Virus record (IMG/VR): IMGVR_UViG_3300017909_002275 | Span: 1-32,844 of that record | Origin: a virus | Lineage: Duplodnaviria; Caudoviricetes | Reading direction: 5' to 3' (one strand) | Length of the DNA: 32,844 bases | Shown here: one piece after another, positions 1 through 32,844 of the stretch | Numbering within the stretch: position 1 is the stretch's first letter | How the letters are laid out: every line of letters begins with the position of its first letter | Made by a program: the position numbers and the translations under genes | The notes under the pieces: model-generated | Database searches by the model: none | Seen by the model: only the letters and a program-made list of their open reading frames with translations | Told to the model about the DNA's origin: nothing

Positions 1-141
1 AAGTTCAGCAGCCATCTTCTCGCGTTTAAGCTGGAACTCCATCTCCATTTTCTGTTGCTCCATCTGCAACTCAGCTTGCATTTTTTGCATTTCAGCAGCC
101 AAAGCAGGGTCTTGCTGCGGCCCAGCCTGTTGAGCAGCCTG
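1..141. repeat. Terminal 141-bp exact repeat (copy 1), circular assembly overlap
   Basis: Identical to 32704-32844; it falls mid-portal and in frame; 141 is a common maximum assembler k-mer. Confidence 0.95.
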
Positions 142-1929
142 AGCCTGTTGCATGAGTGTGGCTTCAATCTGTTCAGCAGGTGCAAAGAACTGGGAAGCAT
201 CCTTGAAACCAGAAAGTTCTGCAATCTTGGCAAGCGTATTGCGATACTGAGATAAGCTAACCATTGGGTTGTTCAACCCCATCTGCATAAGAACTTGCTC
301 TTGTTTTTGAGCAATCTGAGACAGGAAGGCAACCTGCTGGTCACGCTGCGCTGTGCCCAAGCCTACGTTGATTTGTACATCATAGGCACTTTCCCACTCA
401 CGAGGGTTCATGGGCACAAACTGATTACGCAAACGAATAATCTTTTCTTTGTTTTGATATTTCGTAACTAGATGCAAAATGCCACGGAAAAGACTACGCA
501 CACCAGTTTCTGCAAATACACGGGCAATCATTTCAATCTTGCCTTGAGAGGCAGCTTGCATAGCAGCAACAGCAGTAGCGGTTGTTGATTGCAGTGCATC
601 TGCATCCAAGCCCATTGACTGCTTGCTAATACCTGTACGCTGTTCACGAACACTGTCCATATAATTCAACGCAGGAAACACAGACGAAGATACCTCTGGA
701 ACCTGCAATGGCTGAACAGCACCAGCAGTGCGAGTTCTAACTATCCCCCCTGGCCTGTTAGTAAGTAGGTCGTCTAGGTTTACCTGACCCTCAACAGCAA
801 CAACACGGGCGTTATTTGTATTGTAAATGTTATCAAGCAACTGACGCATAAGCGTAGACTTGATAAGCTGCACATCCATGACAAGCTCTGCTACAGAGCG
901 GCCAATGGCTCTGTGCGGCATAAGAATCGGAGAGAGGACAGCAAACGGTATATGGTCAAACTCTTCATTCTCAAGAATATGATATCCGTTGCCTACAGTA
1001 AGAACCCTGCGGAACTCAGCAACACCATCACCATCATAGTCGGAGCGAATATAACATTCGGTCACAAGAACGTGACGCATGGTCGGGTCATTGCTATCAG
1101 TGGCTGAGTTTGACTCTAGGTCTTCAAATCGAGAGGTACGCTCTTCAGAAACATCTAGGTCTGTGTAACCAGCATACTGCTCAATCTCATCACGGTCATA
1201 GCCCATCGACACAAGGTCGCTGACAGTCATAGCTGAACGGTGAGCAACAAAACTAGCGTCTTCAAGGGACTTGGCTCTGTTGCCAATCAAAAACTCTTCT
1301 GGCGGTATGTTTTCAATACGCACACTGCCAGTGTTTTTTGTGCGCTTGATTTTTACATCATAGATAACAGGGGCAGGAATAACGATGCCCTCTGGCCCCT
1401 CCATGTCTTCACCGATGGTGCGCTCATCCTGACTGACAACCTCAACCTCTGGGTCTGCAACCAAGATGGTTAGCTCGTCCATGTTAAGACCTTCATACTC
1501 TTCTGTCTCAACATCTACGATTTCATCCCAATAGAATTTCACAACACCAAGTTTCAGGATAAGAGAATCCTTGAACCAGTTGTGCATGATTTCAAAACCG
1601 CGATTGTCATTGTTGATAATCCAGTTGCAGTAGTCACTGGCTTGCTCGGCAATGGCAACATCTTCGGGGCCGTGCGGGACAAAGCGCACATAGTCATCGG
1701 ACTGCGTAAAGATACGCATGAGAGATGGCATGATGTGTTCAATGGTGTCCGATACTTCCGTGCTAACGACTTGAGAGCGGTCAGTCTGCTCATTACCAAA
1801 TGGCTCACCCAGATAGTAGTCCATCGCATCAATACGGTCTTGCGAGTATTCCGTATCGTAGTGTCCTAGTGCCTGTTCAATCTCATTGCGAACAATCGCC
1901 TGAAACTCAATGTCGTTCATTTTAGCCAT
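1..1929 (-). CDS. Portal protein, 5' part (continues across the junction to 32608; about 674 aa in total)
   Basis: Absent from the ORF track. Hand translation from ATG 1929 gives MAKMNDIEFQAIVRNEIE...MDYYLGEPFGNEQTDRSQVVSTEVSDTIEHIMPSLMRIF, a typical portal N-terminus; same frame as 32608-32805; lies between terL and scaffold. Confidence 0.9.
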   Translation of the reverse strand, partial: MAKMNDIEFQAIVRNEIEQALGHYDTEYSQDRIDAMDYYLGEPFGNEQTDRSQVVSTEVSDTIEHIMPSLMRIFTQSDDYVRFVPHGPEDVAIAEQASDYCNWIINNDNRGFEIMHNWFKDSLILKLGVVKFYWDEIVDVETEEYEGLNMDELTILVADPEVEVVSQDERTIGEDMEGPEGIVIPAPVIYDVKIKRTKNTGSVRIENIPPEEFLIGNRAKSLEDASFVAHRSAMTVSDLVSMGYDRDEIEQYAGYTDLDVSEERTSRFEDLESNSATDSNDPTMRHVLVTECYIRSDYDGDGVAEFRRVLTVGNGYHILENEEFDHIPFAVLSPILMPHRAIGRSVAELVMDVQLIKSTLMRQLLDNIYNTNNARVVAVEGQVNLDDLLTNRPGGIVRTRTAGAVQPLQVPEVSSSVFPALNYMDSVREQRTGISKQSMGLDADALQSTTATAVAAMQAASQGKIEMIARVFAETGVRSLFRGILHLVTKYQNKEKIIRLRNQFVPMNPREWESAYDVQINVGLGTAQRDQQVAFLSQIAQKQEQVLMQMGLNNPMVSLSQYRNTLAKIAELSGFKDASQFFAPAEQIEATLMQQAQAAQQAGPQQDPALAAEMQKMQAELQMEQQKMEMEFQLKREKMAAEL

Positions 1930-1931
1930 GA

Positions 1932-2108
1932 CTACGCTTTCTTAGATACTTTGGCTTTTTTGCTCTTCGGTTTTGATTTTGGTTTAGGCTCTGACTTGGC
2001 CTTTGGTTTTGTCTCAACAACAGGCTCAACCTGCAAAGGCTTGCGACAGGACTTACAGTTTCCATGATAACCATTAGGGTTTGGGTATCCGCAGTGTGGG
2101 CAAATCAT
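1932..2108 (-). CDS. 58-aa Zn-ribbon (CPHC...CKSC) protein with Lys/Pro-rich tail
   Basis: Hand translation MICPHCGYPNPNGYHGNCKSCRKPLQVEPVVETKPKAKSEPKPKSKPKSKKAKVSKKA; ATGA overlap with the upstream ORF. Confidence 0.75.
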   Translation of the reverse strand: MICPHCGYPNPNGYHGNCKSCRKPLQVEPVVETKPKAKSEPKPKSKPKSKKAKVSKKA

Positions 2109-2236
2109 TTGTCTGTCTTTCTCTGTTTGCGTGGGCGACCACGTTTTTTCGGAGCAGCCTCTTCAGCAACTTTTTGAGCTTTCAGTGCAGCTTCTTTTTC
2201 AGCAGCACGGTTCCTTGTGTAAATAGTAACATACAT
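2105..2236 (-). CDS. 43-aa basic protein with AT-hook-like motif
   Basis: MYVTIYTRNRAAEKEAALKAQKVAEEAAPKKRGRPRKQRKTDK; TAATG and ATGA overlaps at its two ends. Confidence 0.75.
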   Translation of the reverse strand: MYVTIYTRNRAAEKEAALKAQKVAEEAAPKKRGRPRKQRKTDK

Positions 2237-2412
2237 TAAGAACGCTTCCTTGCTTTCTTCTTAGCAGTTTCAGAAAGGTCTGCATAGTGATAGAGCTTTT
2301 TGCTTGATGCAGTATGTCGCGCCCCACTGTGAAGCTCCCCATTCGGCATCTTGTGCATACCACCAGTATGACGAGTGCCATCTCGAAAATAGTGTGCGAC
2401 TCCCTTAGCCAT
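2236..2412 (-). CDS. 58-aa His/Lys-rich small phage protein
   Basis: MAKGVAHYFRDGTRHTGGMHKMPNGELHSGARHTASSKKLYHYADLSETAKKKARKRS; TAATG coupling on both sides. Confidence 0.8.
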   Translation of the reverse strand: MAKGVAHYFRDGTRHTGGMHKMPNGELHSGARHTASSKKLYHYADLSETAKKKARKRS

Positions 2413-2510
2413 TACGCTCTCCGCTTTCTTGTAGTTTTTCTTGCTACCTTTTTATTCTTTTTCTTATCTTTATTTTTAGAGTTGCTAGTTTTGTACATAT
2501 AACCTGCCAT
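2412..2510 (-). CDS. 32-aa very basic peptide
   Basis: MAGYMYKTSNSKNKDKKKNKKVARKTTRKRRA; GGAG RBS at 2517-2520; stop overlaps the next ATG. Confidence 0.7.
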   Translation of the reverse strand: MAGYMYKTSNSKNKDKKKNKKVARKTTRKRRA

Positions 2511-2519
2511 TTTAAACTC

Positions 2520-2795
2520 CTACCATTTTACTTTGTGTGACCAGTATTTTGCACTCAGCTTGCTTGTAGGCTTACCTTGTGCATTGTGACGAGCATAATA
2601 GCTCTTTCTACGCGCTTTTTCTTTTGCTGTCTTCGGATTTTTACCAGCACCCTTCACGCCCTGCTGACCAAAACGTATTAGGCGAACCTTGTCGCCTTCC
2701 TTTGCCAGCACAGCATGACTCTTTTTGGGATGCTTTGGAGTACGCTTCGGCTTGTTGTAACCAGCAAAACGCTCACCACGGTAAACAATAGCCAT
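2520..2795 (-). CDS. Basic conserved viral protein (DUF5754/DUF6321-like: FGQQG...YYARH...SAKYWS)
   Basis: 91-aa ORF; motif pattern recalled from marine phage and NCLDV small basic proteins. Confidence 0.75.
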   Translation of the reverse strand: MAIVYRGERFAGYNKPKRTPKHPKKSHAVLAKEGDKVRLIRFGQQGVKGAGKNPKTAKEKARRKSYYARHNAQGKPTSKLSAKYWSHKVKW

Positions 2796-2914
2796 CAGCG
2801 AATCCTCATGTGGTGTTTCGGGCCGAGTTTTTTTCGTATGTGTAGACCACGTTTTTTGTGTCTACGGCGCGTAGGTGTGCGCGGCTCAAAAACTACCAAT
2901 GTTTTCTTAGCCAT
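2795..2914 (-). CDS. 39-aa Arg/Lys/His-rich peptide
   Basis: MAKKTLVVFEPRTPTRRRHKKRGLHIRKKLGPKHHMRIR; TGATG overlaps at both ends. Confidence 0.7.
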   Translation of the reverse strand: MAKKTLVVFEPRTPTRRRHKKRGLHIRKKLGPKHHMRIR

Positions 2915-3132
2915 CAGGCTTCCCCGTAAATTCCATCATCAGTCACCCTGATAGAGCTTATAATCTGCAAATACTCTTCAGGAGACATTTCTGCCATTTG
3001 ACCACAATAGGCTGACGCAAGCCAGGTCAGGTTCAAAAGGTCATCCCATTCGACACCTGAGTCACTCAACTCTTCAAGTAGCGTAACGATGGCTTCAAAC
3101 TCTTCGCCACCCATTTCGATGTACTCATCCAT
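2914..3132 (-). CDS. 72-aa acidic hypothetical protein
   Basis: Starts MDEYIEMGGEEFE at a TGATG overlap with the terL stop. Confidence 0.75.
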   Translation of the reverse strand: MDEYIEMGGEEFEAIVTLLEELSDSGVEWDDLLNLTWLASAYCGQMAEMSPEEYLQIISSIRVTDDGIYGEA

Positions 3133-4532
3133 CACACTACCCACTTTGCTGAACCATAATTTAGCGGCCTGTTCCATTTATGTGCGCCGCCACTCTTGGC
3201 AATACTAGCACGAGTTGCAAACGTCAGGCAAAAACTGTCTGCAAGGTCAGGGGAGTTCAACCCACGCCTTTTCATCTCATCTTTGCTTTCAACCTTCAGT
3301 TTACCATTTGACGTAAACTTGAAGCGTGGCTTTGACAGGTCGTCAATCAATTCGTCTTGTTTTGGTATTGTACACTCACGGGCTTCAAACCATTCTTTTG
3401 CGAGAAACCACAACTCATCGCGTAAGCGTCCGTATCTGTCACCCATCGCGGGGGACTCAGCGACGTTAATCCCACGCACAGGTAAATCAAGTTCCATGAG
3501 GCGGTCAACAACACCAGCACCAAGACCGATACTGTCAACAAGTATTTCGGATGGCCTATCACTCCACCTAGTCGTTTCATATTCATTCAGTATAATCCCA
3601 CATATCTCCATTAGGTCTTTGTTGCGCCATGTCTTGACTGGCTCAGTCACGACATTCCCCTTACGCTTGCACAAGGCAGTTTTATCGGTGCCAAAACGTG
3701 CAACGTCCAAGCCCCAAACAACTGTCGTTGTTTCTGCGGCTTCTTGTTCACGCTCTGAGGCAGCTTGCAAGAGGTGCAACGGAACGACTACATCGTCATC
3801 GGCTTCAGGCCATTCGCCCAAAACACGCACACGATAAATATTGCTGTCCTCCCCGTACTTCATTTTCATATCATCTATGAAATTGTCGCTGACCTGACTG
3901 CTATCAGCAGAGGCCACCTTCATGGTAAACCATCTCTCTCTCATCTTGTTGAAGGCTTCGTAGAAATATCCAGATGTACGGGTCGGGTTGCCCGTCATAA
4001 CGGTCTTGGCACCCTCTGTAGACATAGCACCTTCACCAACCTCAAAGATGATATCGTCCACACCAGATGCCTCATCAATCAGAAATAGCATGTTGGGTGA
4101 GTGAAAACCTTGCAACGCCTCTGGAGTCTCTCGGCGCGCAGTACGGGCAACGGCAAAACTGTCGTGCCCTGTAAGCTCAACTTTGTCAGACTTCACTTCT
4201 ATCAAATCTTTCAGGCCGTCTGGCATACGACGATGCCACTTTGCAACCTCTGCCCATAAAATGTCTGACAACTGACTAGCAGTGTTGGCAGTACATGCTA
4301 TCCGACTAGGGGAGCGTGTCAATACCCACCAGAGTATCAACCACGAAAGAAATGCAGTCTTGCCGATACCGTGACCAGAGCGGATGGCTACACGGTCATT
4401 ATCTCTCACGGCACATAGAGCCTTGCGCTGCCACTCCTCTGGCTTGGCTTGCAGGATGGACTCAACAAACAAAACAGGGTCAAGGGCTATTGCAAGCAAC
4501 AACTCCTCTACGTCTAATTTTTTATCACTCAT
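3132..4532 (-). CDS. terL: Terminase large subunit
   Basis: Walker A SGHGIGKT, Walker B FLIDEASG, motif III TGNP, RNase H-like GLDVARFGTD...SPDLADS; AAGGAG RBS before ATG 4532. Confidence 0.95.
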   Translation of the reverse strand: MSDKKLDVEELLLAIALDPVLFVESILQAKPEEWQRKALCAVRDNDRVAIRSGHGIGKTAFLSWLILWWVLTRSPSRIACTANTASQLSDILWAEVAKWHRRMPDGLKDLIEVKSDKVELTGHDSFAVARTARRETPEALQGFHSPNMLFLIDEASGVDDIIFEVGEGAMSTEGAKTVMTGNPTRTSGYFYEAFNKMRERWFTMKVASADSSQVSDNFIDDMKMKYGEDSNIYRVRVLGEWPEADDDVVVPLHLLQAASEREQEAAETTTVVWGLDVARFGTDKTALCKRKGNVVTEPVKTWRNKDLMEICGIILNEYETTRWSDRPSEILVDSIGLGAGVVDRLMELDLPVRGINVAESPAMGDRYGRLRDELWFLAKEWFEARECTIPKQDELIDDLSKPRFKFTSNGKLKVESKDEMKRRGLNSPDLADSFCLTFATRASIAKSGGAHKWNRPLNYGSAKWVV

Positions 4533-4629
4533 AACTTCTCCTTGTAGGGGGGACAGGAAAGGGAAATAACCCGTCCCCCCAATCGGGAGCGACAAGGAGG
4601 AGAACGCTCAACCGAAACAAACTCTCCTC

Positions 4630-4647
4630 TGTGACATTTATGACACA
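4630..4647. promoter_or_regulatory. 18-bp quasi-palindrome TGTGACA-N4-TGACACA (late-operon motif copy)
   Basis: Matches motifs at 4829, 5298 and 32567. Confidence 0.45.
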
Positions 4648-4669
4648 GGTGCGGTGTTACTGGCAAGTA

Positions 4670-4765
4670 GTCTCACACAGAGACTTAGTAGTCTCACAGT
4701 GAGTCATAAACCAGTCATTAACCTATATAAGATATATCTCTTATATTTATGGCTCACACAGAGAC
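4670..4765 (+). repeat. Non-coding inverted copy of the iteron origin (2 iterons, AT-rich tract, 1 iteron)
   Basis: GTCTCACACAGAGAC 4670, GTCTCACAGTGAGTC 4691, GGCTCACACAGAGAC 4751; colinear with the reverse complement of 8571-8667, about 75-80% identity by hand. Confidence 0.8.
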
Positions 4766-4821
4766 TCGTGAATATTTCAGGAAATTTTTTGGCTAGGGTA
4801 CCTTAGCGTTTCTCAGGACGA

Positions 4822-4903
4822 AGGGGGGTGTTGCAGATATGTCACACATAGGGAGGGGTATATATAATATATAACAGCCCCCGCCCGAAAATTTAAGGGG
4901 GGC
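4822..4903. other. Candidate packaging / genome-end region (G and C runs around a TATA tract)
   Basis: GGGGGG...GGGGTATATATAATATATAACAGCCCCCGCCC...GGGGGG between terS and terL, near a compositional change. Confidence 0.35.
4829..4846. promoter_or_regulatory. 18-bp quasi-palindrome TGTTGCA-N4-TGTCACA
   Basis: 16/19 match to 32568-32586. Confidence 0.55.
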
Positions 4904-4942
4904 TAATCGCAAACTAAAATTAGAACAATTCCAAAAGTGCGG

Positions 4943-5272
4943 CTAAGTCTCTGATTTATCTGTGTATTCTGCTTCGATTATCTCGCCGCGTTTTCGTTCT
5001 TGCAATTTGATTTGAATATGCGCCAAGGCATCGCCTAGCGTGTCACCAGCGTTGACGGTCAAATCAACGTCACGCGGCAATAGTGCCGCCATACTTCTAA
5101 TCGTGCCGTTTACGTCAGTTTCTAGCGCGTCGGCTAATAGCGTAGGCAGGGATTTGCCCCTTGCATCTAGCTCAGCTAATGCCCCTTCAAAACCGTGCCG
5201 CAATTTATGGACAACCTGTTGCCCGTGCCCCGTTCCTGCTGGCCTGCCCCTTGCCTTTTTAACCACTGCCAT
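4943..5272 (-). CDS. Putative terminase small subunit
   Basis: 109 aa, N-terminal RGRPAG motif, C-terminal IIEAEY, directly upstream of terL. Confidence 0.65.
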   Translation of the reverse strand: MAVVKKARGRPAGTGHGQQVVHKLRHGFEGALAELDARGKSLPTLLADALETDVNGTIRSMAALLPRDVDLTVNAGDTLGDALAHIQIKLQERKRGEIIEAEYTDKSET

Positions 5273-5297
5273 TTTTTAATCCTTACCCCTTTGTTAC

Positions 5298-5332
5298 CGT
5301 TGCAAAAATACCACACATAAAAAAAACGTCAA
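5298..5332 (-). promoter_or_regulatory. Putative terS promoter (TTGACG-N16-TATTTT) overlapping the shared late motif
   Basis: 5299-5317 is 18/19 identical to 32568-32586. Confidence 0.55.
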
Positions 5333-5349
5333 ACCCGTTATTTTTTCTA

Positions 5350-5378
5350 TTGACACAATGCGGGGCGCGCATTATATA
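5350..5378 (+). promoter_or_regulatory. Sigma70-type early promoter
   Basis: TTGACA-N17-TATATA with upstream A/T tracts; spacer holds the inverted repeat AATGCG...CGCATT. Confidence 0.7.
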
Positions 5379-5425
5379 TAAACAGGTAAGCCCGCAATGA
5401 CGCGGCAAATCAAAAGGGAAACGGA

Positions 5426-5671
5426 ATGAAAAATGTGAAATCATATGACGCAACGATTATCGGAATTGAGCGCATGAAAAATTCACGCAATGGCAACCCC
5501 AAGTATATGCTGACATTTCAGCATGACGGGGGCGTGATAAGCGCGGCAACGAAAACCGATAGCATGATGGCGTATAGAATTGGCAATGCGAGCGGTTTAA
5601 TCGGCCACCCCGTTTATGTGAAAATTGGCACACATTACGGCACGAATACGATTGACGCCATCGGCGGTTAG
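5426..5671 (+). CDS. Early hypothetical protein (81 aa, SRNGNPKY motif)
   Basis: First ORF after the promoter; AAAAGGG RBS-like sequence. Confidence 0.75.
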   Translation: MKNVKSYDATIIGIERMKNSRNGNPKYMLTFQHDGGVISAATKTDSMMAYRIGNASGLIGHPVYVKIGTHYGTNTIDAIGG

Positions 5672-5673
5672 GA

Positions 5674-5729
5674 ATAGCCAGCGTATAAGCCCCGTTTCGG
5701 CGGGGCTTATATACGGGTTATTTCACCCG
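5674..5729 (+). promoter_or_regulatory. Intergenic structured element, copy 1 (RNase III site-like or hairpin promoter)
   Basis: ATAGCC-AGCG-TATAAGCCCCG/CGGGGCTTATA-TACG-GGTTAT-TTCACCCG; same scaffold as 6611-6667. Confidence 0.65.
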
Positions 5730-5753
5730 AAAACAGAAAAAGGGAATTTTCAA

Positions 5754-6614
5754 ATGACTAAAACAAAAGAAGCGATGCAGGCCGTTGCAAATGAAATAAT
5801 CGACCTAATGCGTGCCCATGGCACCGATTGGGCTAAGCCTTGGACTAGCAAGGGTGTCGCATACAACCTTGTATCGGGAAAGCCATATAGGGGCATGAAT
5901 AGCTTTTATCTTGGCGCGTTAACTTGCGCCCGTGGTTATGACCACAACGCATGGGCAACCTTTAAGCAATGGTCAGACAAGGGCGCGAAAATTCGCAAGG
6001 GTGAAAAAGCAAGCGATATTTTCTTTTTTAGTATGATTGAAAAAGAAAACAAAGACACGGGCAAAAAAGAAAGTTTCGGCATGTGGCGATATTTTAAGGT
6101 TTTTAATGTCGCGCAAGTGGAAGGCTATGAAATGCCAAAACAAGAAAAGCAGGCCGATATTGTGCCCGTCGAATTTGCCGAACAATTCGTGCAAAATACT
6201 GGCGCGCAAATCCGCGAAAATGACGGTCGCGCATTTTATCACCCGACGCTGGACTATATCGGTATGCCGCAACGTGACACGTTCAAAAGCGCAACGGGTT
6301 ATTATTCAACCTTGCTTCACGAATTAACACACTGGACGGGTCACGAAACACGTTGCAAGCGTGACCTGGAAAATAGTTTCGGGTCGGAAAAATATGCGCG
6401 GGAAGAATTAGTCGCAGAATGCGGCGCGGCTTTGCTTTGCATGTCATTAGGGGTTGAGAAGCAACCGACCCCCGAACATGCAAAATATCTCAATAGCTGG
6501 ATGCAAGCCATTGCCGACGACTATAAGGCTATCTATAGCGCAATGTCGCAAGCACAAAAGGCGGTTGATTATCTGGAAGGATTGCAAACAGAGCAGGCTA
6601 TAGCGGCGGAATAA
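5754..6614 (+). CDS. ardC: ArdC-like anti-restriction protein (ssDNA-binding domain + zincin metallopeptidase)
   Basis: W.KPW, YRGMN, WATFKQW...IRKGEK, VFNVAQ, AFYHPTLDYIGMP, LLHELTHWTG, YAREELVAE, YLNSW. Confidence 0.9.
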   Translation: MTKTKEAMQAVANEIIDLMRAHGTDWAKPWTSKGVAYNLVSGKPYRGMNSFYLGALTCARGYDHNAWATFKQWSDKGAKIRKGEKASDIFFFSMIEKENKDTGKKESFGMWRYFKVFNVAQVEGYEMPKQEKQADIVPVEFAEQFVQNTGAQIRENDGRAFYHPTLDYIGMPQRDTFKSATGYYSTLLHELTHWTGHETRCKRDLENSFGSEKYAREELVAECGAALLCMSLGVEKQPTPEHAKYLNSWMQAIADDYKAIYSAMSQAQKAVDYLEGLQTEQAIAAE

Positions 6615-6667
6615 CCAGCGTTATAGGGTGCCCATGTGGTGCCCTATAATACGGGTTATTTTGCCCG
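6611..6667 (+). promoter_or_regulatory. Intergenic structured element, copy 2
   Basis: ATAACC-AGCG-TTATAGGGTGCC/GGTGCCCTATAA-TACG-GGTTAT-TTTGCCCG. Confidence 0.65.
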
Positions 6668-6687
6668 AATATGCAAAGGGGAAAGAC

Positions 6688-7416
6688 ATGTTTACACAAT
6701 TTACGCAAACAAGCCGCAATCGAAAAACGGGCGCAATATCAACCACCATGACCAGTGCAAAGTCATGCCCTAATGATTGCCCATTGAAGGGCGCGGGTTG
6801 CTATGCCGATGGCGGCGCAACCGCTATAAATTGGCGCAAAATTACGGGCGGCGAAATGGGCTTGCAATGGCAAGAATTTATTGGCGCGGTTAAAACAAAA
6901 ATAATAAAGGGCGCGTTGTGGCGGCATAACGTGGCAGGCGATTTGCAAAGCGACGGGGTGACAATTGACGCGCCAAAACTTGCCGAATTGACAAAAGCAA
7001 ACAAGGGCAAGCGCGGGTTTACATATACGCACCACAACACGCTAAACCACGCCGAAAACCGCGAAGCGGTACGGGCGGCAAACGCTGGCGGCTTTACCGT
7101 CAATTTGTCAGCTAATAACCTAGCCCATGCCGATGCATTGGCGGCGCAAGATATTGCGCCCGTTGTGTCGGTATTGCCTGCCGAATATCAGCGCGGCAAA
7201 AAAGAGGGCTTGCAAGAATACAAAGCGCGAGTTTCTCAATTGCCTAAACAAACACCTAAAGGGCGGCGCATTACTGTTTGCCCCGCCACGTTTATTGACG
7301 TTGTGAATTGCGCCAATTGTGGCCTATGTCAAAACCAAAACCGCAGGGCTATAGTCGGCTTTCCTGCTCATGGTTTTAGAACGAAAAAAGCCGACACAAT
7401 TGCGAAAGGAAATTAA
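6688..7416 (+). CDS. Cys-rich Gp88/DUF7227-like (radical-SAM-like) phage protein
   Basis: SCPNDCPLKGAGCYA, RHNVAGD, FTYTHH, NLSAN, CPA...CANCGLC...FPAHG. Confidence 0.65.
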   Translation: MFTQFTQTSRNRKTGAISTTMTSAKSCPNDCPLKGAGCYADGGATAINWRKITGGEMGLQWQEFIGAVKTKIIKGALWRHNVAGDLQSDGVTIDAPKLAELTKANKGKRGFTYTHHNTLNHAENREAVRAANAGGFTVNLSANNLAHADALAAQDIAPVVSVLPAEYQRGKKEGLQEYKARVSQLPKQTPKGRRITVCPATFIDVVNCANCGLCQNQNRRAIVGFPAHGFRTKKADTIAKGN

Positions 7417-7420
7417 AGCG

Positions 7421-7636
7421 ATGAAATGTATTCATTTTGATAAATCGCCTATGGGCTTTCATGTCTATCAAGAGGGCGAAAAACACCCCGTTGGCTGGCT
7501 CAAGCAAGCTAACGGGTACGGCTCTAATGATTATTATATAATTCACAACCGCTTGAAAGCAGACAGGCGGGGCACGGCTTTCCCATTGCGGGAAGCTAAA
7601 AAACTAATCACTAAACTAATCAAGGGGGAAGGATAA
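7421..7636 (+). CDS. Early hypothetical protein (71 aa)
   Basis: AAAGGA RBS, ATG 7421, operon position. Confidence 0.65.
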   Translation: MKCIHFDKSPMGFHVYQEGEKHPVGWLKQANGYGSNDYYIIHNRLKADRRGTAFPLREAKKLITKLIKGEG

Positions 7637-7640
7637 GACA

Positions 7641-7856
7641 ATGTTTACATTTATGATTTTTTGCATGATGGCTGGCTGGATTTTGTTGATTGCTATCTAT
7701 GGCGGGGCGCATTTATACGGGCACATAACGTCACGCCCCCAAAAAGTGACGGTGCGGTTAATCACGAATTGTGGCGGCAGAAACATAGGCCATTGGCTGT
7801 ATGATGAACACCACATAGACCAACCCGCATACCTGCGGAGACAAGAGAACACATAA
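7641..7856 (+). CDS. Small membrane protein
   Basis: N-terminal hydrophobic helix; ends IDQPAYLRR. Confidence 0.65.
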   Translation: MFTFMIFCMMAGWILLIAIYGGAHLYGHITSRPQKVTVRLITNCGGRNIGHWLYDEHHIDQPAYLRRQENT

Positions 7857-7882
7857 GCCGTTTTTCCCTTTACGGCTTATCG

Positions 7883-7913
7883 GGGGCTGGCCTGCACGGG
7901 TCAGCCCCTTTTT
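7883..7913 (+). terminator. Rho-independent terminator of the early operon
   Basis: GGGGCTGGCC/GGTCAGCCCC stem + TTTTT between convergent genes; preceded by the hairpin ATAAGCCGT/ACGGCTTAT. Confidence 0.8.
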
Positions 7914-7959
7914 ATTGCATAGCCTCTTAAAAGCCCTCAGAGGCACCTTAGAAACGTTT

Positions 7960-8511
7960 TTATAAATCCCCTAGCTCTGGTATATCGTCGCCCCTGTTTT
8001 GCTCTGTAAGGCGTTCTATGGCCTTTTGCGGTATCCTTATAAGCATTTGCCCGATATTTGCTGGCAGGGCACCGCTATCAATTTCGGCTTGTGTTTTGGT
8101 TATCGCTGCCCGTGCGCCTTCGATTGTCCAGTCCCCCCCACGGGTGCGGATATCGTCGGTCTGCTGTTCGCCCTTTGGGATATAGCTTGCAGGAGTGCGG
8201 TTGCGGACATGGTGTTCACGCGCCACCTGTTTAGAATGTTTTACGATTAAATTTAACGGGAACCAATAGCGGCTTGTGTGGTCTGATATCACGCCCCGCC
8301 AGATTTTACGCAAATATTCTGTATATAATTCGCTGTTAATATCGCTGGGCATGTTGCTGTTTATGGCTTCACAAATTTCCTGCAGGTATAGCTTTGCGCC
8401 CTCTGGGTTGTCACGCAAGCCGACATGAGCGACATACAATGTCGCCATGTTCGCCGCGAATTTTGTGCGACATAGGCTCATGCGACCTTCATAATCCATT
8501 TTATCTGTCAT
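7960..8511 (-). CDS. Hypothetical protein in the helicase-loader (lambda P) position
   Basis: 183 aa, ATGA-coupled downstream of the initiator; function from synteny only. Confidence 0.55.
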   Translation of the reverse strand: MTDKMDYEGRMSLCRTKFAANMATLYVAHVGLRDNPEGAKLYLQEICEAINSNMPSDINSELYTEYLRKIWRGVISDHTSRYWFPLNLIVKHSKQVAREHHVRNRTPASYIPKGEQQTDDIRTRGGDWTIEGARAAITKTQAEIDSGALPANIGQMLIRIPQKAIERLTEQNRGDDIPELGDL

Positions 8512-8948
8512 TTTTTCCCTTTCAGTGCCCGTTCAGCTAAGTCCAAAAACGGGTCTTGTTTTGTCTGTTTGTCTCTGTCTGAGTCATAAACATTACAAGA
8601 TATATTATTTACTGGTTCATGACTGGTTAATGGCTCACTGTGAGACACTTTAGTCTCACTGTGAGACTGTTTAGTCTCAGCCTGAGACAACAAGAGGCGA
8701 TATAGATTGCTTGTTTTCTTTCCATCCTTGCCCCTGCGAGTGACCCGAATAAAGCCGTGCTTTTCCAAATATGATATCTTGCGGTACACGGATGCCTTGC
8801 TAAGCCCCGTCACCACCATTAGCCTTGCGGCTGAAGGATAGCACGAACCGCGTTTGTCTGCGTGGCGTGCAATCGCCAGCAAAACCAGCTTGGCTTGTGG
8901 GTCTGCCACGGGTGCATCGAAGGCACTTTCGACCAGTTTGAAACTCAT
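8508..8948 (-). CDS. Replication initiator (HTH_36-type winged HTH, lambda O-like layout)
   Basis: AKLVLLAIARHAD...CYPS..RL...TGLS...V...I..LE..GFI...SNLY, then SHSET repeats encoded by iterons and HEPVN. Confidence 0.8.
   Translation of the reverse strand: MSFKLVESAFDAPVADPQAKLVLLAIARHADKRGSCYPSAARLMVVTGLSKASVYRKISYLEKHGFIRVTRRGKDGKKTSNLYRLLLSQAETKQSHSETKVSHSEPLTSHEPVNNISCNVYDSDRDKQTKQDPFLDLAERALKGKK
8571..8688 (-). repeat. Putative replication origin inside the initiator gene
   Basis: Palindromic 15-mers GTCTCA-N3-TGAGAC-like at 8632, 8653, 8674 (21-bp period), AT-rich tract, fourth copy at 8571. Confidence 0.8.
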
Positions 8949-9367
8949 ACAAGCCACTCACGAATAACGCTCAGGCCGCCAGCTAAATCTAGCGTTACGG
9001 GTATCAGCCCATTGCCCTCAACAGGCCACGAATACTGGTCACTGTCCATAGCCCAGTCTGCGTTGATTGCGTAGACGGGAAGAGTTACCCGAATCGGCTG
9101 ACGGTCATATCGCCAAATTAAACAGGGTATCATGTTCTGCTTCGCGGCGGCGGCTTTGGTCTGTTCCCACCATGCAGGTGCAAACCAGTTGCCCTGCTTG
9201 TACCTTTTAGCTTCGACTAAAATTAACTCGCCAAGCTCTATGTCACCCAACTCGCTTTCTTGGTATTGCGTGAGATTGCGGCGGCACTCAACCCCCAATT
9301 CCTCACGAAATATTTTTACCAACTCACGCTCGAAGGACGCGCCTTTCGTCCTACTCAGCTTGGACAT
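8945..9367 (-). CDS. PD-(D/E)XK Holliday junction resolvase-like nuclease
   Basis: SRTKGASFERE...GDI...VEAKRY...WWEQ...PCLIWR. Confidence 0.8.
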   Translation of the reverse strand: MSKLSRTKGASFERELVKIFREELGVECRRNLTQYQESELGDIELGELILVEAKRYKQGNWFAPAWWEQTKAAAAKQNMIPCLIWRYDRQPIRVTLPVYAINADWAMDSDQYSWPVEGNGLIPVTLDLAGGLSVIREWLV

Positions 9368-9575
9368 TTTCGGCCTGCGGCACAAAGTCGTTTGCGGTGA
9401 TGGCACCCTCAGTCGCCTGAGTTATGAGCGGTATGTGCCCCCAATCTGGGCGAGTCTCGCCAGTCATCCACCTGAACGCGCAGGACTGCGTGACGTTGCA
9501 TCGCCGCCCCAACTCATAGCTTGATATGCCTTTGAGTTCACACCACTCGCCAAGTTTCGTATTTTGATAAGACAT
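9351..9575 (-). CDS. Cro/YdaS-like HTH regulator
   Basis: ELGRRCNVTQSCAFRWMTGETRP...ITQATEGAITANDF; AAGGAG RBS. Confidence 0.8.
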   Translation of the reverse strand: MSYQNTKLGEWCELKGISSYELGRRCNVTQSCAFRWMTGETRPDWGHIPLITQATEGAITANDFVPQAENVQAE

Positions 9576-9593
9576 CTGTTTCTCCTTCTTTCA

Positions 9594-9666
9594 GATGCAC
9601 AAGCCGTATCATCCACTGCAAGCATTGTCAAGGCTGCAAAAAGATGCTAGAACTGCATCTGCAAGG
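9594..9666. promoter_or_regulatory. Divergent control region
   Basis: Minus-strand TTGACA-N17-TACGGC; AGATGC-N7-GCATCT palindrome; several CTGCA repeats. Confidence 0.45.
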
Positions 9667-9682
9667 AATCAAGGAGAACACC

Positions 9683-10072
9683 ATGACGTTAATTAAATGG
9701 CCTCTACGGGCTGGGCAGGTGAAGGACTACACCAACCTAGTCCTCAACGGTTACACGCCGACAGACATAGATTTTATCTATGACCTGAAGGGCAAGAAGT
9801 ATGTGCTAGGCGAACTCAAGGGAGTCGGGGCATCCATGCCCGAAGGTCAACGAAGGATGCTTCGCTACCTAATCCAAAACCTTGTCGCCGCAGGGTGCGA
9901 AGTGTGCCTGATGGTGGCAGAACACGACACCAACCCGTCCCAGCACATTGACGTTGGAAACTGCATCATAACGAAATGCACGACTGTTCGTGACGGAGTG
10001 ACCAGCGAGAGCATGTATATTGGCATGAGGGTGGTTGATGCGTGTAATGAATTTCTAGGTCTGGAAGACTAA
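9683..10072 (+). CDS. Small PD-(D/E)XK-fold protein
   Basis: PTDIDF...LGELK...PEGQ motif; AAGGAG RBS. Confidence 0.55.
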   Translation: MTLIKWPLRAGQVKDYTNLVLNGYTPTDIDFIYDLKGKKYVLGELKGVGASMPEGQRRMLRYLIQNLVAAGCEVCLMVAEHDTNPSQHIDVGNCIITKCTTVRDGVTSESMYIGMRVVDACNEFLGLED

Positions 10073-10133
10073 TGAAAGAAATGTATTGACTATCCAGTTC
10101 TCGTGTGCATTATGGGGACAAGGAGAAAAGGGA

Positions 10134-10991
10134 ATGAGAGAAAAACTACAGGCAAACATCGCCGCGATTGGGCTTACGCATGGCTCTCCAAGCCAGCTTG
10201 AGAAGCCTATCTGTCTGCGCCTGTTTGAGTACGTTTACCTCAAGGATGAGCGTAAGAATATCCCTACCAATGTGCCAGCCATTGCTGGTGGCTCCGCTCA
10301 CGATGCCATACAGGGCATCCTGTGTGATGGCCTTGCGCCAGAAGATGCAATACAGGTGGCGCAACAGCGCATATCAGAACACACCCCCACAGACGACAAC
10401 GACGAGATAAAGCGTGACCGATACGTTGAGGACGTTGTGGCTATGGTCGCCAATGGCACCGAAGGCTGTCTAAGCCTGACGAGTGGCTGGTTCAATGAAG
10501 CAATGACTGCTGAAGAGCAAATTACAGTAGAGCATCCAAAGCTGACCATGCCGATTATCGGCTTTGTCGATTTGACTGGTGACTTTGAGTTTATCGAAAT
10601 CAAGACCAAGTGGAACGGTCTTGGCATGGAAAGAAAAGATGGAAGCCGTGGTGTGCGGAAGGTGAAGCTGCCAGAGGTGCCCCAGCCAGAGCATGTAAGA
10701 CAGGTGGCTGTGTACAGCGTGGCGACAGGCAAGAAGGCCAATCTTGTCTATGCCAGCACAGAAGGCTATGTGACCTTCAACTCAGATAACTGTGACCTTC
10801 TATCTGATGCGTCACTCAACCACCATTTCAACCAGATTCTGCACAATGCGATTGTGTGGGAGAATCTGCTGTCCATCAGCAGTGACCCGAATGTCCTGAA
10901 GTATTGGATACAACCAAACTGGGACGACTTTCGCTGGCGGTTTATGCCAGATGATTACCTACAACAAGCGAAGGAGTTGTTTAAGATATAA
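10134..10991 (+). CDS. PD-(D/E)XK exonuclease (RecE/Cas4-like) of a two-component recombination pair
   Basis: SPSQL...GGSAH...GFVDL...EIKT...QVAVY; upstream of the SSAP. Confidence 0.8.
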   Translation: MREKLQANIAAIGLTHGSPSQLEKPICLRLFEYVYLKDERKNIPTNVPAIAGGSAHDAIQGILCDGLAPEDAIQVAQQRISEHTPTDDNDEIKRDRYVEDVVAMVANGTEGCLSLTSGWFNEAMTAEEQITVEHPKLTMPIIGFVDLTGDFEFIEIKTKWNGLGMERKDGSRGVRKVKLPEVPQPEHVRQVAVYSVATGKKANLVYASTEGYVTFNSDNCDLLSDASLNHHFNQILHNAIVWENLLSISSDPNVLKYWIQPNWDDFRWRFMPDDYLQQAKELFKI

Positions 10992-11635
10992 TGGAAAATC
11001 TAGCAAAAGAAATATGGGACAAGCTGTCAGCTATTGACTGTAGCGAACACGTTGAGAAAAAGGGCAGGTTCAGCTACCTAAGTTGGGCTTGGGCTTGGCA
11101 CATCCTCAAGAAGGAGTTTCCAGAGGCGCAGTTCGAGAAGCATTGCAATGAGAACGGCTACCCATACTTTACTGACCCAAACGGCTACGCCTTTGTAAAA
11201 GTGACAGTCAGGATTCGTGACGTTGAGGCATCTGAGATGCTTTATGTTATGGACAACAAAAATCATGCAATCAAGAACCCGACAAGCGGAGATGTTAACG
11301 CCTCTCTTCAGCGTTGCCTTGTTAAAGCAATCGCCTTTTTGGGTCTTGGACTTTACATTTACTCTGGCGAGGACTTGCCAGAAGACGCAACGAAACTTGA
11401 AAAGGGAGCCTCGACGGAGACTCCCAAGACCCCGAAGTCTAGCCCTCCCAAGCCTTCGGGGTCGCCTAATAAGACCATTGAGGAGCGTGTAAACGCTACG
11501 CCTGACCTTGCTGGTTTGAAAGCCTTGTATGAAGAGGTGAAAGAAGAAACACAGGCAATGAAGCAAGGTGAACGAGACAGAATTGTTAACTTGTTTATCA
11601 AACGTAAGGCTGAAATCGGAAAGGAAACGAAATGA
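10991..11635 (+). CDS. sak: Sak / Rad52-like single-strand annealing protein (DUF1071)
   Basis: EKKGRFSYLSWAWAW...VMDNKN...QRCLVKAIAFLGLGLYIYSGEDLP. Confidence 0.85.
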   Translation: MENLAKEIWDKLSAIDCSEHVEKKGRFSYLSWAWAWHILKKEFPEAQFEKHCNENGYPYFTDPNGYAFVKVTVRIRDVEASEMLYVMDNKNHAIKNPTSGDVNASLQRCLVKAIAFLGLGLYIYSGEDLPEDATKLEKGASTETPKTPKSSPPKPSGSPNKTIEERVNATPDLAGLKALYEEVKEETQAMKQGERDRIVNLFIKRKAEIGKETK

Positions 11636-11877
11636 GCCAGAAATACGACAACAGAGGCCAGATATCTCTCTGGTTGAATGAGAAGTACGAAGCGGGTGGA
11701 AAGTACCCCAAATACAAAGGGTCTGTCATCCTGATGGATGGCTCTTCCAGAGAGGTAGCCCTGTGGGAAAACGACAGCGATAACCCCAAGGCTCCAGCCT
11801 TGAAGGGCAAGCATGAAGAGAAGAAGGAACGCGCAGAGGCCGCTCCTGAAGCTCTTGATGACGAAATCCCGTTTTAG
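11632..11877 (+). CDS. SSB-like protein (DUF736-like)
   Basis: KYPKYKG...VALW; C-terminal DDEIPF; follows the SSAP. Confidence 0.7.
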   Translation: MSQKYDNRGQISLWLNEKYEAGGKYPKYKGSVILMDGSSREVALWENDSDNPKAPALKGKHEEKKERAEAAPEALDDEIPF

Positions 11878-11882
11878 GAGTA

Positions 11883-12230
11883 TTGAAGATGAGCGGGACA
11901 GCCTACAAATGCGGTAAGTGTGATGGGCACGGAGTCCTGCTCATCAACATTTCATCAGATGGAGAGGGAGACTCTTACATCGAAAAGCCCTGCCCCCACT
12001 GCAATGGGACAGGTTATGTATCAAAGGCACAGCTAATGGATAATGAACCAGATATAAAAGTAAGAGAACCAGAACTCATTGCCATACCAATGAACGGTGC
12101 AATGCGTGTTTATGTGAATGGCAAGACGTATCAACGCCCAATGTCATCACGGCAGCTATACAAGCTGGCGCACTACGCGCTGAGTGTTGCAATGGACACT
12201 GAGGCTTATGAGAAGGAAAACAAACAATGA
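11883..12230 (+). CDS. Protein with a DnaJ-type Zn finger
   Basis: CGKCDGHG...CPHCNGTG. Confidence 0.65.
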   Translation: MKMSGTAYKCGKCDGHGVLLINISSDGEGDSYIEKPCPHCNGTGYVSKAQLMDNEPDIKVREPELIAIPMNGAMRVYVNGKTYQRPMSSRQLYKLAHYALSVAMDTEAYEKENKQ

Positions 12231-12430
12231 CAAGTAAAAAAGATTTTACAGTATGTGTTGCCTACGAGGAGGGCTTCCAATTTAACGTTAGAGCGGCAAG
12301 TGAGTTAGAGGCAGAAAAAATAGCTATGGAACTTGTTGATGAATATTCAAACGATTTGCCAAAAAATTATCGTACAGATGTCGTTCACCGCGATTTTTTT
12401 GTAACCGATACAAAGCAAAACGGGGCGTGA
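12227..12430 (+). CDS. Small hypothetical protein (DpnD/PcfM-like pattern)
   Basis: VRAASELEAEKIA pattern; ATGA coupling. Confidence 0.6.
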   Translation: MTSKKDFTVCVAYEEGFQFNVRAASELEAEKIAMELVDEYSNDLPKNYRTDVVHRDFFVTDTKQNGA

Positions 12431-12433
12431 ACA

Positions 12434-12946
12434 ATGAAAGTAAATGTTGAGATAAAAGTAAATATGAAGGGCGATGACGGTCAGGATGTCGTCTACGATG
12501 ACGAAGATATTGTCTCTGTAGCGTCCGTCATAAGGGCTGTCGGTGAGGTCTTCATGGTGGACGAGTCCACGCTGAAAAGCAAACGCCGCCCAGCCTATGT
12601 AGCACGGGCACGGCAAGCCATGTACTACCTGTGCTGGCTCAAGACTAGAAGCAGTCTGCCCCGCATTGGTGAGATGGTTGAACGCGACCACACGACTGTA
12701 CTGTGGGGACGCAACAGGTGCATACAACTTATGCGCCAGAACGATATGTATAAAGACATGGTAATGATGGCAAAGGAGCTTGCAGAGCAATATGAAGCAG
12801 AAAAAAAGAGAGAGGCTAGAAAAGGTGCTGAGGAGATTAAACGAAAAATCGAAGAAGCACTGGAGGAAAGAAGCTCAAATGTGGAGAGACCGTGCTTTGC
12901 AAGCGGAGTGGAAGCTGTTGGAAATCTCGTCTGTCCCGAAGGATAG
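12434..12946 (+). CDS. DnaA C-terminal (domain IV) HTH-like protein
   Basis: LKSKRR...VARARQAMYYL...SLPRIGEMVERDHTTVL matches the DnaA domain IV signature; no AAA+ domain. Confidence 0.8.
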   Translation: MKVNVEIKVNMKGDDGQDVVYDDEDIVSVASVIRAVGEVFMVDESTLKSKRRPAYVARARQAMYYLCWLKTRSSLPRIGEMVERDHTTVLWGRNRCIQLMRQNDMYKDMVMMAKELAEQYEAEKKREARKGAEEIKRKIEEALEERSSNVERPCFASGVEAVGNLVCPEG

Positions 12947-12952
12947 TCAGGG

Positions 12953-13159
12953 ATGGTTAAAGCTAAGAAAGCAAAAGGCAAGAGAGGCTCTTGCAAAACT
13001 ATTAGACGAGAAAAATGCCAAGGATGTGGACAAGGAGTCGATATAGATGGGCACGATTGGGCAGTTTTTTACAAGGATGGGGCATATCATACAGCACATT
13101 ACTCGTGTGGATTACAACTTTGGCGGTCAGACGATATCCCTGACTTCGGAGAACTCTGA
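12953..13159 (+). CDS. Small Zn-finger-like protein
   Basis: CQGC...HYSC, basic N-terminus, DDIPDFGEL tail. Confidence 0.55.
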   Translation: MVKAKKAKGKRGSCKTIRREKCQGCGQGVDIDGHDWAVFYKDGAYHTAHYSCGLQLWRSDDIPDFGEL

Positions 13160-13172
13160 AGACTTGGAAGAG

Positions 13173-13358
13173 ATGTACACTAGGCTGGATGATTTGACTG
13201 TCGAGATAGAGTACATTGAAGAGAACTGCAATATGTACCAGCAAGACGGTCAATGGCGTATCCAAGGATATGCCCTTGAGCAGAAATACGAAACCCTCTG
13301 CATCGAGCAAGAGGAGCTTCTGAAATCCCTAGAGAGATTGGAGAGTGAGCGTGAGTGA
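13173..13358 (+). CDS. Hypothetical acidic coiled-coil protein
   Basis: 3' part of ORF 13047-13358; start uncertain. Confidence 0.5.
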   Translation: MYTRLDDLTVEIEYIEENCNMYQQDGQWRIQGYALEQKYETLCIEQEELLKSLERLESERE

Positions 13359-13542
13359 GATAGACAATATAACCTTGGTGTACCTGAGAGGCTCTCCAGA
13401 CGATGACTTGGCGGCAGAGATTTGCGTCAAGGATGGGGTGAACTATACAGTAGTAGGGATGTCCGAAAGGGCACTGTATAATCTAGCAAAAGAAGCTGTC
13501 CACCTACTTGGTCAGCGTAAGTTTTTTAACAAGGGGAAATGA
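13351..13542 (+). CDS. Hypothetical protein
   Basis: ORF tiles the operon; GGAG upstream of a GTG. Confidence 0.55.
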   Translation: MSEIDNITLVYLRGSPDDDLAAEICVKDGVNYTVVGMSERALYNLAKEAVHLLGQRKFFNKGK

Positions 13543-13543
13543 T

Positions 13544-13723
13544 ATGGACTTGATTAAGATACTGGACATGCACACAGACACGGTGCTGAAGCAGACAAAG
13601 GCTTTGCAGGAGTTGAACGAAACACGCGAAGGCTTTGACGCAATGAAGAACGAAAAGGTCAAAGAAAGCCTTGCAGACAGCACAAGCATACTGTCTCAGG
13701 TTTTGCAGTCTTTGGAAGATTAA
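13544..13723 (+). CDS. Hypothetical protein
   Basis: AAGGGG RBS; last plus-strand ORF. Confidence 0.55.
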   Translation: MDLIKILDMHTDTVLKQTKALQELNETREGFDAMKNEKVKESLADSTSILSQVLQSLED

Positions 13724-13881
13724 GGAATCAGGGTGGCTGTTATTCCTATGGCGGTGGGTAAGTGCATCGCTTGATAGCCTAAATCGTTAGTCAGAACCCC
13801 GCCCTAATATGGTTAAGTATAGGGTCTGATGTACGCAAACCTGAACAGCCTTAAAGCATTGACAGGAAATTTAGGCGACAC

Positions 13882-14298
13882 TTACGACTTCTTACGGAGT
13901 CTGGCAGTTTTCTTCGCAATCTTCTTGGGTTGCTTAGAGAACTGCTTTCCTTTTTTCATATCACGCCGCTTCTTGGCAGACGTAGCAAGATACTCAGCCG
14001 CAGACAGCTTCTGTCGTGTCCTCTTGGGCAGATAACGCTCACCAGTAGCCTTCTTGCCCTGCACAGAGGGCTTGCCAGACTTGGTGCCCCACTCCTCTTT
14101 AGTCCACTTGGACAGGCTCTTCTGCTTCTTACCCTTGCCGCCACGATAGCCACCACCAGCCGCCTTGTATTGCTGTGCCAGCATCTGAGCCTTACGCGCA
14201 GACCACTGCCCAGCTTTACCACCCTTGCTGCCAGCCATAATCTTGTTTTTCAGGCGTTCTCGCAGCTTCGGCTTGGTGTATTTACTCTTCTCAGCCAT
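13882..14298 (-). CDS. Very basic protein (DUF5872-like)
   Basis: YTKPKLRERLK...GGKAGQWSARKAQMLAQQYKAAGGGY...ERYLPK. Confidence 0.75.
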   Translation of the reverse strand: MAEKSKYTKPKLRERLKNKIMAGSKGGKAGQWSARKAQMLAQQYKAAGGGYRGGKGKKQKSLSKWTKEEWGTKSGKPSVQGKKATGERYLPKRTRQKLSAAEYLATSAKKRRDMKKGKQFSKQPKKIAKKTARLRKKS

Positions 14299-14755
14299 TG
14301 CCTAGCCCCAGTGTGTAAGACTTGCCATCATAGCTCAATGATGCGTTGCGATTGTCTGCTCTGTTCTTGTAGCTACAATGCACCCAACCGCTCTGAGGGT
14401 CTTCAGGATTGTGGAACTCAAGGATAATCTGGTCAAAGCTGAGATTGTCCTGCACCCACTTGGCGACCTCATAGTTGGACACACCAATCACCTCAAAGTC
14501 AGCCGCCTCGCCTTTCGCGTGTTGGCTGGTTGACTTACTGCCGATAGCCTCACACAGAGATGGGCTTCTGTAGCCGCTAGAGATGATTACAGGGCGACCA
14601 AAGCGTTTCCTGACAGGCTCTAACACATTATCGCAGAGAGCCTTCATAGAGGCTTTGTGTTCGTCTGAGGGGCTATTGTCTATGCCAAGTCGCGTGGCGG
14701 TCTGGCTCTTTGTCATCTCACCCAGCGTGAAATGCTCAGATAAGCGATTGCTCAT
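14291..14755 (-). CDS. Peptidase M15A-family endolysin
   Basis: LSEHFTLGEM, LEPVR, ISSGYR, SQHAKGEAAD, FDQIILE, WVH. Confidence 0.9.
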   Translation of the reverse strand: MSNRLSEHFTLGEMTKSQTATRLGIDNSPSDEHKASMKALCDNVLEPVRKRFGRPVIISSGYRSPSLCEAIGSKSTSQHAKGEAADFEVIGVSNYEVAKWVQDNLSFDQIILEFHNPEDPQSGWVHCSYKNRADNRNASLSYDGKSYTLGLGNG

Positions 14756-14757
14756 TG

Positions 14758-15144
14758 TCACTTTCCCCGCAAGCTCATCAGTTTATCTGCCCCCTTGATG
14801 CCGAAGCTGGCAGAAATAGCGATAAACAGAAGATATTGATACCAGTCAGGCAAGCTCTCAAGGATTACGAAAGCTTCTCGCACACCCTCCCTTGTCGGCT
14901 CATAAAGCGCGAAGGGCAGGGGCAATAATAGCACCACAAGGGCAAGCTCGTCTTTCCATGAGTCTTTGGTCGAGTCTGCCATAGTGTTCTCCCACTGTTG
15001 CGTTCCTTCCGCGACTCTTTTTGATACTTCCGCACGTGCCTCTGCATCCGCGACACGCGCTCGTGACTTTGCTTTCGTTTCCTGTACTTTACCATCTACC
15101 CAATTCCCAGCTATACCAGCAACGGCAGTCAATAAGTTAATCAT
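14758..15144 (-). CDS. Putative holin (3TM type)
   Basis: SWKDE, hydrophobic segments, LPDWY...ASFGIKG; adjacent to the endolysin. Confidence 0.7.
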   Translation of the reverse strand: MINLLTAVAGIAGNWVDGKVQETKAKSRARVADAEARAEVSKRVAEGTQQWENTMADSTKDSWKDELALVVLLLPLPFALYEPTREGVREAFVILESLPDWYQYLLFIAISASFGIKGADKLMSLRGK

Positions 15145-15545
15145 CGCCTCTTTTTAACCTCTGTAAAAGCCCGTCTTATCTGGGCGTTTTCATCCACCTC
15201 AAACTCACAACAAGAAACTTTCGTCTTTTTCTTTGTTATGGTTCTGACGCATCTTACCACAATGCGCCTCGTGTCCAAAGCCACATAACAGATTATGTCT
15301 GCATCATCATCTGTAATGATGCGCTTCTGCCTGCTCCCACGGGATGTCATAAAGTTGTATCTTCTGCTTGTCCCGTCCTGATTGGAAGCGGCCTTAACCT
15401 CAACCCTGTAGCTGTTGCTGTCATCATCCAGAACGATAAGGTCAAAGCCTTCATGGTTCACTAAGGCCGTTTTATAACCAAAGCTTTCAAATATAGCTTG
15501 AGCCAGAAGCTCCCCTACTTTGCCGATTTGAGCGGCTCCCCTCAC
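15141..15545 (-). CDS. PD-(D/E)XK endonuclease-like protein
   Basis: GKVGELLA...FDLIV...RVEVK...ADIICYV. Confidence 0.65.
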   Translation of the reverse strand: MRGAAQIGKVGELLAQAIFESFGYKTALVNHEGFDLIVLDDDSNSYRVEVKAASNQDGTSRRYNFMTSRGSRQKRIITDDDADIICYVALDTRRIVVRCVRTITKKKTKVSCCEFEVDENAQIRRAFTEVKKRR

Positions 15546-15567
15546 GATACGTCCTATGAAGATAAGG

Positions 15568-16038
15568 TTACATGTCGGCCATCAAAAATACCAAAACAAG
15601 TAAGAAGAAGATAACAAGCCCAGCAAGAGAAGAGCCTAAAACTATCATCATTTCTTTTCGTTCTTGCTGACGTTTACGCAATATCCGCTTCTGTTCAGCA
15701 ATACGCTCTTTCTCTTCCCTGATGGCCTTGTTGCGCTCTGCAATGATTTGCTGAAAAGTGCCGTGCCCGAAGCGGTGATTGATGAGTGTTCGCATCTCTT
15801 GCATAGCTTCAGCAGCAAGCTTTGCGTCTATGACTTTTGATGCCGCATCTTTTGTTTGTCCAAGAATTGATTTGTCAGAAAAACGCTCTTTTTGCACCTG
15901 TTTTTCACCAGCAAACAGCCCATCCAAGGCACCAGCTATGTCCTTGATGTCGTTGGCTGTCGAGATGTTCTGCTTAATAAAATCGACAGACTTCTGAACC
16001 AAGGCTATTCCAGTAAGGGCGGCACTAATCGGTTCCAT
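15568..16038 (-). CDS. Conserved hypothetical protein, coiled coil with C-terminal TM helix
   Basis: 156-aa ORF MEPISAAL...; hydrophobic C-terminus. Confidence 0.75.
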   Translation of the reverse strand: MEPISAALTGIALVQKSVDFIKQNISTANDIKDIAGALDGLFAGEKQVQKERFSDKSILGQTKDAASKVIDAKLAAEAMQEMRTLINHRFGHGTFQQIIAERNKAIREEKERIAEQKRILRKRQQERKEMMIVLGSSLAGLVIFFLLVLVFLMADM

Positions 16039-16198
16039 TGCTGCGTTCTCGCAATGCTTGCCAAATACGAATCCCTACTAAAACAAGACCACCGCACATG
16101 ACCAAAAGCTCGACCCAAGCAGTCGCGCCAGTCACCCACATTGGGGCACTAATTGCTCCAGCACCAATCGCTATGTCTTGTACGGTCTTGCTCTCCAT
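16025..16198 (-). CDS. Small membrane protein
   Basis: MESKTVQD...hydrophobic helix; TGATG coupling. Confidence 0.6.
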   Translation of the reverse strand: MESKTVQDIAIGAGAISAPMWVTGATAWVELLVMCGGLVLVGIRIWQALRERSNGTD

Positions 16199-16368
16199 CA
16201 GTCTGCATCCTGTATTGTATTGCCAGCGGCAAGATAGTCTACAATCATTTGATGATTTTCTGAACAACACCCAACACCGCCATTATCCAAAGTATACTTT
16301 ACTGCTTTAGGGTTGAGTGTCGAACCATCAAAAGCAGTGTCAATATATTGAGCCGAAACAATTGTCAT
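16198..16368 (-). CDS. Fibre-associated small protein/chaperone 3 (56 aa, absent from the ORF track)
   Basis: MTIVSAQYID...YLAAGNTIQDAD; shares I.SAQY and TIQDAD with 19037-19225. Confidence 0.75.
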   Translation of the reverse strand: MTIVSAQYIDTAFDGSTLNPKAVKYTLDNGGVGCCSENHQMIVDYLAAGNTIQDAD

Positions 16369-17459
16369 AGTTCATCCTCCAACAGAAAATAAGCATCGTC
16401 ATTTATTCCCCACCACACGGTATTGCCACCAACTATTGTTCCAGTTGTAGTTACCATAAAGCCCACCTGAGTACCTACAACAACCCAGTTTTCTATAGCA
16501 GTTACATTATTTCCGCTACTTACAAACGCATTTATAGCTACATCACCGTGTTTGGTAAAAGAACCTGTTCCTTGATAGTGAACATCTTCACCACGCATTT
16601 CGACAGGAATAGGTAAGATAAGTTGTGCAGTGTTGCTATCCCAAGCCCGTCCAAATAAAGATGGATTTGTACGATGAGATTTAATCTTTACGCAATACCT
16701 CTGACACAAAGCTAACTCTTCACCAAAGCTACGATGCTCAAATTCAGTAGCTACAGAACCAACCTCTAACTGAACGCCTGTAAGATAAATCTCATTACTT
16801 GTACTATCTAGGCAATTTACCTGACCTACTGCACGATTGGTTGCAGTATTTTGCCAAGTGTTTGATTGTAATGTGCCGCTAGAAAAGTTACTGCCAGCCG
16901 CAAACCACCACTGCATTGCAAGGCTGAAATTGTTGTCATTATCAAATGCTGTAGTTACATAACCGCTATATGTTAAAGTTACTTTCTGCCAAGTGTTTGC
17001 TGATGTAATGGTATATGCTTGAGCATTATAATATGTGGCATCATTATGCCTTAACTCAAGAATGTGCGTTCCAGTCTTAGGTGACTTTATCCAAAAACTA
17101 ATAGTTAAATCTTTTGCATCACTTGTGCCATAAAGTAAATGCTGTAAGTCTTGACCTTCGAGCCTTTGTATAAGAAGAAAATAATCATTAGCTGATATAT
17201 CAGTATCTGCGGTTGTAATATCAATCTTTAAAGAATTAGCAAATCCCTGACCAGATGGAACATCTGTAGATTGAGAACTTGTTGTTACAGCCGCACCGCC
17301 TTCGGCAGTAAGAAACCTATCACAAGCAGTGTAAGAATTTCCCGTTTGACCTGTTAGGGTTCCCCGTTGATTTACTCTCATGTCGCCATTAAAAACAAGA
17401 TTGCGCCGCCCTGACGGAGTGCTGGGTATCTGTGCTAGTTCTCTTGCGTTGCTAGTCAT
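16365..17459 (-). CDS. Tail fibre / receptor-binding protein 3
   Basis: RRNLVFNGDMRVNQRG...TGVQLEVGSVATEFEHRSFGEELALCQRY. Confidence 0.8.
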   Translation of the reverse strand: MTSNARELAQIPSTPSGRRNLVFNGDMRVNQRGTLTGQTGNSYTACDRFLTAEGGAAVTTSSQSTDVPSGQGFANSLKIDITTADTDISANDYFLLIQRLEGQDLQHLLYGTSDAKDLTISFWIKSPKTGTHILELRHNDATYYNAQAYTITSANTWQKVTLTYSGYVTTAFDNDNNFSLAMQWWFAAGSNFSSGTLQSNTWQNTATNRAVGQVNCLDSTSNEIYLTGVQLEVGSVATEFEHRSFGEELALCQRYCVKIKSHRTNPSLFGRAWDSNTAQLILPIPVEMRGEDVHYQGTGSFTKHGDVAINAFVSSGNNVTAIENWVVVGTQVGFMVTTTGTIVGGNTVWWGINDDAYFLLEDEL

Positions 17460-17638
17460 TATTCGGCCTCCGCAATCGTGAGTGTACCAGCGTCAACTTG
17501 GCGTAGGATTTCAGCATAGTGGCGATTGGCTGGGTCGAATGGAATAGACATCTCCACACCATCAATCGTTGCGGTTACAGAAACATTGCCAGTCTCATCT
17601 GCATTATATTGCGCTGATGTAATATTCATTTCTTCCAT
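17459..17638 (-). CDS. Fibre-associated small protein/chaperone 2
   Basis: DPANRHYAEILRQVDAGTLTI, near identical to 19037-19225. Confidence 0.8.
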   Translation of the reverse strand: MEEMNITSAQYNADETGNVSVTATIDGVEMSIPFDPANRHYAEILRQVDAGTLTIAEAE

Positions 17639-17639
17639 C

Positions 17640-19037
17640 TTACAACTCCGCATCTAAAAATAAGGTTGCGGTGGTGTCGTTATCTGTCCTTACACTTGTA
17701 CCAAACCCCTGACTTTCAGCAATAGATGATACTGCTTGAAAAGCTCCTCCTGAAGGGTATGCTCTAGTAAGAACAATACTACTCAAATTTGCGCCACTTG
17801 GACCAAAACATTCAAAATTACCGCTTGTAGTCATACTAGGAGTTGCTCTCATAACTGGAGAAAATACAAGTTGCACTCTTATCGAAGTAGTGGTGCCAAA
17901 CGTCCCACTTCCAATGTTTCGGTATGCTGACCTGTCTCCAGCCGTGTAGTCTTGGAAGTATCTCCGACATAACTCTAACTCCTCACCAAAGCTGCGATGC
18001 TCAAATTCGGTGGCTACAGAGCCAACTTCAAGTTGAACGCCTGTAATAAAAAATTCATTCGCTGTGTTGTCTGCCAGATTGACTGTTTGACCAACGCATC
18101 GGTTTGCATCTACCAGAGTCGCCCAAGTTGAAGGGATTGTACCTGAGTTATAGTTCGACCCTGCTCCCAACCATACAAGAACCTCAAGGCTTCTGGCGTT
18201 GTCATTGTCTAACGCTGATGCAGTATCACCAACAAAGGTCAGTGTTTTCTTTTCCCAAGTGTCGGCAGAATCAATCGTATATGTTTTGGCAATGTGCTTG
18301 CCCGTGTCTGAGCTGTATAACTCAATGACATAAGTTCCAGTTTTATTAGAACGGACATGAAATGAAAGTGTCACTGATTTTGCGCCAGAAGTTCCATATT
18401 GAAGATGCTGTAAGTTTTGCCCCTCCATTGGAGATACAGACAAAAATACTGCAACATCACTTGCAAGAGATGTATCGGCTGTTGTGCAATCTAATTTATA
18501 AGAATGAGAAAACCCGTCAGGAGTAGTAGTTGACTGGCTAATTGTGTATTCGTGTGTGCCAGCACTATTGAGAGAAACATATTTTACCCTGTCTGGCGCA
18601 TTAGCATATTTAATAACAGCCCCAACACCTGTTTCCGATGTTCCACGCTGTGACACCTGCATGCCACCATTGACAATCAAGTTGCGCCGACCACCAATCT
18701 GACCGCCGTTAATTGAGGGGGTTGTCAGGTCGCCACCAACAGTGACATCTTGGCTAAAGTCACCAGAGAAAACAGAGAAGGTATCAAACGCAAGGATTTC
18801 CAGCGTATCGCCTACTGTGGCACCGCTATCAAGAACAATGCTAGTGCTAGAGGTGGCAGTGTAGTCAGACTTGTCCAGCTTTACGCCGTTGAGAAATACA
18901 TCGGTAAACTCCGCATCGGTGTAGCTCAACGTGCGGTTATGGTCGTCAGTACCACTAAATGTAGTTTGACCAGCAGTCGCTGTGTAGATAAAGCGATTGC
19001 GAATACCTGTTCCAGGAGATTTGCCGATATATGCCAT
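17640..19037 (-). CDS. Tail fibre / receptor-binding protein 2
   Basis: MAYIGKSP, TATAGQTTF...VFLNGVKL domain, then the same RRNL...QRG / VQLEVG core. Confidence 0.8.
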   Translation of the reverse strand: MAYIGKSPGTGIRNRFIYTATAGQTTFSGTDDHNRTLSYTDAEFTDVFLNGVKLDKSDYTATSSTSIVLDSGATVGDTLEILAFDTFSVFSGDFSQDVTVGGDLTTPSINGGQIGGRRNLIVNGGMQVSQRGTSETGVGAVIKYANAPDRVKYVSLNSAGTHEYTISQSTTTPDGFSHSYKLDCTTADTSLASDVAVFLSVSPMEGQNLQHLQYGTSGAKSVTLSFHVRSNKTGTYVIELYSSDTGKHIAKTYTIDSADTWEKKTLTFVGDTASALDNDNARSLEVLVWLGAGSNYNSGTIPSTWATLVDANRCVGQTVNLADNTANEFFITGVQLEVGSVATEFEHRSFGEELELCRRYFQDYTAGDRSAYRNIGSGTFGTTTSIRVQLVFSPVMRATPSMTTSGNFECFGPSGANLSSIVLTRAYPSGGAFQAVSSIAESQGFGTSVRTDNDTTATLFLDAEL

Positions 19038-19225
19038 TAGTCTGCGTCCTGTATCGTAAGTGTGCCAGCATCCACCTGCCGTAGGATTTCGGCGTAGTGG
19101 CGATTGGCTGGGTCGAGTGGGACATACATTTCAACACCATCAATGGTAGCCTTGACAGATATGTTTCCCCCATCGCCCAAAGTGTCTGCAAAATATTGTG
19201 CCGATGTAATTGTCATGCTATCCAT
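19037..19225 (-). CDS. Fibre-associated small protein/chaperone 1
   Basis: VPLDPANRHYAEIL motif, directly after a fibre gene. Confidence 0.8.
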   Translation of the reverse strand: MDSMTITSAQYFADTLGDGGNISVKATIDGVEMYVPLDPANRHYAEILRQVDAGTLTIQDAD

Positions 19226-19227
19226 TT

Positions 19228-20292
19228 TTACATCTCCGCATCTGCTTCTGCGCTTTGAAAGTTTTGAGCATTGTTATCAATATAAACCTGCACCATATCC
19301 TTTGTGTGATATGTAGCGATAACGGCGTCACTTGCTGTTCCTGTTACAGTTGGAACTGCCCTCATTGTTACTGGACAGGCAAGCCTAGCAAATGAGTTAG
19401 TTCCATAGTCTGCGGTATACAAGGTCCTTTCAGTATCAAGTTTATGAAAATACCTCTTACACAGCGCTAAGTCTTCAGCAAAACTAAGATGTTCAAATTC
19501 TGTGGCTACTGTGCCAACTTCCATTTGAACTCCCGTTATAAAAAATGTTCTGCTTGTGCTATCAACAATGCTACCACAGCCAACCGCCCTATCAGGATTA
19601 GAAATAGCACCCCAAGATGTTTGTAAGGAAGAACCGCCAGAAAAATCGCTTCCAGCGTGCATCCATATCAAAAGCCTCAAACCAGAGTTAGCGTTATCAG
19701 CAATTGTTCCAGTGGTATCGGCTGGATATGTTAACTCTACTCGTGTCCAATCTGTCGTAACATTAAAAGATTTTGATACTGTTCTCGAATTAGTTTCATC
19801 TAGCAGTTCAGCAATAAAAGTTATGTTTGAGCTACTTTTTACATAAAAAGAAACAGTAAGCTCTTTCGCATCGCTTGTTCCTTTTGCTAATCTTTGAACA
19901 TCTTGACCTTCTATTTTTTGCTCGAAAACAAAAAATTCAGTTGCCCCAATAGATGTATCGGCAATAGTGCAAGCAAACTTAACAGACTTAGTAAGTCCTG
20001 TTACAGATGGAGCATCTGACTCTTGAGTCATTGTTAATCGTCCAGCATTAACACTGGAGCTTGCCACGTTTACTTTAAATCTATCTACAGTAAAAAATCC
20101 ATCAGCAGTTCCAATCCCTGTTTCTGATGTCCCACGCTGTGCCACCCTCATAGCACCATTGATAATCAGATTGCGCCGCCCACCAATCTGACCGCCGTTT
20201 ATTGAGGGAGTAACAATATTATCTTCAATAGTCAGTGTTTGTGCTGTAGTAGCATCAATAACATCAATCGGCTTTTTGCCAGTATAAGCCAT
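19228..20292 (-). CDS. Tail fibre / receptor-binding protein 1
   Basis: MAYTGKKP; paralogous core. Confidence 0.8.
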   Translation of the reverse strand: MAYTGKKPIDVIDATTAQTLTIEDNIVTPSINGGQIGGRRNLIINGAMRVAQRGTSETGIGTADGFFTVDRFKVNVASSSVNAGRLTMTQESDAPSVTGLTKSVKFACTIADTSIGATEFFVFEQKIEGQDVQRLAKGTSDAKELTVSFYVKSSSNITFIAELLDETNSRTVSKSFNVTTDWTRVELTYPADTTGTIADNANSGLRLLIWMHAGSDFSGGSSLQTSWGAISNPDRAVGCGSIVDSTSRTFFITGVQMEVGTVATEFEHLSFAEDLALCKRYFHKLDTERTLYTADYGTNSFARLACPVTMRAVPTVTGTASDAVIATYHTKDMVQVYIDNNAQNFQSAEADAEM

Positions 20293-20621
20293 CAGGTAAT
20301 CTCCAAAATAGACAGAGCTACATCAGCAGACGTTGCCGCACTGCTGGTCACTTTCAGAATATCTGATGCCTCCATTACAACTTTTTGGTCGCCGCCAACG
20401 ACAACCAAGGAAGAGCCAACTGGTACAGGAGCAGCCTTCACAAGATAAATATTATCTCCATCATTATTCTCCAACTGAACATCAACAGTAATAGATGAAG
20501 AAGTAATATTGGCTACTGACAGGCCAATAATAGTTGTCTCTGTAGAAGCAGGACAAGTATAAATGGTAGCAGCACCAGTGCCAACTCCAGTATCAGTTTC
20601 AAGTTTGAATGTGTTAGCCAT
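20292..20621 (-). CDS. Putative fibre adaptor (MANTFK...SILEIT family)
   Basis: Beta-rich 109 aa between the ALAIALG protein and the MAY.G fibres. Confidence 0.65.
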   Translation of the reverse strand: MANTFKLETDTGVGTGAATIYTCPASTETTIIGLSVANITSSSITVDVQLENNDGDNIYLVKAAPVPVGSSLVVVGGDQKVVMEASDILKVTSSAATSADVALSILEIT

Positions 20622-20624
20622 CTG

Positions 20625-20960
20625 TTACCCCAATGCGATTGCCAAGGCGACAGCGGTGCCAGCTTGGTCAACGTCCAAATTAGCGCGAGCCGCAGATGCT
20701 GTCGATGCGCCCGTGCCGCCATCAGCAACAGCAAGGTCAGTAATCCCAGTAACCGTACCCCCGCTAATCGTAGCAGAGGTAAACGATGGACTGGTCATTG
20801 CCACTGTACCGTCATTTATGTCTGCCAAGTCAGCCATAATCTCACGAAACGCATTGTTTACATGAGATGGGAACATGGCGTTCTCGCCAAGCGGCACATC
20901 CTGAACGTCTGTATTGTTGGCGGCTGTATTGTCGTACTCTGTGATGTTTGCTTTAGTCAT
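20625..20960 (-). CDS. Short fibre/anchor protein
   Basis: N-terminus paralogous to 21265-21969; LAVADGGTGAST repeat motif; ends ALAIALG. Confidence 0.7.
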   Translation of the reverse strand: MTKANITEYDNTAANNTDVQDVPLGENAMFPSHVNNAFREIMADLADINDGTVAMTSPSFTSATISGGTVTGITDLAVADGGTGASTASAARANLDVDQAGTAVALAIALG

Positions 20961-20961
20961 G

Positions 20962-21261
20962 TCAGCCCTCAATCAACTTGGGAGCGCGGCCTTCTGCGGC
21001 AGCCACCATAATCTCTGTATTTAACTGATTTGCCTTTACCATTTCATTGCGAAAGCTCTCAATGGCGGCACCTGCCTGATTGGTCTGACGACCATTCTCA
21101 ATCATCAATACAGGTAGCATTGCCATAGAGCAACCCCACTCAGCCACCTCTTCTCCAGTTTGGGGGTGGGTGCCGCGAATCTCAATAAACCACGCGCAAT
21201 CCATTTGCTTGCAAGGCTCAAAGTTATTGAGTGGACAGTTATGTTTGACTTCCAGCTTCAT
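20962..21261 (-). CDS. Cys-containing conserved hypothetical protein
   Basis: CPL...CKQMDCAWF...WGC...GAAIESFRNE. Confidence 0.75.
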   Translation of the reverse strand: MKLEVKHNCPLNNFEPCKQMDCAWFIEIRGTHPQTGEEVAEWGCSMAMLPVLMIENGRQTNQAGAAIESFRNEMVKANQLNTEIMVAAAEGRAPKLIEG

Positions 21262-21264
21262 GGA

Positions 21265-21969
21265 TTAGTCTTTCGTTGCAATAATTACATCAACATAAGA
21301 GACATCAAGGTCTATTGCTGTGCCAGTAAATGTTGCCGTAGAGCCTGTGTGAGTGTGGCTTTGACCACTACCAAAAGCATAGGTTAGGGACATTGAGTTG
21401 CCACTAGACTCTCCCTGCCAGCCTGTACTATAGCTAACTCCAGTTGTATCAGTTTTTGAAAAAGCCCCCGAAACAGCACCCACAATAGGCTCAGCACCGC
21501 TTGTGCCACGGTTTTTAATGTTTGCGGTACCTGTAATAGATGGGAGTTGAGCTTCAGTAAGAGGGTGTCCAGCAATGGTGACTTCAATAGTACCCGCAGG
21601 GGTGTGACTTGCAAAAGCTGTCTCAAAGGCAACGCTACCACCAGTGCTTACAGTGCCGCTAGTAATACGCAAAGCCTTGTCGTTGTGCGTGGTATCTTTT
21701 GTCCAGCCAGTAGGTGCGGCAGTCTGCTGAAACAACATCTTCGTGCCAGACGGAAAAGCGTCAATCGCTACACTATTAATTGTAGCTGCATCAAAGTCAG
21801 GAGACACAAGAGAAACAGTGCCATCATTGACATCAGCCAAGTCTGCCATGACTTCACGGATTGCGTTATTAATCCCCGCAGGGCTACAGCCCTCATCTAT
21901 GTTCTGGCTTTGCACATCAGTATTTGATGCGGCAGCATTTGCATAATCTCTAATACTATTCTTAGCCAT
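21265..21969 (-). CDS. Tail fibre with collar-like domain
   Basis: FPSGTKMLFQQTAAPTGWTK...HPLTEAQLPS...GSGQSHTH. Confidence 0.75.
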   Translation of the reverse strand: MAKNSIRDYANAAASNTDVQSQNIDEGCSPAGINNAIREVMADLADVNDGTVSLVSPDFDAATINSVAIDAFPSGTKMLFQQTAAPTGWTKDTTHNDKALRITSGTVSTGGSVAFETAFASHTPAGTIEVTIAGHPLTEAQLPSITGTANIKNRGTSGAEPIVGAVSGAFSKTDTTGVSYSTGWQGESSGNSMSLTYAFGSGQSHTHTGSTATFTGTAIDLDVSYVDVIIATKD

Positions 21970-21973
21970 AATT

Positions 21974-24016
21974 TTATTCCTGTCCTAAAAGTCCCAATCC
22001 AACTGCCGATGGAATAACAGTGCGCCGAAGTGGAACCTCAGACAACACATCGCCTACTGGTTGCGTATAGCCACGCAATGTAGATAGTATTGCATCCATT
22101 TTGGTTTTTTGTAACTTACCTGAGTCAACAAGTCTATTTAAGGTTTCTTTTCTTGCGGCTGGCGTTGATGCCATCAAAAGGTCTACAACCTCAGATGCCT
22201 CTTCAGCAGACATTCCTCCCCCAGCCCTGAGATTTCTTGCAATATTACCAGCAAGGACAAACCCAGCAGAGCGAGGTGAGCCAGCACCAACCCTACCAGT
22301 AACAGCAGGTGTCACTGACGACAAAAATGCATCAAACAGACCAGCATCAACCTCCGAAGCCTTTGGTTGCGTAGGCAACATTTCTTTGGCTGATTTAGCC
22401 ATATCAATCTCTCTGCGAACCACCCTTTCAAATCTGGCAAAAGATTCAGGAGAAGGCCAAGCCTCACGAAGGACAGACAGGTTCTTGTCTTTCAAAAAGT
22501 TTTCAAGTTCTAAAATCTTATTGTCAGCCAGCCTTTCTCTAATCGACTGAGAAACACCAATTCTAAAGTTTTCTTTTTCTGCTTCTGTAGCCCCCTTAAG
22601 AAAACTTTTTATCTGCTTTGGCTTCATTCTATCTTTTGGTTTTCCCAAAATGTTAGCACCGTCTTCTGCTGCTTTTATAAGTTTTGAGTATTGCTCAAAA
22701 GAACCCCTCGCTTCGGCATAAGAGGGGTTAACATCATCCAATATGCGAACTAACTGGTCGCGCTGTTTTTTCAAAATTCTATACTGATTATTTCTTCCAG
22801 CTTTTGCCGCTTCAGCCATATCATCATCAAGCTCACGCTTTGCCAAATCAAGGACTCTCATTATCTCTGGGGTTTCTTGCTTGGGGTTATTACTAACAAA
22901 TCTATTTATCTTTGGAATTTTATAACCCTCGTTTCTTAATGTAGTTTTAGCAACAGCAATAGCCCTTGATACATTAGGAAGAACAACAATCTCCTTAAGA
23001 GTTTTTTCCGTTACTGGGTCTACTGTGTTCATAAGTTCTCTACGAGCAGAAACTCCAGTGGGATTAAACTCCATAGCCTGCTCATATAACTCATCAGATT
23101 TCTGAGTTCTCAAAGCACTAAGAGAGCCAACAGTTTCATCTACTGAACCTTGTGGCAAATCTGCCATTTCAGCAATAACTCTATCAACACGACCCGCCTC
23201 ACGAGCGGCCAACTGCTCACTAACAGTAGTTCTTGCGGCACCTCTTGGAGCAGCAGCCTCTTTAACAATGCTTTGAAGCCCCTCTCGAAGAGAAGGCGTT
23301 GTTGCAATCTCAGCAAAGGTAATCGGGCCTTTTTCTCCAACGCGAGCAGCAACTTGCGCTGGAGTAATGCCAGCAGCAGTCATTTCTGTCATAATTCTTT
23401 CTACAGCACGCTCTTCTGGAGATTTAGTCAAGCCCCTAAGATAAGAAGGCACTGAGCCTGCAAGTCTAAACGGCACCCCAAGCAAGGATATTGCTGGTGG
23501 TGCAAGACCACCAATACCACCCCCAATAACAGCACCCTCTAACTCTCGACCTCTCTCAGAAAGACCCGTACCAGCAGCAACCCCGTACGCTGCGCCCTTT
23601 CCCATTTGAGTCAGCAATCCACCACCACCCGTTAAAAGAGCAGAGGGAACAGTACCCAAGGCTTCGGAGGCAGTTCCATAGCCGCCAGTAAGTTTACGAG
23701 CTGCCTCTACTCTTTCTTGAGGCCCCTCAACCCCAACAGCAGCCAAACTCTTTGCAGGAATACCAAGCGTCAAACCCTGAAGAGCTAAAAGGTCAAGAGC
23801 CTGAGCTTCTTCTGTGCGAGGGCCAAGCGGCTGAAAAGCCCCCATAACATTAACAGGGGCTTGGCGAGATTTTTCACTAACCTCCAATGACAATGATGGA
23901 ATTAAACGTGAAAGAAAAGAGCCACCCGAACTAGCATTTGATGAAACAGAACTCCCAGAAGATTTCTGCTTCCTTTTATCAAGTTTTTTTCTTAAATCTT
24001 CTTCAAAGCTAGACAT
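21974..24016 (-). CDS. Putative internal virion (ejection) protein, large
   Basis: 680 aa, Gly/Ala-rich segment then helical; third of three large ORFs after the tail genes. Confidence 0.6.
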   Translation of the reverse strand: MSSFEEDLRKKLDKRKQKSSGSSVSSNASSGGSFLSRLIPSLSLEVSEKSRQAPVNVMGAFQPLGPRTEEAQALDLLALQGLTLGIPAKSLAAVGVEGPQERVEAARKLTGGYGTASEALGTVPSALLTGGGGLLTQMGKGAAYGVAAGTGLSERGRELEGAVIGGGIGGLAPPAISLLGVPFRLAGSVPSYLRGLTKSPEERAVERIMTEMTAAGITPAQVAARVGEKGPITFAEIATTPSLREGLQSIVKEAAAPRGAARTTVSEQLAAREAGRVDRVIAEMADLPQGSVDETVGSLSALRTQKSDELYEQAMEFNPTGVSARRELMNTVDPVTEKTLKEIVVLPNVSRAIAVAKTTLRNEGYKIPKINRFVSNNPKQETPEIMRVLDLAKRELDDDMAEAAKAGRNNQYRILKKQRDQLVRILDDVNPSYAEARGSFEQYSKLIKAAEDGANILGKPKDRMKPKQIKSFLKGATEAEKENFRIGVSQSIRERLADNKILELENFLKDKNLSVLREAWPSPESFARFERVVRREIDMAKSAKEMLPTQPKASEVDAGLFDAFLSSVTPAVTGRVGAGSPRSAGFVLAGNIARNLRAGGGMSAEEASEVVDLLMASTPAARKETLNRLVDSGKLQKTKMDAILSTLRGYTQPVGDVLSEVPLRRTVIPSAVGLGLLGQE

Positions 24017-25110
24017 TATGGATACCGCTTCCTTAACTCTGTTTTTTCATCATAAGTCATAAGCGACCAATCCTCTTCATCGAAACCAGCATCAATCATA
24101 GACTGACTTAAGCCAGAAATGGGGCGCAGAGTCAAACTTCTAGCAGAAAGACCAACAGCAGGAGCAAGTTGATTATAAATATTTGCAGCTTCAGTATAAG
24201 CTATATACTTTTCTTCCATAACCTCCTGAACAGCCCTTCTTATAAGGTCTGGCTCGGCTGTCCAATCTCCTGCATATCCACCCAGTTTTCTCATAACCCT
24301 TTGCGCGTCAGCTTCAGTCAAAACCCCTGGCCCAACAACCTCAGTTCTAAACATACCAAGAAGCCCTTCTTGGTCGCCAATAGCTGCTCTTGCCGCCAAC
24401 TGTTGAGGGGTTAAATCTTGGTCAAAGAATGTTTGGAACTTGCTTTTTAGCATGTCTATTTTACCCGAAAAACCACCCTTAAAGTCGTCAAGTTTGTCCA
24501 AGAATTTTTGACCACCCCTAAGATGCCCCTCAGTTATTGCAAGCTCCTTTGCGCTCTCCGTTAATTGAGCGACATTCATAACACCCTTACCCATAATTCC
24601 AGCAGAGCTGGGCTTGTAAGCAGAAGTGTCAATTTCTGCGCCTGTTGTAATATCAACATATTTGCCAGTTGAGGTATCCAAAACTCCATAAACAAAATCT
24701 TTTGGATTGTCTCTACTCTGAAATATTTCCTTATATTTATATCTTGCGCCAGTTCCTGCACCTCGCGCCCTAGCCAAATCAGCCTGAGCTTTCAGCACAT
24801 CAAGCATAGGCTTTTGCACAGCCTCTTGCTCCGCCGCTCGTAAGGTGGGGAGCATACCAGCAACACCCATTGGGGTAACAGGTCTTAGGTCTGCTGGGTC
24901 ATAAGACATCATAGGTTGAGCCATACGCTGTGCTTCATAGAAGCGCATAACATCAGGAATGTCCCTAATCCCTTGAGCTAAGGGCTGGGCAAGCTGCTGA
25001 CCAAGAAGCCCCGCCCCTTGACCTATGCCACGACCAATGGACCGACCAGCACCAACTGCACTAGAGCCAAGACCAAGAAGACCAGAACGAATATCAGATA
25101 AAAGAGCCAT
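24016..25110 (-). CDS. Putative ejection protein
   Basis: 364 aa, GLLG motifs, GPGVLTEADA; synteny. Confidence 0.55.
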   Translation of the reverse strand: MALLSDIRSGLLGLGSSAVGAGRSIGRGIGQGAGLLGQQLAQPLAQGIRDIPDVMRFYEAQRMAQPMMSYDPADLRPVTPMGVAGMLPTLRAAEQEAVQKPMLDVLKAQADLARARGAGTGARYKYKEIFQSRDNPKDFVYGVLDTSTGKYVDITTGAEIDTSAYKPSSAGIMGKGVMNVAQLTESAKELAITEGHLRGGQKFLDKLDDFKGGFSGKIDMLKSKFQTFFDQDLTPQQLAARAAIGDQEGLLGMFRTEVVGPGVLTEADAQRVMRKLGGYAGDWTAEPDLIRRAVQEVMEEKYIAYTEAANIYNQLAPAVGLSARSLTLRPISGLSQSMIDAGFDEEDWSLMTYDEKTELRKRYP

Positions 25111-25118
25111 AATACAAC

Positions 25119-26105
25119 CTATCGACTTGGCCTTGGAATTGGGCCACCTGCAATACTTCCAGACTCAGTGAGAGGGCCGCCTGAGCCAAGGTACGGGCCT
25201 CCCAAGCCTCCTAAAAAATCACCAATCGCACCAGTTCCATAGTCAAGTAATGTGCCAGAAAGCGCACCGCCAAGAACATCTCCCATTCCGTAACCAGGCA
25301 TCGTGTAAACAGGTTTGGTCGTTGTTCCTGTGCCAGAAACTGTTGCGCCCTGAATTAGTTTCAAATACTCATTCAGTGCATTTACATCTTGCTGTTGTTT
25401 CAAAAAGTCTTGCTGTGACAGCAAACCTGCAAGAGCAAGTTGATTCTCAATGTTCTGATAACCAAGGCCAGCAATAGCGGGGGCGGCACCTAAGCCAGCC
25501 CCCAATGCGCCAATCCCCAACTGACCAAGCTGACCAAGACCTTTTGCGGCGGCCAGTTTTCTTTCGTAATCAGCTTGCTGTGCTTGCAGAATAGCAGGAG
25601 CGGCTGCGCTAGTAATTCCAGCACCAAGAGAGCTTCCAAACAAACCGCTTCCAAGCCTTCCACCTTCCGCAAACTGCGATGTGGTTTTTTGTATAGCGGG
25701 TGATATCAATGTGTCTAATGCATCCTGAAACGCCTGTGTTGATGTCGTATCAGGCATACCCGCCAAGCTCGTATATATATCTTGGGCAGGAGAGAGAAAT
25801 GAACCAGCACCACCAAGAAGTTGGGAAACAGCCTCTTGAGACTGTCCAAATAACGGCATCTGCTGTGTCATTTCCAAGCCTTGAGAGATACCTGAAAGCT
25901 CCAAAGGAGATAGTTCTTGGAAGGCTCCTAGCTGACCAGATTCATAAAGCTTCTGAGCCTCAGAAACAATTTGCTCATAATTAGGTGCTATGTAATCAGC
26001 AGGGTTAACTGTAGTTTGCGCCTGACTTACAGATGGTGACTTTGGTTTAGGTGCCAAAGCACTCCCCACCACCGCACTGGCTACAGCAGGAACTACACTA
26101 GACAT
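25119..26105 (-). CDS. Putative ejection (DNA pilot) protein
   Basis: Gly/Ala/Gln-rich, SQFAEGGRLGSG; synteny. Confidence 0.6.
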   Translation of the reverse strand: MSSVVPAVASAVVGSALAPKPKSPSVSQAQTTVNPADYIAPNYEQIVSEAQKLYESGQLGAFQELSPLELSGISQGLEMTQQMPLFGQSQEAVSQLLGGAGSFLSPAQDIYTSLAGMPDTTSTQAFQDALDTLISPAIQKTTSQFAEGGRLGSGLFGSSLGAGITSAAAPAILQAQQADYERKLAAAKGLGQLGQLGIGALGAGLGAAPAIAGLGYQNIENQLALAGLLSQQDFLKQQQDVNALNEYLKLIQGATVSGTGTTTKPVYTMPGYGMGDVLGGALSGTLLDYGTGAIGDFLGGLGGPYLGSGGPLTESGSIAGGPIPRPSR

Positions 26106-26106
26106 A

Positions 26107-26475
26107 TCAAATCTCCTTCTCAAAGATTCTGCTGCGTTCTTTATAGCCGCCGAGAGCTTTTCCCCAGCCAGCACGCCCATTTATCAACACTTTACTACAG
26201 CCCTTATCTTTTGCCAAGTTTTCTATGTGTTTTGTCATTTCAGCTAACTCTTTCAAATCTCCGCCAGCAAGATGATAAAGAAGGGCTTTGGCTAAACGAC
26301 TTTCAATAACCTGAGTAACTATCGCGCTATCTTTGCCCATCCATAAATCTGCTTGATTTGTAGCCAACATGTCCCTGATATCATCTATATCAAGCATCCC
26401 ATCGCTGTACTCTAAGGCATCAACAAGGTATCCCTTAGCTTTTCCCCAGTCTTTGCTTTCCCCTCTGTAAATCAT
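26107..26475 (-). CDS. Acetyltransferase-fold tail assembly protein (T7 gp13 position)
   Basis: LAGGDL...AKDKGC...GRAGW motif and position. Confidence 0.55.
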   Translation of the reverse strand: MIYRGESKDWGKAKGYLVDALEYSDGMLDIDDIRDMLATNQADLWMGKDSAIVTQVIESRLAKALLYHLAGGDLKELAEMTKHIENLAKDKGCSKVLINGRAGWGKALGGYKERSRIFEKEI

Positions 26476-26780
26476 CAGCCTATGATAACGTAACCAAAAT
26501 CATGGCTCTGCCCGTTGTTTCCAGAGCCGACAACAAAACTGCCATTACTGCGGCTTTTAATCCACGGGTGATTGTGGCTTCCGTCACCGCCAAGGGCAAT
26601 CAATAATATTATGCTGTTTACGCTGGCCCTTCGGTCATTCACTGTCAGTTCTGTAGTGCCAGAGCTAATCGTGAACTCACCCGTAGAGTTAATCTTGCCC
26701 TCCATGATGTTGTTCACCACTTCAGAAATCTGACGAGGTGAACCACCCTCTTTGGGAAGATTGCGGAACTGATTAGCCAT
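26475..26780 (-). CDS. Small virion protein
   Basis: Coupled downstream of the tail nozzle; GKINSTG...YVIIG. Confidence 0.6.
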   Translation of the reverse strand: MANQFRNLPKEGGSPRQISEVVNNIMEGKINSTGEFTISSGTTELTVNDRRASVNSIILLIALGGDGSHNHPWIKSRSNGSFVVGSGNNGQSHDFGYVIIG

Positions 26781-28258
26781 TATCTACGGCCCCTAATCTG
26801 ACCATCAACATCAATACCTTGCACATTTGTCCAGCTTCCGCTCAGGTTCAGGCGAACACGATGGAAACGACCAGAAGAGCGCACAGGGCAGAAGTTGTCA
26901 GTATTTAGGGTCGATGCTGCACCAAAAGCAACTTCGGCATTACCAGAGTCTCTAGAGGAAACCTGAGCAGTAACGGTAAGAGTAGAGCCACTATCGTTTT
27001 CAATGTATGGAATAATTCCACTTACAAGAGAGCTTCTTCCCGCTTGCAGGTCGAACTCGCCAGTCTCAACAATGGCGTCTAAGTTATCGCCTGTGAAGGT
27101 TTGAATCTTTTTATCTTTTGCTCCAGCAAAGAAAAATTCACCGCCCTTGTAAACTGCGGAGTCGAGAGAGCTAGGCAGTGTGTCTAGGTTTGTAGAGATA
27201 GTTGCAAGCCCCTCAAGCGTATAGCCAGCCGTAAACAGAGGTGCCATTGCATCTAGTCCGATGCTGGCTGTACTCCAGCCATTTGTTGCGTAGTTGTAAA
27301 TAAGAAGCTCATCAGGCGTACCATCACCAGAGTCAACACTCGGATAAGACCACACAACAATCTGACGAGAGGGGTCAACAACAGCACTCATACGCGCAGC
27401 GTTATTCGATTGAAACCTTTTCAGGAAAAACCTGTTTATCTTCTCTGCTCCAATGGGTTGAGAAGAGTTACCGTCAAATACATAAAAACCATCGTCAGAA
27501 AGATAAAATACATTGCGACCAATAGCGGCAACAGAACCAGAAACCTTACAGCCACGTTGCAACTGAACTTTATCAAATTCAAAAACAAGCGGCGAACCAA
27601 CATACTGTGCGCGTACAATTCCCTTCTCCATTAGGATGGTTGCATATTCACCACCAACAAGACCAGTGACAGCCCCCATATCTGAGATGTCCTGAAAGTC
27701 TGCCTGTGTGTCGGGGTCAATAGCCCAACTATCATAATCACCAATCCCAGACCATCGAACACGATACGGCTTTTCACCATCAGTGGTATCATTAGTGTAA
27801 CCACACATTACAAAATCACGCACAACAGCAATAAACCGTGCTTTAGGTGGGGAGCCGCCTAAATCAGCAAATCGACCACCCCCTGCTGCTGTAATTGTTT
27901 GGATAGGGTCACTATAATTAGTGGCAATAACATCTTCACCAAACTGGACAAACCGCCAGACGTAGCCAGTGCCCGTTGAGTAAGATGCGTTAGATGTTTT
28001 TGAAATATCGTCAAGACTCGAATCCGTAGCGTCAAATTTGTAAAGAGAGTTTTCATCGCCAACATATATTGCAGCAGAGGCTGAGTCATCCTTTGCAGCA
28101 AACATTCCACGGATAAATTTATTTGTTGCCCCAGAAAACGGCAGAACATCAGGAAAGTTTGTATAGCCGTTTGCGGCAGGAACAACATTAGTTGCTACAG
28201 TAGCCCCAGCATTTTTATACGGAGGCTGGTCAGGTAAAAATTGTCCTAGCTTAATCAT
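26780..28258 (-). CDS. Tail nozzle / DNA stabilisation protein (P22 gp10 / T7 gp12-like)
   Basis: About 492 aa, beta-propeller-like: VRWSGIGD, RGC, VFYLSDDGFY, LIYNY. Confidence 0.75.
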   Translation of the reverse strand: MIKLGQFLPDQPPYKNAGATVATNVVPAANGYTNFPDVLPFSGATNKFIRGMFAAKDDSASAAIYVGDENSLYKFDATDSSLDDISKTSNASYSTGTGYVWRFVQFGEDVIATNYSDPIQTITAAGGGRFADLGGSPPKARFIAVVRDFVMCGYTNDTTDGEKPYRVRWSGIGDYDSWAIDPDTQADFQDISDMGAVTGLVGGEYATILMEKGIVRAQYVGSPLVFEFDKVQLQRGCKVSGSVAAIGRNVFYLSDDGFYVFDGNSSQPIGAEKINRFFLKRFQSNNAARMSAVVDPSRQIVVWSYPSVDSGDGTPDELLIYNYATNGWSTASIGLDAMAPLFTAGYTLEGLATISTNLDTLPSSLDSAVYKGGEFFFAGAKDKKIQTFTGDNLDAIVETGEFDLQAGRSSLVSGIIPYIENDSGSTLTVTAQVSSRDSGNAEVAFGAASTLNTDNFCPVRSSGRFHRVRLNLSGSWTNVQGIDVDGQIRGRR

Positions 28259-28899
28259 TGCACACCCCAAGTCTCAGAGCCTTCAGAAACAACAGTCCAA
28301 CTCTCTGTTCCTTCAGATACCTCTGTCCACGTTTCAGAGCCTTCAGAAACAACAGTCCAGATTTCTGTCCCTTCAGACACTTCTGTCCACGTTTCGTTAC
28401 CTTCGCTAACTATAGACCAGTCTTCGCCCAAAATCTCCACATCTGTTTCTCCAACAGAAATAATAGCAGACAGGGAAGATGCACCATCAAACTTACCGTT
28501 TCCAATAGCAGCAATAATGGCCTCAGTAGCAGGAGTTGCAGAACCTATCGCAAGAAGACCACCAGCAGCAGTCATGGTGGCTGGGCCAACAACCAAAGAT
28601 GCGCCAAACTGTACTCTAATACCATCTGATGTGATTGTAACGGCAACGCTTGGGCTACCCTCACCAAACTGTATTCTTATGCCTTCTGAAGTTACTGTGG
28701 ACGATGCAGACGGTGTTGAGGCACCAAACTGAATCCTAATGCCAGATGATGATACAGTTGCTGAGACAGACGGTGTAGCCTCACCTTCACGCAGGGCTAA
28801 CGTATTCCAAAACGCAGCGTCAAGAGCCTGATTAGGTAGTTGCTCTAAGTAACCCCAGTTATCAAGCTGCTCAAGGTTTGGCCCTACAATGTCAGCCAT
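28255..28899 (-). CDS. Virion protein with internal and C-terminal repeats
   Basis: GIRIQFG-like x3 and W(T/S)xVSEGxEx x5. Confidence 0.75.
   Translation of the reverse strand: MADIVGPNLEQLDNWGYLEQLPNQALDAAFWNTLALREGEATPSVSATVSSSGIRIQFGASTPSASSTVTSEGIRIQFGEGSPSVAVTITSDGIRVQFGASLVVGPATMTAAGGLLAIGSATPATEAIIAAIGNGKFDGASSLSAIISVGETDVEILGEDWSIVSEGNETWTEVSEGTEIWTVVSEGSETWTEVSEGTESWTVVSEGSETWGVQ
28268..28419 (-). repeat. 30-bp coding tandem repeat x5
   Basis: WSIVSEGNET WTEVSEGTEI WTVVSEGSET WTEVSEGTES WTVVSEGSET. Confidence 0.85.
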
Positions 28900-28901
28900 A
28901 G

Positions 28902-29291
28902 CTAAGCTGCCGTAATGTCAATACCTGATGCAGCAATCTTAAAGATGTCACCGTCAGCGATAGTTTTTGATGTGGTTAGCGCAGAGTGGAAAAGAAGGTT
29001 GCCACTCGTTGCTGCATCCCATAAGCCGATATGAGTAATCGTTCCAAAAGAACCGCCAGAAGCAGCAGGAAACTCAACGGCACCACTATTAGAAGCAGTA
29101 CCAGACGAAGCAGCACCGAAAGTAATCGTTTGACGAGCATATCCATTCCCGCTTACTTCTGTGCCCGTTCCAGCGTCTGTGGGGTCGGCAGTGTGCAGTG
29201 CAACATAAACATTAGTTGGAGAAGACGTGCTAGACGTTCCAAGAAAGTGGTCGAGAAACTTGTTCTCAAGGTAATCACTCATTGCGCTCAT
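28902..29291 (-). CDS. Conserved virion (fibre/decoration-like) protein
   Basis: MSDYLEN...YVALHTADP...EVSGNGYAR...ITHIGLWDAATSGNLL. Confidence 0.7.
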   Translation of the reverse strand: MSAMSDYLENKFLDHFLGTSSTSSPTNVYVALHTADPTDAGTGTEVSGNGYARQTITFGAASSGTASNSGAVEFPAASGGSFGTITHIGLWDAATSGNLLFHSALTTSKTIADGDIFKIAASGIDITAA

Positions 29292-29917
29292 GTCAGTTCT
29301 CCGTAATCAGATTTCATTTGAAGTGCAGAGCCAGCTTGTTTGCTCCGTTCTTCTTCGCGCTTAACTTCATCAATAGCCCGTGTAAACAACTGTTCATACA
29401 CAGTAGTTTTCTGGTCGTCCATCAAATATACACTAGCCGCAGCCAAAGAACCATAAAGATATGCGTCTGGATGACGAGTTAGTATCTCATTGGTAGTATT
29501 GCTGTCAGAAAGGTCTGGCACACCTTCTTGATACACAATCTCTGCCGTGTACGATGAGTCAGGCTCTGGAGCAAACTTAATCTCACCACCGATAATAGTA
29601 TACGCACGAGGCTTACCTTGTGCATTGCTTGCGTACAACTCATCCAGCTTTGCTGGTGTGTAATACTCAAGAACCTCTTTAGGAGATGTGTTTAGCTTAA
29701 CCAAGCGTATAGAGCGCAGGTCTGTTGGCAAAGAAACGTATGCGTCACCGCTCACAAGAGTAGCCGTAGCTCTTTTCTCCTGACTACGAGCGTTCATCTC
29801 ACGGGACATGCGAGACTCTGCAAGAGATATAAAATCTGGAATTTGCGTGGTCAAATCATCACGAGCCAAAAAGTTGGCAATAGATGTTTTTAGCTCAGAA
29901 TAATTTGTGATAGCCAT
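29288..29917 (-). CDS. Head-tail adaptor protein
   Basis: YSELKTSIANFLAR...FISLAE...LPTD...PDAYLYGSL. Confidence 0.75.
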   Translation of the reverse strand: MAITNYSELKTSIANFLARDDLTTQIPDFISLAESRMSREMNARSQEKRATATLVSGDAYVSLPTDLRSIRLVKLNTSPKEVLEYYTPAKLDELYASNAQGKPRAYTIIGGEIKFAPEPDSSYTAEIVYQEGVPDLSDSNTTNEILTRHPDAYLYGSLAAASVYLMDDQKTTVYEQLFTRAIDEVKREEERSKQAGSALQMKSDYGELT

Positions 29918-30243
29918 TATACGTTGCCGCCGCCAGTTCTAAAGAACCTGTTGTCATAATCATTCAGCCACTTCTTCCAAGCCTTCGGATTATGCTTTGG
30001 TTCACCCAATTCTTTAATAAGCTGATGATACAGAGCCGAAGGTATTTCTGCAACCTTCTGGTGGTGTTTTTGTGTATTACCAATCAGAGAGTCTTGCCTA
30101 TAGCTGTTTCTCTCTTCCCTGTTACGAGAAAGCATAGCGTCTACGTTCTGCTTACTCTCGTAAATAATCTTGCCATCTTCGTTAAAATGCGCCCACGTTT
30201 CCTTACCAGAAAGAGGGTCAGACGTAACAAGTCTCTTCTTCAT
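29917..30243 (-). CDS. Conserved hypothetical protein after the capsid gene
   Basis: VAEIP...KKWLNDYDNRFFRT. Confidence 0.75.
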   Translation of the reverse strand: MKKRLVTSDPLSGKETWAHFNEDGKIIYESKQNVDAMLSRNREERNSYRQDSLIGNTQKHHQKVAEIPSALYHQLIKELGEPKHNPKAWKKWLNDYDNRFFRTGGGNV

Positions 30244-30262
30244 CTTTCTCCCCGAAAGTAAT

Positions 30263-30284
30263 GGGGGTAGCCGAAGCTACCCCC
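30263..30284 (-). terminator. Hairpin after the major capsid gene (probably a leaky terminator)
   Basis: GGGGGTAGC-TTCG-GCTACCCCC followed by a weak ATTACTTT tail. Confidence 0.65.
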
Positions 30285-30291
30285 TGAAGAC

Positions 30292-31230
30292 TTACGACAG
30301 GTCGTAAACCGCACCGTGAGCTTTTGGTGCAGATACTTTCAGAGTAAATTCCGTAATGATTTGGAACTTCTCTGAGTCACCCGTTTTAGCCAAATCGTCA
30401 ACCGTGAAGTTACGGTTGGGAAGTGTACAGATGCTTGCGTAGTCACTGTCGAGCAGATACACGCGGTCATCTGAGGCAAAACGGTCAATGACCACATCAA
30501 GCTGACCATAGTCGCTGAGATACAGCGAAACCGACCCAACGATAGCTGCCTCACGAGGAGCAGTATAGTTGATTTGGTTGGTAGCAACTGAACCACTGTT
30601 CAGGTCGCTAAAGGTAGCTTTCTTGGCAGGAGAAACAACGAGCATGTTCGGCTGACCACCATCGGTGTAAGCAGCTTGCATGGCGTTATCAATCTGAGCC
30701 AAAGTCAGTGCGCGGTTCGTACCAGTCATATCAGGTACGTCTGTGCCATCACCAGTAGCAGCAGAGGTGCCAGAGGCATCATCTACATTGGTAATCCAGC
30801 TTGACAGAGTACCAGCTTTGCGCGGGTCAGATGCGCTACGAGCCGTATCTGAGTTCAGATACTTTTCTATGTCGCGGCGCAACTCAAGTCCTTTAAGAAC
30901 TTTTTGGTATGCGACTTCCGCATCACGCCCCGCCTTATCAACAGCGTCCAGAGTGCCAGAAACTTGTGCATCTTTCTGTGAAATCTGCATGTAGTTTCCG
31001 AGGCGAGTCGTAGCTGTCGGGGTTGCGTATGATGCATCAGCACCTTCGTTTTGGTAGTTGGTTGCTACGGCAGCAGCCAATTCTTGTACTTGCCACTCGA
31101 CAAATACACCGTTACCAGTTTCCTTCCGCAGAGCAGAAAAAATTGGAGTTTCATCTGGGTCGATGCGAGTGATTACATCACTCAGGTCTTCCCGTTCGCC
31201 AACTGCGTTGGCTGTAGTAAATTGTGCCAT
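30292..31230 (-). CDS. Major capsid protein (DUF5309/SU10-like)
   Basis: GEREDLSDVI...ETP...EWQ...EGAD...NYMQI...ELRRDIE; follows the scaffold. Confidence 0.9.
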   Translation of the reverse strand: MAQFTTANAVGEREDLSDVITRIDPDETPIFSALRKETGNGVFVEWQVQELAAAVATNYQNEGADASYATPTATTRLGNYMQISQKDAQVSGTLDAVDKAGRDAEVAYQKVLKGLELRRDIEKYLNSDTARSASDPRKAGTLSSWITNVDDASGTSAATGDGTDVPDMTGTNRALTLAQIDNAMQAAYTDGGQPNMLVVSPAKKATFSDLNSGSVATNQINYTAPREAAIVGSVSLYLSDYGQLDVVIDRFASDDRVYLLDSDYASICTLPNRNFTVDDLAKTGDSEKFQIITEFTLKVSAPKAHGAVYDLS

Positions 31231-31231
31231 T

Positions 31232-32281
31232 TTAAGACCTCATTCTCTCTAATAGTACGGCGACAGCATCTTCTTTGCTGCCAGATTTATTTAGGCGTTC
31301 AAGTGCCTGTTTCTTACGATTAGCATTAGCTTGAGCTTTGGTCGTTGGTTTGCCTGACTTAGTGACCTTCGGGGCTTTCTTTACTTTCTTTTCAGCTACT
31401 GGCTTTTTAGCCATCAACTCATCGTAAAGATATGCCTTGCGAAGTGCCAATACTGCTCGACTATCCGATGTAGCGGCAAGTTCAGCTTCAGAAAAACCTA
31501 AGTTGCGTTGAGCATAAGAGATAATAGCTTGCTTCTCTTTTGCTGCAACGTCAGGGTCTTTCCAGTCTGGCAAGGCTTCAAGAAGTTTCTCTTGCTCTCT
31601 TACCAAGTGAGCTTGATGCTGTTGCACAAACTCCTGCTGACGTTCTTCCTGTACACGCACCTGTTCAGCTTTTACTTTTTCCATCGCTTCCTTACGGTCA
31701 CGATAAGCCTCACGTTGGCGCATATACTCCATCGGGTCTTCGCTGTAGAGGTTATCCCAATACTCTTGGGGCTTCTCTTCAGCAGAGCTTAGCTGGCCTT
31801 CTAACGATTGCAAAGCCTGAGCATATTGCTCTCGTTGCTGCGCTAGGGCGGCTACCTCTGCTTCTGAGTTCTTACGAATCTCAGCAGCTTCTTGCATCCG
31901 CTTTTGTGCAGCCTGCTCCAACTGATAAGATTTGACAAGTTCGTCAGCGGTGACGTTCTTCTCTTCACCATCAATCTTCACAGTGTAGTATTCTGTCTCG
32001 TCTTCGACTTCTTCAATCTCAGATACGTCAACGTCATACTCTTCATCATCCTCATAATCCTCATCAGCTTCGGATAGCTCTTGCGCGTCCTCAACCTCAA
32101 ATTCATCTTCAGATGTCGCCTCAGTTTCTTCGACCTCAACGGCCTCTTCAACTTCGGCTACAGGCTCTTGAGCATCTCCGCTTGCCTCTTCAGGGGCGTT
32201 GGTGTTCAAGAGAAGGTCAACAGCTTGACCCTTACTAAGTGACTCTCCAGTTCCTAACAGGGTGCTGGGTTCATCGCTCAT
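31232..32281 (-). CDS. Capsid scaffolding protein
   Basis: Acidic N-terminus, YTVKIDGEE...ELVKSYQ, coiled coil, basic C-terminus. Confidence 0.85.
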   Translation of the reverse strand: MSDEPSTLLGTGESLSKGQAVDLLLNTNAPEEASGDAQEPVAEVEEAVEVEETEATSEDEFEVEDAQELSEADEDYEDDEEYDVDVSEIEEVEDETEYYTVKIDGEEKNVTADELVKSYQLEQAAQKRMQEAAEIRKNSEAEVAALAQQREQYAQALQSLEGQLSSAEEKPQEYWDNLYSEDPMEYMRQREAYRDRKEAMEKVKAEQVRVQEERQQEFVQQHQAHLVREQEKLLEALPDWKDPDVAAKEKQAIISYAQRNLGFSEAELAATSDSRAVLALRKAYLYDELMAKKPVAEKKVKKAPKVTKSGKPTTKAQANANRKKQALERLNKSGSKEDAVAVLLERMRS

Positions 32282-32303
32282 TTCGTTTCTCCTCTATAAA
32301 TCT

Positions 32304-32555
32304 TTAAGAGCCTAGCTCTATCTTTGCTAAGTTGCCTGTCTCGACAACCTCATTCAAATGGCCTTGCACCACCATTAGTGCTTGGTACATCTGAAATAGC
32401 GTTTCTCGTTCATCAGCAGATGACGAGGGATTTTTCCAAGCGTCCAAGTAAGTCTCCTCTAACTTACTAAACGCTTCCAAGATAAGAGGGTCACGAAGCA
32501 ATGCTTTTGCGCGCTCACCCCTATCCTGTTCCCCCCTTAGTTTCCCTTCATTCAT
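32304..32555 (-). CDS. Conserved small protein between portal and scaffold
   Basis: RAKALLRDP...ERETLF; AAGGAG RBS. Confidence 0.75.
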   Translation of the reverse strand: MNEGKLRGEQDRGERAKALLRDPLILEAFSKLEETYLDAWKNPSSSADERETLFQMYQALMVVQGHLNEVVETGNLAKIELGS

Positions 32556-32566
32556 TCACATCTCCT

Positions 32567-32603
32567 TGTTGCAAAAATATCACACAATGCTTTTTACGCA
32601 AGA
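32567..32603 (-). promoter_or_regulatory. Putative head-operon promoter (TTGCGT-N16-TATTTT) with the shared late motif
   Basis: GTTGCAAAAATATCACACA, 18/19 identical to 5299-5317. Confidence 0.6.
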
Positions 32604-32607
32604 TATT

Positions 32608-32844
32608 TTATACACGAGGTAGATTTGTTGATGTTTCTATGCCAGAGCGCACCTTTTCTGTACGAAGCTGCATTTCAAACTCAAGCTCTTGGCGACGAAG
32701 CTCAAGTTCAGCAGCCATCTTCTCGCGTTTAAGCTGGAACTCCATCTCCATTTTCTGTTGCTCCATCTGCAACTCAGCTTGCATTTTTTGCATTTCAGCA
32801 GCCAAAGCAGGGTCTTGCTGCGGCCCAGCCTGTTGAGCAGCCTG
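32608..32844 (-). CDS. Portal protein, 3' end
   Basis: Gln/Glu-rich barrel-type tail, in frame with 1-1929 through the terminal repeat. Confidence 0.85.
   Translation of the reverse strand, partial: QAAQQAGPQQDPALAAEMQKMQAELQMEQQKMEMEFQLKREKMAAELELRRQELEFEMQLRTEKVRSGIETSTNLPRV
32704..32844. repeat. Terminal 141-bp exact repeat (copy 2)
   Basis: Identical to 1-141. Confidence 0.95.

Follow-up and report, generated by a model that had tools for sequence, protein, structure and literature searches.

The window, a stretch of 32,844 nucleotides that makes up the IMG/VR virus record IMGVR_UViG_3300017909_002275 (Duplodnaviria; Caudoviricetes), contains a second, non-coding copy of its replication origin in the gap between terS and terL, where the copy points into a predicted short direct terminal repeat (DTR). 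Comparison with related genomes establishes the copy itself, its co-variation with the replication initiator, its fixed polarity toward a terminus element, and the position of the DTR in one relative and in Sinorhizobium phage phiM5 (MF074189). The explanation favored here, which is judged to have slightly less than an even chance of being correct, is that this second origin (the cassette) is a terminus-directed origin that would duplicate the DTR at concatemer junctions. On that reading, the cassette likely lets the host replication machinery copy the short terminal repeat that is needed at both ends of the virion DNA. A literature search found nothing describing this combination of features.

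Replication genes and the primary origin

The primary origin (positions 8571 to 8688, minus strand) lies inside the initiator gene and consists of iterons at 8674, 8653 and 8632, an AT-rich segment, and a distal iteron at 8571. The gene (8508 to 8948, minus strand) encodes a short (146 aa) lambda O-like initiator with a winged helix-turn-helix (HTH), which matches Pfam HTH_36 (4e-14) and the PHROGs for replication initiation protein (4e-20) and O-like protein (5e-18). Behind it is a conserved gene (7960 to 8511, minus strand) that might, on a weak basis, encode a lambda P-like helicase loader. The product of this gene has no Pfam or PHROG match, its top PDB matches in Foldseek are weak ones to lambda P (9oa1; E 0.097-0.17), and its nearest named ESM Atlas clusters are G39P_N and Phage_lambda_P at 0.89-0.90. 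Pfam and PHROG scans identified a RusA-like resolvase (8945-9406), a Cas4-like exonuclease (10086-10991), Sak (10991-11635) and SSB (11632-11877), and the region from 8945 to 11877 is a junction-processing and recombination kit. No DNA polymerase, primase, helicase or RNA polymerase was found among the 53 ORFs scanned, so duplication of the DTR must rely on host enzymes.

A second origin between terS and terL

The cassette (4670 to 4765, plus strand) consists of iterons at 4670-4684 and 4691-4705, an AT-rich segment at 4706-4750 and a distal iteron at 4751-4765, with its AT-rich side oriented toward the terminus element. A preliminary description of the window had reported an inverted copy of the origin in this gap with an identity of about 77/97, and had called for alignment of the 4600-4800 region with the reverse complement of the initiator origin. 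That alignment, made with gaps, confirms that 4669-4765 is an inverted copy of 8571-8668 with 80% identity over 98 columns. The iteron spacings were also as described, being 21 and 60 in the cassette (starts at 4670, 4691 and 4751) and 21, 21 and 61 in the primary origin, as was the absence of initiator coding sequence around the cassette, since the likeness ends at the outer iterons. The segment pair 4669-4739/8598-8668 is the longest among the 189 inverted pairs of the window (71 nt, 80%), and the local score of cassette versus origin is 99, compared with a maximum of 28 among 600 shuffled slot-versus-origin comparisons.

Misassembly, which had been named as a possible source of the duplication, is ruled out by bridging unitigs and independent contigs. 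Logan unitigs from X1 and X2, which may be the source samples, traverse both origin copies, unitigs from X5, X6 and X9 span 4670-4765, and both copies are also present in the independent contigs L001, L005 and L106. GC skew, a further check that had been proposed, gave no clear origin signal in the window and tracks the coding strand.

The terminus element and the predicted terminal repeat

The large terminase subunit gene (3132 to 4532, minus strand; likely start 4532) matches PHROG_2 (1.6e-47) and is preceded by a putative late promoter with a TGTG...ACA box (4630 to 4665, minus strand). A sigma-70 scan gave matches near the shuffle level (13 vs 7.6) and missed likely early and late promoters. 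The terS-like gene (4943 to 5272, minus strand) matches neither a Pfam terS family nor a PHROG, and was named from its position and from phage C72C1, in which the corresponding gene is annotated as terS. Two divergent alleles of this gene occur in close relatives, with 31-35% identity between near-identical backbones, and the terS alignment is without conserved stretches.

A C-tract/G-tract/TATA element (4865 to 4902, minus strand) is found in 43 of 49 distinct terL-upstream regions and, as judged from the sequences, marks the genome end in phiM5 and in a cassette-bearing relative. The right end of phiM5 and the end of contig 3300046167_000430 fall 12-13 nt past the G-tract, the annotated DTR of phiM5 (357 bp) ends at the C/G-tract element, and the cassette-bearing relative (L032/L102) has an imperfect 298-bp DTR that ends 12-13 nt past the G-tract. 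Based on these two DTRs and on the L014/L003 contig, which opens at terS codon 18, the physical end of the window is predicted at about 4865 and its DTR at 4865 to 5230, with an outer boundary inside terS at about 5090 to 5230. The cassette is about 100 nt genome-inward of this predicted end. A weak depth step occurs at 4865-4895 (about 2x in X9 and X12, 1.3-1.4x in X5, absent in X6), and a unitig break near 4865-4895 coincides with a SNP at 4895. In a contig-end motif scan of 15 of 64 parts, among 115 loci, 2 stop 21-22 nt beyond the G-tract and 2 begin at the C-tract, which is too weak to count. The genome ends of tf, phiGT1, RHph_N3_2 and ppBeUSDA76-2 included no comparable mapped end, and scanning for the MCP turned up no additional complete linear genome. 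The C-tract/G-tract element after terS provides a sequence rule by which genome ends can be located in a large group of uncultured marine podophages.

The segment from 4880 to 8520 is an early, restriction-site-depleted region and the predicted first-entering end, and includes an ArdC anti-restriction gene, DUF7227 and hairpin-separated early genes. The composition of this enclosed DNA (about 3.6 kb) is distinct and resembles that of first-entering regions. A single-stranded segment was rejected as the cause of the compositional shift because the depletion is strand-symmetric and maps to restriction-type motifs.

Co-variation of the cassette with the initiator

Between genomes in which the 5' DNA of terL is 97-99% identical and the promoter/leader 99-100% identical, the slot occupied by the cassette is only 47-60% identical, and each of the swapped slots resembles the origin of its own initiator. 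The own origin gave the best score in 9 of 12 class representatives and none of 200,000 permutations reached the observed trace, which bears out the co-variation with each phage's own iterons that the preliminary description had proposed as a check. At least seven independent iteron classes are each tracked by the cassette, and between the window and L005, whose initiators are 81% identical, lineage-specific changes in the AT-rich segment are common to both copies. Initiator allele and distant cis site are thereby exchanged together. Cassettes keep the full origin build of iterons, an AT-rich patch 120-200 nt past the G-tract and a distal iteron; the patch is absent in L046, L035 and L067. The initiator operon is inverted in L026, L033/L278, L012 and L013, so that the two origins are direct there (4 of 20 pairs, the other 16 being convergent), and the polarity of the cassette toward the element is unchanged. 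L012/L013 have a gene of about 450 nt between the cassette and the terL promoter, and there the cassette remains against the terminus element.

Relatives without the HTH initiator (L046, L072; L035/L103) are also without the cassette, which speaks for a terminus-directed origin. The cassette is not universal, however, and this counts against such an origin. C72C1 has the initiator iterons and the terminus element and lacks the second copy, L067 has the initiator and one degenerate iteron at most, and in L073/L076/L079/L081 the element is within about 120 nt of terL, which leaves no room for a cassette. Relatives that lack the copy, anticipated earlier as grounds for doubt, thus exist, but seven or more classes are tracked. 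Also counting against this reading are two mismatched genomes and the L012/L013 pair, which match in broad class only (own origin ranked 11 and 5). L018, which is 96% identical to L146 over 10 kb, combines an L017-class cassette with an L014-class initiator, and L139, with a partial slot, has the reverse combination; chimeric assembly, cross-binding or dispensability could account for them. The earlier proposals of selection on the DNA sites and of initiator recruitment near the packaging locus are retained with the genome end as the link, and such recruitment is likely since the copy is maintained and tracks its own initiator.

Possible roles of the cassette

Terminal repeats must be duplicated at packaging (PMC5000459, PMC4281155). 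Models of how short DTRs are regenerated chiefly concern T7, a phage with polymerases of its own, and phages that use the host replisome must do this by other means. As a terminus-directed origin, the cassette at 4670-4765 would be bound by the O-like initiator, which together with the putative P-like loader would place host DnaB there. A fork from the cassette would then cross the single repeat at the concatemer junction, and its passage would yield two repeat-bearing arms. By cutting one arm at the boundary within terS, terminase would begin the packaging of one genome, and by cutting the other arm at the C/G-tract element it would finish the neighboring genome; the short stubs left over would fall to the RusA-like nuclease. 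Initiator binding, firing and its timing, the DTR of the window itself and the order of the cuts are elements that we infer. Somewhat more tentatively, polymerase-less phages may duplicate their repeats through a dedicated iteron terminus origin that is re-matched when the initiator is swapped and sends a host fork across each junction during packaging, as an iteron counterpart of the polymerase-driven end processing of T7. The element of about 100 bp is a concrete, testable candidate with fixed polarity and a fixed distance to the end, and the natural swaps in specificity are ready cognate and non-cognate controls.

Alternatively, initiator bound to the cassette could stall the fork from the primary origin, as at SPP1 oriR, with the RusA-like nuclease, exonuclease and Sak restarting it as a rolling circle and a break arising beside the packaging site. 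Such a fork-block model is published for SPP1 (in the portions cited of PMC6316719 and PMC3485210), the window encodes the resolvase, exonuclease, Sak and SSB, and its primary origin aims at the cassette across the DTR. A block requires iterons, however, and not a co-varying AT-rich melting segment, and because the direction of the primary origin flips in four relatives while that of the cassette is constant, forks would reach a polar block from opposite sides, which makes this role unlikely. The full origin build and the co-variation would also suit a second origin of general purpose that fires late and from which rolling-circle synthesis of concatemers begins at the junction, with no specific part in repeat duplication, and the cassette, being non-coding, could fire while the initiator operon is silent. 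This is improbable given that it leaves unexplained the constant spacing of about 100 nt to the element, which is kept even with a gene inserted on the terL side. It is rather improbable that the bound initiator instead recruits or orients terminase, tying packaging to phage-specific DNA without DNA synthesis. The cassette does adjoin the end mapped by homology and the terS alleles swap freely, so another protein may add specificity, but the melting segment is retained and relatives with the same element package without a cassette.

The preliminary description had suggested that the copy couples late transcription to replication, and the first iteron is indeed 4 nt from the putative -35 hexamer of the terL promoter in the window and about 10 nt from it in the L014 class. 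Regulation of this promoter by the initiator is very doubtful, since the L012/L013 cassette is separated from the promoter by one gene and about 450 nt, and the AT-rich segment and distal iteron would be unneeded. The suggestions of a 3.8-kb long terminal repeat flanked by the two origins, or of the two serving as convergent unidirectional origins, draw on the predominantly convergent geometry and on the first-entering character of the enclosed DNA. Contig and unitig depths within the 3.8-kb segment are not doubled, however, at 12.4 in X2 (13.6-17.2 outside) and 14.5-15 in X1 (15.6-16.5 outside). A long terminal repeat and obligatory convergence were rejected on these depths, the 298-bp DTR of the relative and the direct pairs, and there is very little chance that either applies. 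The mismatched pairs and the cassette-free relatives would be expected of a neutral relic or an assembly artefact, a reading that is largely refuted by the tracking of the iteron classes and by the bridging unitigs and contigs, and that is now scarcely credible.

Comparison with known phage systems

In phiM5, terL is 47% identical to that of the window, and the DTR starts in a terS-like ORF and extends to 13 nt beyond the same C-tract/G-tract element, a short way upstream of terL. The phiM5 terL, however, starts 35 nt after its DTR, an iteron cassette is missing, and a putative helicase is annotated. Phages with long terminal repeats of the T5/SPO1 type differ in having about 2x depth over a multi-kb early region, which is absent here as judged from contig depths. 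Lambda has a single origin and cos ends, its iterons and AT-rich segment lie inside the O gene, P follows, and the host replisome is used. The window resembles lambda in having iterons and an AT-rich segment within the gene for an O-like HTH initiator, followed possibly by a P-like gene, and differs in its second origin, its DTR and an initiator of only 146 aa. In T7, the phiOR promoter/origin is located just inside the first-packaged end and points at the repeat. The window likewise appears to have, slightly inward of the end that is packaged first, a site for its own replication initiator that is aimed at the repeat, and a short DTR that needs duplication (PMC4281155, PMC5000459), placed here by homology together with a weak depth step. 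T7 relies on a phage-encoded RNA polymerase, DNA polymerase and primase-helicase, whereas none was found here among the 53 ORFs, so that their task would fall to an iteron origin and host DnaB.

The precedent for two origins is SPP1, in which G38P acts with oriL and oriR (PMC6316719, PMC3485210). In the portions of those accounts considered here, SPP1 shares with the window two origins of similar build (repeats and an AT-rich unwinding element), of which one lies within the initiator gene and the other is non-coding in the late region, together with an encoded resolvase, exonuclease, annealase and SSB. Co-variation serves as a proxy for an initiator that may bind both origins, as in SPP1. In the same accounts, a distance of 12-13 kb separates the SPP1 origins, there is no mention of oriR lying next to an end, headfuls are packaged from pac, and the phage has its own DnaB. 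Here, by contrast, no helicase was found among the scanned ORFs, short DTRs occur at a fixed site, the same element, in the relative and in phiM5 and serve to predict the ends of the window, and the second copy, about 100 nt from the predicted DTR end and pointing into the DTR, is swapped with the initiator across the population. The system is likely to be a variant of the two-origin kind known from SPP1, with the second origin beside the predicted DTR end of a marine phage.

Genome organization

The assembly of the window is circular and represents a 32.7-kb phage, which was detected in sequencing runs from seawater and estuary. The exact end overlap of 141 nt (1-141 and 32704-32844) lies within the portal gene and was rejected as a direct terminal repeat (DTR), being an assembly overlap. 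Besides the portal protein, the genome encodes an SU10-type capsid, TerL (3132-4532, minus strand) and the product of a terS-like gene (4943-5272, minus strand), which lacks a family match and is named from its position. An early block includes ArdC and DUF7227, and the replication and recombination genes encode a lambda O-like initiator of 146 aa (8508-8948), a RusA-like nuclease, an exonuclease, Sak and SSB. A scan of 53 ORFs of the window detected no polymerase, primase, helicase or integrase. The product of 12434-12946 resembles the helix-turn-helix (HTH) of DnaA domain IV (PF08299, 3e-16) and is kept in relatives. Three tandem tail-fibre paralogues (16365-20292; phrog_4492) share DNA repeats of 70-84%, and a short ORF lies ahead of each. 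GATC and CCGG sites are absent from the entire window and present in the related contigs L012, L013 and L067, which suggests different hosts.

A second copy of the origin that co-varies with the initiator

The preliminary description placed an inverted copy of the primary origin in the gap between terS and terL, and alignment bears this out. The cassette (4670-4765; iterons at 4670, 4691 and 4751) and the primary origin within the initiator gene (iterons at 8674, 8653, 8632 and 8571) match at 80% over 98 columns, the longest inverted pair within the window, with a score of 99 versus a maximum of 28 in 600 shuffles. Both copies are bridged by unitigs of several runs as well as by independent contigs, so the arrangement is not a misassembly.

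Relatives were collected with three scan queries (terL, the initiator and the gene lying behind it), and covariation was assessed in 20 contigs or contig pairs having both the initiator and the region upstream of terL (the slot). The iteron cassette in the slot differs from lineage to lineage. In L017/L059, L014/L128 and L060, the 5' DNA of terL is 96-99% identical and the promoter/leader DNA 99-100% identical, whereas the cassettes share only 47-60% identity and each resembles the origin of its own initiator. The phage's own origin scored highest in 9 of 12 class representatives, and the observed trace was reached by none of 200,000 permutations. Window and L005, whose initiators are 81% identical, differ in the same way in the AT-rich segments of both copies, which points to selection on the segment or repeated copying from the primary origin.

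The expected covariation thus holds in the main, but with exceptions. L018 pairs a cassette of the L017 class with an initiator of the L014 class, its backbone being 96% identical to that of L146; the reverse mismatch occurs in L139, which lies outside the 20 and has a partial slot. L012 and L013 match to broad class only, and L067 shows one degenerate iteron at most. An earlier set of 20 included the distant L093 and L091, both without a match, where the present one has L033/L278 and L013. Absence from relatives, proposed as an argument against the second copy, applies to some lineages while others carry their own cassette: phage C72C1 has initiator iterons and no second copy, and L046, L072 and L035/L103 have neither HTH initiator nor cassette. 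The lineage of L046, L072, L103, L149 and L150 retains a P-like gene with no HTH initiator ahead of it.

Genome ends and the early segment

All cassette-bearing genomes inspected have a C-tract/G-tract/TATA element (4865-4902 in the window) ahead of the cassette, whose AT-rich side is turned towards it. Of 49 distinct regions upstream of terL, 43 contain the element. Phage phiM5, whose TerL is 47% identical, has an annotated 357-bp DTR (ends as in its GenBank record) that opens in a terS-like ORF and closes 13 nt beyond this same element. The linear contig IMGVR_UViG_3300046167_000430 (terL 87%) carries its own cassette and a 298-bp terminal repeat that begins within terS and stops 12 nt past the G-tract; 3 substitutions and 2 indels distinguish its two copies, as separate reading of the ends would predict. 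Contig 3300046169_000054, which has no overlap, begins at terS codon 18. Judged from these sequences, the element marks a genome end, and the window's ends are predicted at about 4865 and between about 5090 and 5230. Contig depth steps up to the right of 4865-4895 in runs X9 (29.4 to 60.1) and X12 (43.1 to 86-93), less in X5 and not in X6, with the break on a SNP; this is a weak hint of a DTR.

Two terS-like alleles, 29-35% identical (4943-5272 versus 9233-9589 of L005, also L017 and L060), alternate in near-identical backbones (terL 99%) beside an unchanged terminus element. Upstream of terL in L041, L043 and L067, the two C-tracts of this region are set apart by an insert of ~230-370 nt. A TGTG-N-CATA...ACA box, likely a late-regulator site, precedes terL (4630-4647), terS (5299-5317) and the scaffold gene (32568-32586), lies within the terminus region (4829-4846), and also occurs in relatives.

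Composition shifts on both strands at ~4800-8500, where GANTC (0 versus 58 outside), GCWGC (1 versus 66), GGNCC (0 versus 18) and GAAGA (1 versus 14 expected) are depleted, for a motif panel partly picked after the data were seen. The trend recurs in most of 17 loci tested; L012, L013, L067, L046 and C72C1 show it weakly or not at all. Long intergenic hairpins at 5665-5730 (z -6.3) and 6605-6670 (z -5.7) share outer stem and internal loop, differ in their cores, and resemble sites at which RNase III would process an early operon. Because of the site depletion, ArdC and the hairpin-separated small genes, the segment reads as the first-entering early end. That the origins bracket it would thus reflect the place of one of them beside the other end of the linear chromosome, rather than a repetition of the segment.

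Role of the cassette

Each concatemer junction contains a single repeat, and packaging requires that this repeat be duplicated (PMC5000459, PMC4281155). On the linear DNA of the virion, the cassette sits ~100 nt inside the predicted terL-side DTR and is aimed at it. We tentatively prefer, at a little short of an even chance, that it is an origin directed at the terminus that duplicates the DTR at concatemer junctions. The initiator would bind the cassette and load host DnaB, with the weakly lambda P-like 7960-8511 protein as partner, and the fork would cross the repeat. Terminase could then start packaging by a cut within terS on one arm, and finish the neighbouring genome by a cut at the C/G element on the other; nearness of the cassette would keep the leftover stub short. 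Since cassette-free relatives exist, the repeat can form without the cassette, which may be accessory. Somewhat more guardedly, polymerase-less phages might duplicate a terminal repeat through a dedicated, initiator-matched terminus origin firing a host fork.

The main rival, though unlikely, is a fork block like SPP1 oriR that triggers rolling-circle restart, a model published for SPP1 (PMC6316719, PMC3485210); it has no need of a co-varying melting segment and fits poorly with a primary origin that flips. The initiator operon is inverted in 4 of 20 pairs (L026, L033/L278, L012 and L013; the last two also have a gene of ~450 nt between cassette and terL promoter). The two origins are direct there, so the facing arrangement proposed earlier is not invariant. 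Contig depth within 5-8.5 kb is not doubled, which argues against the suggested 3.8-kb long terminal repeat with ~2x coverage. The long repeat and the convergent pair are together very improbable. A general late second origin is doubtful, a packaging licence more so, and initiator control of the late terL promoter improbable; a neutral cassette is the least probable of all.

Comparison with known systems

Two initiator-bound origins have been published for SPP1 (PMC6316719, PMC3485210), so the two-origin layout as such is not new. SPP1 differs in having its own helicase and in headful packaging, which the window phage, from its predicted ends, would not use. T7 differs in encoding its own polymerases; its point of comparison with the cassette is phiOR. 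The combination of fixed polarity into a short DTR with allele-matched swapping of the cassette is not described in the literature searched, mostly non-subscription, and appears to be new.
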